Origin: an uncultured delta proteobacterium
GTDB taxonomy: Bacteria > Desulfobacterota > Binatia > UBA9968
Direction of reading: 5' to 3'
Assembly (NCBI GenBank): GCA_963840855.1
Contig: CAWJBB010000040.1
Span: 1 to 64,000 of the forward strand
DNA length: 64,000 nucleotides
Shown here: one piece after another, positions 1 to 64,000 of the stretch
How positions within the stretch are numbered: the first letter of the stretch is position 1
How the letters are laid out: every line of letters begins with the position of its first letter
The notes under the pieces: generated by a model
Database searches by the model: none
What the model saw: the letters and a program-made list of their open reading frames with translations, nothing else
Told to the model about the DNA's origin: nothing
Made by a program: the position numbers and the translations under genes

Positions 1-220
1 AGCCGCCTCAAACAGGTTCCTCGCGGGGTATGATCCTCAGTCAATCTTTATGACTCGTGCGAAGGCGCGAAGAAAAATTTCTTCCCAATGCTCCGAACTT
101 GGCGAGGTTTGCGTCTTTGCGCGATCCCTTTTATTGAAGTCTTTCTGTACCTCGTTCCGGTTGACCGCTGCGCCCTTGGATTGGTAAAAAGACTTTTCAA
201 ATCTAACAGGAGAAGTATTC

Positions 221-1349
221 ATGAGCGAAACAAACTTGCCCGAGTTTGGCATTAGCAAAAACGTAAAACAGATCGGCCGAACGGACGTGGCGGGGGGTGG
301 CCAGGTGGTCGTCGAGAACGGCTATGCTTACGTCGGTCACATGGACCCGCCCCACGGCACGTCGATCCTCGATGTCAAAGACCCCAAGCACCCCAAAGTT
401 ATCGCAGAGGTTGAAATCCCGCGCGGCATTCATTCGCAAGGTCCGGGTCAGCGGCGATGTCATGCTAGTGAATCTTGAGAGATATCAAAGTAAAGAGAAG
501 CAGCCGACCGGTTTGAAAATTTACGACATTTCAAACCGGGAGAAACCGAAAGAGATCGCATTTTTCCAAACCAATGGCGGCGTTCATCGCTTCACCTTCG
601 ATGGACGCTACGCCTACATCTCCGCGCATCTGGAGGGATATGTCGGGCGCATCGTCATGATACTGGATCTCAAGGAACCGGCGCGCCCCGAAGAAGTGGG
701 ACGCTGGTGGATGCCCGGACAGTGGACCGGCGGCGGCGAGACGCCAACTTGGGAAGGCTCCGCGCATCAGTGCCACCACCTGATCAGGCGCGGCGACCGG
801 CTCTATGTCAGCTATTGGCATGGCGGGTTCGTTATTCTGGATATCGCCGATATGAGCCGGCCAAAATTTGTCAGCGGTTTCAACTGGTCGCCGCCCTATC
901 CATCGCCGATCCATACGACCTTGCCGATACCTTGGAAGCTCATGAACCGCGACGTGATGGTCGTCGTCGACGAGGAGGCAGGCAAGCGGGCGCCGACGCC
1001 GCCGGCCTTCATGTGGGTGGTCGATATCACGGATGAGACGCGGCCCGTGCCGATCGCGACTTACTCTCCGGCGGCGGCCGCCGGCATCGCTCCGGGAAAT
1101 CAGTACGGCGCGCACCAACCCGCCGAACAAGTCTATGACAACAAAATGTTCGTGACCTGGTTCAGCGGTGGCTTGCGCATAGTCGACATCAGCAATCCAT
1201 ACCTTCCGACCGAGCTCGGCTACTACGTGCCCGAACCGGGGCGCGGGCAAAAGACCGTCAAAAGCAACGATATTTACCGCGCCGACAACGGTTTGTTGTA
1301 TTTAATCGACCGCCTCGACGGACTGGAGATACTCGAAAGCGAAGTGTAA
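221..1349 (+). CDS. LVIVD-repeat beta-propeller protein, frameshifted near 437
   Basis: ORFs 221..478 and 297..1349 join at GIHS/KVRV (expected HSHKV, 2-nt loss). Repeated ILDV.DP..P, GLRIVDISNP and LYVSYW motifs; RBS AGGAG at 208. Confidence 0.8.
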
Positions 1350-1401
1350 GCATCTGCTTCTTAACAACCGGCTCATTGACTACCATAACAGTATAACAGC
1401 C

Positions 1402-1620
1402 ATGGCGAACCTCTATTACAACGACCGGCTGATTATCGCCCACGCGTCCTTGAATCAGAGCGACAAAACCTGGAGCGCGGGGGCCGAGATCACCTGGAAA
1501 CAGAACGACCAGCGGCGCTCGCACTCCATCGGTGGATTAACGGATAAATTCAAAACGGCCGAGGACGCGGAGAAGTTTGTCGTCAATCTGGCGAAAACAT
1601 GGATCGACGCAAACCCATGA
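1402..1620 (+). CDS. small hypothetical protein (72 aa)
   Basis: ATG-started ORF with protein-like composition filling an intergenic gap. Confidence 0.55.
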   Translation: MANLYYNDRLIIAHASLNQSDKTWSAGAEITWKQNDQRRSHSIGGLTDKFKTAEDAEKFVVNLAKTWIDANP

Positions 1621-1764
1621 CTTTTATTCTCCTTCGCCGAATACCTCGCAGCTTGCTGCAAGGATGAAGGCGAGGAGAACCCTCCGTAGCCTTGGCGAAG
1701 GAGGGTGGAAAGGCTTCGGGGAATTTCGCAAAGACACCTCGGAGCTTTTCTCCGAGGAGCTTCA
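1621..1764. repeat. palindromic repeat cluster (IS200/IS605-end-like hairpins with an embedded REP)
   Basis: Hairpins CCTCGCAGCTTGCTGCAAGG and CCTCGGAGCTTTTCTCCGAGG followed by AGCTTCA; inner CCTCCGTAGCCTTGGCGAAGGAGGG. Confidence 0.5.
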
Positions 1765-2799
1765 TTTCGCTTCCTTGATCTCCACTTTGCCGACGCGTTT
1801 GATGGCATCCGCGAGCATCTTGGCATCCTTGTCCCAAAATTTCTGGAAGTCAGGCGCGTCGAGATAGGCGATGGGAGTCTCAAGTTTTTCCATCGCTGCT
1901 TTGAATTCGGCGGCGTTCACCGCCTGCTTTACACTTTCGCGGATTTTTTTCATCACCGGGTCCGGCGTCCCCCGCGGCGCGAAGAGCCCGGCCCAGATGT
2001 AAAATTCGATATCGTAGCCGAGCTCCTTGAACGTCGGCAGATCGGGTAATGCCGCCACTCTTTTTGCGCCCCACCCGGCCAGGGGCCGCAGTTTTCCCGC
2101 CTTGATTTGCGGGATCACCACAGCCGGTCCCGATGCCAAGGTGTCCACGTGGCCGCCGAGGAGCGCGGTGAGGGCCGGGCCCGCCCCGGAGTATGGCACA
2201 TGCTTCAGGCCGATCCCTGCCGCATGGGTGAGCAGCTCCATCGCCATGTGCAAGGTCCCATACACGCCTGAAGAAGAATAGGAAATTTCACCCGGCCGTT
2301 TTTTCGCGTCTTCTACAAACTCCTTGACGTTCTTCCACGGGCGATCCGCGTGCACGACAAATACCGTAGGATCGGCGGAGATCAAAGCGATGGGAATGAG
2401 CTGGTCCATGGTGTACGCGGGTTTGCGGTCGAAGAGTTTGTCCGCCTCCGGAATGATAGAGATGCTGGACAGGGCCATGAGAAGATTATAGCCATCGGGT
2501 TTGCTGTTGGCGACGAACGACATCCCTACGGCCCCCGCCGCTCCGGTCTTATTCGCGACCACGACCGGATTCTTGAGCACCTTCTCCATCGCGGCGGCGA
2601 CGGGACGAGCGGTAAGATCGGCCACGCCGCCGGGGGGGAACGGAGCGACGATGGTAATCGCGCGGTTCGGAAAACTCTCTTGTCCGAATGATTTAACAGA
2701 TGGACCGAGAAGAAAAACCAGCAGGGCCGCAAATGTTGAAATCCACGTGAAACCGTGGAGGTGCCGCCTTCGAATATCTGGGCCGTGTAATTCTCTCAT
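1762..2799 (-). CDS. tctC: tripartite tricarboxylate transporter substrate-binding protein (Bug/TctC)
   Basis: PFPPGG..D, N.TGAAG, PDGY, HVPYSG motifs; downstream of tctA. Confidence 0.9.
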   Translation of the reverse strand: MRELHGPDIRRRHLHGFTWISTFAALLVFLLGPSVKSFGQESFPNRAITIVAPFPPGGVADLTARPVAAAMEKVLKNPVVVANKTGAAGAVGMSFVANSKPDGYNLLMALSSISIIPEADKLFDRKPAYTMDQLIPIALISADPTVFVVHADRPWKNVKEFVEDAKKRPGEISYSSSGVYGTLHMAMELLTHAAGIGLKHVPYSGAGPALTALLGGHVDTLASGPAVVIPQIKAGKLRPLAGWGAKRVAALPDLPTFKELGYDIEFYIWAGLFAPRGTPDPVMKKIRESVKQAVNAAEFKAAMEKLETPIAYLDAPDFQKFWDKDAKMLADAIKRVGKVEIKEAK

Positions 2800-2824
2800 T
2801 TTTCACCTCCCGTAAATGAATCGC

Positions 2825-4360
2825 TCAGCGGTTTTTCTCGTCTTGAGCCGGGACAAATACGATCTTGTCCCGCCAAGCCACCTTCTTCGTAAAGACGGAA
2901 ATAACGCTTAGCAACAGGAGCGCCAGTCCCGCCATCAGTAACACCGACGCGATGGGCCGGGTGAGAAAGATGCTATAGCTGCCCGAGGACATCGCGAGAG
3001 ATTGGCGAAAGCTCATCTCCATCATCGGCGCCAATACCAGCCCCAATACTACCGGCGCCGCCTCGAAGTCAAACTTGCGTAGCCCGTAGCCGAGCGCGCC
3101 CATCACAGTCATGATTCCGACATCGACAACGCTACCGTTGACCGCGTAAACGCCGAGAACGCAAAAAATGAGAATTGCCGGATAGAGCAACGGGTAAGGA
3201 ATTCTCAAGAGGTTAACAAAAATCCCTACGAGCGGCAGATTGAGGATCAAAAGGACGACGTTGCCTACGTACATACTGGCGATGAAGCCCCAGAAGAGCT
3301 CCGGCTTTTGTGAAATCAGCAGCGGCCCGGGCGCGATTCCATGCACCATCATGGCGGCGATCATCACGGCGGGGATAGGTCCGGATGGAACACCCAACGC
3401 GAGCATGGGAACAAAGGCTCCTGAGGTCGCCGAGTTGTTGGCCGATTCCGGACCGGCAACACCCTCGATGGCGCCTTGACCAAAGCGCTCCGGATGTTTG
3501 GAAAGGCGCCGTTCCACCGCGTACGAGACGAACGACGAGATAATGTGGGCAGAACCCGGTATTATGCCGATGAAAAACCCAAGAATCGTGCCGCGGCCGA
3601 TCGGCCAGAGCGAGTCACGCCATTCCTCGCGCGAAGGGAAAAGTTCTCCCAGCCGGGGCTTGATGACCTCGGGCGCGCTAGCCTGCCCCGCGGTCAGAAG
3701 GATCTCTGCTAGTCCGAATAACCCCACGGCCACCGGAACAACTCCAATCCCATCGCCCAGCTCGACCAACCCATAATTGAAACGAAAAAATCCGGTCATC
3801 GGGTCGATGCCGATCATGCCGAGGAGTAATCCCAACATTCCCATTGCCAGCGACTTTAGCGTGGAGCCGCTGCTCATGTAGGCGAGCGCGAGAAGGCCGA
3901 GCAGCAAAAGGGCAAAATATTCGGGTGGTCCGAAGCGAAGCGCGAAACTTGCTAAAGGCGGCGCCAGTAACATGAGACCGATAACGCTAAGGGTCCCGGC
4001 GATATAAGATCCCGCTGCCGCGATGGCCAGAGCCGGGCCGGCTCTCCCTTTGCGCGTCATTGCGTAGCCGTCGATGCAGGTCATGACCGAGGCCGCTTCA
4101 CCCGGAATGCGCATCAGTATCGAAGTCGTAGAGCCGCCGTACATCGCGCCGTAGTAGATTCCCGCCAGAAGCACGATCGCGGAAGTCGCATCCAAACCGA
4201 AGGATGCGGGAAGGAGCAAGCTGATACCGGCCAGCGGCCCCACACCCGGCAGGACGCCTACGAGTGTGCCGATAACGCAACCGATGAAAGCATAGAAAAG
4301 GACGCTGGGTGTGAGCGCGACTGAAAAGCCGAGAAAAAGATTTTGCAGAGTTTCAGTCAT
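2825..4360 (-). CDS. tctA: tripartite tricarboxylate transporter permease TctA
   Basis: GVLPGVG, YYGAMYGGS, GVAGPESANN signature; highly hydrophobic. Confidence 0.95.
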   Translation of the reverse strand: MTETLQNLFLGFSVALTPSVLFYAFIGCVIGTLVGVLPGVGPLAGISLLLPASFGLDATSAIVLLAGIYYGAMYGGSTTSILMRIPGEAASVMTCIDGYAMTRKGRAGPALAIAAAGSYIAGTLSVIGLMLLAPPLASFALRFGPPEYFALLLLGLLALAYMSSGSTLKSLAMGMLGLLLGMIGIDPMTGFFRFNYGLVELGDGIGVVPVAVGLFGLAEILLTAGQASAPEVIKPRLGELFPSREEWRDSLWPIGRGTILGFFIGIIPGSAHIISSFVSYAVERRLSKHPERFGQGAIEGVAGPESANNSATSGAFVPMLALGVPSGPIPAVMIAAMMVHGIAPGPLLISQKPELFWGFIASMYVGNVVLLILNLPLVGIFVNLLRIPYPLLYPAILIFCVLGVYAVNGSVVDVGIMTVMGALGYGLRKFDFEAAPVVLGLVLAPMMEMSFRQSLAMSSGSYSIFLTRPIASVLLMAGLALLLLSVISVFTKKVAWRDKIVFVPAQDEKNR

Positions 4361-4734
4361 CGCTTCCGCTATAAAACAAAAACTTCAGTCTTTCGTGTGG
4401 CTAATCCCTCACCACGAAGCGCAGAAGAACAAACTCAAGACAATTAATCACAAAGAGCCTAGCGCGGCTACGCCGCAACCGAAACTAGGAATATCTCGCG
4501 CAAAGCATGTCCTGAGCAAAGTCGAAGGGACGCCAAGGCCGCAAAGGTCGGAGAAAAATGGTGAAGGTCGTTTGTAAGATTATCAATCTTTCCCTTCCGA
4601 ACTTGGCGTGCTTTGCCCGTTCGACGTTGCTCAGGGTGGTGAGACCTGTATGATGGATGTTAGGTGTAACCACAAGTCCTCTTTAGCGAGTATAGTGATT
4701 CATCAAATCGCCATTGAGCGAAGGAGGACATCAG

Positions 4735-5811
4735 ATGAACAGCAAAGCGTTTATTCCCCGCGACTACGACGTGTTTGCGGGACTGGATGTGGGCAAGAAA
4801 AGTATCTCGGTGACCTTTACCAATCAGCAAGGGTTTATTCGCTCCTTGCGCGTGCCGTATAGCGCGGAGCATCTTGTGAACCACGTGCGTAAACATTTTC
4901 CCGATCAGAAAGTGGCCTTTGCCTACGAGGCGGGACCGACGGGCTACGGCTTGTACGATGGGATTGTGGCTCAAGATTACCCGTGCCTGATCGCTTCGCC
5001 ATCGATGATCCCCAAAGCGCCCGGACAAAGAGTGAAGACCAATCGGCTCGACAGTCGAGGTATTTCGGAGAATCTTCGTGGCGGACAGCTCAAGAGCATT
5101 CATGTCCCCGCTGTCCTGTACCGTGAGCTGCGCCATTTGACTCAGCTGCGCGACACCTTTGTCAGCGCGATGGTGGCGATGAAGCAGCGCATCAAGTCGC
5201 TGTTGCTTATGGAAGGGCTGGAGTTTCCCCCGGCCCCCGCCGGTAGTCAGTGGTCGTTCATGGTGAAGGCTAAACTGAGAAAGCTTCCCTGTTCTTCGAC
5301 CGTGCGTTTTGAGCTTGATCAGTTGCTTGACAGTCTGGAGTTCAACGAGAAGCAGATCGTTAAGACAACCCAACAGATCCGCCGCTTGTGTCAGAACGAT
5401 GCCGAATTGTCCCAGTGTATAAAGTACGTGATGAGCGTGTCCGGGATTGGCCAGATTGTGGCCAGTCAGCTTTTGGCTAGGATCGGCGATTGGCGTGAGC
5501 TGAGAAACGTGCGCCAACTGGGAGCCTTTCTCGGCTTGGTCCCTACCGAGAACTCCACCGGAGAGCGAACCGATCGAGGATCGATCACTCACAGCGGAGA
5601 CCCGCGGCTGAGAAGCAAACTCATCCAAGCCGCCTGGTCGGCGATCCGAAAAGACGGTGAGCTGAGGGAATTTTTCCGGGCGGTGTGCCAGAGCCATGCG
5701 CGCCCGGTGGCGTCGCGGGTGGCCATTGTGGCGGTGGCCAGAAAACTCACGGTACTGATTTCGGTGGTCTTGATGGAACAAAGACCCTATGTAGTGAGGA
5801 AAAAAGTTTAA
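4735..5811 (+). CDS. IS110-family DEDD recombinase/transposase
   Basis: GLDVGK, YEAGPTG, KTNRLD and C-terminal FLGLVP..NSTG ... AVARKL; RBS AAGGAGG at 4721. Confidence 0.93.
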   Translation: MNSKAFIPRDYDVFAGLDVGKKSISVTFTNQQGFIRSLRVPYSAEHLVNHVRKHFPDQKVAFAYEAGPTGYGLYDGIVAQDYPCLIASPSMIPKAPGQRVKTNRLDSRGISENLRGGQLKSIHVPAVLYRELRHLTQLRDTFVSAMVAMKQRIKSLLLMEGLEFPPAPAGSQWSFMVKAKLRKLPCSSTVRFELDQLLDSLEFNEKQIVKTTQQIRRLCQNDAELSQCIKYVMSVSGIGQIVASQLLARIGDWRELRNVRQLGAFLGLVPTENSTGERTDRGSITHSGDPRLRSKLIQAAWSAIRKDGELREFFRAVCQSHARPVASRVAIVAVARKLTVLISVVLMEQRPYVVRKKV

Positions 5812-5823
5812 TCGGCTCCTTTG

Positions 5824-6008
5824 ACCCAAGAGGAGACCGTGCCCCAGGGAACGCCTCGACGATAGACAGAACCGGGAGAGACAAACTCCTGACGGTTCGA
5901 TCCATGAGATAGAGAGCCCGGGGCCGAGTGCCTTAGAGAGGGGCGCATGCCAAGTCAGTGTGACGGCCATGGTGCCGTGCCACGTATAGCAGTCAGTCTC
6001 TCTTGGGT
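5824..6008 (+). ncRNA. predicted bridge/seek RNA of the IS110 element
   Basis: Closing stem 5824-5837/5996-6008; two hairpins flanked by segments matching the target (CGATAGAC, TGAG) and donor (CAAGTC, ATAGCAG) sites. Confidence 0.7.
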
Positions 6009-6054
6009 GGGGAAGGAAAAGAGTCATAAGAAAATAAGAGGGCGGTGCCGTGAC

Positions 6055-6060
6055 TTGACA
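6055..6060 (+). promoter_or_regulatory. -35 box of the circle-junction promoter (pairs with -10 TATGAT at 4649-4654)
   Basis: On circularisation TTGACA-17 nt-TATGAT is formed. Confidence 0.8.
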
Positions 6061-6135
6061 TCCACATAGCAGTCTATCGAACCACGCCTTGGCGCGAGTC
6101 AATCCCCGCATTGGAGTATTTCAGGTTACCCCACT

Positions 6136-6579
6136 TCAAAACCCAAACGGCCCCGGCGGCAAAGGCACGCGCAAGACTGAATGGAACAAAAAGAACGAGC
6201 CAAACGACAGGACGAAGGCAAACGTTAAAGACAATGCCCAACCGCGCTTTTCGACAAGCTTGAGAAGAAATGTCAGCGCAAGCAGCATGGTGAGGCGGTA
6301 ACCAAGACGCTCGATGGCGAAAACGGCAAAGGCGCACATGGCCAAGATCGCCAGCGCGTGGCGCCACTCGGTCCAACTGAGCGAAGATAATAACGGGGCG
6401 CGGCGCGCCGAGACTATGAGAATAAAGCCGAAAATCGCAAGCAGTGACGCAAGCAGGACCGGAACAAAGGCGGGGCCGGGCAGACGAAAAGTTCCCAGCG
6501 GGAGTTGACGGCTCTCCCAGATCACCAGAAGCGCAAAGAGAACCAGCGCGCTTCCCGAAACCCGGTTTGTCGTCAACAT
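6136..6579 (-). CDS. tctB: tripartite tricarboxylate transporter TctB
   Basis: 4-TM small protein, GPAFVP and C-terminal LRVPLP.G motif; upstream of tctA. Confidence 0.9.
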   Translation of the reverse strand: MLTTNRVSGSALVLFALLVIWESRQLPLGTFRLPGPAFVPVLLASLLAIFGFILIVSARRAPLLSSLSWTEWRHALAILAMCAFAVFAIERLGYRLTMLLALTFLLKLVEKRGWALSLTFAFVLSFGSFFLFHSVLRVPLPPGPFGF

Positions 6580-6619
6580 GGCGCGGATCTTAGCAAGGCG
6601 ATTTAACGGTTACCAGCAG

Positions 6620-6747
6620 TCTGCTGAATAAGCCACCGTTCATCCTTCGAGATCCTCAGGACGAACGGTGGAGCAGTTGAGATCACTGGAGACTTTCCGT
6701 TCATGCTGAGCCTAGTCGAAGCATTCCTACGGTTTTTCATCAGCAGA
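6620..6747. repeat. MITE/REP doublet with CTGCTGA...TCAGCAG ends
   Basis: Terminal IR, internal CCGTTC..CCTTCGA..CTCAGGACGAACGG hairpin and GCTGAGCCTAGTCGAAGC unit. Confidence 0.6.
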
Positions 6748-6793
6748 ATCCATTTAGAAGTTTGACTCTTTGCCCGATTGTTCCCACGGTACT

Positions 6794-7876
6794 TCAGACA
6801 CTCTGCGCGCCTAAATGCTTGGCCAGAAAATCTCCCACCAGTGGACGATAGCGGAAAGGCATATTGTTGCAGACGTGGTTGCCGCCTTCGAGAAGAACCC
6901 ATTGTTTTGGGCCTGAAGCTTCGTCATAGATTCGTTTCGCCTGCTCCACCGGCACGAAATCTTTGGTGCCGTGAATAGCCAGGAGAGGACAGCGGATGTT
7001 CTGCGCCAATCCTTCGAGCGTGCAGCGACGGTGCAATTCGACGAGCTTCATTTTGTCGTAGACTTTCCAGATGTGGGCGATGCGCGCGAATTCGAAGGGA
7101 TCGTCAAGACGGTTGAGCACGCGCGAGCGGTCATACATGCCGCCCGCGAAAGCGCAGGCCTTGATGCGCTGATCGCAAGCGGCTGAACGCGGCGCGAGAT
7201 AGCCGCCCATGCTTGGCCCAAAGACGCCGAGCCGCTTGGCGTCGACTTGAGGTAATCTTTCCAAATAATCGATGACGGCAGAAGTGGCGCGCTCGAACTC
7301 GACTATGAGGCCGCCCTGAAACCAACTCTCGCCCTGCCCCGGCCCGTCGAAAGTAAAAGTCGCTAGACCGCGGCGCAAGAGCCCATCTTCCATGGTCCGG
7401 GCTTCTTCCTTGGTCGATTCAAGCCCTGAGATGATTACTACCACCGGGGGGTTTTTGATCGCCGCCGGGACGCGGAGATAGGCTGCCATCCGAAATTTTT
7501 CAAAGGGCACTTCGTGGCGCTCGGCCGGCGGTTGCAAATGCGGCGCTGCCTTGGCGTAACATTCGACGCGCTTCTTGGCGGCAGGAATATACTGGTCCAG
7601 ATCGTCCGGAGAGTTGTTGCAGCCGAAGTGATACGCCATCGCCGCCAAGAGATACGACTCGGTGGCGCTTTCCACATTGCCTTCGGCCTCGTTTTGAAGT
7701 GCAAACTTTTCGTGCTCCGCCGCCGTGGCGCACCACTCTCGGCACCAATCGTTCCACCCTTTGATGCCTGGGGCGGTCGTGATCAGATCATTGTAATCGA
7801 TCCCCTGAACGATCATGCGCGGCGCCCAGGTTTCCAACACGTGAGCGACTGTCGGGTCGGGATGTTTGGCGAGCAT
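6794..7876 (-). CDS. alpha/beta hydrolase (FrsA / 2,6-dihydroxy-pseudooxynicotine hydrolase-like)
   Basis: GLESTKEE, FDGPGQGE, nucleophile GPSMGG, HGTKD, GNH. Confidence 0.85.
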   Translation of the reverse strand: MLAKHPDPTVAHVLETWAPRMIVQGIDYNDLITTAPGIKGWNDWCREWCATAAEHEKFALQNEAEGNVESATESYLLAAMAYHFGCNNSPDDLDQYIPAAKKRVECYAKAAPHLQPPAERHEVPFEKFRMAAYLRVPAAIKNPPVVVIISGLESTKEEARTMEDGLLRRGLATFTFDGPGQGESWFQGGLIVEFERATSAVIDYLERLPQVDAKRLGVFGPSMGGYLAPRSAACDQRIKACAFAGGMYDRSRVLNRLDDPFEFARIAHIWKVYDKMKLVELHRRCTLEGLAQNIRCPLLAIHGTKDFVPVEQAKRIYDEASGPKQWVLLEGGNHVCNNMPFRYRPLVGDFLAKHLGAQSV

Positions 7877-7884
7877 GGAATCTC

Positions 7885-8523
7885 CTATACCAAAAGGATG
7901 AAGGATAAGGGATAGAGGATAAAGTAACTACAAGTCATAGCGCGGTATCCGACGACGAATTTCGGCTCTCTGATGCCCATCAGGTACACAAACATTCTGC
8001 CGGTATAGTAGATCGTATGTCCCACGGACTGAGCGCCGAGGCGGAGTCCAGGCACCGAACGCAGTTTCTCCAGACTATCGACGCCAGCGTCTTTGCGGCT
8101 TAAGAAAATATGCGGGTGACCGCTGTAGGGAGTGCCGAGAAAAATCAGCTTATCGATATCATACAGCACCCCGCTCTCGCCCAGGACCACCGCCGGCACC
8201 ACGGAGGATGTGAGAGCGCCCATGGTAAGCCCATCGGCGCGAGCGTTCCTGTAAACATGATTTGCCGCCCTTCGGCCTCCGCCCCCGGGCATGTACTCGA
8301 CGACGACGTTGGGATTTCCGGGAATATGCTTGCGGAGAAAAGACACAACGATCCGTATACGCATGTCGGCCGTGCCGCCGGGATCAGTTGCGCCGACGAC
8401 AGTGATATTTTTATCCTGGTAAAAGGAAGTCTGCGCAATCGCGTTCCCGGATATGACATGCCAGAGCAAAAGTAGCGCACCGGTCCGCGTCAAAATATTC
8501 CGCCGCAGATTCGTATTCTTCAT
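7885..8523 (-). pseudogene. 3'-truncated Bug/TctC-type binding protein
   Basis: Signal peptide, FYQDK.I, MPGGGG, DGLT; similarity stops at FVVGY and runs into a 7-mer repeat tract. Confidence 0.7.
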
Positions 8524-8575
8524 CGTCTTTCCTGAATATCGCTACTGGCGCAATTCCGTTAATATCGCTTGCGTG

Positions 8576-9433
8576 CTAACTGTCCGTTTCCCTCACACCA
8601 TTGCGTATGAAACACACCGGCATATGCGTCGTGTTGCGCGCGTAACCGATTTTGCCCTTCCCGTCGATAATAATCAGGCCGCCAGTGGCGCCGGTTTTTT
8701 CAGCGAGCAGGGCAACGGCTCGCTCTGCCGCCGATTGCGGGCCTGCTCCGTTGCGGATAAATTCTAATGCCGACTTCGCAAGCACGGCGCGCATGATCGC
8801 CTCGCCGTGGCCCGTGCAAGACACGGCGCCTAATTCATCGGCGTAGGTACCACAGCCTAAAAGCGGTGTATCGCCGACGCGGCCCGGCAGTTTGTTGAAG
8901 ATGCCCCCGGTCGAAGTCGCGACGGCGAGTTTGCCGTTTGCATCCCGCGCCACGCAGCCCACCGTGCCATGCTTTTCCTCCCAGCGCTTCTTTGCGCTCT
9001 CGACAATGAGCGCGTCGGGCGGGCATTCTGGAAAACTTATCGCCCGCGCGAATAGAAGCGCGCCGTCACCCGCAAGCAGCACGTGCCGTCCATCTTCCAT
9101 GACGCGCCGGGCGAGGCTAATCGGATTCTTTATCCCGGAAACGGCGGCGACCGCGCCGGCGCGCAGCGATGGACCATCCATGATGGCCGCGTCCATCTCG
9201 ACCTTGCCCAGGCTGTTGAGGGTTGAACCCGTGCCCGCGTTAAAGAGCGGATTGTCTTCAAGGACAATCGCGGCGGCCTCGGCGGCATCCAGCGCTGAGC
9301 CGCCGCGCTCAAGAATCTCCCAACCCACGCGGGCGGCCTGCTTGCAGCCTTCGAGCCGCGCCGGAAGACTATCATCTTTGATCGGCCCCGCGCCTCCGTG
9401 CACAATGATGGCTGGGATAAATTCCGATTTCAT
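8576..9433 (-). CDS. iaaA: isoaspartyl peptidase / L-asparaginase (Ntn hydrolase)
   Basis: VHGGAG, FNAG.G, EMDAAIMDG, HGTVG (Thr nucleophile), TSTGG, GRVGD, TGHGE. Confidence 0.9.
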   Translation of the reverse strand: MKSEFIPAIIVHGGAGPIKDDSLPARLEGCKQAARVGWEILERGGSALDAAEAAAIVLEDNPLFNAGTGSTLNSLGKVEMDAAIMDGPSLRAGAVAAVSGIKNPISLARRVMEDGRHVLLAGDGALLFARAISFPECPPDALIVESAKKRWEEKHGTVGCVARDANGKLAVATSTGGIFNKLPGRVGDTPLLGCGTYADELGAVSCTGHGEAIMRAVLAKSALEFIRNGAGPQSAAERAVALLAEKTGATGGLIIIDGKGKIGYARNTTHMPVCFIRNGVRETDS

Positions 9434-9507
9434 GAACCTTAACAAGGACCGCTTTGCGCGGCCTTCAGTCGCTCCAAATGTTCCAATCGTTCCAGTCGTC
9501 TAGGACT

Positions 9508-9815
9508 CACCACGAAGGCACGAAGAGCACGAAGGGTTCGGATATTTTTCTTTCTGAAATTCGTGCTCCTCCTGGTTAATTCATTTTCATTATTTCTTTG
9601 CGCCATTTGCGCTCATTGCGGTTAAATCCTCCCCCTCCGACACCCGCTCCGGGCAGCCACATAGGGCTGCCCCTACAATCTTTTCTATGTGCTCTTTGTG
9701 GCTAAACTTCTTCCTTCGTGAACTTCGTGCCTTCGTGGTGAACCCCCCCTCTTCCCTTTGCGTCCTTTGCATCCCGATCGCCCTGAGCCCCGTCGAAGGG
9801 TGCGGCTAAATTCTT
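9508..9815. repeat. intergenic cluster of 9-mer arrays, a GTAG-type REP (9651-9676) and a CTGAG..TCGAAGG unit
   Basis: CACGAAGGC-like 9-mers with inverted CTTCGTG copies; GTAGGGGCAGCCC..GGCTGCCC on minus strand. Confidence 0.65.
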
Positions 9816-9818
9816 CTC

Positions 9819-10445
9819 CTATGCGAGTTCCCTCAGAACCGCGCGGCACGGCGCACCGTCGGAACCAGCGAGCTTCACCGGCGGGCAGATCAGCTCGTAA
9901 CGGCCCGGCGGCACATCGGACAGATCGACACCTTCGAGCAAGATCACGCCGTAATCGAGAAACGCGCGGTGCACCGGCACCTGTTCATCAGCCTTCGCCG
10001 CGGAAAGATAGTCAAGTCCAACTAGCTTGACGCCGGCTTCGACGAGCGCTTTGGCTCCGTCGACGGAAAACGCCGCGAAGGTCGGATCATAGACGCCTTT
10101 CTTGAGCAGGGTTGAATTTCGCGTCTTAAACAAGACGCGCGACTCTCCTTGAACGCCTGCCTTTCCGACATCCGCGGCGGTAATATGCGTGCCCGCGTCC
10201 ACCGCGCACACCCGCGCCGGTCCGATAAAAAGGTCGAGGGGTAGCGACTCGATGGTTTTGCCCTCCGGCACGAAATGAAACGGCGCGTCCACATGGGTGC
10301 CGGCGTGCGCGCTCGCATGGATCGACGAAGAATTATTGGCGTCGCCCCGGCTCGTGCGCTTGCGCTCGATCAGCTCCATCGGCTGCGAAGTCACCCAGCG
10401 AATGCATTGCGGCGAAAGACTGAGAGAAATGTCGTAGATTTTCAC
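9819..10445 (-). CDS. cyclase family protein (kynurenine formamidase-like)
   Basis: HAGTHVDAP.H metal motif, GLDYLS, DGAPCRA. Confidence 0.88.
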   Translation of the reverse strand: MKIYDISLSLSPQCIRWVTSQPMELIERKRTSRGDANNSSSIHASAHAGTHVDAPFHFVPEGKTIESLPLDLFIGPARVCAVDAGTHITAADVGKAGVQGESRVLFKTRNSTLLKKGVYDPTFAAFSVDGAKALVEAGVKLVGLDYLSAAKADEQVPVHRAFLDYGVILLEGVDLSDVPPGRYELICPPVKLAGSDGAPCRAVLRELA

Positions 10446-10506
10446 GGGACACCTCCGAGCCGATACTATTTGAGCCGAAGGCGCCTGACAAGTGACGAAT
10501 CATTGA

Positions 10507-10574
10507 TGTCATTCTGAGCCGGAGGCGAAGAATCTAACACTGGGTAAGATCCTTCACTTCGTTTCAGGATGACG
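10507..10574. repeat. (T/C)GTC-tagged REP doublet
   Basis: TGTCATTCTGAG..GAAGAATCT paired with AGATCCTTC..TCAGGATGAC. Confidence 0.65.
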
Positions 10575-10657
10575 GTCTTGGAACACCCAAGCTAATGTTT
10601 GACAGAACGCTTATAACGACTTATCACACGCATCGAGGACAACGGAATATACGACCG

Positions 10658-11521
10658 TCACTTTCCCAAATGAATCGCCGCGGTGCCGGCTACAACGCTC
10701 AGGATACCGATGACGGTCTTCATCGTGATTTTTTCCACGTCGCGCAAAAATATTTTTGCGCCGATGAGCGCCCACACCGGATAGGTCGCCGCGATGGGCG
10801 CCACCACGACGACCGGCCCGACGCTTAAAGAGGTCATGATTAAAACAATCGACAGAGTTTCAAAAATCCCGGTCCACAGAAATGGCCCGAGCGCTTTACG
10901 GTTCCAATTGAGCCGTTGCCTGTGCGGCGATGCCCATCGATAGACCGCGAAACCGACCAGGGATACCAGTCCCATGAACGCGGAGAAAAATAGCGGCTCG
11001 TCGGAGAGGCTAAAGGCATAGCGCCGCAGTGGATGATTCATGCCCGTCAGGCAGGCGGCGCCGATGGGCAGCAACAAATACCACCAGCGAAAGCTGGACA
11101 CTTCCTGCTCCGCTTTCCAGGAAACCAGCACGACGCCGCCGACCACAAGAAACGTGCCAGCCATGATCAGCGTGGTAATCGGTTCGTCAAGAATCGAAAT
11201 GGCAATCGCTGCGCTGATAAGCGGGCCGATGGACTGAAGCGAGCCGCTGCGCGATGCTCCGATCTTCAGTACGCCGGTGTAGGCGAGCAGCCTGACGCCC
11301 ATTTGAAAGGTGCCGACGATACAAAAAATGCCTACGGCGATCCAGGAAACTCTTGGGATGCCGCCGGTCAGATAAACCGCCGACCAGAGGGTCACGTTCT
11401 GCACCAAGATCGACACGAGGGTGACGGTATCGGGGGTAGAGTACTTGAGCCCAAGCCGGGATGAAACCAACGCTACGGCGTAACAGATGGCCGTGATCGA
11501 AGCTAGGAGTTGAGGAGACAT
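10658..11521 (-). CDS. DMT/EamA family transporter
   Basis: About 10 TM segments in two EamA repeats (L.E.IT; FL...EKIT). Confidence 0.85.
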   Translation of the reverse strand: MSPQLLASITAICYAVALVSSRLGLKYSTPDTVTLVSILVQNVTLWSAVYLTGGIPRVSWIAVGIFCIVGTFQMGVRLLAYTGVLKIGASRSGSLQSIGPLISAAIAISILDEPITTLIMAGTFLVVGGVVLVSWKAEQEVSSFRWWYLLLPIGAACLTGMNHPLRRYAFSLSDEPLFFSAFMGLVSLVGFAVYRWASPHRQRLNWNRKALGPFLWTGIFETLSIVLIMTSLSVGPVVVVAPIAATYPVWALIGAKIFLRDVEKITMKTVIGILSVVAGTAAIHLGK

Positions 11522-11674
11522 GAAGGCGCGACGCGCAGACTTCGTTGTTCGTGTTCGTGCTTCGTGTTCGTCCGATCACGAGCACGATTATGGGCACACC
11601 TGGGGGTAAGCGATGGAGCGCACCCTTCGACAAAGCTCAGGGCAATCGGCCTATGAGGCTTTTTCAGCAGCCTG

Positions 11675-11921
11675 CTAGCCCGGATTATCATGCCTCCAGG
11701 AAAACCTGGGACGGAGTGTAGGCCGAGGAGCAAGCCTCGTTGAGAGCGGACACAGGAGTGCAAAGTTTCGCCGACTCGTGGGGTGCTTGGCAGTGGTTTG
11801 CTTTTTTCCTCGATGGTTGCGGAACTAATTAAGTTAGCCGACCTCCTCAAGGTACGGACCCATTGGCCGCGACCAGAGAGGCTTGCTCCTCGGACGCAAT
11901 CGTACGAATAACCCGGGCTAG
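11675..11921. mobile_element. MITE with nested inverted repeats
   Basis: TIR CTAGCCCGGATTAT / ATAACCCGGGCTAG; perfect 16-bp inner IR CCGAGGAGCAAGCCTC (11723-11738 / 11878-11893). Confidence 0.7.
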
Positions 11922-12484
11922 CTGTTCGCCAGCGCGCGGCGAAATTGTTCCCGATGCTCGATGCTGTAAAGACGCTGAAAATTTTCCGGGTAGGCTTCGC
12001 CAGGCTCGACTTTGAGATCGACGAAAACCGGCCCCTCTTCCTTAAGAATGTTGGGCAGCTCGCGTTCCCATTCAGCCTGGTCCGCGATCTCATAGGTCTT
12101 GCGATAGCCCGCGGTCTTGGCAAATTCAGCAAAATGGATTTGACCGGAGCGCGGCGTCGGCACCGAACCGTTGGTTTCATAGCAGCCGTTCTCGCACAGG
12201 CAATGAATGTAATTCTTCGGCGCCTGATTAGCGATCGTCACAAGACTGCCGAGATTCATGAGCAAACTGCCGTCGCCGTCGAACACGACGACTTTCTTGT
12301 CCGGCCGTCCCAGCGCTAAACCCAGGGCATGGGACGAGCCCTGACCCATGGCGCCGATGAATGTGTAATTCAAATCGTTCGGCGCTATGTGCGTGATCTC
12401 CTGCGCCGCCGTATAAACCGCGACGACGATCTCGTCTTTGCGCTGGCGCGTGAAGGCTTTTAGCATTTCATCTCGTTTCATCAT
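11918..12484 (-). CDS. TPP-dependent decarboxylase beta subunit (ComE/phosphonopyruvate decarboxylase-like)
   Basis: GAMG, DGDGSLLMNLG and N..Y TPP/Mg motif. Confidence 0.85.
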   Translation of the reverse strand: MMKRDEMLKAFTRQRKDEIVVAVYTAAQEITHIAPNDLNYTFIGAMGQGSSHALGLALGRPDKKVVVFDGDGSLLMNLGSLVTIANQAPKNYIHCLCENGCYETNGSVPTPRSGQIHFAEFAKTAGYRKTYEIADQAEWERELPNILKEEGPVFVDLKVEPGEAYPENFQRLYSIEHREQFRRALANS

Positions 12485-12486
12485 GG

Positions 12487-13002
12487 CTAGCGCGGCTCCC
12501 TTCCGATCAAAATCGCTGTGGGTGATGAGTTCGCGAATGCTTTTTCAATAGCCGGCGCGATCCCCTCAGCATCGGCGTCGCGCTCGATCAGATGGTGTTC
12601 GATGCCCATGACATCGAGAATCGGCTCGATGATCTTGACGCCAAATTTCTTGGACTTCGGCGGCGCGACGTCGGGTTCTTTGCCCAACAAACCGACGATC
12701 ATGCAGACGGGGAAATGGCCCTCCACCGCGATGCCGCGAATGGAGTTGATCGAGTCCAATAATCCTGTGTACTGCATCATCAGGACCGACTTGTGGCCCG
12801 CCGCGTAAAGGCCGCTGCAGACCGATACCCCTTCATCCTCCTTGCATACCTGCACGACTTTGAATTCCGGATCGGCAAGCAGCCCTTTGAGTAAATAGTG
12901 GCTCGTCACGCGATCCGGCAAAGCGACGACAAAGTGAATGCCGGCGCGCTTGTATTGGTTTTTGATGGCTTCAGCGGTGAGCGGGTAAACTGCCATACGC
13001 AC
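12487..13002 (-). CDS. TPP-dependent decarboxylase alpha subunit (ComD-like)
   Basis: ALPD, KEDEGV..C.G, MMQ.TG; adjacent to beta subunit. Confidence 0.82.
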   Translation of the reverse strand: MRMAVYPLTAEAIKNQYKRAGIHFVVALPDRVTSHYLLKGLLADPEFKVVQVCKEDEGVSVCSGLYAAGHKSVLMMQYTGLLDSINSIRGIAVEGHFPVCMIVGLLGKEPDVAPPKSKKFGVKIIEPILDVMGIEHHLIERDADAEGIAPAIEKAFANSSPTAILIGREPR

Positions 13003-13019
13003 CTCCGGTGCAAAATCAG

Positions 13020-13162
13020 TTTAAGGTTCAAGTGTTCAAAAGTTCAAGGTCTCCACCACCTATGCACAGCCATTCAAGATTTCGCGTGCAAAGTTCAAAG
13101 TCCCAGCCCCTTTCCGGATCTTGGACCGAAAACCTTGAACGTTGAACCTTGAACGTTGAACA
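13020..13162. repeat. inverted 7-mer arrays (GTTCAA.. / ..TTGAAC)
   Basis: Several GTTCAA(G/A) units followed by CTTGAAC/GTTGAAC units. Confidence 0.65.
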
Positions 13163-13167
13163 GGTCG

Positions 13168-14679
13168 CTACGCGACCTCCTGCACGAAATCGGCGAGCCG
13201 TTCGCCGATCATGATCGACGATAGGTTGGTGTTGGCGCGGCTGACCACCGGCATGATCGCGGCGTCGCCGACCCAAAGGTTTTGCATGCCATGCACGCGC
13301 AGCCGCTGATCGACCACCGCCATCGGGTCCGACGCGGGCCCCATCTTGCAGGTACCGACCCCATGGTGGTAGCTGTCGTAGGTTTTGCGCGCGAACGCTC
13401 CCCAGTCTTCGCCCGGACCCGGCTGAATCAGCGGACCGTAGAACTCCTTGGTTTGCGGCTGGTGCACGAGATCGTCAATAAACCGCATCGCTTCGACCAT
13501 AGCTTTCAAATCCTCGGGATGTTCGAGCATGCAGGAATCGATGCCCACCAGATCGTGCGGGTCGGCGCTCTGGAGGAACACCCGGCCGCGGTTGCGTTGC
13601 TCGAGTAAATGCGCCGATATCGGCAGCATGCGCTTGAGACCCGTCACCACCGTCGGCGGCCGCATATTGATGTGAAAGTTGGCGGCCTCGCTGATGGGGT
13701 TCTTGCGAATGATCAGCCGAAAGCGGGGGATGACCCAATCTTCGTTGAAGTCCCTGGCGCCTTCGTAAGTCATGAACACCACCGGGTGGTCCTGGTAGTT
13801 TTCGCCGATGCCGTTTAATTCGTGCGCGACGGCAATGCCGTGTTTTTTGAGTTCAGCCGACGGCCCGATGCCCGACAGCATGAGGATCTGCGGCGAACCG
13901 TACACGCCGGAAGTGAGAAGAATCTGGCCGCCCAGGGCCGTGTGCAATTGGCCGTCTTTTTCGTAGTTCACGCCTTCCGCTTTCTTACCGGAGAGCATCA
14001 GCGTATGGACCGTCGCCCGATCGACGATCGTCAAGTTCTTGCGGCTTCGCGCCTGATTCAGGTACGCGATCACGGTGGATTGGCGTTTGCCGTCTTTGAT
14101 GTTGTACGGCGACGCGCACACGCCGTAGGGCTCCGGCACATTGAGATCCGGACACTTCGGCAAGCCCATGCCATAAGCCGCATCGAGGAACGCCTTTACC
14201 GGCGGCGACATCTCCATGTCGAGGGTGAAATGGCGCTTGACGTAGAGCGGTCCGTCTTTGCCATGGATCGGATCATCGGGAAAATCCTGATCCGACTCGA
14301 TTTTTTTCATGAACGGCAAACATCGCTCGTAGGTCCAATCGGGATTACCGGCCGCCACCCACTGATCCAGATCATAGCGCTGTGGCCTCAGGACCGACAT
14401 CACGTTGACCGACGAGCCGCCGCCCATGATGCGCCCGGCGAGAGCATAATAGGTGCTGCCGTCGAGGTGGCGCTGGGTCGCGAACATCGAAAGGAAGTCC
14501 GACTCGAGCAATAGCCGCGTTTGCTTCGAGGCATCCGCCACTAACTCGGGCAAGGGCCACGGGTCAGGCCCGGCTTCGAGCAACAACACCTGGCGGTTCG
14601 GATCTTCCGAAAGACGCGCGGCGGCAACGCAACCCGCCGAACCGCCGCCAACAATAATCGCGCCGTACTTGTCTGCCAT
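13168..14679 (-). CDS. GMC family FAD oxidoreductase
   Basis: GGGSAG, LLEAG, GGGSSVN, SGIG, HGVGTCKMG, N-T-N C-terminal motif. Confidence 0.92.
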   Translation of the reverse strand: MADKYGAIIVGGGSAGCVAAARLSEDPNRQVLLLEAGPDPWPLPELVADASKQTRLLLESDFLSMFATQRHLDGSTYYALAGRIMGGGSSVNVMSVLRPQRYDLDQWVAAGNPDWTYERCLPFMKKIESDQDFPDDPIHGKDGPLYVKRHFTLDMEMSPPVKAFLDAAYGMGLPKCPDLNVPEPYGVCASPYNIKDGKRQSTVIAYLNQARSRKNLTIVDRATVHTLMLSGKKAEGVNYEKDGQLHTALGGQILLTSGVYGSPQILMLSGIGPSAELKKHGIAVAHELNGIGENYQDHPVVFMTYEGARDFNEDWVIPRFRLIIRKNPISEAANFHINMRPPTVVTGLKRMLPISAHLLEQRNRGRVFLQSADPHDLVGIDSCMLEHPEDLKAMVEAMRFIDDLVHQPQTKEFYGPLIQPGPGEDWGAFARKTYDSYHHGVGTCKMGPASDPMAVVDQRLRVHGMQNLWVGDAAIMPVVSRANTNLSSIMIGERLADFVQEVA

Positions 14680-14703
14680 CGATATCTCCTCGCATTCCCC
14701 AGA

Positions 14704-15162
14704 TTAAACTGACGCGTGCTCGCCGAGTCCCTTATGCAGGCGCCGCGCGAACTCTTGCAATATCAAGGTTGCCGTCGCTCTGAGCACCATGTCACCCAGA
14801 ATCGCCAGACGGCCTTTGATGTTCACGTCGGCTTTGTAATCCATCTGCGATTTAGTTTCAGAGACCTGACGCAGATCGACAGTCATATCCGCGTTGACCG
14901 TGCTCTTCGTCACCGAATCGGTCCCTACGGTGTGCACGACCATTTGTTCCGGTGGCTTGCTTTCGAGAATCGTCGAACGGAAATTGAACTTCCCCGAGAT
15001 CGGCCCCACCGCCGCGGAAATAATTCCGTCGAAAGTCTTATCGTCGATTTGCTTTACTTCATCGATGCCGGGCAGGCAGGTAGAAAATTTGTTGATATCG
15101 ATCAAGAAGTCCCAGGCTTTCTGCACGGGAACATCGAGATCGATTTTTCCGTCAAGGATCAT
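14704..15162 (-). CDS. CoxG/SRPBCC family protein
   Basis: W..L.D....CLPG, VGPI, GRLA.LG pattern. Confidence 0.85.
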   Translation of the reverse strand: MILDGKIDLDVPVQKAWDFLIDINKFSTCLPGIDEVKQIDDKTFDGIISAAVGPISGKFNFRSTILESKPPEQMVVHTVGTDSVTKSTVNADMTVDLRQVSETKSQMDYKADVNIKGRLAILGDMVLRATATLILQEFARRLHKGLGEHASV

Positions 15163-15434
15163 CGCGCCATCTTTCCAAAAATAATTTCACGCGCGATCTT
15201 ATGTGAGAAAAAACGCGGTGACAAGAGCGCGGCAGTCAAGTGTGTGGCAGCGCCGCTGGTGGTTTCAACGAGAGCAACGACTAGTCCGGTCGCTTCTCGA
15301 AGCGCGCTTGAGTTGTTCTGTGCATGTTTCGAACACCGTCGGATATATTCTTGACTTTCACAAGTCCGGTGATAAAAGCGGTTCGTCTTGCCACTGCCAG
15401 GAATCCAGTCAATAGATCAGGGGAGGAGACCGCC

Positions 15435-16454
15435 ATGGGCACAACGATCTGCCGATTCTTAGCGGCCATTGCCTGGCTTTTCTTTTTCACTGCAGCCGTT
15501 CATGCCGCCACACAGGATTTTTATCAGGGCAAGATGATCCGCATCGTAGTAGGCTTTTCTCCCGGCGGCGCATTCGATGCATACTCGCGTTCCCTGTCAC
15601 GGCACATGCGAAAATACCTGCCGGGAAACCCGGCCATCACCGTTGAGAACATGCCAGGGGCGGGCAGCTTGATTGCTGCCAATTACCTCTATAAGGCGGC
15701 CAACCCTGATGGTCTGACGATTGGCAATTTTATCGGCAGCGTCCTTATGGGACAGATTCTGGGCCAGAAAGGAATCGAATTCGATGCCCGCAGGTTTGAA
15801 TACATGGGAGCGCCGGCGAGGTACAATCCGGTTTGCGTTTTCAGTAAAGCGAGCGGAGTCACAAGCCTGGAAAAATGGATCGCCGCCAAGACGCCGGTGA
15901 AGATGGGCGGCATCGGCCAAGGGACCTCAGGCGATAACACCATCAGGATCCTGCGGGCGACGCTCGGCCTGCCGATTCAACTGGTCTCTGGCTACAAAGG
16001 AATGGCCGAGATTCGGCTGGCAACGGAGGCGGGGGAAGTCGCCGGGACCTGTGTCGGGCCCAGAACAGTTTGGCAGAAGACCTTGGAGGCGGGAGAGGTG
16101 ATCCCGGTGCTGCAGGTGACGCCGAATCCGGCTCCCGATTTCCCGAAGGTCCCCCTTGCCATTGACCTGGCGAAGAACGAAGAGACCCGCAAGTTGATCG
16201 AAGTTGGCGTCCATAACGACAGCGCAATTGCGCTGACTTATGCGCTGGCTCCCGGAACACCCAAAGACCTGGTGGTTATGCTGCGCCGGTCATTTATGGA
16301 CACGATGAAAGACGCGGAGTTTTCCGGGGAAATGAAAAAGGCCAGGCTCGATGTCGAACCGGTGACCGGCGAAGAAGTAGAAAGAATCATCAACGACGCG
16401 TTTAAACTGGACGCATCTCTAGTGGGGAAACTGAAGGATATCTTTTACAAGTAA
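15435..16454 (+). CDS. Bug/TctC-type substrate-binding protein
   Basis: RBS GGAGGAG; FYQGK.I, PGG.FD, NMPGAGS, PDGLT, GY.G. Confidence 0.88.
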   Translation: MGTTICRFLAAIAWLFFFTAAVHAATQDFYQGKMIRIVVGFSPGGAFDAYSRSLSRHMRKYLPGNPAITVENMPGAGSLIAANYLYKAANPDGLTIGNFIGSVLMGQILGQKGIEFDARRFEYMGAPARYNPVCVFSKASGVTSLEKWIAAKTPVKMGGIGQGTSGDNTIRILRATLGLPIQLVSGYKGMAEIRLATEAGEVAGTCVGPRTVWQKTLEAGEVIPVLQVTPNPAPDFPKVPLAIDLAKNEETRKLIEVGVHNDSAIALTYALAPGTPKDLVVMLRRSFMDTMKDAEFSGEMKKARLDVEPVTGEEVERIINDAFKLDASLVGKLKDIFYK

Positions 16455-16531
16455 AACCATTAGGCCTCACCCGCGCAATCCTCTCCGCGCCCTTCGCGGT
16501 GAATCCTCCGAATCTTTTTCTTACATTCGTT

Positions 16532-17587
16532 TCACCGGGCGGGAAGTGGATCTGCACCGGCGAGCTTTTTATACAGCTCAATCACCTCTTGATCCCGTGG
16601 CAATTCTTTGATCGCCCGCTCCAGTTCTTCACCGTCAAGGGGCGCAGGAGGATCGCCCATGAGTTTTTTAAACTCGCCGGGAAATTCCGGATCCGCAAAA
16701 GCCTTGCGCATCGCTCCGCGGATGATCTGCACCGGCTCCTTGGGCGTTCCGGGAGGGAATAGATAGGGCCAACGCGGATACTGGAAGGCGCGGAACATGT
16801 CGAGGAGTTTTCGCTCTTTATCCGATTTTGCGAAGCTCCCGAATTCCGGCACCTGCGCAAACAACGGATGATGGCGGCCCTTGGGAACGGTCAGAGTAGC
16901 ATGGAAGTGAACCATCTTTTTTTCGATCCACTCGGGCTGCTCTATGACGAATCGGGCCGCGCCGGTGGAATGAGCATCGAGCTCGCCGCGCTTTAGAGCA
17001 ATATAAATTTCCGGGCCAGTATAACCGGTCACGAACCTCGGATCTTTCAACCCGAGAAGGTAAGCGACGGTACGGGCGGTAACATAAACCGGATGGCCAA
17101 CCGCATGAGCGCCGAGCCGGAGTCCGCTCTTGGCCCGGACCTTCTCAATTGTATCCAACCCGAGTTCTCCCTTGGTATAGAAGATGTAGGGATCACCGCT
17201 GTCCGTCGACCCGAGGTAAATAAATTTATCCAGATCATAGGAGCTGCCGGGGAGGCCCAAGATGGGTCCGACCACGAGTCCCGCTCCGATGGATCCGATG
17301 GTCAGTCCGTCGGGGCGGGTTGAACTAAAAATGACGTTTGCCGCCTTTCTCCCCGCCGCGCCTTCAACAAACTCAACGATAATACTGGGCTGCCCCGGAA
17401 TATACTTTCCCAAAAACCGCACCAGCGCTCTCGTCTGAAACTCTCCGGAACCACCGGGGCCGCCGCCGCGAATGACTTTGATGGTTTTTCCCTTGTAAAA
17501 CTCCTGGGAGAAAGCCGTTCCCGCGGCGAAAACGCCGGCAAGGACCCCGGCGCACGCGCATAACGCCAACCTCTTAAGAGTCTTCAT
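16532..17587 (-). CDS. Bug/TctC-type substrate-binding protein
   Basis: Signal peptide, FYKGKTI, PDGLT, RGELD, PPGTP. Confidence 0.85.
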   Translation of the reverse strand: MKTLKRLALCACAGVLAGVFAAGTAFSQEFYKGKTIKVIRGGGPGGSGEFQTRALVRFLGKYIPGQPSIIVEFVEGAAGRKAANVIFSSTRPDGLTIGSIGAGLVVGPILGLPGSSYDLDKFIYLGSTDSGDPYIFYTKGELGLDTIEKVRAKSGLRLGAHAVGHPVYVTARTVAYLLGLKDPRFVTGYTGPEIYIALKRGELDAHSTGAARFVIEQPEWIEKKMVHFHATLTVPKGRHHPLFAQVPEFGSFAKSDKERKLLDMFRAFQYPRWPYLFPPGTPKEPVQIIRGAMRKAFADPEFPGEFKKLMGDPPAPLDGEELERAIKELPRDQEVIELYKKLAGADPLPAR

Positions 17588-17705
17588 CCCAACCTCCCGC
17601 AAAGAGTATGCTGATGGCATCGCTCCACGTAAAATCCAACCCGCCGTCTGGTCAAACGGAAGCGGCGCCGGTCGGCGTCGCTTCGCAATTGCGCCAACAG
17701 TGCTA

Positions 17706-18365
17706 CTACTTGGGTTGGGACACGAGCCGGAGATACGGTTTCAGTGTTTTCCAGCCGCTCGGGTATTTCTTTTTTGCTTCTTCATCGGAAACCGAAGTGA
17801 CGATGATGACGTCATCACCCTGCTTCCAATTGACCGGTGTGGCAACCTGATGCTTGGCGGTTAACTGCATCGAGTCCACTACCCGCAGCACCTCGTCAAA
17901 ATTGCGGCCGGTCGACATGGGATAGGTAAGCATCAGCTTGATCTTCTTATCCGGTCCTATGACAAACACCGAGCGGACTGTCGCATTGTCTGCCGCCGTT
18001 CGCCCCTCGGCTGTTCCGCTGGTGCTCGCGTGAATCATATCGTAAAGTTTGGCGACCTTCAGATCAAAGTCACCGATAATTGGATAGTTGACCGCATGGC
18101 CCTGGGTTTCCTCGATATCCTTGGACCATTTCTTGTGATCCGTAACGGCATCGATGCTCAGTCCGATCACCTTGCAGTTTCGCGCCGCGAATTCCGATTT
18201 GAGACCCGCCATGTATCCCAACTCGGTTGTGCAAACCGGGGTGAAATCCTTTGGATGCGAAAACAGAATCGCCCATCCGTTGCCGATCCATTCATGAAAG
18301 TTGATGGTACCTTCCGTCGTCTCCGCGGTAAAATTGGGAGCTTCCTCTCCGATATGAAGTGCCAT
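17706..18365 (-). CDS. 1-Cys peroxiredoxin (Prx6)
   Basis: FSHP.DFTPVCTTE, TGRNFDE, ATPVNW. Confidence 0.95.
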   Translation of the reverse strand: MALHIGEEAPNFTAETTEGTINFHEWIGNGWAILFSHPKDFTPVCTTELGYMAGLKSEFAARNCKVIGLSIDAVTDHKKWSKDIEETQGHAVNYPIIGDFDLKVAKLYDMIHASTSGTAEGRTAADNATVRSVFVIGPDKKIKLMLTYPMSTGRNFDEVLRVVDSMQLTAKHQVATPVNWKQGDDVIIVTSVSDEEAKKKYPSGWKTLKPYLRLVSQPK

Positions 18366-18771
18366 GGTTTACCTCCTTGTAGATTATTTTTTGAAGTCCG
18401 GCGCTTTTCCTTAAGTACAAATGGTAAGAACTTATTTTCGAGGTTCCGCCGCCGAGATCCGTTTATCTTTGGCCGGAAAAAATATTGTGCCGGCGAGCAA
18501 GGTCCCTCATATGGCGAGCTATCAATAACGGGACTCTATGTCAAACACGGGGCATCTCAGTCTGCTTCTCCTGTCATCTTTCGACGCGCGCCGGGGCCGG
18601 CCGCCGCATTGGCCCCGTCCTTGGTCGTCATTTGTTGGCTGCTGCTCATCTGCGCAGCGAGCAGTTCTCTGCAAACGTCCCCTTGACACCAGCCCGGCGA
18701 TCATAGCAAAAGGACAAAGCGCAAGCTCTAAAAGCAATTATCCGGCGGTGCACCAAAACTACGTTCAGCGC

Positions 18772-18947
18772 AGCGCGGCGAAGCCGCAACCAAAACTAGG
18801 AATATCTCGCGCAAAGACGCCAAGGCCGCAAAGGTCGGAGAAAAATGGTGAAGATCGTTCGTAAGATTATCAATCTTTCCCTTCCGAACTTGGCGTGCTT
18901 TGCGCCTTGGCGCGAGTCAATCCCCGCATTCGAGTATTTCAGGTTAC
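18772..18947. repeat. uninterrupted copy of the ~175-bp dispersed repeat
   Basis: Matches the flanks of the nested element at 4461-6128; partial relative at 93-125. Confidence 0.85.
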
Positions 18948-19002
18948 TGGAAAATTTGCGCGAGCCGCGAAAACTCTTAAACATAGTAGTACAGGAGGTG
19001 TT

Positions 19003-20067
19003 ATGAAAAGGCGGGGTCTTTCAGTTGGATGTTTTCTCATGTTTCTCGCCGCTCTCGGCGTGGCTTCAGTTTCGCCGGGCCACGCGCAAAGCGAGTCCTT
19101 CTATAAGGGAAAGACCCTCAAAGTCCTGGTGGGAACCACCGCGGGCTCTCTCTATGATATCTGGGCGCGCACCGTTGCCGCCCATTTGCCGAGGCACATC
19201 CCTGGAAATCCGGATTCGCTCGCGCAGAACATGCCTGGGGCCGGCCACAAGATTGCCACCAATTACATGTATAATGTGGCCAAGCCCGACGGCCTGACTA
19301 TCATCGGATCAATCTTACCAGGCATGTACCTGGACCAACTCGTGGGGCGGCCGGAGGTCAAATATGACTGGGCAAAGTTTGTCTGGATCGGTTCACCGGT
19401 CAAGAGTGATTCCCAGATGACCATGCGCGCCGATGCGCCCTACAAATCCATCGACGACATGCGCAAAGCCAAAGATCCGCCGCGCTGCGGCACCACCGGC
19501 ACTTCGGGCACAGACTATATGCTGGCGCGGCTTCTCGAAGAAATTATGCCGCCCCTCAAGATCCATTCCGTGCTGGGTTATCCGGGCGGGCCGGAGCTCG
19601 ATCTCGCCATTGAGCGAGGCGAGATACAGTGCCGGACCTTTACGATTGAAACGTTTTTCGCGCGCGAGCCTTATATTACGTGGAAAAAGAAAGGCTTCGT
19701 CCGCAACGTCTATCAAACCGGGCGGAAACGCGATCCGCGCTTGGCCGATGTGCCCACGCTGCATGAGGTCATGGACGGTTACAAGATACCCGAGGCTGAC
19801 CGGCGCCTGGCGACCGTGATCCTCGCCAACGGCACTCTGGGCAGGCCGATATTCACTTCCCCCGGGACACCGCCGGATCGGGTCAAGATGCTGCGCGAAG
19901 CCTTTGAGAAGATGGTCAAGGACCCGGCTTTTCTGGAAGATGTCAAGAAGAAAAACTTCGAGCTCGAACCGATCAGCGGCGAAGAGCTGGAAGTCATCGT
20001 CAAAGAGGTCATGACACAGCCGCCGGAGACCATCGCGCGGTTGAAAAAAGTCTTGGCGCAACAGTGA
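19003..20067 (+). CDS. Bug/TctC-type substrate-binding protein
   Basis: RBS AGGAGG; FYKGKT, NMPGAG, KPDGLT, ERGE. Confidence 0.88.
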   Translation: MKRRGLSVGCFLMFLAALGVASVSPGHAQSESFYKGKTLKVLVGTTAGSLYDIWARTVAAHLPRHIPGNPDSLAQNMPGAGHKIATNYMYNVAKPDGLTIIGSILPGMYLDQLVGRPEVKYDWAKFVWIGSPVKSDSQMTMRADAPYKSIDDMRKAKDPPRCGTTGTSGTDYMLARLLEEIMPPLKIHSVLGYPGGPELDLAIERGEIQCRTFTIETFFAREPYITWKKKGFVRNVYQTGRKRDPRLADVPTLHEVMDGYKIPEADRRLATVILANGTLGRPIFTSPGTPPDRVKMLREAFEKMVKDPAFLEDVKKKNFELEPISGEELEVIVKEVMTQPPETIARLKKVLAQQ

Positions 20068-20339
20068 GACTGGCGGCGCGCAAAAGCGCGCGGAAAACGG
20101 GAGTCGAGCCTCCGCGTATGTTGATACCATCAGCGAAGCGGTATCATTAGCGCGGATAAAGGACGGTATTTTTAGGTCGAGGTATTTTTCCGCTCGCGTC
20201 TAAATCTCTGTGAAAAATTCCAAGTCATTTTTAGACGAAGAAGCCCTCTAAATTCTCCCTGGCCACTTCTCCGTGCCAGTACGGCCGAACAATCTCAGTC
20301 ATCGTAATACCTTGTAAAATCCGAGTTTAAATTCAATCA

Positions 20340-20367
20340 GTAGGGGCACGGCATGTCGTGCCCCTAC
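20340..20367. repeat. GTAG-type REP
   Basis: GTAGGGGCACGGCATGTCGTGCCCCTAC palindrome. Confidence 0.75.
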
Positions 20368-20505
20368 GTTGACATTCTCCCCAACCTGAGGCGGCTTTCA
20401 TTGCACAAGAAACCCAGTTGTAATACTTGTAGTGTGTTGACTGGAACGCGGCCGCATTAGCGGCCGCGAATACACAGACAGGTCTTCTTTTACTGGTTTC
20501 CAAGG

Positions 20506-22140
20506 GTGATATCGATCAAACAATTTTCGGTCTCGCGTGACAGCCCATCCTACAAATGGTGGATGGGCATCGCGCTGGCGATCGGCTCGACGACGGTGAG
20601 CTTTGCCGAGCGCATGATTGAAATCGCCATTCCGCAGATCATGGTGGCCATGAGCGTCAGCCTGGACAAGGTCCAGTGGGTTCGCACCGGCCCCGCCATC
20701 GTGAGAACCATCCTGGGACCGATGGTCGGCTGGCTCGCGGGAATTTTTGGCACGCGCCGGCTTTATCTCTCAACCTTCGTTCTTTACATCATCTGCTCCG
20801 GATTTGCCGGCGCCTCCTGGAGCCTGGGCGTCCTGATTTTCTTCCTGACGCTGAAAAATGCCGGCGGCGGGCTCAGGCAACCCCTTTCCATGTCGTTGAT
20901 GTACCGCGCTTTTCCGCCGCAGCAGCGCGGCCTTGCGATGGGTCTTTATCAAGCGAGCCATATGGTTGGCCCGCTTATCGCACCGCTCGTCGGCGGTTGG
21001 CTGGTGGAAACCTTTGGCTGGCAATCGGTGTTCTATGTCAATATCCCCATCAATCTTCTTTCCCTTCTGCTGATTATGCTGGTCATGCCGCGCGAGCTCG
21101 ACGACGACAGGCGGCGCGGGCCGGTGTCGGTGGACTTCATCGGTTTGGGCGCCATGTCGATTGGTCTGAGCACGCTGCTTTGGGCGATCAACAACGGCAC
21201 CCTATGGGGTTGGAATTCATCCCACATCTTGAGCCTGTTCGCCATCGCAGCGGTTTCTTTTGCAGTTCTTTTCGCCACCGAGCTGAACACTAAACATCCC
21301 ATCTTCGAGATCCGAGTTTTTCAGAACGTCTCTTTCAGCCTTTCGTTTATCGCCCGGCTGCTAAACACAGCCATTTTTCAGAGCACCAATTTTATCTTTG
21401 GGATCTTTCTTCAACGGGAACTGCGCTTTTCGCCGCTACAGGCCGGGCAACGGCTGGTGCCGATGGCGATGACCTCGGGAGTGGGGGCTCTCGGCTTCGG
21501 CATTCTCTCCGACAAGATGCAGATTCCAGTCGTGGTGGCCATCTCCCTTCTGGCCTCTTCCATTACAATGTACTTCTACTCGGGAATAGACGTGGGATCG
21601 ACGTTGACGCATATTGTCATGGTAACGGCCATGCAAAGCATGTTCCGCTCCGGCGCCCAAGCGACGATGACCACCATGGCTTTGGACACCCTGCCCGCGG
21701 AGAGTTCGACGTTGGGCGCGGGCATGGATACGCTGGCGCGCAACCTGGGAAATACGGCCGGGGTGCCGTTGATCTCGACCTACGTCACTCATCAAGAATT
21801 AGCGCACCTCACAAAACTGATGAGGATCCAGACGCTGGAACGTGAAGGTCCAAAGGACGCTATGGAAATGCTGCAAAGCGCATTTGCCCAGGCGGGACAG
21901 CCGCTGGATGAGGCAACGGCGAGATCCCAGGGCATGTTGAGAAATCAACTCATCGAGCGTGCTACAATTGAGGCGTACCACGACAGCTTCCGCCTGGTCG
22001 GCATTGCCGGGCTGTTACTGGTTCCGATTGTGCTCCTTATCCGGGGCAGAGAGGACCGCGACGGGAAGACTGCGAGGTTGGGCCGCAAGGGCCGCGCGTC
22101 ACGGCACCAATCACGAATCGCACAGGACGGAGATCAGTAG
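20506..22140 (+). CDS. DHA2 family MFS efflux permease (EmrB/QacA-like)
   Basis: 14-TM MFS; GPL.APL.GGW, W..VFYVN.P, RN.G motifs. Confidence 0.85.
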   Translation: MISIKQFSVSRDSPSYKWWMGIALAIGSTTVSFAERMIEIAIPQIMVAMSVSLDKVQWVRTGPAIVRTILGPMVGWLAGIFGTRRLYLSTFVLYIICSGFAGASWSLGVLIFFLTLKNAGGGLRQPLSMSLMYRAFPPQQRGLAMGLYQASHMVGPLIAPLVGGWLVETFGWQSVFYVNIPINLLSLLLIMLVMPRELDDDRRRGPVSVDFIGLGAMSIGLSTLLWAINNGTLWGWNSSHILSLFAIAAVSFAVLFATELNTKHPIFEIRVFQNVSFSLSFIARLLNTAIFQSTNFIFGIFLQRELRFSPLQAGQRLVPMAMTSGVGALGFGILSDKMQIPVVVAISLLASSITMYFYSGIDVGSTLTHIVMVTAMQSMFRSGAQATMTTMALDTLPAESSTLGAGMDTLARNLGNTAGVPLISTYVTHQELAHLTKLMRIQTLEREGPKDAMEMLQSAFAQAGQPLDEATARSQGMLRNQLIERATIEAYHDSFRLVGIAGLLLVPIVLLIRGREDRDGKTARLGRKGRASRHQSRIAQDGDQ

Positions 22141-22152
22141 GAATTACACCTG

Positions 22153-23547
22153 ATGGAAGACAGCCACGAGGACATTGAACCAGCCGGTTTCAGGCGATTT
22201 CTGAAATTCCGGCTGAGCGAAAGACGCCACGTCATCGCGTTGCTCGTCTTCGGCGTCGGTTTTGTGCTCGCCGCCGTTTACGGCATAAATTGGTGGATTA
22301 CGGCCATGAATACCGTATACACCGACGAGGGCCGCGTAACCGCCGCCTACGCCACGATCAGCGCTGAGGTATCGGGAAAAATCGTCAAGTTTTCCGCCGA
22401 GGAGGGCGACGTCGTGCGCCAGGGCGACCTGCTGGTGGAAATTGACAAGGAGGAATTCCAGAGCGCCTTGGATGAAGCGGTAGTAGAATTGAAACGCGCC
22501 AATGCTCACTACGAAGAGGGAAAGCTCCAGTTCTCGGGGATGGCCGCGACGGTGCAAAGCGAAATTAGCCGCGCCGAGGCCGCGCTTGAGGCTGCCGGGG
22601 GAATGCTCAAGGAAAAAGTGCGGATGCACGAGCTTGCCAAATATGTCGGCAAATCGCAGGTCGAGCAGGCAGAGGCCACGGTCAAAGTAGCCGAATCAAA
22701 TCTCGTAAGAGCCGAACTTGATCTCAGGAAAGCAATCCTCGATCTGGAACGGGCCAACGCCCTGTTCAGCAAGAATTTCATTGCCGCCAAGGACCGTGAC
22801 GACGCCAAAACCGCCCATGAAACCGCCCAAGCCACCGTCGAAATGCGCAAGAGCGAGTTGCGCCAGGTCAGAGCGGAACTCCAATTGTCGCAAGTTTCGA
22901 AGCGGAACAATTTCCAAGACGACGCGCCGCTGGCCGAAGTCCGCGCCATGACGGCAAAGTCGGATGTGCGCAAGGCTGACGCGGATCTGCGCTTGGCGAG
23001 AGCCCGCCTCGCCGAAGTGGAAGCTTTCAAGGCGCGCCTTGAATCCCAGGAATCCACAATCAATCAGCTCAAACTGAAGGTGGCTACCCAAAAGCGACAC
23101 CTCGAGAGCACCTCGGTTACCAGTCCGGTGAACGGCATCGTCGTTCGCAGAACGGCCAACATCGGCGACATTATGCAAAGAGGCCAGGCTTTCCTGAAGA
23201 TCATTATCCGCGATACCTTGGAGGTGCGCGCGAACGTACGCGAGACTTACGTGAGACACATCGGGCAGGGCAATCCGGTTGAAATTTACGTCGACGCCTA
23301 CCCCAATCGTGTTTTTAGCGGGAAAGTCAAAGTGATCGGCGACACCACCGATTCGGAATTTGCTCTCTTTAAGCCCGGCGGGCCATATTCAAGGCTGGAG
23401 CAGATGATTCCGGTGGAAATATCGCTCGACGGCGATTCCAACAATCGCGACTTGAAACCGGGGATGAACGCCTGGGTTTATATCAAGCGCACTTCAGCGC
23501 TCGATGAAAACGCCAGACGACAGGCGCGCGGTCAAGGTCCCCCTTAA
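22153..23547 (+). CDS. HlyD/EmrA-type membrane fusion protein
   Basis: N-terminal TM, lipoyl halves (VSGKI..GD.V; SPVNGIV), long coiled coil, LKPGM. Confidence 0.88.
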   Translation: MEDSHEDIEPAGFRRFLKFRLSERRHVIALLVFGVGFVLAAVYGINWWITAMNTVYTDEGRVTAAYATISAEVSGKIVKFSAEEGDVVRQGDLLVEIDKEEFQSALDEAVVELKRANAHYEEGKLQFSGMAATVQSEISRAEAALEAAGGMLKEKVRMHELAKYVGKSQVEQAEATVKVAESNLVRAELDLRKAILDLERANALFSKNFIAAKDRDDAKTAHETAQATVEMRKSELRQVRAELQLSQVSKRNNFQDDAPLAEVRAMTAKSDVRKADADLRLARARLAEVEAFKARLESQESTINQLKLKVATQKRHLESTSVTSPVNGIVVRRTANIGDIMQRGQAFLKIIIRDTLEVRANVRETYVRHIGQGNPVEIYVDAYPNRVFSGKVKVIGDTTDSEFALFKPGGPYSRLEQMIPVEISLDGDSNNRDLKPGMNAWVYIKRTSALDENARRQARGQGPP

Positions 23548-23701
23548 GACCAGGTCGCCCCCCGCTTTCGCGAGGGTCGCCCGGAATGACGATTGAATTA
23601 TCCAACGACCGTCAGAGTCACTACACGAGCAAGGTGGCGCGATCATTTAGACGCCTCCTGCTCCTGAAAAGCCTCAACGGAGCCGGGTCCCTTCCACCGC
23701 G

Positions 23702-24478
23702 CTAACTTGCGCGATTTGAAACCGCCTCAGCACTCAGGCCAGGTGCCCACGGGTAGGCTTTCTGGCTGTGAATGGTCTTGCTACTTGCCATCAGTTCCGC
23801 AAACCGTATTGCCACAGCCTGCGTATTGACGACGGGTATGCCAACTTCTCGCTCAACCTCTTCCGGCGAAACTGCGGCCGGGATCAGGCGCGCCGCGAGG
23901 GGGATAAGAGCCTGGGCGCCTCCAGCGACGAGCTCGCGGGCAACGGCGATAGTCCGTTCCAGTATGGGATCATGGTACTTGCTGAGATCGCCAACCTCAT
24001 ACATGCCGATGACCTTGATTCCCGTGACAAACTGCGCCATGCGGTAGTTCTCGACCAGACGCCACACGTAAGGCACGTAGCTATCCAGGGGAACCGTGAG
24101 GCCGAAGCGATGACAAAGCGTCGCGGCAAAATGGCACGAAGCGCGCAACGAACCCACGACTGGGATGCGCACGGCTAGACGCGCGGCTTCAACCCCGGGG
24201 TCAAAAGCATCGGTCTGGACGACGGCGTCGAAGCCGTCGCGCTCGGCTTCTATGATTTTTTTCACCAGTGCCGGCGTCTCCAGTATGTGGTGCAGGCCGG
24301 CAAGAGTTTTTGTCTTTCTAAGGTGATGCAGCACTTCGCCGCCACCGAGGTCCTCGGGATGGTGGAGCTCGATAGTGGTTCCTGGAGACGCATACTTGTG
24401 AAGTCTCTCCAGGCGTTGCCTGTCCCCTTCGTCGTTGGTTTCGCGCACAAAAGTGTGACCCAGTGCCATGATACGCAT
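23702..24478 (-). CDS. Asp/Glu/hydantoin racemase-fold protein
   Basis: AERDGFDAV..DPGVEAAR..V.IPVVG, GIPVV; canonical Cys residues absent. Confidence 0.75.
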   Translation of the reverse strand: MRIMALGHTFVRETNDEGDRQRLERLHKYASPGTTIELHHPEDLGGGEVLHHLRKTKTLAGLHHILETPALVKKIIEAERDGFDAVVQTDAFDPGVEAARLAVRIPVVGSLRASCHFAATLCHRFGLTVPLDSYVPYVWRLVENYRMAQFVTGIKVIGMYEVGDLSKYHDPILERTIAVARELVAGGAQALIPLAARLIPAAVSPEEVEREVGIPVVNTQAVAIRFAELMASSKTIHSQKAYPWAPGLSAEAVSNRAS

Positions 24479-24553
24479 CGCTCATCCTCCCCTTTCGAAT
24501 TCTAATTTGCCGTTCCTCGTTTTGCCGTAAGGCGAGTCTTAATTCCTAACTCC

Positions 24554-24859
24554 TCAACCCGGATTGATGGCGTTGACTATGGCCGCGATGAACAACGAAG
24601 CGGCGTAAGCGGCGCACAAGTCAACGAGCATACGAAAGCCGCCCATCTGTTCAAGGGATGGGACGAGATCAAAGTGAACAAATAGTAATTGGCTCAGGAA
24701 TAAACCGGCAATACCAATAAGGCAATAAACAACCGGCCCTGAGAGCCGGTCGGAGGTAAGGCTTCGGCATGCAGCGCCTCCAGCGATCAGCGCAATCGCA
24801 AAATGGACCAGTAGGCTACTTCGAAGATAAGCAATCGCCGGCTCGATTAATTCCCGCAT
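24554..24859 (-). CDS. small membrane protein
   Basis: Three hydrophobic helices; RBS GGAGG. Confidence 0.6.
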   Translation of the reverse strand: MRELIEPAIAYLRSSLLVHFAIALIAGGAACRSLTSDRLSGPVVYCLIGIAGLFLSQLLFVHFDLVPSLEQMGGFRMLVDLCAAYAASLFIAAIVNAINPG

Positions 24860-25113
24860 GGTATGCCTCCCGAAGGAGCGACAGAATCGTCTTGCTTACA
24901 AAACTTGGGGCCTGCGCTCCCCTAGCTCCGTCCAATGTCCAAAACGCTCCTCCATTGTTTCCGGAGAAGTACCGAAAAGGCGCTGCAGAGGGGGTACCCT
25001 GCTGTCCACCTAGGATGAGATCGTTGTTTATTCGCCTTATATGGAAGCCGTTTTTAAGAAACTTCGTTATCGGAAAGGTGAAAAGACTTACCCTTAGCTT
25101 AGTCAAAAGCTCA

Positions 25114-25563
25114 TTACGGTGCCGGAGGCGTCGGCGTAGATGGTCCGTATTTGGCGTACGTCTTCTCGATCTGTGCCCGCATCTCCTTGAGAGTTTTACC
25201 TTGATCCATCATCTTCATCACGTCACGCGTGATGCCAATGCAGATGCCTCAAGCCAGGCTCATACGATCAAATATCAATTTATCGGGAGTTGAGCTGTCG
25301 TTGACGTAGCACGACGCATTGCTGGTGTGGCCCTCGGATCCGCAGCCGCAGTAGCATGGGATGTAACGAAGAGTCTCCCGGTTGGCGATGGCGAACCGGT
25401 AGGCCTCGCGGACTTCGGCGGGAGCGCCACGAATATCCGTTGGCAGAACGCTTTCTGACGCTAATTTGTAGCGATGCTCCGCCGCTTCGAATCCACGGCA
25501 GCCGGCAAGCATCATAGCGCCGGCTGTTGCTAATCCTTTGGCGAGAAAATTTCTTCTCTTCAT
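25114..25563 (-). CDS. PCYCGC-motif lipoprotein, predicted selenoprotein (UGA at 25249-25251)
   Basis: RRNFL..LAGC signal, IPCYCGC, H..N..CY; the frame continues past TGA as GICIGITRDV...YGPSTPTPPAP to TAA; SECIS-like hairpin follows. Confidence 0.8.
25216..25234 (-). promoter_or_regulatory. putative bacterial SECIS element
   Basis: CATCACG-CGTGA-CGTGATG stem-loop starting 14 nt after the UGA, with GU in the loop. Confidence 0.65.
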
Positions 25564-26213
25564 CCCTTAGCTTTCGTAACTGAGCGACTGAGATCCCCAT
25601 TGCGATTTCGAAGTTCAGCAAAGGACTCTTGAAGCACTGCGAATGCTGTTTTTAGAAACAAGGCGGCGATTGCGCCTCCGACCACGATATCGGGCCAAGC
25701 GGAATTAAGAACTTTTACGCCCGCCGCGGCTACCAGCACCGCTGCATTCGCCATGATGTCATTGCGCGAGCAGAGCCAGGTCGAACGCATGTTGAGATCG
25801 TCGGAACGGTGGCGGAAGAGCAGAAAAAAACATAATCCATTGCCGAGCAAAACAAGCAAACCGACGATTCCCATGGTTTCTGCCACCGGCACGACATCTG
25901 CTATGATTTTGTAGACAACTTCTATCAGCACACCGGCGCCAAACAGGGCCATGACAACGCCTTTGAAAACCGCAGCTCGGGCCTTCCACTCGGCGCTGCG
26001 CCAAAGGACATAAAGGCTGAAGCCGTACACGAGCGAGTCGCCGAACATGTCGAGAGAATCGGCGAGCAGCGCCGTTGAATGGGCGAGCATCCCGGCGGCG
26101 GCTTCCACGATAAAGAGCACCGCATTGATGACCAAGACGATCGTGAGGACCTTCTTGTGTTCGCCGCGCAGCGCGGTTAATTCTTCTGCTTTTGTCTCGC
26201 AACAGGCATCCAT
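25560..26213 (-). CDS. short CDF-family cation transporter
   Basis: STALLADSLDM.GD, DLNMRSTWLCSRND, WPD; N-terminal CC. Confidence 0.85.
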   Translation of the reverse strand: MDACCETKAEELTALRGEHKKVLTIVLVINAVLFIVEAAAGMLAHSTALLADSLDMFGDSLVYGFSLYVLWRSAEWKARAAVFKGVVMALFGAGVLIEVVYKIIADVVPVAETMGIVGLLVLLGNGLCFFLLFRHRSDDLNMRSTWLCSRNDIMANAAVLVAAAGVKVLNSAWPDIVVGGAIAALFLKTAFAVLQESFAELRNRNGDLSRSVTKAKG

Positions 26214-26277
26214 TTTTCTAGCCTCTGTTAGATGTACCAATTAAATGCTTTTGTTACCATGGCCTCGGGCAAACTGG

Positions 26278-26457
26278 CTAGTTATCTCGGGAGGTGGGAC
26301 GGATGGTGGTGACTCCGCAAATGCACTCGTCAAGAGAGTTGCCGCAAATAATGCAGCTAGTGTCAGGTTTCTCATAGAAGCCTCCAAGGACTTCGGCTAA
26401 CACGCGGGCGGTTAGCTCGATGGTGTCCTTATCAATTCCGCAGGTCGGGCATCTCAT
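26278..26457 (-). CDS. 59-aa Cys-rich putative zinc-binding protein
   Basis: MRCPTCG...CIICG...CICG read from sequence; RBS GAGGAGG; below the ORF-track cutoff. Confidence 0.45.
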   Translation of the reverse strand: MRCPTCGIDKDTIELTARVLAEVLGGFYEKPDTSCIICGNSLDECICGVTTIRPTSRDN

Positions 26458-26557
26458 AATGGCCTCCTCAAAACAGTCTCAATGGGCTCTTTGATAAATT
26501 CCCGTAAAAGCACTCTCGGCTCTTTTAACGGAGCTATCTCTTTAAGAGCGTATTGGC

Positions 26558-26883
26558 TTACGGCGAGGTACGGACGACGTAAACCCGTTCAATCTCTCGT
26601 CGGATATAGCCTCCGTGCGTGGGTTTGAACTCGATACACTTCATTTCACACTCGCCTCCGTATTGCTCTTTGAGCTTAAAACACGCGAGCTCAGAGATTG
26701 ATGTGGGTTTCGAAGGGCTCGGTTCGTGCCAACCCGACAATGCGGACACCAGTGACGATTTACGCCGTTTTCGGGCATCAGGATCGTATAGACGCCTTTC
26801 GCGAATGGACATTCCATAATCCCTCCCTATAATGAGGCCTACGACGAGGCCTATTAGAAACACTCCACTATACCTACGTTCAT
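26558..26883 (-). pseudogene. phage-like small membrane-anchored ORF, frameshifted near start
   Basis: AAGGAGG RBS with ATG at 26883 is out of frame with ORF 26558..26863. Confidence 0.35.
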
Positions 26884-27180
26884 AAAGCCTCCTTCGGTTT
26901 GACCTTCGAAAGAACAGTCTGACGAACGGCGAACGCCGTAACGTGTTCCTGCTAGCGGGTCACTCCCTTCTCAAAGAACTTCGGGTGAAGCTCTGCTAGA
27001 GGAAGAGCCTCACCCCAAGTTAAGAAATAAGATTCGCTTGGGTAGGGTAAATTATTATTAGGCCAGTACTTTCACTTTCAGTATAAATCCAAAAATCAAA
27101 TTGCGCGGTGGATAAACTCCGCGCGAGCCGTGAGGATGAGAGACTGTTGCGGAACGCCGAGCGCGGACGATAGGACGAGC

Positions 27181-27207
27181 AAAAGAAAAGCCCCGGAAGG
27201 GGCTTAT
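27181..27207 (-). terminator. intrinsic terminator-like hairpin
   Basis: AAGCCCC-GGAA-GGGGCTT with A-tract on plus strand (U-tract on minus). Confidence 0.45.
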
Positions 27208-27300
27208 CTTATTTGTCGAGGAGTCCGGTGAATTGCATGAGCGCGGTTTCTGAGCCCACGAGCTTTATTTTGTTCTTGAACTTTCGGTTTTGTCCAGCAC

Positions 27301-27513
27301 TTCCACGACTTGCGCCATACGTTCGCGACGCTTCAAATCAAAAACAACCAATCGCTCGCCTACATACGCGATCAGCTTGGACACTCATCGATCAAAGTGA
27401 CTGTTGACCTTTATGGGCACATCAAGCCTGGGGATTTCAAAAGTGCTGCCGATTTATTGGACGACGGTACATCGATTGGTACATCTGTGAAGGAAACGAA
27501 GATAAGTAGTTGA
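27301..27513 (+). pseudogene. tyrosine integrase C-terminal fragment
   Basis: FHDLRHTFA ... QLGHSSI.VT.D.Y catalytic motifs; no N-terminal part; abuts tRNA 3' end. Confidence 0.85.
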
Positions 27514-27519
27514 ATTTAT

Positions 27520-27596
27520 TGGCGCGCCCGGAGGGATTCGAACCCCCAACCCTCAGATCCGAAGTCTGATGCTCTGTCCAGTTGAGCTACGGGCGC
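27520..27596 (-). tRNA. tRNA-Arg(TCG)
   Basis: GCGCCCGTAGCTCAACTGGACAGAGC..TCAGA-CT-TCG-GA-TCTGA..GTTCGAATCC..GGGCGCGCCA, 77 nt. Confidence 0.96.
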
Positions 27597-27599
27597 TAC

Positions 27600-27751
27600 C
27601 AGGCTGCTGAAAAAGCCTCATATGCTTCGTTGCGCTCAATCACCTCGCTACAACGTACAAGCGGAGTGCGCCTCCGCCTAGCCCGTCCTGAGTAACGTCG
27701 AAGGATCGATTTCTCGCGCGCCTCGCCTCTGAGATCTTTTTGAGCAGCCTG
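27600..27751. repeat. MITE with CAGGCTGCTGAAAAA...TTTTTGAGCAGCCTG ends, containing a CTGAG..TCGAAGG insert
   Basis: Terminal IR; related end at 11660-11674. Confidence 0.65.
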
Positions 27752-27783
27752 TAAGCAGCATTTTTTAGCTGCCTGGGAGATGT

Positions 27784-29574
27784 TTACTGAAAATATACTA
27801 TATCCAACCCTTTTTCAAAAAAGATCGGCTGAAACCGCGCGGGAATTTCGCGATCGGTGACGAATAACGAGTGGCCGGGGAGGAGAAATCCCGCGGCGGT
27901 CATCACCAGACGGTCCTGCATTGAGCCCTTGGCGGCGGCAAAGCGATGTTCCTTATAGGCCGCCTTTTCACCCAACTCGCCCAGCAATTTGGCTGCAACC
28001 TCGCGGGACTTGAGCGCCGTAAAATCCAACTCGATCGCCTTCATACCCTGCTTGGTTTCGAGGGCGGCTTTTATCGCGGGATCGATGGCGCGAAAAAACA
28101 GCGCGGTTTTACGGCCGCGCAACTCAAACGTCCGGTCAGCCGAAATCTCCGCTTTCAAACCGCTGTGCAGCTCCGCGGCTAATGTGTCCTTGACTCCGAA
28201 CGCAACCTGGTATGCATTCAGCAGCGCGTCGACCAACTCGGATTTTTCAGCGGGCCGTGCCTTGATTTGCCTCGCGAGCGGTAGCGGGGCTTGCTTTTCG
28301 CTCTCCTCGGAGCGCGCGGCAGGTTCGCCGAGCGCGACGTTCTTGAGATGCAATCCCTTCGCAGCCAGGTGCGTTTTCAACTCTTCGGGAATCTCTCCGG
28401 ATCCGTCCATTAGATTAATCACGATAATTTCCTGGGGCTTGTTGCTTTGTTGCGGTGCCATCACCGCCCATTGGCCCTTGGCCTCGAAGGAAACGCCGGC
28501 CTCTTGGATGACTACGGGCCGCTCGGACGGCAAGGGCTGGTAACCCAATCGCGCCAGCAGCTGACCGACGGCTTCCTCGACCGTCGTACTATTTGCAATT
28601 GACACCACGGGAGTGCTTACGCTTGCCTCCTTAAGATTGGCGCGCACAGACTCGGGAACATTATTTTCGCCGTCCAGGATCACCCTCTGGTCCAGGGCCC
28701 GGTTATAGACCACTGGAAACCGATTCTTATCGAGCCGAATAGAGCCGTCTTTGAGCGCAACGATTTCCTCGCCGCTACGCTGGATTTCGTTCCCCAGGCT
28801 CTCGGCAACCATACCGATCAGCGCAGAATTCTCCCTGGCGGAAAGCCGCTGCGCGTAATCCAACCCGATGGCCGGACGAGCATCAGTGGGTTTCAGCGCA
28901 GCGCGCGGTATCATCGCCCCCTGAGTTTCCACATTAACCGGCTCGGCACCGCTTGCCGCCCGAGCGGTTTTCGAAGCCGGCAGACGAATGGTCTCTCCCG
29001 TTTCGATGACATCCCAGTTACTTCTCTGCGGATTCAGGTCTTTTACCAGGGCGAGATACTGCCCTAACTTCCTCTCGTCGAGGACGCCGAGCTGCGTGCG
29101 CAGAATCTGGTACAGATGTTCGCCGGGTTTGACGGTATAATCTTGGATCTTGCCCTGTCCCATGGGTACTTTCTCGGCGCTCTCCGCCGAAGCAGCCTGC
29201 AATGCGAGCACCTCGTTGAGTTTCAAGGGAATGAAGATTTTATCGCCGACGCGAAGGGCTTCGGGAGTCGTCAATTGCGGATTCAATCCGCGGATGAGAA
29301 CAAAATGTTCTTTGAACCGTTCGCCCGCCAGCCCCTTCTCTCTCACCAGGATGTGCCACAAGGTGTCGCCGGAACGCACTTCGCGCTCGTCACCTTCGAT
29401 GGTTTTCCCCTTGTACTCCCGCGCGCCGATGGCTCTGCGCAGACTGATTTCCGCGCTGCCCGCTTCATTTGTCTGCTGCGCGCTCTCTTGAGCGGCGCTG
29501 AAAGGCGCTGGGAGTGGCGCCGATAGCAGCAAAACCACCGCGCTCCTCCAGAGCCAACTTACTTTACTTTCCAT
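27784..29574 (-). CDS. secreted LysM-domain protein
   Basis: Signal peptide; two LysM-like repeats (VRSGDTLW..LNP..GDKI; VKPGE.L..LNP..GETI.LP). Confidence 0.75.
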   Translation of the reverse strand: MESKVSWLWRSAVVLLLSAPLPAPFSAAQESAQQTNEAGSAEISLRRAIGAREYKGKTIEGDEREVRSGDTLWHILVREKGLAGERFKEHFVLIRGLNPQLTTPEALRVGDKIFIPLKLNEVLALQAASAESAEKVPMGQGKIQDYTVKPGEHLYQILRTQLGVLDERKLGQYLALVKDLNPQRSNWDVIETGETIRLPASKTARAASGAEPVNVETQGAMIPRAALKPTDARPAIGLDYAQRLSARENSALIGMVAESLGNEIQRSGEEIVALKDGSIRLDKNRFPVVYNRALDQRVILDGENNVPESVRANLKEASVSTPVVSIANSTTVEEAVGQLLARLGYQPLPSERPVVIQEAGVSFEAKGQWAVMAPQQSNKPQEIIVINLMDGSGEIPEELKTHLAAKGLHLKNVALGEPAARSEESEKQAPLPLARQIKARPAEKSELVDALLNAYQVAFGVKDTLAAELHSGLKAEISADRTFELRGRKTALFFRAIDPAIKAALETKQGMKAIELDFTALKSREVAAKLLGELGEKAAYKEHRFAAAKGSMQDRLVMTAAGFLLPGHSLFVTDREIPARFQPIFFEKGLDIVYFQ

Positions 29575-30959
29575 ATCGTCCCTCCGGGAGTATCCTCGAG
29601 CACAACGCCCTTTGACTGGAGCTCCAGGCGAATGCGATCGGCTTCCTGCCATTTTTTTTCTTTACGCGCGCCATCCCGACGGGAGATGAGTTCTTCGATT
29701 TCATGCAACGACACGAATCCTTTTTTAAGCCACCGCTGTTTCTTTCGTTCAAAATATCCTTCTTGAAGCAGTCCCAAAGTGCCGCACATCAAGCGCAAAG
29801 CCGCAGCGCGCTCTTCCAGACCCTTGGCTTTCTTTTCATCGAGCAGTCGATTTAAGGCTCGCACTTCGTCGAAGATCAAAGCCAGCGCCCGCGGCGTATT
29901 GAAATCGTCGTCCATTTCCTGGCGAAACGCGTCCATCAGCGCCGGTTCGCCGACGTCATTTTTTTGACGCTGTCCGCGGCCAACACGCTCGATGGTCTCA
30001 TAGATGCGATCCGCGCCCTTGCCCGCTTCGTCCAACGATTCTGGAGAATAATCCATTGGGCTCCGGTAATGACTGGCCAAAAACAATTGGCGCAGCGCCA
30101 CCGGGTCGTTTTTTTCGAGGATTTCTGGAATCGTATAAAAATTGCCCAAAGACTTGGACATTTTTTCCCCGCTTACCGTAAGCAGACCGTTGTGAAGCCA
30201 ATAGCGTGCCAACGGCAGGCCCGAGGCCGCTTCGGACTGGGCAATTTCGTTTTCGTGATGGGGAAACATCAAATCTCTTCCGCCGCCGTGAATATCGAAA
30301 GGTTGTCCGAGATATTTTGTGCTCATAGCCGAGCATTCTATGTGCCAACCCGGCCTCCCCGGCCCCCAGGGGCTTTCCCACGCCGGCTCGCCGGGCTTGC
30401 TCGACTTCCACAGGGCAAAATCCAGGGGCGATTTTTTCCGCTCGTCGACTTCGACCCGGGCTCCGGCCTCCAACTCGTCAATTTTTTTACGCGACAACTT
30501 GCCGTAGCCCGGAAAGTCCTGGACGGAATAATAAACATCGCCGCCGATCCGGTACGCCAGCCCCTTGGCTTCGAGCCTTTCGATGATGGCGATAATTTCC
30601 GCAATATGGGCGGTTGCGCGCGGCTCAAAGGCGGGGCGGACCAGCCCGAGGGCTTCGCCGTCCCGATGAAATTCCTCGATATAACGCGCGGTAAGCGTAT
30701 CCCAGCCGACCTTCTCCTCGTTTGCTCGATTGATAATCTTGTCATCCACATCGGTGAAGTTGCGCACGAACTCCACCTTGTAGCCGAGAAACTTGAGATA
30801 ACGGTAAATGACGTCGAAGCTGATCAAGGAACGGGCGTGGCCGATATGGGACGAGTCATAGACCGTCACGCCGCAGACATACATGCGCACTTCGCCCGGC
30901 GTGAGCGGCACGAATTCCTGCTTTTCTCCGGCCAGGGTGTTGAAAATCTTGAGGGCCAT
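29559..30959 (-). CDS. cysS: cysteine--tRNA ligase
   Basis: YVCG.TVY, HIGH, DFALWK, GRPGWHIEC, FPHHENE, KMSKS. Confidence 0.98.
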   Translation of the reverse strand: MALKIFNTLAGEKQEFVPLTPGEVRMYVCGVTVYDSSHIGHARSLISFDVIYRYLKFLGYKVEFVRNFTDVDDKIINRANEEKVGWDTLTARYIEEFHRDGEALGLVRPAFEPRATAHIAEIIAIIERLEAKGLAYRIGGDVYYSVQDFPGYGKLSRKKIDELEAGARVEVDERKKSPLDFALWKSSKPGEPAWESPWGPGRPGWHIECSAMSTKYLGQPFDIHGGGRDLMFPHHENEIAQSEAASGLPLARYWLHNGLLTVSGEKMSKSLGNFYTIPEILEKNDPVALRQLFLASHYRSPMDYSPESLDEAGKGADRIYETIERVGRGQRQKNDVGEPALMDAFRQEMDDDFNTPRALALIFDEVRALNRLLDEKKAKGLEERAAALRLMCGTLGLLQEGYFERKKQRWLKKGFVSLHEIEELISRRDGARKEKKWQEADRIRLELQSKGVVLEDTPGGTIWKVK

Positions 30960-31058
30960 GGGCGAGGCTTAAATTGTTGCGGATCGAACCTTTATTTGCA
31001 ACCGTTTGCGCGCGTATCTACTTGCCAAAGCGCGGAAAAAAGCATAGACAAAAAATTT

Positions 31059-32714
31059 ATGAATTTCGCCAAACCCTACAAGGACCTTCGGGAGTTCATC
31101 GCGGCGCTGGATGCCAACCAAAAACTATATCGCATCCAGCGCGAAATTAACAAAGACACCGAGCTTCAGCCCCTCGTCCGCTGGCAATTCAGAGGCTTGC
31201 CGGAAGAAGCGCGCCGGGGATTTCTCTTCGACAATGTCATCGACGGCAAAAAGCACAAGTATAACTGCCGGGTGCTCGTCGGCGGCCTTTCGAGCTCTGA
31301 AGAGATTTATAGTATGGGCTTGAAGTGCCAGCCCGACGAAGTCCCCGACCGCTGGATTTATGCCCTCGATCATTTGATACCGCCGGTGATGGTCGATCAC
31401 GGCCCGGCCCAGGAAGAAGTGCACATGGGAGCGGCCTTGCTCGAACATGGCGGTATCAATGAATTTGCCATTCCGATGTCGACGCCGGGATTCGACAATG
31501 GACCTTATATAACCGCCGGCCACTGGATCACCAAGGACCCCGAAACCGGCCAGCGCAACGTCGGCAACTATCGCGGCCTGATCAAAGGCCCGGACCGCAG
31601 CGGGCTCATGACAGGCACGCCCCAGGACTTATCCAACCAATGGGAAAAATGCCGGCGCAAAGGGATTCCCTTGGAAGTCGCCATCGTGATCGGCACCGTA
31701 CCGGCGGTTTCTTACGCGGCGACTCAGAAAGTTCCCCCCGACGTCGATGAGATCGCCCTCGCCGGCGGCCTCATGGGCGCGCCGGTGGAGATGATCAAGT
31801 GCAAGACCGTGGACCTCGAAGTGCCGGCGACCTCGGAGATCGTACTCGAAGGCATTATTCCGACGAACTATATGGAAGAAGAAGGTCCCTACGGTGAATC
31901 GATGGGCTATATCGATCCGCGCACCTTGAGCATGGTGTTCGAGCTCAAGTGCGTCACCCACCGCAAGGATCCCATCTGGGTGTCAATTATCAGTCAGGTA
32001 ACGCCCAGCGAAAGCTCCAAGATCAAAGCGATGGGCATGGGCACGCTGATCAAACGCTATCTTGTCCGAAAAGGCTTCGACACAGTGGAAGAGGTTCATC
32101 TGATCGAGCCCTTGGTCAACCTCCGGCCCTATGTCGCGGTAAGACTGAAAAAACGCAGCGACCAGGAACCCTGGGACGTCATGCAGGGCATTCTCGATTA
32201 CGGCGACCGGGTCGGTAAAATGGTCGTTGCGGTAGACGAAGACATCAACGTCAAGGACCCTGTCGCTGTCATCTGGGCGATTACACACCGCTCTCAGCCT
32301 CATAAAGATTTCAAGATCGTCGGCGACCGCCCATTCGGCGCCACACCCATCGGCATGCTGGCGACCCACCCGTCGAGCCGCTACGACAACTGCGAGTCAT
32401 CGGTCTTGATCGACGCCACGCGCAAAGCCGACTTTCCGCCGTTGTCGCTGCCGAAAAGAGAATTTATGGTGCGCGCCCGGGAGATATGGGAAGAGCTGGG
32501 GCTACCGAAGCTACAACCGCAAGAACCGTGGCATGGCTATCTCATGGGATTATGGCCCGACGAGCTCGCCCAGGAAGCCGACCTCGCCGCCCAAAGCGAA
32601 CATGAAAAAGTTTGGGAGAAGCTCAGCCAAACCCGCGTTTCGGTGGGCGAAGGCGATACCCTCAAGACCATGCGCGCGCGCTGGGGCAAGACGCATTCGG
32701 GCCGATCGGTGTAA
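31059..32714 (+). CDS. UbiD family (de)carboxylase
   Basis: DLREFI, RNVGNYR, VPA..EIVLEG, EGPYGE, VDEDI, IDAT. Confidence 0.92.
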   Translation: MNFAKPYKDLREFIAALDANQKLYRIQREINKDTELQPLVRWQFRGLPEEARRGFLFDNVIDGKKHKYNCRVLVGGLSSSEEIYSMGLKCQPDEVPDRWIYALDHLIPPVMVDHGPAQEEVHMGAALLEHGGINEFAIPMSTPGFDNGPYITAGHWITKDPETGQRNVGNYRGLIKGPDRSGLMTGTPQDLSNQWEKCRRKGIPLEVAIVIGTVPAVSYAATQKVPPDVDEIALAGGLMGAPVEMIKCKTVDLEVPATSEIVLEGIIPTNYMEEEGPYGESMGYIDPRTLSMVFELKCVTHRKDPIWVSIISQVTPSESSKIKAMGMGTLIKRYLVRKGFDTVEEVHLIEPLVNLRPYVAVRLKKRSDQEPWDVMQGILDYGDRVGKMVVAVDEDINVKDPVAVIWAITHRSQPHKDFKIVGDRPFGATPIGMLATHPSSRYDNCESSVLIDATRKADFPPLSLPKREFMVRAREIWEELGLPKLQPQEPWHGYLMGLWPDELAQEADLAAQSEHEKVWEKLSQTRVSVGEGDTLKTMRARWGKTHSGRSV

Positions 32715-32717
32715 ACG

Positions 32718-33269
32718 ATGAAACGCCCGATCACCCTGCGCGTCAACGGCGAAGAACAACAAGTCGAGATCGAGCCGAACCGGTTGCTGCTGCAAGTTCT
32801 GCGCGACAACCTCGGCTTAACCGGCACCAAAGAAGGCTGCAGCATCGGCGTTTGCGGCGCTTGCAGCGTCATCATCGATGGGCGCCTGGTGAGCTCGTGC
32901 TTGACCTTGGCCGCCGGCTGCGCCGGCAAGAACATTGAAACCATCGAAGGCCTCGCCAAAGACGGTAAGCTTCATCCCTTACAACAAGCGTTCATCGAGT
33001 ACGGCGGCTTTCAATGCGGCATCTGCACGCCCGGTCAGATCATGGCGGCGAAGGCATTGCTCGACGAGAACCCAAATCCAAGCGAAGATGAAGTCAAGGA
33101 ATGGATGTCGGGCAACCTGTGCCGCTGCACCGGGTATTACAAGATACTCGAAGCCGTCATGGCAGTGGTGGAGAACAAGATCGATGCCAATTTCGCCTTT
33201 CGCAAGCGCGAGCAAACCGCCAAGATCCAAAGCCTGGACGTTTACAAGCCGGTCGCGAAAACGACCTGA
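32718..33269 (+). CDS. [2Fe-2S] subunit, xanthine dehydrogenase/CoxS family
   Basis: GC..G.CGAC..C, QCGIC, NLCRCTGY. Confidence 0.93.
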   Translation: MKRPITLRVNGEEQQVEIEPNRLLLQVLRDNLGLTGTKEGCSIGVCGACSVIIDGRLVSSCLTLAAGCAGKNIETIEGLAKDGKLHPLQQAFIEYGGFQCGICTPGQIMAAKALLDENPNPSEDEVKEWMSGNLCRCTGYYKILEAVMAVVENKIDANFAFRKREQTAKIQSLDVYKPVAKTT

Positions 33270-33308
33270 TCTTGGGCAAATAGATGCTGCGATGAGCGTA
33301 ATGGAGTC

Positions 33309-33392
33309 CGTCATACCCGCGTAAGCGGGTATCCAGGGCATGACAGCGAGGCAAGGAAACAAACCTGGATTCCGGCTTCCGCCGGAATGACG
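33309..33392. repeat. CGTC-type REP doublet
   Basis: CGTCATACCCGCG.AAGCGGGTATCCAG ... CTGGATTCCGGC..CCGGAATGACG. Confidence 0.75.
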
Positions 33393-33478
33393 GGAGAGAG
33401 AGATTCCGACCTCATACCTAGAAATCACCGTCAATCACGAATGTGCGTCACAGAATGAGATTTTGAGAGATAAGCATC

Positions 33479-35770
33479 ATGGCAAAGGCAGAAAAATTCT
33501 CCGTCGTCGGCCGGCGCGTGCAGCGGGTCGAAGGTTTCGATAAAGTCACCGGCGATTCCAAGTTCATCGCGGATATCTATTTACCGGGAATGCTCGTAGG
33601 CAAGGTTCTGCGCAGCCCCTTTGCCCACGCGCGCATTCGTCACATCGACACCAGCAAAGCCGAAAAGCTCCCCGGCGTGCGCGCCGTGGTGACCGCCGAG
33701 GACACCATCAAACGGCCCTGGGGCGCGTTTTTCGCCGACCAGTATATTCTCTCCGTGGGCAAAGCCCGCTACGTCGGCGAAGAAGTCGCCGCCGTGGCCG
33801 CCATCGATCCGGATATCGCCGAGGAGGCCGTGGATCTGATTGAAGTGGATTGGGAACCGCTGACCGGCGTCTTCGACGCCGAAGAAGCGATGCAAGACGG
33901 CGCGCCGCTGGTGCACGACGACAAGCCCAATAACATCGCCATGACCATGGACATCGAGCGCGGCAACATCGCCCAGGCCTTCGCCGAGTCCGATGTGATC
34001 GTCGAAGACACGTTTCAGAGCATGCCGCAGTGGCATTGCGCCATTGAAACCATCGGCAGCGTCGCCGAGTACGCGCCCAACGGCAAATACACGATCTACA
34101 TGAACACCCAGACGCTGTTTAACGCGCGCTATCGGATTGCCACCGCCCTGGGCGTGCCGGAAACCGACGTGCGCATCATTCAAAGCGCCGTGGGCGGCGG
34201 GTTCGGCGGCAAATCCTGCGACGATAATAACGCCCTGGTCGCCGCGGTTCTGGCGCGCAAAGCGAAAAAGCCGGTCAAGCTCATCAACACCCGTGAAGAA
34301 GAATTCCTTGCCGGCTGCCGGCCGCGGGTTTTTATGAAAATCAACGTCAAGCTCGGTTTTAAAAAAGATGGCCGCATCCGCGCCAAGCACATCAAGGTGA
34401 TCGCCGACAATGGCGCCTATTCGGCCAAAGCGCCGGCCATTACCGGCGTGGCGGCGATGCGCCATGACACCTGCTACAAATATACCGACGTAAAAACCGA
34501 AGCGCTGTTGGTTTACACCAACAAGATTCCCACCGGCGCGTTTCGCGGTTTCGGCAATCCATCCGCGGAGTGGGCGGTGGAGCAAGCGATCGATCTCGGC
34601 GCTCATGAGCTTGGCATTGACCCCATCGAGATCGCCCGCATAAACGCGGCCGAGACCGGCTATGTTTCGCCTCACGGCAACCGCGTCACCAGCTGCGAGC
34701 TAAAGCAGTGTCTCGATATGGCCGAGAAGATGATCGACTGGCAAGCCAAACGCGCCAACAAAGCGCCGGACACGGGGCTCGGCCTGGCATGCACCGTCCA
34801 TGTCAGCGGCAAGCGCCACTTCGGCGACTATGACGGCAGTTCCGCGACGATCAAGTTGAATGAAGACGGCAAAGCCCTCATCCTCAGCGGTGAAGGCGAA
34901 TGCGGCCAGGGCGTGCACACGGCGATGTGCCAGATCGCAGCGGAAGAATTGGGGGTCAGGGTCGAGGACGTAGAGATATCCCGCGCCGATACCGATCTCA
35001 CGACCTTTTGCCTTGGCGCCTTCGCCAGCCGGCTCACCTACGTCAGCGGCAACGCCGTGAAAAACGCCGCCGCCAATGTGAAGCAGCAACTGTTCGAGCA
35101 AGCCTCTGAGATGTTGGAGGCCAACTCCGAAGATTTAGTCGCCGGCGATGGGCGTATTTTCGTCAAGGGCGCCGAGGGCAAATCGGTCACCGTCGCCGAC
35201 GTGGCGCGGGCGCGGCTATTTCGCCACAACGGCGCGCCCATCGTCGGCTCGGGAAGTTTCGACGCCGACTCGGTGTTGCCGGATAGCACCCGCTTCGGCA
35301 ACGAATCGGGCGCCTATAACTATGGCGTTCAGGCCGCCCATGTTCACGTCGACCGCCAGACCGGACAGGTCAAAGTGCTCAAGTTCGTCATCGCGTCGGA
35401 CTGCGGCACGGTGATTTATCCCATTGGCGCGGAAGGCCAGGTCGAAGGCGGTTTCGCGCAGGGTATCGGTTATGCTCTCACGGAGGGGCTGCAATTCGAC
35501 GAAGGCCGGCCGGTGAATCCCAACTTTTCCGACTACCGCATTCCATCGATGCGCGACATGCCGCCCCTCGAGCATGCCTTCGCGGATTCCTATGAGCCGA
35601 CGGGACCATTCGGCGCCAAGGGTCTGGGCGAGTTGAACATGGACCCCACCGCCGCCGTGATCAGCAACGCGATCTTCGATGCGGTGGGCGTGCGAATAAA
35701 AACCTTGCCGATTACGCCTGAAAAAATTCTCAAGGCGCTGCGGGAACAAGAAAAGGAACGTAAGCAGTAA
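33479..35770 (+). CDS. molybdopterin-binding subunit, xanthine dehydrogenase/CoxL family
   Basis: GGGFGGK, AFRGFG, GQG, GQVEGG, GAKGLGE. Confidence 0.93.
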   Translation: MAKAEKFSVVGRRVQRVEGFDKVTGDSKFIADIYLPGMLVGKVLRSPFAHARIRHIDTSKAEKLPGVRAVVTAEDTIKRPWGAFFADQYILSVGKARYVGEEVAAVAAIDPDIAEEAVDLIEVDWEPLTGVFDAEEAMQDGAPLVHDDKPNNIAMTMDIERGNIAQAFAESDVIVEDTFQSMPQWHCAIETIGSVAEYAPNGKYTIYMNTQTLFNARYRIATALGVPETDVRIIQSAVGGGFGGKSCDDNNALVAAVLARKAKKPVKLINTREEEFLAGCRPRVFMKINVKLGFKKDGRIRAKHIKVIADNGAYSAKAPAITGVAAMRHDTCYKYTDVKTEALLVYTNKIPTGAFRGFGNPSAEWAVEQAIDLGAHELGIDPIEIARINAAETGYVSPHGNRVTSCELKQCLDMAEKMIDWQAKRANKAPDTGLGLACTVHVSGKRHFGDYDGSSATIKLNEDGKALILSGEGECGQGVHTAMCQIAAEELGVRVEDVEISRADTDLTTFCLGAFASRLTYVSGNAVKNAAANVKQQLFEQASEMLEANSEDLVAGDGRIFVKGAEGKSVTVADVARARLFRHNGAPIVGSGSFDADSVLPDSTRFGNESGAYNYGVQAAHVHVDRQTGQVKVLKFVIASDCGTVIYPIGAEGQVEGGFAQGIGYALTEGLQFDEGRPVNPNFSDYRIPSMRDMPPLEHAFADSYEPTGPFGAKGLGELNMDPTAAVISNAIFDAVGVRIKTLPITPEKILKALREQEKERKQ

Positions 35771-35838
35771 GCGGTAACCAGGAAGCCGTTGGGATGACGC
35801 CTGCTGCTCACTGCTCACCGCTCACTTTGTACTAGAAA

Positions 35839-36699
35839 ATGATCAAGTTTGATTATTTACAACCCAAGACGCTGAAAAGCGCTCTCGGCCTCTTGGAGAA
35901 ACATGGCGATGAGGCGCGCGCCATCGCCGGCGGAACATCCTTGCTGATCATGATGCGCCAACGCTTGCTGATGCCGAAGGTCGTCGTAAGCCTCGCCGAT
36001 ATTCCGAAATTCGACCGCATTACCTACAGCGCGAAGAATGGCCTCACCATCGGCGCCGGGGCGCGCCATCGCGACATCGAGCTTTCGCCGGTCATCAAAC
36101 AGCACTATCCCCTGCTGCACGAAACCTTTCACAAGGTCGCCCAGCCGCGTATCCGCAATATGGGCACCATCGGAGGCAATCTCGCCGCCGGCGATCCGTT
36201 GACCGATCCCGGCGCAAGCCTGATCGCCCTGGATGCCGAGGTCGTGCTGGCGAGCCGAACCGGACAACGGGTCCTCAAACTGGACGAATTTTTCGTCGAT
36301 TATTATCAAACCGCCCTCAATTCCGGCGAACTCTTATCCGAGATTCGCGTGCCGCCGCCCAACCGTCCGCTTTGGGCGCATATCAAATTCACGCCGCGCA
36401 GCGTTGAAGATTTCGCCACCGTTGGCGTGGCCTTGACGATGCGCTTGAAGAACGGCGTCTGCGACGATATCCGTCTCGGTCTCAATTCCGTCGCATCGAC
36501 CATCGTCCACGCCGCCCGTGCCGAAAATATTCTGCGCGGCCAGGAAATCACCGATGGCAAGCTCCAGGAGATGGGTGACGTGGCGGCCACGGAAGTCGAT
36601 CCCATGGACGACAACCGCGGCTCGGCAGACTACAAGCGCGAAATGGTCAAAGTGCTGGTGCCGCGCGCCGCGCAAGAGGCGCTTCAGCGTGCTGGGTAG
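35839..36699 (+). CDS. FAD-binding subunit, CoxM family
   Basis: AGGTSL, IRNMGTIGGN, D..GS..YKR. Confidence 0.92.
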   Translation: MIKFDYLQPKTLKSALGLLEKHGDEARAIAGGTSLLIMMRQRLLMPKVVVSLADIPKFDRITYSAKNGLTIGAGARHRDIELSPVIKQHYPLLHETFHKVAQPRIRNMGTIGGNLAAGDPLTDPGASLIALDAEVVLASRTGQRVLKLDEFFVDYYQTALNSGELLSEIRVPPPNRPLWAHIKFTPRSVEDFATVGVALTMRLKNGVCDDIRLGLNSVASTIVHAARAENILRGQEITDGKLQEMGDVAATEVDPMDDNRGSADYKREMVKVLVPRAAQEALQRAG

Positions 36700-36702
36700 T
36701 GG

Positions 36703-36850
36703 GTTTAATGTTCAACGTTCAAGGTTCGATGGCTTCGCCTGTTCAATGTTCTAAAGTTCAAGGTGGGGATGGGTCGTTGAACCTTGAACCCGGAACCTTG
36801 AACCGTGCCGGATCCGACACGTTGAACTTTGAACATTGAACCTTGAACTG
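36703..36850. repeat. inverted 7-mer arrays (GTTCAA / TTGAAC)
   Basis: Same unit family as 13020-13162. Confidence 0.65.
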
Positions 36851-37078
36851 GCATGTAAAACCTGATGAAGCGGACTGCAGCCCCGCTCGACGCTGTGCGG
36901 TCATTCGCCCAAGAATTTTTTGAGCCGTTGGACAAAACTGACTGCCCTCGGCTAGCCTCGGCCGACACTAGCCGAGAGCGCTACGATGGAATGATGGAAA
37001 AGCAAATGCGCGCCGAGCGCGAGAAGCAGTTCTCTCGCTTCTCGTGAATACACCCCTCGCGCCACGTAAAGCCAAACC

Positions 37079-38338
37079 GTGACTCCACCTTTCTTTTACG
37101 GCTGGGTCATTGTCGGCATTGCCATGCTCGCCGGCTTTCTGGGATCGGGCGTGAGCAACGTCACCATGGCGGTCGCTCTCAAACCCATCACCGAGGATCT
37201 TGGCTGGAGCCGCACACTCACTTCGTCGGCGATAACCATCGGATCAGTGGCGGGCGGCCTTTTGGCGCCTGTGGTTGGTCCGCTCGCCGATCGGCTGGGA
37301 CCGCGCATCCTCCTTCCATTCGGAGCCGCTCTAGTCGGCACCTTCGTTATGTGTCTCAGCCTGACGTACGAGCCCTGGCAATTTTACGCCACCTTTGTCC
37401 CCGGGCGAGCGCTGGCTGAAACGCTGCTTACCGGTGTGGTGCCCATGACTGCGGTAACCAACTGGTTTTATTTGAAACGCCCCAGGGCTATCGGTCTGGT
37501 TGCGTTGTCAGTGCCGTTGGGCTCCTTCGTATTGTCTCTGGTCTACCAGTTCATGATCGCAGCCTACGGATGGCGTAGCGCCTTTATGTTGCTTGGCATT
37601 GCTCTTTGGCTATTTGTCGTTGTGCCCGGCCTTTTCCTTTTACGCCGGCAGCCGGAAGATCTGGGGATGCTGCCCGATGGCGCCTCGCCGGCGGCTCAAA
37701 AATCAAAGCAAGACGATCCAGGAACGGAGCGCGCGACGGCAGCCGCCGAGCAAAGCTGGAGCTTGAAGGACGCACTGCGCACCCGGACCCTGTGGCTACT
37801 GATCGCCGCTTCGACGTTCTATTCAATTTCTACCGGGGGCATTGCCTTTCACATGGTGGCGTATTTTACGGACATGAAAATTCAGCCCGCAGTTGCCGTG
37901 GCGGCGCTAAGCGTAATGGCATTAACCGGGGCATTCGGCAGCGGCTTGTGGGGATCTCTGGCGGAAAAAATTCATCCGCGCGCCCTGGGCGTGATCACGA
38001 TGCTGCTCTCGGCGGCGGCCCTGGTGCTGCTGACCCAAGTGCGAGTCGCGGCCGCGGCGTTTGTCTTCGCGATTGTTTTCGGACTGAGCGCGCGCGGTGG
38101 TTTTGTTCTGATGCATATTCTATTGGCCCGCTACTTTGGACGGCGCTCCTTCGGCGCGATCACTAGCGCTCTTGAGCCTTTTCACAAGGGCGGCCTGGGA
38201 CTGGGAGCTCTGTTAGCAGGCATGGCTTTTGATCTAAGCGGTAGCTATCAGATGGTTTTTTTGCTTTTCATCGGGAACTATCTGATTGCCGCCACGCTTA
38301 CGCTCGTGGCTCGCCGACCGCTACTGGCGCCGCGCTGA
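37079..38338 (+). CDS. MFS transporter (MCT/OFA-like)
   Basis: FFYGW, G.LADRLGPR, NWF...R..A.G, YFGR, FD.SGSY. Confidence 0.87.
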   Translation: MTPPFFYGWVIVGIAMLAGFLGSGVSNVTMAVALKPITEDLGWSRTLTSSAITIGSVAGGLLAPVVGPLADRLGPRILLPFGAALVGTFVMCLSLTYEPWQFYATFVPGRALAETLLTGVVPMTAVTNWFYLKRPRAIGLVALSVPLGSFVLSLVYQFMIAAYGWRSAFMLLGIALWLFVVVPGLFLLRRQPEDLGMLPDGASPAAQKSKQDDPGTERATAAAEQSWSLKDALRTRTLWLLIAASTFYSISTGGIAFHMVAYFTDMKIQPAVAVAALSVMALTGAFGSGLWGSLAEKIHPRALGVITMLLSAAALVLLTQVRVAAAAFVFAIVFGLSARGGFVLMHILLARYFGRRSFGAITSALEPFHKGGLGLGALLAGMAFDLSGSYQMVFLLFIGNYLIAATLTLVARRPLLAPR

Positions 38339-38477
38339 ACGGCAGCGAGCTGATCGTTGCCGGTATATGATCGCGCTAACGCCCAACGCGGCGAAAGCTT
38401 GCTCGGGCTTTCTCATCTGGATGATCTGTCGAACAAGGGTTTATAGGAACCGGACTCAGCGCCGGACAGAATTCTTT

Positions 38478-39617
38478 TTACTTTCCCGCGCGCGGAAAGC
38501 CGTAAGCTTCCACTACTTTTGTGAGATATTCCTGAGTGTTCGTATAGTGATTCCAATCGACTAGCGATAGTTTCTTGCCGCGCACGGCCTGCTCCTGGAC
38601 CGTTCCCCGGACAAACAGCGAGCCTTCGTAGGGCCCGTGATCATCCAATATCTTTTGCCCCTCGGGAGAGGCCACGAACTCCAACAATAGAAGTCCGGCG
38701 TAGGGATGCTCGGCTGAGTTCAAGACACTCCACGACTCGTTGAGGCGCGCGGGGACCGGCTCCAAAAGCTTATAACCCAGAGTGTCGATCTTGTCTTTGC
38801 TTTTGGCTCTTAGATAGGAATCGTAGTTAACACCGAAGGCAATGGCATGCTCGCCGGCGAGCACACGGATGATCAGAGCGGTATGACCCCGGCCCCATAC
38901 CGGTTTCTGGGCGGCGAGCTTGCGGGCAAAATCGAGCGCTTTTTCAAGACCCCACGCTGGAACAAGGGCTGAAATGTTAATGGGACGAATATCGAGGACG
39001 AATTTCCGGTCTCTAAATTCCGGTTTGAGAAAGTCCTCCCAAGTGTTGGGCACTTTTTCCGCGGAGGTAAGCTTCTTATTGTAGACGACCACCTGTATCG
39101 AGCTTCCGATAACGACGATGTTGCGGTTGATCGGGTCCACCATTTGAACAGGAATCTCAAGCACCTTTTGCTCGGCCATCCCCAAGACGTCGAACTTTTT
39201 TTGATAAGGGAGATAGTCGTTGTAATAGTCGGAGATCGGGTCGTTTACGTCCACGCCTTTAGTCAAGCCCGCCTTCAGCTCTTGAAGCAACCGTAGATAA
39301 ACCTCTCCGGTCGGCACACTCTCGGCGCGGGTCTCGATGAAAGGGTACTTTTTGCTGAAGGCGGCGAGCATATGCTTCAGCGGATCCTCGGTCAGAGAGA
39401 CCACCGCGCGCAACTTGCCTTCCTGCTTCGCCCTGCTGACGATCTCATCGTGGCTGGGAACAAAGATGTACCCTTTGGCCTCGGCTTCCTGTTTGGCTTT
39501 GACCAGCGCGGCACTGGCCGATGCGCCGAGAGCGCTCGAGGGGACGATTGCAGCCGGGGCGATGACAATGAGAGAGACAAGGGACGATGAGCAAAACATC
39601 ATCAAACGTCGCTTCAT
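38478..39617 (-). CDS. ABC-type extracellular solute-binding protein (Fe3+/polyamine class)
   Basis: Signal peptide, AKQEGKL, F.KKYPF, YN, P.TWEDFL.P, SPEGQ. Confidence 0.8.
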   Translation of the reverse strand: MKRRLMMFCSSSLVSLIVIAPAAIVPSSALGASASAALVKAKQEAEAKGYIFVPSHDEIVSRAKQEGKLRAVVSLTEDPLKHMLAAFSKKYPFIETRAESVPTGEVYLRLLQELKAGLTKGVDVNDPISDYYNDYLPYQKKFDVLGMAEQKVLEIPVQMVDPINRNIVVIGSSIQVVVYNKKLTSAEKVPNTWEDFLKPEFRDRKFVLDIRPINISALVPAWGLEKALDFARKLAAQKPVWGRGHTALIIRVLAGEHAIAFGVNYDSYLRAKSKDKIDTLGYKLLEPVPARLNESWSVLNSAEHPYAGLLLLEFVASPEGQKILDDHGPYEGSLFVRGTVQEQAVRGKKLSLVDWNHYTNTQEYLTKVVEAYGFPRAGK

Positions 39618-40018
39618 GATGTAACCTCTATCTTTCCTCTTTGCGTCAGACTCTCGCGTCTTGCCAGGTGGAGTTGCGACGTAGCCGATTGCCCAGCTAG
39701 CAGGTTGCTGAAGGAAGAGCCCATATCGCCTCGTTTTAATCATACGGTAAATACCTTGGGGAAGACTATATGCACCACCGAAATCCTGTCAACAAAAAAT
39801 GATTCAGCCAAAGTCACGGCTGCGCGTTGCGTTCGAAGTCAGAACGTATCCGAACGTATGGTCACGTCGTGCAGCGGGGCGTGCGCAGGGTGGATGATGT
39901 TTTCCTCTCGGCTGATGACAGCCAAGAGTATCTCAATCGGCGGGCCACAGAACAGGGTTGCAAGAGCAGTCCGGGCTAGCGATTCGAAGCGAATCGTCGT
40001 AGGATCCAGGAAATCGAT

Positions 40019-40360
40019 ATGAAGATTGCCTATCTGGTTGCGATAGTCCTCATGGTCTGCGCGTGCTCCGCCAACAGCGTCCGGTCCGGGGCGGAACTCG
40101 TCCGGGTAACTAACAGAGAGCCCGGCCGGGAATGCAAATTTTTGGGCGATGTGACTGGTAGTCAAGGCAATCGTTTCACGGGAGGTTTTACCTCGGACGC
40201 GAACCTCGAGACTGGGGCTCGCAACGACCTCAAGAACAAGGCGTTCCAACTCGGCGGCAACGTCGTCTATGTTCTGACTCAACGGGAGAGCCAGACGGGC
40301 AACTCGCGAGATCGGAAGAATGTGACTCTCAGCGGCAATGTGTATCGGTGTCTTGACTAG
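40019..40360 (+). CDS. DUF4156-like lipoprotein
   Basis: Lipobox ..CAC, C.FLG.V.G, GARNDLKN.A..LGGN, VYRC. Confidence 0.75.
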   Translation: MKIAYLVAIVLMVCACSANSVRSGAELVRVTNREPGRECKFLGDVTGSQGNRFTGGFTSDANLETGARNDLKNKAFQLGGNVVYVLTQRESQTGNSRDRKNVTLSGNVYRCLD

Positions 40361-40515
40361 CCACAAGCTCCTCAAAGAGGTTTGCGCCGGAAAGCACGCA
40401 GGAATATGAGTTCACTGCGCCGCGATAGCCATGAAAAAAAAGGGGGACGGAGTGGAGCAGTGACGAACAATAGACCTGAAACCGGCCCGGAACGCGTTCT
40501 TCCCCCGTCCACATA

Positions 40516-40977
40516 GTGATCGAAATCAACGAGCGTGTAGAGGTGCCAGCGGCGCCGCGGATCGTGTGGGACGTGCTGTCGGACCCGCGCGCCGTGGTCG
40601 ACTGCGTGCCTGGGGTGAAACTGGGCGACCGGCTGGAGGACGGCTCGTACGATGCGACCCTGACGGTGAAGTTCGGACCGGCCAAAGTGACTTTTCGCGC
40701 CAAGGTCGCGCTGGAGCTGGATGGCACAGCGATGATCGGGCACGTATCCGCGCGCGGCAGGGACGATCAGGGCGGTACGCGGGTGAAAACGGCGATGACC
40801 TTCAAGGTCGTGGCGGGGCAGGCACCGGGCTCGTCGGCCGTTCCCATCGACGCGCAGGTCGAGATTTCCGGCCGGCTCGCCTCGCTGGTGGAGTCCGGCG
40901 CCGCGCTGGTGGTCAAGCGCATGACGGGCGAATTCACGGAGCGCCTCGCCGCGCGCTGCGCCAAAGCAAGCGCGTAG
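40516..40977 (+). CDS. CoxG/SRPBCC family protein
   Basis: VW..LSDP..V..CVPG, VKFGP, SGRLA. Confidence 0.82.
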   Translation: MIEINERVEVPAAPRIVWDVLSDPRAVVDCVPGVKLGDRLEDGSYDATLTVKFGPAKVTFRAKVALELDGTAMIGHVSARGRDDQGGTRVKTAMTFKVVAGQAPGSSAVPIDAQVEISGRLASLVESGAALVVKRMTGEFTERLAARCAKASA

Positions 40978-41044
40978 AACGCTCCGCGATCAACGCGCAT
41001 CCTGCATCACCCATTACTTATCGTGTGGGTAAAGGAGAGAAAGA

Positions 41045-42701
41045 ATGAAGGTGTACCAGAGGCTCGCCGCCGATTTCGTCGCCGAAGGCGTCACCTACAT
41101 CTTCGGCATCATGGGCGACGGCAACATGTACTGGATGCACGAGCTGGACAAGCTCGGCGGCGTCAAGATGCTCGAAGTGCGCCATGAGGGCGCCGGGCTC
41201 GGCATGGCCGACGGCTGGGCGCGCGTGACGCGCACCCCGGGCGTTGCCACCACGACCTGTGGGCCGGGCGTCTCGCAGCTTGCCACCGCGCTGCTCACCG
41301 CCAGCCGCGCCGCGTCGCCGCTGGTCGCATTCTGCGGCGAATTCCCCTCCAATGACGACGAGTACCTCCAACGCATGGACCAGGCGGCATTCGCCGCCAG
41401 CTGCGAGACCGGCTTCATCCGCATCACGTCCCCGGAGGTGGCGGACGACTGCGTGCGCAAGGCATTTTACCTCGCCAAGCTCGAGTCCCGCCCGATCATG
41501 CTGAGCGCGCCGATGGACGTCCAGCAGATGGCGTTCGAGGACGACGACGAGCCGTACAAGCCGTCCTCCACGGTGCTCCCGAAGCGGGTGGTCCATCCGG
41601 ATCCCGCAGAGATCGAAAAAGCCGCCGACATCATCGCCGGGGCGAAACATCCGGTAGTCCTCGTTGGGCGGGGCGCGAAGTGGTCGGGCGCCGGCGACGC
41701 CGTGAAGAAGCTCTCCGGGCGCATCGGCGCGCTGATCGCCACGTCGCTGATGGCGAAGGGCTGGCTCGGCGAAGACGAATTTCACGCCGGCATCTCTGGG
41801 ACCTACGGCACGCGTGCCTCGATGAAGCTGTTCGAGGAAGCCGACTGCGTCATCGCCGTCGGCGCCAGCATGGGGCGTTACACCACCGAGCACGGCTACC
41901 TCTACCCCAATGCGCGCTTCGTCCACCTCGACTCCAAGCCGCACCTTGTGATGAGCGGGGGCCGTTCCGCCGACTGCTACGTGCAGACGGACGCAAAAGC
42001 CGGCGTGGAAGCGCTGGAGAACGCGCTCGCGAAGCGCTCTGTCAAAATGACCGGGTTTCGCACCGGGGAAGTGAAGCAGCAGCTCGCCGCCCAGCATGTG
42101 GACCGCACGGAATTCCCGATCGAGCCGGGCGCCGTGGATCCGCGGGAGATCTGCCTGGCGCTGGACGAGATGCTGCCCCCCGAAATAGGCGTGGTCACCG
42201 GCAGCGGCGCCACCGCGGGTTTCTCGAACATGCTGTTCAACAAGCCGCGCTCGCTTGGTGCTGCCCGGGCATTTCTTCGGCTGCATCGGGCAGATGCTGC
42301 CGGCGGCGATGGGGGCGGTCGCGGCGAGCGGCAACAAGCCGCACGTGCTGTGTGACGGCGATGCGAGCGTGATGATGCACGTCGGGGAGTTCGAGACGGC
42401 GGTGCGCTACGGCATGCCGCTGATGGTGGTGTGCCTGAACAACCAGGCGCTGGGCTCGGAGTACTACAAGTTCGACGCGCACAAGATGAAAGCCGACCTC
42501 GCGACCGTCGCGTCGCCGGACCTGGGCGCCGTTGGCAAGGCCTTCGGTGGCAGGGGCCGGCTTGTGCGCAGCGTGGATGAGCTCCGCTCCGCGACCAGGG
42601 AATTTCTGGAGAATCCCGCACCGACGATGCTCGACGTCCGGATTTCCCGCAGCGTGATCACCCTGCCCTACCGGCGCATCCACTACGGCCGGGACGAGTG
42701 A
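41045..42701 (+). CDS. TPP-binding protein (acetolactate synthase-like), frameshifted near 42253
   Basis: RHE...MADG, GPG; second frame carries GDAS..M..E.ET and NN TPP motif. Confidence 0.85.
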
Positions 42702-43020
42702 CGAGGGACGAGTGTCGAGGGTCGAGTGACGAGTGATAAGAGTAGCCGTCGGTCAAAAAACAACGCGCCCCGGGGATTTTTGTCCGCGAGGGCGTCAACC
42801 CGCAACGAAAGGGAGTTCGACCGGCGCGGTCGGTGTTGCCTAGTAGGTGCTTAGGTTTCGAAGCTGGGCTAACTCACTCGTCGCGGGACAATTCATCTGC
42901 GTTCCGAGCCGGCGCATGAAAAGCAATTTCGTATCGTCAGATTACCGATGCAGCCAAGGGGTTTTTAATTCGTCACGTGGTGGGCGAAGCTGTTGTCAAT
43001 CAACGTGCGCAACAGGGAAG

Positions 43021-44162
43021 GACGTATAGGAAATTTAAACAACCTTTTTTTCTGATCGGAGCTTATCGCCGAACCCGCGAGCCGTCAAGCGCACGTGCTT
43101 TAGTGAAAATCCCGGTGTTGCTTCGGATGGCTCGGGCGACGCAGCGGTCCGAAGCGCGCGATTGGGTCCCCGTCGCTGTGCTCGCTCGAACTCAGAGCGA
43201 GCGGCGCCGTCGGCTTGGGTTGGCAAGCGGCTTTCTGCTCCTCAGATCGTTTGAAATAGATCGACTCGACGCGCCGGCGCACGGCGCGGCGGGCCGCGGG
43301 TCGGCAGGCCCAGATGGCTGAGGATCTTGATGATTACCGGCGGATCATCGATGGCGGCGATAATCTTCAAGGCACCGCCGCAGTTCGGGCAGTGCTCCAC
43401 GTCGATGTCGAAGACCCGTTTGAGCAGCCGGGCCCAGCTCATGCGCGGGGTTTCTTCCTGGGCAGAGGCGTGATCGGTCGGGGGCGCGGCGGCACGCTCT
43501 GCCGGAGCGGGAACGATTTTACTGCGCAACTTCGCGTTGGGCGCCAGCACGCCGTGGAAGCGAATCAGATGTAAACGCGGGCGCGGCACCAGCGCAGCCA
43601 AGCGCTCCATGAACTCCAACGGCTCCATGACGATATGAGTGGTGCCGTCTTTGTAAGGACTCTTCAGTTGCAGCACGACTTGCCCGGCGTGATTACGTTT
43701 GAGCCGTTCGTTGGCGATGGCCGGCCGGGTGATATAGCGGCAGAGATGCTCGAGTTCTGCACGCTGATCGGCGCGCCAGCGCACCGCCGCATGCAGGCTA
43801 AAGCCGTGCGCGTTAACACGCAGCTCTGGGGCCGATGCCTTAGCTGCGCTCGGCAGGCTTTGCAAGCTCAGCACTTTCTGTCCGGCGCGTGGGCCGAGGG
43901 CGATACGATAAGTGCACGAGGCGGCTTGCAGAGACTTGAGCGCCCCATCGGAGTCGGTTTCGGCGAGGTAGGTCCGCTCCGGTTCTTCGATGAGAGCGCC
44001 CAGGCGCGTCAATAGGCGCATGGTGCGCGTGATGATCTTCAGCAGCACAGCCTCTAGCTCATCGGTAGAAGGAGCCGCAGCCTCGTGGAAGAGCGGCACG
44101 CCGTCGCGGTTTAGGTAGACGCCGTCGAGCACCAGGCAATGCAGATGAATATTCAAATTGGC
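43021..44162 (-). mobile_element. IS91/ISCR-like fragment 1 (5'-truncated Y2 transposase 43242..44162 plus oriIS end)
   Basis: NIHLHC..LDG (HUH), LCRYITRP, IRFHGVLAPN, CPNCG; end motif GGTTGTTTAAATTTCCTATACGTC. Confidence 0.88.
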
Positions 44163-44401
44163 CGGTTCAACCGCGACGCGCGAGCGAACAAAGGACTGTC
44201 CATCGACGCGAACGCGCACTACTTGTAGCTCCTCGAAATCCAGAACGGCGCCCGCCGAGCTAGCCCTCCGACAAGCGACTAACCACAGCATGCCGTTATT
44301 AGGTGTCGCCAGGGCTAGCAATGCCTTTGGGCAGACAAGGCTGTAGTCCCTGCTCGCCGGGCGCGCTGACGCGACGCGACGGCAGCGCTATGATCGCCGC
44401 C

Positions 44402-44945
44402 ATGAAAACAAGAACATCGCTCCTCCTGCTGTGCTTCTTCACGTCGTCCGGTGTCGCGCAGAGCGACATTCAAAAGCGCGTCGACGAACTTTTCGGCGAG
44501 GGCGTTTTCGGCGTCAAATGGGGCGACTCTTTCGACACCGTTAAGCTCGCGCATCCGGGCGGCAAGACCGACACATCGAACGCCGTGGTCACGCTTTACA
44601 CCGTCGAGGACGGCCGCACTGTTCTACAACTCGAACGACGCAGACGCGACGACATCGCGTTCACGTTCCAGGGTGGCCAGTTGCGAGGAATCTCTGTGGA
44701 GTTCCCCGACTGCGCGGATGTGACGTCGAAGCTGTGGGAAGTTCTCGGTTCTATCACCGAGAAGAACGAGCAGCCGCCCTCAGGCTGGTGAGTTCGGCCT
44801 CATTAAAATGGGAATGTGGCGCGGCACGAACGTCACCGTGAATGTGGCGGCGACCTATTCGTCGCTGTCGATCGCATGCTTCATGAGCGTGGCGACCGCC
44901 ATAGAGCCCGTCGAGGCGTCTCGTTCGGATCTCGGGCTGGAATAG
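44402..44945 (+). CDS. secreted hypothetical protein, frameshifted near 44778
   Basis: Signal peptide MKTRTSLLLLCFF..AQ; coding-like sequence continues in another frame to TAG 44945. Confidence 0.5.
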
Positions 44946-45487
44946 TCAACGTCCTATCGGATCGACTGCGCCCGTCTTGAGCATTCCCAACCGTCCCGCT
45001 CGAAACGCCGATTTGATTTGACCCAGAGTCTTTCCCAAGAACAACCATTCACAGGAAAGATCCGGCGCAAGGCGCGAGAACGCCAAATCCTAGAAGCGTC
45101 GGTAGTCGCTGAAGCAATGGGCTCGGAGTCGGCATCGCCTGGACTGGTTCGCTGGAGGCTAGGAGCGGCTTCCAAAGATTCGCCCGAAGCCGCGCCGGCA
45201 AGCGTTTCCGCTCCGGCGTTTACCCAGTTACCCAGAAAGCTACCCAACCGCCTCGGCGTTAGCGGCCCCAGTTCTGCTCGAGCCGCCCATAAGGCGACGA
45301 TGAGCGTGCGAGTTTGGACAGCGGTTGTAAAAGAAAGCTTGGGGCGCCGACGACCGTCGCAGGACGCACAAACCAAACCAGGCGGTCACCCGAGACTAGC
45401 GCACCCCGCGCCGGCGCAGATAGAGGACTAGATCCTCCAGCTTGTCATCGCCCAATACGCACTCGACGGTCGCGAAAGTTCCGCCTA

Positions 45488-48400
45488 TCAAGGGAACACG
45501 ATTTGAAGTTGTCCTCGCGAGAAGTATGGCTCCAGCAATGCCCACTGCACCGAGTGGCGGACCGGTGGCTCGATCTCCGCTTTCCCGCCCCTACTCTCAA
45601 TGAACTCTGCGCACGAGGCGATGAAGCTTTGCCACAAACGATGCTGCACGTCGGCCCCGTAGAAGTCGCCGATCGTGTAGACCGCGCGCTCCCACCGATC
45701 GACAGCTTCGGTATACACCTCCCAGCCGACCGGCGTCCTACGGATCCCGAACGCGCGACACCCACTCAATGGGTGCCTTCCAGCATTATCGGTCATGATG
45801 GTCGAGAAGACCCAGCCGGCCCGATCGTCATCGACATGGTAGGCGGTAACCATCAAGTCGAAATCATCTGGACCGAAGGCGTCAATGTGAATCATCGCAC
45901 CGCGCGGGTCCTGGCTCTCCCAGATCGCCTTTTCCTCCGCATCCACGGGCTCGAAGTTCGCTAGCCGCAATCCATTCCACGTCTCTGCGTCGGCCAAGTC
46001 GTCGATGTGGCGCCGAATGTATTCAAACAGAGCGCGGTGATCCATGACTGTCCCGGCTTCGGTTGGGAACGTGATGATCTTGGCCCGGTACGAATCCATA
46101 TTGATGTCATGGCCCCTAGCTTCTTCGATGCGCTGGATAGGCCAGAATGGGTCGGCGGCGCCCGGAGAGGGCGTCACTTGTGCTTCTTTCTGGCGCGCAC
46201 GAGTGAACCAAGCGGGAGGCCACTGACCTAGCCGGTTATTGGGAAAGTCCCAGAGGTAAAGCCAGGGTCCAAGCAGCCGTTGCGGCTTCGTGGGATCCGT
46301 CAGGAGTTCACTGGAGCCGCCGGCATTGGCAGGCGTGACAGGTACGCCGAGGGAATTGGCGACTGCCCCTACCAGGTTGGGTGAGGCCGCTCGGCCCTCG
46401 TCGCTGTAGGCCAACTCGCGAGCGAAAGGAGGGACCCCGGGCATATAGTCGCCTGAGATAGTCCTCCCGTCCCCGCTGGTGGGGAAGGCGTCAGTGCCGC
46501 TCGCGCCACCGCCGCTCGTGCTTACGCCCGATGACGAAGCGCCGCCCGCACGAGAGCCACCCGAAACGCCGCGTTGATCCAAGTCACGCCCATGATTGAC
46601 CCATGCGCCGTCGCCGGAAATGCCTGCCTTCGAGCCGCCGCCGGCTGATCCGGAACCGCCACTGCCGCCACCCCCATTATTGGCGTTGAGCACCTTCCAC
46701 ATATCGGCCGCGGCTTTGCCCATTTCCGTCGCCTGGTTGGTAGCGGCCTGAAAGTTGGCGCTGGCGATGCGGCCTGCCTCGGTGGCCGCTGATAGCGTGC
46801 CGGAGGAGGCCGCCTGTATCGTCGCCTGGGTTCCAGCCAGCCCGCTCATGTCCCTGAACATGTTTGCCGTGGCGAGGGCGCCCAGCGACGCCGTGAGACC
46901 CGTCGGGTCCGGAAGCGCGGTCGGGTTCATGATATTCAGCACCGGCGCCGAAAGCTGGCCAGGTCTCAGGTCGTCGGACGATCCACGGCTCCCGGTGCCG
47001 ATGACCGCGATTTCGGTTGGCTGGAGCGGAATTGGTGAGTCTTGCCAGTTCCAGAAGCGTGTGACATCAAGCTTTTCGGCCGAGTTGGAACGGCCGAGAA
47101 CGGCTTCCGCGAAGACCCCGCCCGTCGGCACAGGGATAAGCCGCTCGTCCGCCTTGTCGAAGTCTATACCTCGCTCTTCGAGAAGTTGTCCCCATGTCTG
47201 TTCAACGACGAGCCCACTTGCGTCACTAGTTTCCGCTGGCGCGCGGAGCACCAAGAAATTACCGCTGACCGCGACCGGGTTTGGTTCGACTTGATCGACT
47301 AACGGCCGGCCAAGCCACGTGACGCTGGACAACAATGACACAAGCGACGCCGAGTCCAAATTGGCTAGGACAGCGCGTGTGTAATAGACACGGTTAGCGT
47401 GCAGGTGCGCATGCAACTCGGCGCGGCGATCGGCACTGTCACCGGCAAGGAACGCTGCTACCTGCATGTTCGTGCCAGAGATGAGCGACAGTGGCACGAC
47501 CGCTAGCTGACGGTGGCCCTCGGATTCATAACGAAGGATCATGGATCCGACAGACTCTGTGCTTGTGTCGCGTGCAACGTGTATCGAACTGATCGTTCGC
47601 AATGGGATGGGAGTGGCAAAGTCGATTTGGTCTGTGGCACCCGGAACGACGAATGTGGTTGCCTCCGCGGACACGCCTTCCTGATCAATCCGGACGCGGT
47701 CGATCCCGACGTCCTCAAACCCCAGCGAGACCAGGACCGCGTCACCAGGGACGATTTCAGCAACCGGTCCTGGGCGAACGACGGTAAACCTTTTCGGCAA
47801 TGGAGTTGCTGGCGTTGCCGGGTCGCCCGCGGACGGAGGCGCAATGGCGCTGCTGGGCGAGCCGGCGGCTGAGTTAACGTTGTCTGCCATGCGCGCCATG
47901 AACCTCCTGGAAGTCATGACCTCCGTGGCCAGGTCGCCGACGCTAAACGGCTGAGAGATACGCACGCCGCTCCGTATTTCGATGCGTCCACGCTCGTCGA
48001 AGAGGAGCTGAGCGACGCGCTCCGAAAGCGCAGCGGCACGCAGCTGAAAACGAAAACGTGCGACGAGGTCGGCAGCATCAGCACCGGAGAAGTCGAGGAG
48101 CTCGAACGGTACAAACAATACGCGCTCGAATTTGTTGAGCTGGACCGTCACGCGGTAAAGCTGGACAACTTCGTAATACTGAACAGTCAGCGCATGCATG
48201 TGGTTGTAATTTGCGACTATCCGCGTACTGACTTGTTCGTGCTCGGATTGTGACACCTCCCGCACCGCGCTCGCGCGACGGTTGCGGACGGAGGTCGCGT
48301 GCTGCTCCGTCCGGTCGTTGACCGTCTGCGTCATCTCCGCCATGACGGATCGCGACCCAACCGACCAGGACGTGCTTAAAGCTTCTGATTTCGTCTCCGA

Positions 48401-49399
48401 CTCTTGGCTTGAGCTGGAACCACCGCCTCCAAAGCCAAAGACGCCTGTAATGCCTTGGTATACGCCCGCGACACCGCCGCCAGCGCTTGCAGCCCAACCG
48501 CTTGCATCACTCGTTGACTTGGCCCAGCCGCTGGCGAAGGACCCGCCTGACTGCATTTCATTGGCGACCGCATTTTGGATTTCACTGGCGGCGCGTGAGT
48601 GACTGGTCGCGTTATCGAGCTGCTCACGTTCATCGACGCTCTCGGTTGCGCTCGCCTGGGTCCGCCTCGCCCAATCGATGACCGCGATCCGCGTAGCCTC
48701 TCCCGGAGCGAGCGCGAGCGAGTGGACCATATGTCCGAGGGTGATTCCCTGAGCGAACCAAGATTGGGAGTAGGTCGCAATGGCGCCCACTGCCGGTGCC
48801 CCGAATGCCGATCCCGATCCGGTCAGCTGCGTCAACGATAACGGCTCGCGCAACGGCGTCTGATTACCTGGAGAGCCAGCTCCGAGCATGACAAGCTTGT
48901 CGTAGTAGACTCGCTCCGTCGGGTATTGGCCCATCTTCGGCCGAAGCTCTTCGGCCGTGTCGTCAACCGTCAGGACGGTTCCGGCTGCGAAACTCACGAT
49001 TTCGTGCGCCATTTGCCGCGGCGGCCAAAGGGCGAAATCGCGGACTGTCGGCGTATGTAGGGCGTCAGCCAGTGCTGTGGCATCAGCCGTTGAAAGGCCC
49101 CGGAGCACGTTTAAAGGAGATCCGGGGATATCGGACAACGCTACGTCAGCGGCCTCCGAATCGATGATATCGCTAGCAATCATCTTCAAGGATGAATCGG
49201 CCGCGCTGCAGGCCGCACTGCCCTGGCCAAAAATGGCTGACGACCCCAGATCGAAAATGGTTCGTACGTGGATGCGCTCTAAAGCCGTTGCGGCTTCAGT
49301 GCCTACGCCTTGGAGTTCGGTGACCGGCTGCTGCAAGATTTCCCGAAGACTAAGGTTCACGCTTGATGAGCGGACGAATTGTTTGAACGTCGGCTGCAC
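45488..49399 (-). CDS. large modular hypothetical protein (1303 aa), putative pore-forming/toxin-delivery scaffold
   Basis: 3.9-kb ORF; GTG start after AAAGGAG; HhH-like N-terminus, S/T-rich segment, motifs NYNHMHALTVQYYEV and RFWNWQDSPIP, G/S linker, distinct C-terminal domain. Confidence 0.8.
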   Translation of the reverse strand: MQPTFKQFVRSSSVNLSLREILQQPVTELQGVGTEAATALERIHVRTIFDLGSSAIFGQGSAACSAADSSLKMIASDIIDSEAADVALSDIPGSPLNVLRGLSTADATALADALHTPTVRDFALWPPRQMAHEIVSFAAGTVLTVDDTAEELRPKMGQYPTERVYYDKLVMLGAGSPGNQTPLREPLSLTQLTGSGSAFGAPAVGAIATYSQSWFAQGITLGHMVHSLALAPGEATRIAVIDWARRTQASATESVDEREQLDNATSHSRAASEIQNAVANEMQSGGSFASGWAKSTSDASGWAASAGGGVAGVYQGITGVFGFGGGGSSSSQESETKSEALSTSWSVGSRSVMAEMTQTVNDRTEQHATSVRNRRASAVREVSQSEHEQVSTRIVANYNHMHALTVQYYEVVQLYRVTVQLNKFERVLFVPFELLDFSGADAADLVARFRFQLRAAALSERVAQLLFDERGRIEIRSGVRISQPFSVGDLATEVMTSRRFMARMADNVNSAAGSPSSAIAPPSAGDPATPATPLPKRFTVVRPGPVAEIVPGDAVLVSLGFEDVGIDRVRIDQEGVSAEATTFVVPGATDQIDFATPIPLRTISSIHVARDTSTESVGSMILRYESEGHRQLAVVPLSLISGTNMQVAAFLAGDSADRRAELHAHLHANRVYYTRAVLANLDSASLVSLLSSVTWLGRPLVDQVEPNPVAVSGNFLVLRAPAETSDASGLVVEQTWGQLLEERGIDFDKADERLIPVPTGGVFAEAVLGRSNSAEKLDVTRFWNWQDSPIPLQPTEIAVIGTGSRGSSDDLRPGQLSAPVLNIMNPTALPDPTGLTASLGALATANMFRDMSGLAGTQATIQAASSGTLSAATEAGRIASANFQAATNQATEMGKAAADMWKVLNANNGGGGSGGSGSAGGGSKAGISGDGAWVNHGRDLDQRGVSGGSRAGGASSSGVSTSGGGASGTDAFPTSGDGRTISGDYMPGVPPFARELAYSDEGRAASPNLVGAVANSLGVPVTPANAGGSSELLTDPTKPQRLLGPWLYLWDFPNNRLGQWPPAWFTRARQKEAQVTPSPGAADPFWPIQRIEEARGHDINMDSYRAKIITFPTEAGTVMDHRALFEYIRRHIDDLADAETWNGLRLANFEPVDAEEKAIWESQDPRGAMIHIDAFGPDDFDLMVTAYHVDDDRAGWVFSTIMTDNAGRHPLSGCRAFGIRRTPVGWEVYTEAVDRWERAVYTIGDFYGADVQHRLWQSFIASCAEFIESRGGKAEIEPPVRHSVQWALLEPYFSRGQLQIVFP

Positions 49400-49788
49400 G
49401 GTGGGCTCTCCTTTATGGTCCGATACTTCGTGTGCTGCCAAAATCAATGATCAACTGTGCGTTGATGATTGGAGTCCGGGTTTAGCTAGAACATGTGGAC
49501 ATCGCATAGGTGTTGCACGCCCACCTTAACGGCTTGACACAACGTTTCTGCTGATTCGACCTCCCAGAAAAAAATGCCGTTCGCGAATCTCTCTTTTTTG
49601 TCGCAGGAATCACATCCTGCGTTTTGCGTCGCACTGTTTCAAGTCGCTTGCATCCCGTCGCGTCGTACCTCGTCCATAGGGTCGACAAAGGACTGCTAGA
49701 GCGCGATAGAGGCCTTCGGCGACTGGGTATAGCAAGATTCCGGCTCAATGCATCGGCTAGAGTTATCGCTAGCAACATCACGCGCGGT

Positions 49789-50676
49789 TACGAATAGGAT
49801 TTTTAAACGACCTTTTCTATGGCGGAGCTATATCGCAACCCCGGCAGAGTTGTCAATTCCTGTTCTGCTTGATGAAAAACCCACTGTTGTACCGGTCCGC
49901 TTGGCCGGAGAGCAGTCGGGAGGCAAGCGAAAGGTTTCTTATGGAGACGCTCGGTCGAACTCAGAGCGACCGGCGCCGTCGGCTCGCGTTGGCAACCGGT
50001 TTTCGGCTCCTCAGATTGTCTGGAATAAATCGAATCGCTGCGCAGGGGAGCGTGGCGGGGCGTGCGTGGGCAGGCCCAGATGGGCGAGGATTTTGACAAT
50101 CACCGGCGGATCTTCGATGGCGGCGATGCTCTTCAAGCTGCCGCCGCAGTTCGGGCAGTGGTCGATGTCGATATCGAAGACTCGTTTGAGCAGCCTGGCC
50201 CAACTCAGGCGCGCCGGCGCGTGATCGCATGCGGGCGCGGTTGCTTGCTCTACCGGACTGGGGACGATTTCATGACGCAGCTTTGCGTTCGGCGCGAGCA
50301 CGCCATGGAAGCGGATTAGATGTAAGCGCGGACGGGGCACCAGGGCGGCCAGGCGCTGCATGAATTCCAGCGGCGCCATGACGATATGGGTGGTGCCGTC
50401 CTTGAACGCGCTCTTCAGTTGCAACACGACATCGCCGGCGCGATTACGCTTGAGCCGTTCGTTGGCGATCGCCGGGCGGGTGATATAGCGGCATAGGTGC
50501 TCTAGTTCCTTGCGCTGATCGGCGCCCCAGCGCACCGCCGCATGAAGGCTGAAGCCGTGGAGTTTGGTACACAGCTCCGGGGCGGATGGCCTGTCTGCGC
50601 TCGGCACGCTTTGCAAGCTCAGCACTTTCTGTCCCGCTCGCGGACCGGGCGCGATGCGGTAGGTGCATGAGGCCGC
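49789..50676 (-). mobile_element. IS91/ISCR-like fragment 2 (transposase 3' part 50011..50676 plus oriIS end)
   Basis: Diverged homolog of fragment 1; end GGTCGTTTAAAAATCCTATTCGTA. Confidence 0.85.
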
Positions 50677-50678
50677 TG

Positions 50679-50948
50679 GGCGGTGAAGATTTGCGACGTT
50701 GGCCGCTTGCAAAACGGAAGGCAGCACTCCGCGGGCTGCTCGAAGTTGAGCGCGGCGGCATTCAGTACGTCGAGCACACGGAAGGTGATGGCGACAAGAT
50801 GTTCGAAGCGGTGTGCAAGCTCGGGCTTGAGGGCATCGTATCGAAGCGGGCTGGGTCGTTTTACCGATCTGGGCCGTCGAAGATGTGGATCAAGGTCAAG
50901 AACCCGAAGGCACCGGCGGCCACGCGCGTTCTTGAGGGAGGGCTTTAA
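50679..50948 (+). pseudogene. ATP-dependent DNA ligase (LigD-type) C-terminal fragment
   Basis: DLR..PL..RK, GLEGIVSKR..S.Y.SG, W.KVK; 5' end cut by the IS91 fragment. Confidence 0.82.
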
Positions 50949-51068
50949 GCTGCCTTGCTACGATGTGGGATCACTTCGCATTCACCTGCCCAAATGGCGG
51001 CGATCCGTCACCGGAGGCCTGGGCCGTTTGTTCGCTCCGCTGAGCAATTTCCGCCAATCGCGTAGCAC

Positions 51069-52056
51069 CTACCGCTTTTTCCGGTTAGGATGACTGAAAT
51101 TAAGTACCCAGCTGAACAAGCTATTTCCCAGTTTGCTTACAATCAGAGCGGACGAATCGTTTTTAATGAGATGACCGTCCGGCCGAATAAATTGATCAAA
51201 GTGAAACTTATTACGAGCAAGAGTAGTTACGAATTCTAATGAAGGGAAGCGACTAAGAACATGCTCAACGCGCATGCTTGGGTCTTTGTCGTGTTCCCAG
51301 TGACGTAGAAACTGATGACGGATTTGGTCACTTCGTTGGAATGACTCCTTATTGTTTCGCGGGGACAACATTAGGAGGAAATCGGCGAACTCTATCGACT
51401 CAGGTTTCATATCTAAGTCGAAAATTACCGTTATGGGTTCTCCATCTCTCGCTGAAGAGTCCAACAACGATCGAAAAAAATTCGATAACTCGCTGCAAAG
51501 ATCTTTTGCAAATATCGCATCCTCAGGTTCGTGCCAAACGAACATGCGGAATGTTCTCTCGCTATCGTCCAATACGTCCCTGGCGGACAAATTACTTTGG
51601 CGACGATATATTCCTACGGTTCCAGGTGTAGCTTTCTGTTTCTCGGATTTGGCCTCACCCAAAGTCAGTTTTGCTGCTTGGCGTGTCGCACCAAGCTTCT
51701 CGATTGCGCGCACGATCTTGTCGCGGTTCGCGATATCCTCCGTATGTTGACCCTGGAAACCAAACGGAATCCTATCTGCTTCGAGTCGTGACGTCTTGGT
51801 TGCGACGAGCTTACGATGTTTTAGCCCAAAACGTGCTTCATCGCGCACAAAGTTCGACTTGACTGATGTCTCGCTCCAGATGACTACAACGGCGCGAGCT
51901 TTGGAAAATGCAGCCTGAATTGCATCGGTGAAATCATCAGAAGCTAAAAGCTCGACGTCCCACCAAACCTGAAAGCCCAGCGATTGCAAATATTGTCCGA
52001 GTTCTTCGGCTAGAGCGCGGTCCTGGGCGTGCGTAGGAAATCACTACGTCAGACAT
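51069..52056 (-). CDS. TIR-domain protein with a second TIR-like domain, frameshifted near 52025
   Basis: MSDVVISYA/.DRALAEEL..G.QVWWD, VVVIWS..SV.SNFVRDEA; lower GC than neighbours. Confidence 0.78.
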
Positions 52057-52115
52057 GAATCCCACTATATCTGTTTTACGAGATATTCGAGAATATCCAT
52101 GTGGCACCCTAGTGG

Positions 52116-52358
52116 CTATCTGAACTCGCTGGCAAACGCGGCCGCAATGGCCGGATCAGCGAAACGCCACCGAATAACCGCACCATCAGCATCGTGCGTG
52201 CCATGCCCGCGCTGTGGCTTGATGCCATGCTGTGCATGAAAGTCGTACATCGCATCGAGTCGCGTAACCAGGCCGCCAGGCGGAACGATGATGTCGACGT
52301 GGTGCGGAAATTCCTGTTCAGTCCGCCATGCTTTTAGTTGGCCTTTGTAGCGGGACAT
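52116..52358 (-). CDS. small hypothetical protein
   Basis: 80-aa ORF, FPHHV..VPPGG, WRFADP..A.AF..EF. Confidence 0.6.
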   Translation of the reverse strand: MSRYKGQLKAWRTEQEFPHHVDIIVPPGGLVTRLDAMYDFHAQHGIKPQRGHGTHDADGAVIRWRFADPAIAAAFASEFR

Positions 52359-52546
52359 CTCGATGACTTTCTAAGTGGGTACGGACTCATGGAATGACAG
52401 GTGCTGTCACACCGCGCACGTTGCTAAGATACCGCAAGGAGGACGAATTTTTTTCAAAAGGTAGGTTTTTGACGAACTCACCGCGCCGAATCGCCAGATG
52501 ATACTTCCGAACATTTTTTTGGGAGGCGTTCATGATGAAATCATTA

Positions 52547-52830
52547 GACGTATAGGACATTTAAACAACCTTTTTTTCTGATCGGAGCTATATCGCCAGC
52601 CCGGCGAGTTGTCAATCGTCTTTCTGTTGATGAAAATCCCAATCTTGCTTCGGCTGGCTTGGGCGGCGTAGTGGTCGGTGGCGCGCGAAGTGTTCCAGAT
52701 CGCGCCGCACGCTCGAACTCAGAGCGAGCGGCGCCGTCGGCTTGCGTTGGCAAGCGGTTTTCGGCTCTCAGATTGTCTGGAATAAATCGACTCGCTGCGC
52801 CGGCGAGCGCGGCGGGGCGTTGGTGGCGAG
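52547..52830 (-). mobile_element. IS91/ISCR-like fragment 3 (oriIS end plus last ~20 codons)
   Basis: PPRSPAQRVDLFQTI* and end motif nearly identical to 43021. Confidence 0.82.
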
Positions 52831-52865
52831 CCAGCCTATAGGCGGATGCGGCTCCTGGGTGACGG

Positions 52866-53045
52866 CTAAATAGCCGCGGGCTGGTCGAGCTCGAAGCCGA
52901 GGTCCTCGATCATGCGGTGCGCGTCCGAGGCTTCTTGACCGGGTGTCGTCAGATAGCCATTGACAAAGATCGAGTTCGCTGGATAGAGGCTGAGCGGCTG
53001 CAGCGAGCGCAGATTCACTTCGCGGCCGCCGGCGACCCGAATCTC
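52866..53045 (-). pseudogene. bioB: biotin synthase C-terminal fragment
   Basis: Translates as [37 protein letters not shown]...MIEDLGF. Confidence 0.75.
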
Positions 53046-54036
53046 TATAAATACCTCGGCTGCGGGGATCTAAGAAAAGGCTTTGCCCGGATCAAGTGCA
53101 AGGAATGCCAGCATGAGGTTCTTCTCGCCTTCTCCTGTAAGGGACGCTACTTCTGCCCCTCATGGCATCAAAAAAGAGTGTTGATGTTTGGGGAATGGAT
53201 CACCGAAGATATTCTTTACCCGCTACCCCATAGGCAATATGTTTTTACGATTCCTAAGATGCTCCGTCCCTATTTCAGATTCGATAGAAAGCTCCTGGGG
53301 AAGCTCAGCCAATGCGCCTATCAGTCTCTCAAAGAGTTCTTCCAAACAACCCTCAACCGGAAAGAAGCCATCCCCGGGGTGGTAGTCTCGATCCAAACCT
53401 TCGGCGACCTGATTAATTTTCACCCCCACCTGCACTGTCTGGTCACCGACGGCTGCTTTATGGCCAACGACTGGTTTTACGTTCTGCCGGAAATTGACGT
53501 CAAAAAGCTGGAAAGCCTTTTTCGTCACAAAGTCCTAAAGCTCTTGCTCAGCGAGAAAAGGATCAGCGAGGAGCTGGTCGAAAAGCTCCTCTCCTGGAAA
53601 AATTCCGGTTTCAGCGTTCACAATCAGGTCAAAATCAAAAGCCGGGACCGCCGGGGGCAGGAAAGCCTGGCCCAATATATTCTGCGTTCCCCATTTTCTC
53701 TGGAGGAAATGACTTACCAGCAGCAGACGAAAACGGTTCTCTATCGCTCTAAGATGAACCCCGTCCTCAAGAAAAACTTCGCCGTCTTTCCCGTCTTGGA
53801 TTTGATTGCAACCCTCACCACGCATATCCCCAACCAAAGGGAAGCAACTGATCGGCTACTACAGCAATGTATCAAGGGAAAAAAGGAAAAAAGAGAAGCC
53901 CGAAGACAAAACCGAGATTAGCGAGATCGATGCCCCGCCGGCATCCAAGAAATTAAAAAAGCGCTGGTCCTACTTCATCAGGACAGTTTATGAACCAGAC
54001 CCGCTTATTTGTTTCCATAACTGGCACTTGGGGTAA
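53046..54036 (+). pseudogene. second-type IS91-family transposase, truncated and frameshifted
   Basis: Zn domain C..C..FSCKGRYFCPS(W), HPHLH, GFSVH, YILR; frameshift near 53840; W..FI..VYE.DPL.C. Confidence 0.85.
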
Positions 54037-54062
54037 CATCCATCGCTCTCTCCTTCCTTTCT

Positions 54063-55091
54063 CTAGTTGCCTTTTGCCTTATCCCTCGGGAACAAGTCCC
54101 GCATTTCGGGAATGACCCACAATGGGGGTTGACCATTGGCCACGCGCTGAATATTCGCGTAGCCATTGTGAAACCGCTTGCGAAAACTATCGAACGTGGG
54201 GCCGGCGCTGTGTGGCGTCAAGGTAACATTGGGCAGGGTCAGGAGCGGGTTCGTTGGATCGGGCGGTTCCTTGGCCTGCGTATCGAGCCCGGCTCCCAGA
54301 ATGCGCCCCTGGCGTAGGGCGTCAATCAGCGCTTCTTCCTGCACCACCTCACCGCGACACGTATTGATCAGAATCGCCTTGGGCTGCATGCGTGTCAGGG
54401 CCTTGGCATCGATCATGTCTCGCGTGGCGTCATTGAGTGGCACATGCAAGCTCACCACATCGGCCGTTTCCAGCAGCGTCTCGAGGGGAACGTAGCGCAC
54501 GTTCAGGCGCGCTTCTTCCTCAGGACTGCGCCGGATCGGATCGTAATAAATGATGGTGACATCAAAACCCTGCAGGCGACGGGCCACCTGCTGGCCAATA
54601 TTGCCCATGCCCACCAGCCCGACGGTTTTCCCCTCCAGCTCAAGAACGTCCACGGTGCGTGGTATTCCCCGGTGCCACCGACTAGCGGCCACATTGGGAT
54701 GGAAAGTTACCAGCTTACGGTATACCGCCAGAATGAGCATTATCGTATGCTCCGCCACTGCCACTGAGTTGGCACCGCCGTTAGAACAGATGGGGATGCG
54801 TGCGGCACGGGCGCCAGCGATATTGACCCGATCATAGCCGGCACTCAGCACCTGCACCAGTCGCAGCCGCGACGCCCGGGCATAGGCCTTATCCGGCAGG
54901 AAGCGCACAAATCCCATAAGGTACTCCGCCTCCTGCATAGCGGCAGCAATGTCCTCGGCACTGGCGTCCGCTGGCAGAACATGCAACGTAAATCCCGGTG
55001 GCTTCATCGCCTGCGCCTGGGTCAGCAGGTCCGCTGGCAACTCACCCCCTTGTGTAAAGACAATTGTTTCTTGCGCCATGATTGTCTCCAT
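54063..55091 (-). CDS. D-isomer-specific 2-hydroxyacid dehydrogenase
   Basis: AGYD, VAEH, GMGNIG, LHVPL, INTCRG, EP, TPH.AG. Confidence 0.92.
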   Translation of the reverse strand: METIMAQETIVFTQGGELPADLLTQAQAMKPPGFTLHVLPADASAEDIAAAMQEAEYLMGFVRFLPDKAYARASRLRLVQVLSAGYDRVNIAGARAARIPICSNGGANSVAVAEHTIMLILAVYRKLVTFHPNVAASRWHRGIPRTVDVLELEGKTVGLVGMGNIGQQVARRLQGFDVTIIYYDPIRRSPEEEARLNVRYVPLETLLETADVVSLHVPLNDATRDMIDAKALTRMQPKAILINTCRGEVVQEEALIDALRQGRILGAGLDTQAKEPPDPTNPLLTLPNVTLTPHSAGPTFDSFRKRFHNGYANIQRVANGQPPLWVIPEMRDLFPRDKAKGN

Positions 55092-55135
55092 CCCCTTCCA
55101 ACATGCGCACCGCTTCTCATGGCAGCGGACGAACC

Positions 55136-55381
55136 TCGATCCATAACTACGGTTCGACCGTTCGAGTCCCTCACGGCCCTGAGGGAGGATCGAAGGGTAA
55201 ACTCACCGCCCCGAGGAAGATCGAGGGACAGCCTCAGCCAAAGGCTCATCCGCCTTAGGTGGAAGTTAATTTAAAAGCTTCTGTACCCTAACCCGGAGCC
55301 AATGTCGATCCTTGCTCACTCAAGCCGATTAAGTTTGACATAGGACCACCTTATCGGATACTGTTCTCCGCCCAAAACGGC
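55136..55381 (+). repeat. ~245-bp direct repeat copy A (IS91 3' region with REP insert and outward promoter)
   Basis: Near-identical to 60089-60329; TTGACA 55335, GATACT 55357. Confidence 0.8.
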
Positions 55382-55581
55382 CATGGGAGGGCCCGTTTGC
55401 TCTTTCCAGTAACTGCTTAGGTTTCGAGGGCTGGGCTAAGCCACTGGTAGCGGTGCAATTCATCTGCGTTCCGAACCGGCGCGTGAAAAGTAATTTTGTA
55501 TCATCGATCGAGTTCGAGATCGTCCCCGTGGTCCCGTCCGCCGAAACCCGCCAAGCCATCGAGCCGCTGCTCTAGGCGCAC

Positions 55582-55725
55582 ATGAAAGCGCGCAGATCGG
55601 TCGTCCACCTCACTCACCTCGGCGCCGCCGGATGGGAGATCACCGACGGCAAGCGTGTGATTCTGCTCGATCCGTATCTCTCTCGATTGCGGATCACCGG
55701 ACAGTTTGGGACGTACACCACGACG
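55582..55725 (+). pseudogene. metallo-beta-lactamase-fold protein N-terminal fragment
   Basis: LTHLG.AGWEITDG..VILLDPYLSR; similarity ends before the HxHxDH motif. Confidence 0.6.
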
Positions 55726-55772
55726 ACGCGGGCGCGCGTGCGCGTCTCGTTCATCCGAGGATACCCGGGCGG

Positions 55773-57185
55773 CTACGTGACCCGCGCCGGCCATACCGGC
55801 GCGTGGTACCCGAGCGGCACGGTCGGTCGCGCCCAGCGCGGCGGCGTTTCGGAAAGGCGCAGAACCGGCGCGAGATGGTGCAGCCGACCGACCGGAGTAT
55901 CGCTCGCCATCGACCAGCGGTCCAGCTCCGCTGGGGTGAATTCCTTTGGCACGTCCTTCAGCTCGGCCTCCGGCACCTGGCCGCGTCCGACGAGCCAGCG
56001 TCCAGTCTGAACGAGCGAGATCCGCACAAGCCAGCTGCCGCCCTCGCGCGCGCGGCGCGCGAGCGCCACCATCGCGCCGAACGCCATCAGATAGCCGGTG
56101 AGGTAGTCGATCGCCGATACCGGATAGAACTGCGGGCCCGGCGTGGTACCGGGGAACAGCTCGCCCTGGCGGCTGGTGATACCGCTGACCGTTTGCACCA
56201 CCGTGTCGAAACCGCGCCGCGACGCCCACGGCCCGATGTGGCTGAAGGCGCACAGCGAGACGAACACGATGCCGGGCCGCAGCTTCGCAAGTGACTCGGG
56301 CGAGAACCCGCGATCGCCGAGCGTGCCCGGCCGGTAGCCCTGGGAGAACACGTCTGCCTCGCGGACCAGTCCGCGCAAGGTCTCGACGTCCTTCGGTTCG
56401 CGCAGATCTAGGTGGGCTGAGAACTTGCCATGGCCGGTGTCGTACTCCTGGTAGCCGAGATTCGGCAGGTGCTTCGCGGTGATCTTCAACACATCGGCAC
56501 CGTGCTCGGCGAGCGTGCGTGCGCAGGTCGGCCCGGCGAGGACGCGCGTGAGGTCGAGCACACGAATGCCCGACAACGGCCGATCGCCATCGGGGAGCTT
56601 TTCCGCCGGGCTGTCGCCGATCTTGATGATCTCCATCAGCGGCAGCGAGGCGATCGCGGCGGCTTGCGGATGCTTGGCCCACTCGTCCATGGTGCGCACC
56701 ATGCCGCCGGCGCCCTTCGCGGCGATGATCGCCTCCTCGAGTGCGAGCGCGTCCCACTCGGCCACTGCTTTGCGCACCGCCTCGCGATCTTCCGGCACGC
56801 CGAGCACGCTGAGCGCGGCGGCACGATGGTTCGGGAAGTTGCAGTGGAGATAGCTCCAACGGCCGTTCTTGGCGGGATAGACTCCCATCACCACGTTGCG
56901 CTCAGTCGACACGGGCGCGCCGTCCAGCTTCATGTAATGCCCACTGCGGAGCGAGGCGGTCGCTTGCCGGGTATCGACCGCGACCTCCTGTCGACGCCCG
57001 GTGCGCAATTCCCACAGCTCGGAGACGGCGAGGCCGACCGCCGCGAGCGCGGCGGCGCTGGTCTCGCCGATGCGGAACGGCGTGGGCAGGATTGGATCGG
57101 CGACTCCGGTGATTTCGACGGCGCGGGCGCGCTCGGCGTTCCACCCGGCGACGGGAAGAATCGTGCGCAGCGCAGCGTGGCTCAT
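55773..57185 (-). CDS. family III CoA-transferase (CaiB/BaiF-like)
   Basis: PLSGIRVLDLTRVLAGP..LAEHGADV, ADVF.QGYRP, RRGFD. Confidence 0.9.
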   Translation of the reverse strand: MSHAALRTILPVAGWNAERARAVEITGVADPILPTPFRIGETSAAALAAVGLAVSELWELRTGRRQEVAVDTRQATASLRSGHYMKLDGAPVSTERNVVMGVYPAKNGRWSYLHCNFPNHRAAALSVLGVPEDREAVRKAVAEWDALALEEAIIAAKGAGGMVRTMDEWAKHPQAAAIASLPLMEIIKIGDSPAEKLPDGDRPLSGIRVLDLTRVLAGPTCARTLAEHGADVLKITAKHLPNLGYQEYDTGHGKFSAHLDLREPKDVETLRGLVREADVFSQGYRPGTLGDRGFSPESLAKLRPGIVFVSLCAFSHIGPWASRRGFDTVVQTVSGITSRQGELFPGTTPGPQFYPVSAIDYLTGYLMAFGAMVALARRAREGGSWLVRISLVQTGRWLVGRGQVPEAELKDVPKEFTPAELDRWSMASDTPVGRLHHLAPVLRLSETPPRWARPTVPLGYHAPVWPARVT

Positions 57186-58336
57186 GGCTTCTCCTCGAAC
57201 AACGCGAGATCGATCGCGTCGCCCATCGCGCGATAGCCGAGGTCGCTCGGGTGAAGGTGATCGCCGCAATCGTACTTGGGCAGCATCCGGGTCGGGTGGT
57301 CCGGATCGCGCAATGCCCGATCGAAATCGACGATCGCGTCGAACGCGTCCGTCTTCCGCAGCCACTCGTTGACCTCCTGGCGAATCGCTTCGCGCTTCGG
57401 GTTCCACGCGCCGGGAAGGAACGTCTCGTTCTCGAACGGAGTGAGCGTGGCGACGATGACTTGTATTCCACGCGCGTGGCCGCGCACGGCGAATTGCTTC
57501 AGCCCCCCGATCATCTGCGGCGCGGTAACCTCTTCCTCGGGTTTGCCGTTACGGTTCCGCAGATCATTGGTGCCCAGCATGATGACGGCGTGGGTGACGC
57601 CGGGCTGCGCCAGCACGTCGCGGTCGAAACGACGCAGGCCGCTGTCGCCGCGGATATCGTGCAGGATACGGTTTCCGCCGAGCCCCTGGTTCATCACCGC
57701 CATCGGCCGTCCGCTCTGCCGTGCCATGAGCCGGCGCGCGAGCTGAGAGGGCCAGCTGTGATGACCGTCATGGGTCGAGATGTTGGCGTCGGTCAGCGAG
57801 TCGCCGACCGCGACGACGGCGCCCGTCTCTCGCGGCGCGACGACATCGATGCCGGACACGAAGTACCAATCATCCGTCAGGCGGCCGACCGGCATGATCT
57901 CTGCGGCGGAGAAATCTCCCGGCGGCGAGATGTAGTTGGTCTGTCGCGCATAACGCCCGGTGATTCCGAAGCTCGCCGGCAGATCGGCCGGCAGGTGCAC
58001 GCTGACGGCGAGGTCCGACAACGGCGCGAATGCGAGCTCGACTGGATCGCTGACGACGAGCGCGCCGACGGCGATCGTGGCGCCGGCTTCACCACCGAAC
58101 GTGATCCTCCGGCTGGAGCCGGGCACGACCGCGGGCCCCACGCTCCGCAGGCCGACGCAGGCTGCACCGATCGCCAACGGCCGCGTGCCGTACGCATTCG
58201 AGATGCGCACGCGTAGCGCGCTGCCGCCGATGCTGACGCGCGGAATCATGCGCAGCGTGTGGTTGCCGAACGCCGCGCCTTCCGCGGGCGCCGGCGCCGC
58301 AGTCCAGGTCCCGACCCAGTGCGTGTTGTCCCTCAT
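57182..58336 (-). CDS. SGNH/GDSL hydrolase
   Basis: GDSLTD, NQG.GGN, GTND, D.LHP. Confidence 0.92.
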   Translation of the reverse strand: MRDNTHWVGTWTAAPAPAEGAAFGNHTLRMIPRVSIGGSALRVRISNAYGTRPLAIGAACVGLRSVGPAVVPGSSRRITFGGEAGATIAVGALVVSDPVELAFAPLSDLAVSVHLPADLPASFGITGRYARQTNYISPPGDFSAAEIMPVGRLTDDWYFVSGIDVVAPRETGAVVAVGDSLTDANISTHDGHHSWPSQLARRLMARQSGRPMAVMNQGLGGNRILHDIRGDSGLRRFDRDVLAQPGVTHAVIMLGTNDLRNRNGKPEEEVTAPQMIGGLKQFAVRGHARGIQVIVATLTPFENETFLPGAWNPKREAIRQEVNEWLRKTDAFDAIVDFDRALRDPDHPTRMLPKYDCGDHLHPSDLGYRAMGDAIDLALFEEKP

Positions 58337-58473
58337 GGTGCCTCACTACATCGTCAGGGCTTTTTCCGTCGCATGCGCCGGGCTTCTAGTCGTTGCGCCA
58401 TCTCGGGCATGTGCAGGAGGAGCGTGTACGGCCGATGTTGGGCCGACCCGCTCGGCTCTGCATGAAGGCGTCA

Positions 58474-59256
58474 TCACTTCCCGGCGTCGGCCGCGGCCTG
58501 ACGCATCGTCTTCAGATAGGCCTCGCCGCTCTGCTGGAGCAGTCGGTTCACGCCGCTGTGGAAGTACTGCACGCCCAGTCCCAGGAACTTGGGAATGAGG
58601 TTGTCGGGGCAGCTACACCCGGCGATGCGTCCGGCGCCAGTGATGATCTTGACGCCACGCTCCATCGCCTGCTGCACGTCCGGGTGGGCCTGCTGGCCGG
58701 TGAGCCCCATCGATTGCGAAAGGTCCCCGGACCCGATGAAGTACACGTCCACCCCTGCCACCGTAACCAGATCCGGCAAGTTCTCGATGGCCTCCATTTC
58801 TTCGACCATCACGCACACGAGGGTCTGGCGGTTGGCTTCCCGGGCATAGTCCGCGGTGGCGCCCTTGAAGCCGTAGCCAGCCGGACGACCACCGCTGAAA
58901 ATTCCTCGATGACCCTCCGGGCCGTACTTCACTGCATCGACGGCGGCCCGGGCTTCGTCCGCCGTGTTGACGTGGGGAACCTGCACGCCCCAGGCGCCCC
59001 GATCCAGGAACGGGGCGATGATTTCGGGCTTGTTCCCGACCGGGCGCACGATCGGCGCCATGCCGCTCAGCTCAGCGGCGGCGATGCACGCCTCGGCGGT
59101 GTCGACCGTGATGGAACCATGCTCGTTGTCGAGCAGGATCCAGTCGAAGCCGAGGTGACCGAGCATCTCCACCACGGGCGGCGAGGGGAAGGTGCACATG
59201 ACGCCGAAGGCAGCCTTCCCGGCGTAGAGCCGTTGCTTGAGCGTGTTCTCGCGCAT
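58474..59256 (-). CDS. HpcH/HpaI aldolase family protein
   Basis: GFDW..LD.EHG, VR, LDRGA.G..VP, FIG.GDLS. Confidence 0.92.
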   Translation of the reverse strand: MRENTLKQRLYAGKAAFGVMCTFPSPPVVEMLGHLGFDWILLDNEHGSITVDTAEACIAAAELSGMAPIVRPVGNKPEIIAPFLDRGAWGVQVPHVNTADEARAAVDAVKYGPEGHRGIFSGGRPAGYGFKGATADYAREANRQTLVCVMVEEMEAIENLPDLVTVAGVDVYFIGSGDLSQSMGLTGQQAHPDVQQAMERGVKIITGAGRIAGCSCPDNLIPKFLGLGVQYFHSGVNRLLQQSGEAYLKTMRQAAADAGK

Positions 59257-59262
59257 GATCGT

Positions 59263-59357
59263 CTACACCCTCCTCGGGCGCTTGCCCTCCGCTAGCTCGA
59301 TCAGCGCGTCGTGGATGCGCCGGTCGATCTCGATGCCCTCACGCGCGCGGCGCGCGC
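59263..59357 (-). pseudogene. 3' fragment of an upstream gene (possibly Ldh_2-type oxidoreductase)
   Basis: R..REGIEID..I.DAL..LA C-terminus, cut by an IS91 micro-fragment at 59360. Confidence 0.35.
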
Positions 59358-59399
59358 GGTACTTCATCCGAAAAGTTTATGAAACAGACCCTCACTCGG

Positions 59400-59966
59400 C
59401 TACCGCGGCGGCGTCCAGTCCTTGTGGAGGACACGACGCACCATCGGTTCAAAGGTCGCCATCGGCTCGCTCGCGTAACCGGCGTCGAAGGAGACCTCGT
59501 CGTAGAGCGCACAGAATTCCGCGGTGCGTTCGAAGTGCGGGCTCCCCCGGTACTGCTCGCGCGCGTTATCATCGATCTTCAAGTGGTGCCCGTAGAAGTA
59601 CACCTGGAACACCGGATGGTGCTCGAGCATCCAGCAGTTCGCCTCCGACACAAACGGCCGCAGCACCGCGGCCACGACCTCGCCATGGTTGAACGGCCCG
59701 AGGGACTCGCCGATGTCGTGGAGCAGGGCACACACCACGTACTCCTCGTCGCGCCCGTCGCGCAGGGCGCGCGTGGCCGCTTGCAGGCTGTGCTGGAGGC
59801 GATCGACCGGATAGGCCTCGTCCGCTTTGAGATTCGTCAGGAGCCCGATGAGCAGGTCGGGGAGTTTCCGGATGTTATCCTCGTGCACGCGGGCGAGCAC
59901 CGCGAAATCCGCATCGGTCCCCTGGTCCATCCGCCGGAAGTGCATCTTGCCGATGTCACTCGCCAT
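59400..59966 (-). CDS. HD-domain protein (PhnZ/TmpB-like metalloenzyme)
   Basis: HSLQ.ATRA, ALLHDIG, NH, HH..FQ, D..SFD. Confidence 0.82.
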   Translation of the reverse strand: MASDIGKMHFRRMDQGTDADFAVLARVHEDNIRKLPDLLIGLLTNLKADEAYPVDRLQHSLQAATRALRDGRDEEYVVCALLHDIGESLGPFNHGEVVAAVLRPFVSEANCWMLEHHPVFQVYFYGHHLKIDDNAREQYRGSPHFERTAEFCALYDEVSFDAGYASEPMATFEPMVRRVLHKDWTPPR

Positions 59967-60088
59967 ACCGTTCTCCTTCGCGCGTCACCGCGCAACCGAA
60001 CCCAGACGTGGTACGTGGACGCAAGGATCTGCAGCCTGCCTCGACCCGGACCAGGTTGTACGATTGGCACCAGTCAAAGAGATTACCT

Positions 60089-60329
60089 TCGATCCATCCT
60101 ACGGTTCGACCGTTCGAGTCCCTCACGGCCCTGAGGAGGATCGAAGGGTAAACTTACCGTCCCGAGGAAGATCGAGGGACAGCCTTAGCCAAAGGCTGAT
60201 CTGCCTTAGGTGGAAGTTAATTTAAAAGCTTCTGTACCCTAACTCGGAGCCAATGTCGATCCTTGCTCACGCAAGCCGTCTAAGGTTGACCTAAGATCAC
60301 CTTATCGGATACTCTCCGCCCAAAACGGC
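60089..60329 (+). repeat. ~240-bp direct repeat copy B
   Basis: Preceded by codons for KEITFDPSY; TTGACC 60286, GATACT 60308. Confidence 0.8.
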
Positions 60330-60404
60330 TCTGGCGGTTGAAATATAGATTGCTCGATAATTGACTGCTAAAGCAACAACCACCCACATCTGGAGAAAAA
60401 AACG

Positions 60405-61769
60405 ATGACGACCAGCACCACCAGCGTCACTCCCGATCTGATCCACTACATGGCGAATGCCAGCACGTCTCCTGTTCCGTCCCAGGTCTTGGTGAAAGCC
60501 AAAAACCACGTACTGGACACCATTGCCGCCATGGTCTCTGGCACCACCATCAAACCCGGCATTTTTGCGATCCGCTACATCGGGCAACAAGGAGGGAATC
60601 CCGAAGCCCAGGTGGTGGGCAGCGGGATTGTTACCTCGGCTATCAATGCCGCTCTGGCCAACGGGATGTTGGCCCACTCCGACGAGACCGACGACTCCAA
60701 TGGCTCGGCCGGGATTCATCCAGGCTGCGCCGTAATCCCCGCTGCCCTCGCGATGGCGGAGCGGGAAAACGCCAGCGGTGAGGCCTTCGTACGTGCGGTG
60801 ATTCTGGGCTACGACATCGGCTCGCGTACCACCAAGGCCCTGGGTCGGGACGCGATGCGCGCGAGAAACCACCTGCCCTTCAGCATCGGCGGCACCCTGG
60901 GCGCCACCGCGGCGGCGGGCTCGCTCGCTCGCCTCAGCAAAGAGCAGTTCCGGCATCTGCTCTCCTGCGGCGCCCAACAGGCTTCCGGAGTGATGACCTA
61001 CGCACGAGATACGGAGCATATCGAAAAGGCCTTCATCTTTGGCGGAATGCCCGCCCGCAATGGCGTGACTGCCGCCACTATGCTACAGAGCGGCTACACC
61101 GGCGTTGACGATGTCTTTGTCGGGGACGGCAATTTCCTGGCCGCCTTTGCCGACTCCGCCACGGCGCAGGAGCTGACGGCGGAGTTGGGCAGCCGCTACG
61201 AGGTCATGCTGACCAACATCAAAAAGTACTGCGTCGGGTTCCCCATCCAATCGGCTATCGAAGGGCTGCTCGGCCTCATGGCGGAGCACCAGCTCAGAGC
61301 CGACCAGGTAGAGCGCATCACCGCCCGCCTTCCCGAAAGCGGCGCTCGTACCGTAAATGACCGGGAGATGCCCGATGTCAACTTGCAATACGCGTTCGCC
61401 GTGACTCTGCTGGACGGCAAGCTTACCTTCGAGGCGGCCCATTCCTTTGAGCGCATGAAAGACCCCAGGGTGCTCGATCTGAAGAAGAAGGTCACGCTCA
61501 TTGGCGACCCGGAGTTGAGCCGCGCACGACCGGAAGGCCAGTCCATCGTCCAGGTAATCACGCGAGACGGTCGCCGGTTGGAAAAGCGGGTGACCACCTT
61601 CAAGGGCCGGTCGGAGAATCCACTGACCAGTTACGAAGTCGAGGAAAAAGCCCTGGAACTGCTGGAGCCGGTCCTTGGCCAGTCGCGCACCCGGCAGTTG
61701 ATGGACGCCGTTGGAAAGCTGGAAACCCTTGCCAGCGTGCGGGACCTCCGCCCGCTGCTGAGGGCATAG
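60405..61769 (+). CDS. MmgE/PrpD family protein
   Basis: LDT, AALANG..AH..E.DD, HP, K.Y, G..ENP. Confidence 0.9.
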   Translation: MTTSTTSVTPDLIHYMANASTSPVPSQVLVKAKNHVLDTIAAMVSGTTIKPGIFAIRYIGQQGGNPEAQVVGSGIVTSAINAALANGMLAHSDETDDSNGSAGIHPGCAVIPAALAMAERENASGEAFVRAVILGYDIGSRTTKALGRDAMRARNHLPFSIGGTLGATAAAGSLARLSKEQFRHLLSCGAQQASGVMTYARDTEHIEKAFIFGGMPARNGVTAATMLQSGYTGVDDVFVGDGNFLAAFADSATAQELTAELGSRYEVMLTNIKKYCVGFPIQSAIEGLLGLMAEHQLRADQVERITARLPESGARTVNDREMPDVNLQYAFAVTLLDGKLTFEAAHSFERMKDPRVLDLKKKVTLIGDPELSRARPEGQSIVQVITRDGRRLEKRVTTFKGRSENPLTSYEVEEKALELLEPVLGQSRTRQLMDAVGKLETLASVRDLRPLLRA

Positions 61770-61820
61770 GTTCAGGTGGGTGCCGATGAGAATTCGCTCT
61801 CTTCTCGTGGCGGCCATGCT

Positions 61821-61839
61821 CTAAAAGCAAATTCCTATC
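61821..61839 (+). mobile_element. IS91-type oriIS-like end motif
   Basis: CTAAAAGCAAATTCCTATC; variant at 63768-63785. Confidence 0.5.
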
Positions 61840-62089
61840 TGTCACGTTTCCATTTCTGGAATTGTCACGGCTGGGACGAGTGACGAACCACGAGGGGGGA
61901 GTGTGGAGCGATATTGGTAACCGGCTATGCCGGCGTTAGGACTCCTTCACTTTGTCACACAGGGCTCGCCCTGCTTCGTCCCCGTGTCGGCAAGTTGTCG
62001 CGAGCAAAAAGCTCGAGCTGGTGCTCTTCGGAATCATCCTTAACCGTTAGTGGCCACCGACCCGGTTCGGTGGTCCAAGTTCGACGTAG

Positions 62090-63388
62090 CTAGTCGGGCG
62101 AGGGAACGTCGCGCGGGACTTCGGCGTCGAGGCCCATCGCGCGACGGAAGGCCTGCCGGATCTCCTCCGGCTGGCCGGTCAAGAAGGGGAAGTCCTTTCG
62201 CTGGACGAGTCCCGGCGTGCGCTCGCGCCGCTTGTCGCTGTTCGCTCGGGAGTAGCCGCCGACGAAATACTCTCGGCCGATAATCGGGAGCCGCACGCAG
62301 GCGTTCTGCGCCGGATCGCGGATCACCGCCTTGGGCTCGCCGCCGCGGGCCACGAGCTCGGCCTGCTCCAGCATCCGCTTGCGCATTATGATGACGCCGC
62401 GGTCGCTCTCGCCCAGGTGCTCCTGGGTCCGGTCGGCGAGGGTACCCTGGCCCACCCAGGCGACGAAGTCCTGGTTCATTACGTGCGTGGTGATCCAGCG
62501 CCCCGTGCGTGCCTCGTTGATCGGGCTGTACCAGTACGGGATGCGGTCCTGCGTGAACGGCTCCATCTCGTTCGGCACCCGGTCGAAGAACCAGCCCACA
62601 CTCAGCATGTTCTCGTCGTCGATGGGCACCCGCCATTCGAAGTGGCCGCCGGTGAAGAGGCAGTTTGGCCACAAGCAGGTGCGCCCGACGGTCCACAGCT
62701 CGTCCGACTCTGACTGACCTTCCAGAACACGACGGTAGACGAAACCGTACTCGAACTCATCGAAGCCGATCTTCAGATGGGGCGGCGGCTTCGGCCCCTC
62801 GTCACCCTGCAAGACACGCGTCCAGTGGCTGTGCAGCCACTCGAAGTGCACAGGGTCGATCGAGTTCTCCTGGCACTGAAACCAGTTGCAGGGGACTTCC
62901 GAGAAGACGATCTGCACAAAGCCGTTGCGCCAGGTGAACGGCTCCCAGGTGGGTACGAGCGGCGCTGGCGGCGGACCCAGGTACGCCCACAGCAGGCCCG
63001 CCTTGGCCTCCACGGGATACGCCTTGATACGCACGCGGTCCTTGAAGCGAGCCTCGGGATTCGCGACCTCCTCGAAGGGCTGCTGCAAGCACTTGCCGTT
63101 GTGATCCCACACCCAGCCGTGGTAGTGGCAGCGCAGCCCGCAGCCCTCGACCCATCCATAGGATAGGTCGGCGCGGCGATGGGCGCAGTGCCGGTCTAGG
63201 AGACCATAGGTGCCGGCCTGGTCCCGATAGAGGACGAGATCCTCGCCCAGCAGACGCACGGGCTTCGTCGCCTTGTCGTCCAACTCGGCCACGGCGGCGA
63301 TTGGCATCCAGTAGCGCCGAAGCAGCTCTCCCATCGGCGTGCCGGCGCCGACCTGCGTTAACCTCAGGTTCTGTTCGTCGCTCAACAT
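62090..63388 (-). CDS. Rieske non-heme iron oxygenase alpha subunit (phthalate 4,5-dioxygenase-like)
   Basis: TPMGELLRRYW, CAHR..CHYHGW, EN.ID..H...LH, NQD. Confidence 0.92.
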   Translation of the reverse strand: MLSDEQNLRLTQVGAGTPMGELLRRYWMPIAAVAELDDKATKPVRLLGEDLVLYRDQAGTYGLLDRHCAHRRADLSYGWVEGCGLRCHYHGWVWDHNGKCLQQPFEEVANPEARFKDRVRIKAYPVEAKAGLLWAYLGPPPAPLVPTWEPFTWRNGFVQIVFSEVPCNWFQCQENSIDPVHFEWLHSHWTRVLQGDEGPKPPPHLKIGFDEFEYGFVYRRVLEGQSESDELWTVGRTCLWPNCLFTGGHFEWRVPIDDENMLSVGWFFDRVPNEMEPFTQDRIPYWYSPINEARTGRWITTHVMNQDFVAWVGQGTLADRTQEHLGESDRGVIIMRKRMLEQAELVARGGEPKAVIRDPAQNACVRLPIIGREYFVGGYSRANSDKRRERTPGLVQRKDFPFLTGQPEEIRQAFRRAMGLDAEVPRDVPSPD

Positions 63389-63475
63389 CGGTTCGGATCC
63401 TCAATCTCGATTTTCGAAGGTGGACGTATCCTAAGAGATTACTTTCCTGCTTGTGCGTGGTCGCACGCAGACAGG

Positions 63476-63673
63476 CGATCCATCTACGATTCGACCGTTC
63501 GAGTCCCTCACGGCCCTGAGGAGGATCGAAGGGTAAACTCACCGTACCGAGGAAGATCGAGGGACAGCAAGCTAATCTAAAAGCCTCTTAACGCAATTAA
63601 GCGGCATCTGTCCAGTCCTGTCCGCAAGCCAAGGCGAAGTTGACATAACGCCGCCGTATCGGATAGGCTCCGC
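63476..63673 (+). repeat. direct repeat copy C (diverged)
   Basis: Same REP insert and TTGACA..ATCGGATA block as copies A and B. Confidence 0.7.
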
Positions 63674-63826
63674 CACACTAGTCCTTCATCTTTGCGCTGC
63701 ATCGGGATCTTGAACCGACTCTAGCGCAATCACGGAGGCGGTTTGTGATATCTCGACGGCTACTCTCCAAAAGCAAGTTCATATCACCTAGGCTTCTCCT
63801 CTTTGAACTAAAAGCAGGAGGTTGTC

Positions 63827-63992
63827 ATGAAAAAATCTGCGATTCAGAGACCCAGAGTTTTTAGCTGAGACGAAAAAGAGGGGATGGCCTGTCGGACCTG
63901 TAGCTGGTGAGGAGCTTGAATCGCTGGCCAAAGAGGTGATCGCGCAGCCGCCTGAAGTTGTCCAACGGCTCAAAAAACTCTTGGGCGAATAA
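63827..63992 (+). pseudogene. internally deleted Bug/TctC gene
   Basis: AGGAGG plus ATG fused out of frame to the C-terminal RDPEFLAE..GEELE.L.KEV.AQPPEV..RLKKLLG*. Confidence 0.7.
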
Positions 63993-64000
63993 CCACATAT

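What the first reader, a model, noticed from the sequence alone, without database searches (positions are those of the whole stretch)
5812..6072. Bridge/seek RNA whose target and donor guides can be read from the sequence
Seen: the reconstructed empty target (minus strand) is GGTTCGATAGA-CT-CACCACC and the circle junction (donor) is CATACAGGT-CT-GCTATG. In the 3' non-coding end, CGATAGAC (5860-5867, equal to the target left arm plus C) and TGAG (5905-5908, complement of the target right arm) flank a hairpin at 5869-5898. CAAGTC (5951-5956, donor left arm CAGGTC with one mismatch) and ATAGCAG (5986-5992, complement of the donor right arm) flank a second hairpin at 5958-5983. A long stem (5824-5837/5996-6008) closes the whole. 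The right guides extend to TGAGA and ATAGCAGTC, which match the post-insertion junctions (4640-4644; 6066-6074). Established: IS110/IS1111 recombinases use a two-loop RNA, often with a CT core and handshake pairing. Inference: this is a compact, naturally programmed RNA-guided recombinase with a new target specificity.
Basis: partly seen in the sequence, partly recalled or inferred. Interest (0 to 1): 0.85.

Follow-up and report, generated by a model that had tools for sequence, protein, structure and literature searches.

The report
IS1111-type insertion sequence with bridge RNA

Summary
Window 4644-6072 is a 1.43-kb IS110-family element of the IS1111 type. It has a 358-aa transposase (4735-5811), a 7-bp subterminal inverted repeat, a promoter formed only on circularisation, and a 261-nt 3' non-coding end.

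The genome holds 4 identical copies, each inserted at ...TGAG|TCTATCGAA with a shared AG (CT on the minus strand). An uninterrupted paralogous site also exists.

In 85 homologous elements with a readable right flank, the 8-nt block at 5860-5867 matches that element's own target 8/8 in 41 and 7/8 in 29. With 27 distinct guides, 0 of 10,000 shuffles reach the observed mean. The base after the right donor guide (5993) equals the first flank base in 81 of 85, the handshake position described for IS621.

The right target guide and both donor guides match, but their DNA partners are nearly invariant, so they show little covariation. The left donor guide has one mismatch in this window. The two guide-flanked hairpins and the stem enclosing the target loop have some compensatory support. 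The long closing stem is compatible but unproven.

RNA expression has only a weak hint from metatranscriptome contigs.

Verdict: a genuine, naturally programmed bridge/seek RNA, and a new member of a kind described in 2024.

The parts
4635..4641 (-). Right arm of the target read on the minus strand (plus-strand GGTGGTG). The other three copies have CCCTG here.
   Evidence: An uninterrupted paralogous site is on C58.
4642..4643 (.). Core dinucleotide AG (CT on the minus strand), left copy. The same AG stands at 6071-6072.
   Evidence: It is the only sequence shared by the left and right junctions in 4 copies and in most homologs (right core AG in 84 of 85 readable right junctions).
4644..4734 (+). 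Left end (91 nt). It holds the donor arm ACCTGTATG, a -10-like TATGAT at 4649-4654, the subterminal inverted repeat TGGATGT at 4654-4660, and the ribosome-binding site GAAGGAGGA at 4720-4728.
4735..5811 (+). Transposase/recombinase gene, 358 aa.
   Evidence: PF01548 and PF02371. NF033542 at 205 bits. IS621 and ISCro4 chains at E about 1e-8.
5812..6013 (+). Conserved bridge/seek RNA scaffold in the 3' non-coding end.
   Evidence: 64-sequence alignment with 80% mean column identity; the variable blocks fall at the guides. In one search one metatranscriptome contig lies wholly on 5832-6011.
5860..5867 (+). Left target guide CGATAGAC. It equals minus-strand target positions up to the first core base and pairs with the plus strand at 6072-6079.
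   Evidence: Covariation is shown.
5869..5898 (+). Hairpin inside the target-binding loop.
   Evidence: Helices 4 and 5 are paired in 92% and 99% of cells, with 2 pairs showing compensatory changes.
5905..5910 (+). Right target guide TGAG (pairs with minus-strand CT-CA) plus two handshake positions. The window has AT; most homologs have AC, matching the left-end start AC.
   Evidence: In one search, 75 of 79 left junctions read TGAG in both RNA and DNA, and the one TAAG RNA sits at a TAAG junction.
5928..5946 (+). Central hairpin between the two loops.
   Evidence: Helix 6 is 97% paired, with one-sided changes only.
5951..5956 (+). Left donor guide CAAGTC. It has one A-C mismatch to the window's left end (minus-strand CAGGT-C) and is perfect against the CAAGT-C left end of most homologs.
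   Evidence: 22 perfect, 13 of the window's type, and the others 4-5 of 6.
5958..5983 (+). Hairpin inside the donor-binding loop.
   Evidence: Helix 7 is 98% paired and almost invariant.
5986..5994 (+). Right donor guide ATAGCAG (equals the right-end terminus 6066-6072) plus handshake bases TC (equal to the first flank bases 6073-6074).
   Evidence: In one search the first handshake base equals the first flank base in 81 of 85, and the second in only 29 of 85.
6014..6072 (+). Variable A-rich spacer followed by the conserved right-end terminus. The terminus holds a -35-like TTGACA at 6055-6060, the subterminal inverted repeat ACATCCA at 6058-6064, and the end CATAGC-AG.
   Evidence: The spacing in the circle junction is 17 nt.
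6073..6083 (-). Left arm of the target read on the minus strand (GGTTCGATAGA).

Best explanation
Window 4644-6072 is an active IS1111-group member of the IS110 family. Its 3' non-coding end encodes a two-loop bridge RNA (seekRNA).

Reading the DNA sites on the minus strand, the target is TTCGATAGA-CT-CA.. and the circle-junction donor is ..ACAGGT-CT-GCTATG.

- Target loop: the 5' strand (5860-5867) has the sequence of the left target arm plus the first core base, so it pairs with the opposite DNA strand. The 3' strand (5905-5908) pairs with the core plus the first two bases of the right arm.
- Donor loop: 5951-5956 and 5986-5992 do the same for the joined right and left ends.
- Handshake: the bases just 3' of each right guide pair with the other DNA after top-strand exchange.

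The element excises as a circle. This creates a TTGACA-17 nt-TATGAT promoter across the junction. The element then inserts into the apical part of REP-like palindromes, without a duplication beyond the shared CT core.

Shown here: element ends, target, family membership by profile, guide-target and handshake covariation.

Inferred from the family's published mechanism: that the RNA, not the DNA, is the active species; that it binds the transposase; and the chemistry of strand exchange.
For: Copies and site:
- 4 identical copies share one 13-nt target, and an empty paralogous site exists.

Protein and element features:
- Pfam PF01548 and PF02371 and NCBIfam NF033542.
- The GL-P----TG motif is aligned to the SG of ISCro4.
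- 3' non-coding end 261 nt against a 5' end of 91 nt, a 7-bp subterminal inverted repeat, and a junction promoter.

Homologs:
- 100 homologous loci were fetched.
- The RNA scaffold is conserved and its variable blocks fall exactly at the guides.

Left target guide against its own target, 85 elements:
- 8/8 in 41, 7/8 in 29, 6/8 in 9, 5/8 in 3, 4/8 in 2, 3/8 in 1.
- One element per distinct guide (27): mean 6.85 against a shuffled mean of 5.03 (sd 0.21), with 0 of 10,000 shuffles reaching the observed value.

Other guides:
- The handshake base equals the first flank base in 81 of 85, over three base states.
- The degenerate paralog on C41 changed 2 guide bases together with its target.
- L019 changed its left end and its left donor guide together.

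Structure:
- The stem enclosing the target loop has a pair seen as AU 44, CG 6 and UA 3. The inner hairpin has 2 compensated pairs.

Agreement with published work:
- The order 'match complementary to the top strand lies 5' of the bottom-strand match' is the order reported for IS1111 seekRNAs (PMC11187229, sections 9 and 12 read).
- The handshake position equals IS621's DBL P166-tDNA P7 pairing (PMC11208158, passages read).

Expression:
- Metatranscriptome contigs from 4 studies lie on the non-coding end, one exactly on 5832-6011.
Against: - No direct evidence exists for the RNA, its ends, or its binding to the protein. The contigs come from RNA libraries that may contain DNA.
- No promoter-like or terminator-like site was found in the integrated copy.
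- No Rfam family matches; 7 chance-level hits, E 0.26-8.8, all far below their gathering scores.
- The fold is not better than shuffles (z -1.5).
- The scaffold is so conserved that only 6 of 55 model pairs show compensatory change, a number that 75 of 500 shuffles reach.
- RNAalifold prefers a local 5' hairpin to the long closing stem. It also pairs CUCG (5855-5858) with the right target guide itself.
- The right target guide is only 4 nt.
- The left donor guide has a mismatch in the window and is imperfect in most elements.
- The donor guides cannot be tested by covariation because the ends barely vary.
- 15 of 85 elements match their own target at 6/8 or less.
- The guide-to-core register differs by one base between two guide classes, which the IS621 model does not predict.
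- The third residue of the DEDD tetrad is Asn.
Confidence: 0.9

Rival explanations
1. Only a short seekRNA covering the target loop (about 5840-5925) is the working species. The ends of the element are recognised by the protein through the subterminal inverted repeats. The 'donor loop' matches are then conserved sequence without a guiding role.
For: - Siddiquee et al. found 82-96-nt short seekRNAs as the main species in IS1111 members and described only target matches (PMC11187229, section 9).
- The left donor guide is imperfect in most elements, and the donor ends are almost invariant, so no covariation supports it.
- The element has a clear subterminal inverted repeat.
Against: - The base directly 3' of the right donor guide covaries with the target in 81 of 85 elements. 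That is hard to explain unless this part of the RNA meets the target strand, as in the IS621 handshake.
- The 7-nt right donor guide equals the right-end terminus in nearly all homologs.
- L019 changed its left end and its left donor guide together.
Confidence: 0.08
2. The matches are DNA-level relics, such as footprints of earlier self-insertions or copied target fragments. The non-coding end would then be only a 3' untranslated region.
For: - One copy (contig C27) carries a rearrangement whose joint lies inside the stretch coding the left donor guide, so the element can recombine within this region.
- There is no direct RNA evidence.
Against: - Relics would not keep a conserved scaffold with variable blocks that track each element's own target through 27 variants.
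- Relics would not keep the family-typical order and spacing of four guides around two hairpins.
Confidence: 0.02

Closest known systems
seekRNAs of IS1111-family elements ISEc11, ISPa11, ISKpn4, ISPst6 (Siddiquee et al. 2024, PMC11187229; sections 6, 9, 12 read)
   Same: - The long non-coding region lies downstream of the transposase gene.
- Subterminal inverted repeats and the GL-P----S/TG motif are present.
- The match complementary to the top strand lies 5' of the bottom-strand match, and the two matches overlap at the insertion point.
- A promoter forms at the circle junction.
   Different: - The transposase is distant from cultured and plasmid relatives: best plasmid hits are below 35% identity.
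- The target is different: TCGA-N4/5-CT-CAG in REP-like palindromes.
- That paper's text describes target matches only, whereas donor matches and a handshake base are readable here.
- Nothing has been tested experimentally for this element.
IS621 bridge RNA (Durrant et al. 2024, PMC11208160; Hiraizumi et al. 2024, PMC11208158; passages read)
   Same: - Two loops, each with a left guide of the same sense as the top strand and a right guide complementary to it.
- A CT core.
- Handshake bases 3' of the right guides that pair with position 7 of the other DNA.
- A DEDD-type RuvC domain plus a Tnp domain.
   Different: - The RNA sits at the 3' end, and the CT strand is opposite to the gene strand.
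- The left target guide reaches at most the first core base, whereas in IS621 it runs through the core.
- The right target guide covers only the core plus 2 bases.
- The third catalytic acid is Asn, and Thr aligns with the catalytic Ser.
- The protein alignment to IS621 covers only the C-terminal half (E 1e-8).
ISPpu9 with its Ssr9 small RNA in Pseudomonas putida (PMC12288879; abstract in the search listing only)
   Same: An IS110-family element inserted in REP sequences, with a small-RNA gene downstream of the transposase gene.
   Different: ISPpu9 has extra orphan copies of the RNA gene. Here the whole-genome DNA search found no orphan copy other than the partial tandem repeat on C27.

Membership tests
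IS110 family, IS1111 group (insertion sequence) | Transposase with an N-terminal RuvC-like DEDD domain and a C-terminal Tnp domain, scored by profile | tested here: met
   PF01548 at 50.6 bits (cut-off 29) and PF02371 at 81.8 bits (cut-off 21.3). NF033542 at 205 bits (cut-off 140).
IS110 family, IS1111 group (insertion sequence) | Catalytic tetrad Asp-Glu-Asp-Asp | tested here: inconclusive
   D18, E65 and D106 are present, but the third position is N103 (KTNRLD). This holds in 98 of 98 homologs where the motif could be read. It also holds in an annotated IS110-family transposase of Microvirga, while a Sphingobium one and two other paralogs in this genome have Asp. Multiple identical copies argue that the Asn form is active.
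IS110 family, IS1111 group (insertion sequence) | Conserved G-L-x-P-x4-S/T-G motif carrying the nucleophile | tested here: met
   The motif reads GLVPTENSTG at residues 267-276. T275-G276 align with the SG of ISCro4. STG is kept in 97 of 98 homologs. The TG variant is reported for IS1111 members (PMC11187229, section 6).
IS110 family, IS1111 group (insertion sequence) | Longer non-coding end downstream of the gene, and subterminal inverted repeats of 7-17 bp | tested here: met
   The right end is 261 nt and the left end 91 nt. TGGATGT at 4654-4660 is the reverse complement of 6058-6064.
IS110 family, IS1111 group (insertion sequence) | Site-specific insertion with no duplication beyond a shared core dinucleotide | tested here: met
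   4 copies lie in the same 13-nt site, and an empty paralogous site exists. Right core AG in 84 of 85 readable right junctions (AA in L019) and left core AG at the correctly anchored left junctions.
Bridge RNA / seekRNA | [quoted passage not shown] | tested here: met
   Left target guide: (0 of 10,000 shuffles). Right target guide: matches in 75 of 79 elements, but there is only one covarying case.
Bridge RNA / seekRNA | Guide segments matching both strands of the donor (joined ends) | tested here: inconclusive
   The right donor guide matches 7/7 and is conserved. The left donor guide matches 5/6 in the window and 6/6 in 22 of 79 elements. The ends hardly vary, so covariation cannot be tested beyond one case (L019).
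Bridge RNA / seekRNA | Handshake bases 3' of the right guides that match the other DNA | tested here: met
   Base 5993 equals the first flank base in 81 of 85 elements. The bases after TGAG equal the left-end start (A in the window, AC in most homologs).
Bridge RNA / seekRNA | Guides lie in internal loops closed by stems | tested here: inconclusive
   In the model from the minimum-free-energy fold the guides flank hairpins, and 92.8% of cells pair. Compensatory support is limited to the stem enclosing the target loop (2 pairs with a change on both sides), the inner hairpin (2 pairs) and two mostly unpaired positions of the closing stem. The model was derived from one of the aligned sequences. 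RNAalifold gives a partly different structure.
Bridge RNA / seekRNA | The RNA is transcribed, binds the transposase and is required for transposition | not testable with these tools
   There is only a weak hint: contigs in 4 metatranscriptome runs cover the non-coding end.

The most novel reading that the evidence does not exclude
This very abundant soil clade (more than 5,000 related proteins) is a natural series of reprogrammed IS1111-type bridge RNAs that departs from the IS621 rules in two ways.

1. The left target guide can sit in two registers relative to the CT core. Guides ending in C go with 4 bases between TCGA and the core (58 elements). Guides ending in G go with 5 bases (11 elements).
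2. The enzyme works with Asp-Glu-Asn-Asp and a Thr in place of the catalytic Ser.

If both are functional, the geometry of the synaptic complex in IS1111-type systems is more tolerant than the solved IS110-type structures suggest.
Probability: 0.25. Interest if true: 0.45.

Novelty: new member of a known kind. Interest (0 to 1): 0.3.

Why it matters
It shows that target, donor and handshake guides of an IS1111-type element can be read from raw sequence and confirmed by comparing relatives. It also supplies a compact 358-aa recombinase clade with at least 27 natural target-guide variants. These could serve as a ready-made specificity series for people who engineer bridge recombinases.

It does not change what is known about the mechanism. 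The one-base register difference and the Asn/Thr active-site variants are the only points a specialist might want to follow up.

Tried and rejected
- Rfam 15 scan of 4300-6500 at E up to 10: only chance-level hits.
- Promoter/terminator scan of 4550-6150: none found.
- Exact empty site in the own genome: the 13-nt pattern was built in a script from two window slices and gave 0 hits. A one-mismatch paralogous site was found through the 9-nt right half.
- RNAalifold on 64 homologs gave almost no covariation (1 of 49 pairs), so it cannot decide between the long closing stem and a local 5' hairpin. Its pairing of the left donor guide with ACUUG in the right end (6053-6057) is probably a by-product of the conserved -35 box. 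I did not follow it further.
- No covariance model was built. The MAFFT alignment was already unambiguous in the scaffold, and the covariation question was answered directly from guide and flank columns.
- First version of the permutation script had a wrong offset range that excluded placements reaching the core. Its numbers are void and are replaced.
- First left-end anchors sometimes hit inside the gene. They were redone with a longer anchor, where 79 elements had a readable left junction. L033 was lost there for lack of flank.
- Rows dropped before the count of 85: elements without a readable right end or with N in the flank, and the C27 copy, whose right end is followed by a duplicated piece. 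L084 had no anchor.
- the joints 4615/4617 to 6085/6087 are copies of the surrounding genome-wide repeat that lack both the small palindromic insert and the IS. They are not excision products. Parts of the gene without contig cover say nothing.
- One search listed only close relatives (81% identity or more), so it did not show how widespread the Asn variant is. Two plasmid elements were used instead.
- Supplementary files of the papers were not opened. The IS1111 bridge-RNA drawings of Durrant et al. (Extended Data) and the transposase alignments of Siddiquee et al. may bear on the register and Asn/Thr points.

Full report
**What is there.** The finding lies in the 3' non-coding end of a 358-aa gene at 4735-5811 on the plus strand.
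- The protein has both IS110-family Pfam domains: PF01548 at 50.6 bits and PF02371 at 81.8 bits.
- It scores 205 bits against NCBIfam NF033542, 'IS110 family RNA-guided transposase', whose cut-off is 140.
- The only solved relatives by sequence are the ISCro4 and IS621 transposases, at E about 1e-8 over the C-terminal half.

**Element ends and target.** A DNA search of the window's own genome (93 contigs, 7.1 Mb) found four copies at 100% identity over window 4640-6081. It also found two degenerate paralogs at 77-79%.
- The four copies have unrelated outer flanks. They share ...TG-AG|ACCTGTATG on the left and CATAGC-AG|TCTATCGAA on the right.
- One copy has T for C at the second flank base.
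- AG is the only sequence common to both junctions. The element is therefore 4644-6072 with a 2-nt core, AG on the plus strand and CT on the minus strand.
- An uninterrupted paralog of the window's own site (...GGCGAG|TCTATCGAACCACG) lies on contig C58.
- The window's site is the top of a small palindrome nested in a repeat found 7 times in the genome.
- In relatives the flanks form REP-like palindromes, for example CCGTTCATGCTGAG....TCGAAGCATGAACGG.

**The motifs.** All four guide motifs and both extensions are at the stated coordinates.
- The 8-mer and the 9-mer are each expected about once or less in the whole 64-kb window (1.27 and 0.24).
- Finding them within 260 nt of their partners is therefore unlikely by chance.
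- TGAG and the 6-mer with a mismatch carry no weight on their own.

**Relatives.** One scan of genome contigs gave 20 loci at 54-99% protein identity. One scan of metagenome contigs gave 80 more at 78-99%.
- The 3' ends align without difficulty, at 80% mean column identity over 64 distinct sequences.
- The block after CUCGA-CGA (window 5863-5867) takes 27 different forms.

**Left target guide against its own target.** For 85 elements with a readable right flank, I compared the 8-mer with that element's own minus-strand target.

| Matches of 8 | Elements |
|---|---|
| 8 | 41 |
| 7 | 29 |
| 6 | 9 |
| 5 | 3 |
| 4 | 2 |
| 3 | 1 |

- Taking one element per distinct guide to reduce the effect of relatedness, the mean is 6.85. 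Guides dealt out among targets give 5.03 (sd 0.21), and 0 of 10,000 shuffles reach the observed value.
- The degenerate paralog on C41 shows the same effect inside this genome. Its guide CGAGAGCC goes with the flank GCCCTCGAAGG, so two of three target differences are mirrored.

**Handshake and the other guides.**
- The base just after the right donor guide (5993) equals the first base of the right flank in 81 of 85 elements: T-T 10, C-C 50, G-G 21. The next base agrees in only 29 of 85.
- This is the position reported for IS621, where DBL position 166 pairs with target position 7 after strand exchange (PMC11208158, passages read).
- The bases after TGAG are AC in most relatives, equal to the first two bases of the left end. 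The window has AT, so one base matches.
- The right target guide TGAG equals the left junction in 75 of 79 elements.
- Three junctions read TAAG. One of these has TAAG in its RNA, and two have TGAG, which would give a G-T wobble.
- The alignment shows a second TAAG/TAAG case, L033, which was lost from the count for lack of flank.
- The right donor guide equals the right-end terminus almost everywhere, but neither varies.
- The left donor guide is perfect in 22 of 79 elements. In 13, including the window's type, it has the A-C mismatch. In the rest it matches 4-5 of 6.
- Only L019 changed its left end (ACTCG) and its guide (CGAGU) together.

**Structure.** Its energy is not unusual: z -1.5, with 17 of 200 shuffles folding at least as well.
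- I removed the few pairs inside the two loops and counted the remaining 55 pairs on the 64-sequence alignment.
- 92.8% of cells pair, against 38-54% when partners are slid. The model came from one of these sequences, so that comparison is biased.
- Six pairs show compensatory change, a number that 75 of 500 shuffles reach.
- The clearest pair is in the stem that encloses the target loop (AU 44, CG 6, UA 3). Two more are in the inner hairpin of that loop.
- The long closing stem is almost invariant. In 43 of 64 sequences it has one non-pair.
- RNAalifold prefers a local hairpin at 5816-5835.
- In summary, the guides sit beside hairpins as the model requires, the target-loop architecture has some support, and the closing stem is undecided.

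**Other element features.**
- TGGATGT at 4654-4660 is the reverse complement of 6058-6064, a 7-bp subterminal inverted repeat.
- Joining the ends gives TTGACA, 17 nt, TATGAT.
- No promoter-like site exists in the integrated copy. This fits expression from the circle or by read-through, as described for this family (PMC11187229, section 12; review PMC13604230, passages).

**Expression.** Fourteen DNA runs hold most of the element, and six metatranscriptome runs hold part of it.
- I laid four RNA runs from four studies.
- Short low-depth contigs cover parts of the gene and the non-coding end.
- One 180-nt contig lies wholly on 5832-6011 and carries the guide variant seen in close relatives.
- Contigs cannot show ends or strand, and RNA libraries can hold DNA, so this is only a hint.

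**Comparison with what is known.**
- Durrant et al. predicted a bridge RNA in the right end of 93% of IS1111 elements (PMC11208160, passages).
- Siddiquee et al. showed seekRNAs from the downstream non-coding region of four IS1111 members, with the top-strand match 5' of the bottom-strand match (PMC11187229, sections 9 and 12). That order is the one seen here.
- The element is therefore a new member of a known kind.
- It is far from plasmid-borne relatives, with best hits below 35% identity.
- It belongs to a very large environmental clade: more than 5,000 proteins at E 1e-10 or better among the candidates scored, and the best 120 all at 81% identity or more.

**Departures from the IS621 picture.**
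1. Register. Guides ending in C go with 4 bases between TCGA and the core (58 elements). Guides ending in G go with 5 bases (11 elements). There are 9 mixed cases, and 7 elements lack the TCGA anchor or have another spacing. The left guide thus pairs up to the first core base in one class and stops before the core in the other.
2. Active site. The third residue of the DEDD tetrad is Asn in 98 of 98 relatives and in a Microvirga element, while other family members have Asp. Thr, not Ser, aligns with the catalytic Ser. The Thr variant is mentioned for IS1111 members.

**Verdict.** The element is an IS1111-type insertion sequence with a readable two-loop bridge RNA (confidence 0.9). Interest is modest because the mechanism and its presence in this group were published in 2024.

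Noticed in passing
G000 contig C27, about 131975-133534 (locus L004/L007): This copy has an extra tandem repeat of the last 118 nt of the element. The first right end (..CATAGC-AG) is joined to the base after an AG inside the DNA that codes the left donor guide (window 5953-5954 / 5955). This fits a second copy nested in the first at a pseudo-site sharing AG-TC, later collapsed by recombination or by the assembler.
   Followed up: partly
window 4500-4620 and 6085-6130; also window 18906 and contigs C16, C17, C24, C39, C58: The element's target sits in a palindromic insert of about 40 nt that interrupts a repeat of about 150 nt. That repeat was found 7 times in the genome with a 16-nt probe. 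RNA-library contigs of two runs join across the insert plus the IS.
   Followed up: partly
window 5041-5052 (residues 103-106): The third acidic residue of the DEDD tetrad is Asn (KTNRLD) in all 98 relatives read and in a Microvirga plasmid element. Two unrelated IS110-family genes in the same genome (contigs C83 and C87) have KSDKLDA.
   Followed up: partly
window 5863-5867 versus 6073-6078, and the same columns in L017-L116: The left target guide occurs in two registers. Guides of form NNNNC go with 4 bases before the CT core, and guides of form NNNNG go with 5. This is unexplained.
   Followed up: partly
G000 contigs C41:52504-53792 and C85:157733-158878 (L005, L006): These are two decayed paralogs (77-79% DNA identity) with frameshifts in the gene. 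C41 keeps the RNA region and shows a guide changed together with its flank.
   Followed up: partly
window 4654-4734: Most database relatives are annotated as 385 aa, 27 residues longer at the N-terminus and starting inside the left end. In the window that frame is closed upstream of 4714, and the ATG at 4735 follows a strong ribosome-binding site. The longer annotations are probably too long.
   Followed up: no
window 5951-5955 with 6053-6057: RNAalifold pairs the left donor guide CAAGU with ACUUG in the right end, with G-U variants in relatives. If transcripts run to the element's end, the guide could be masked. Alternatively it may be a coincidence caused by the conserved -35 box TTGACA.
   Followed up: no
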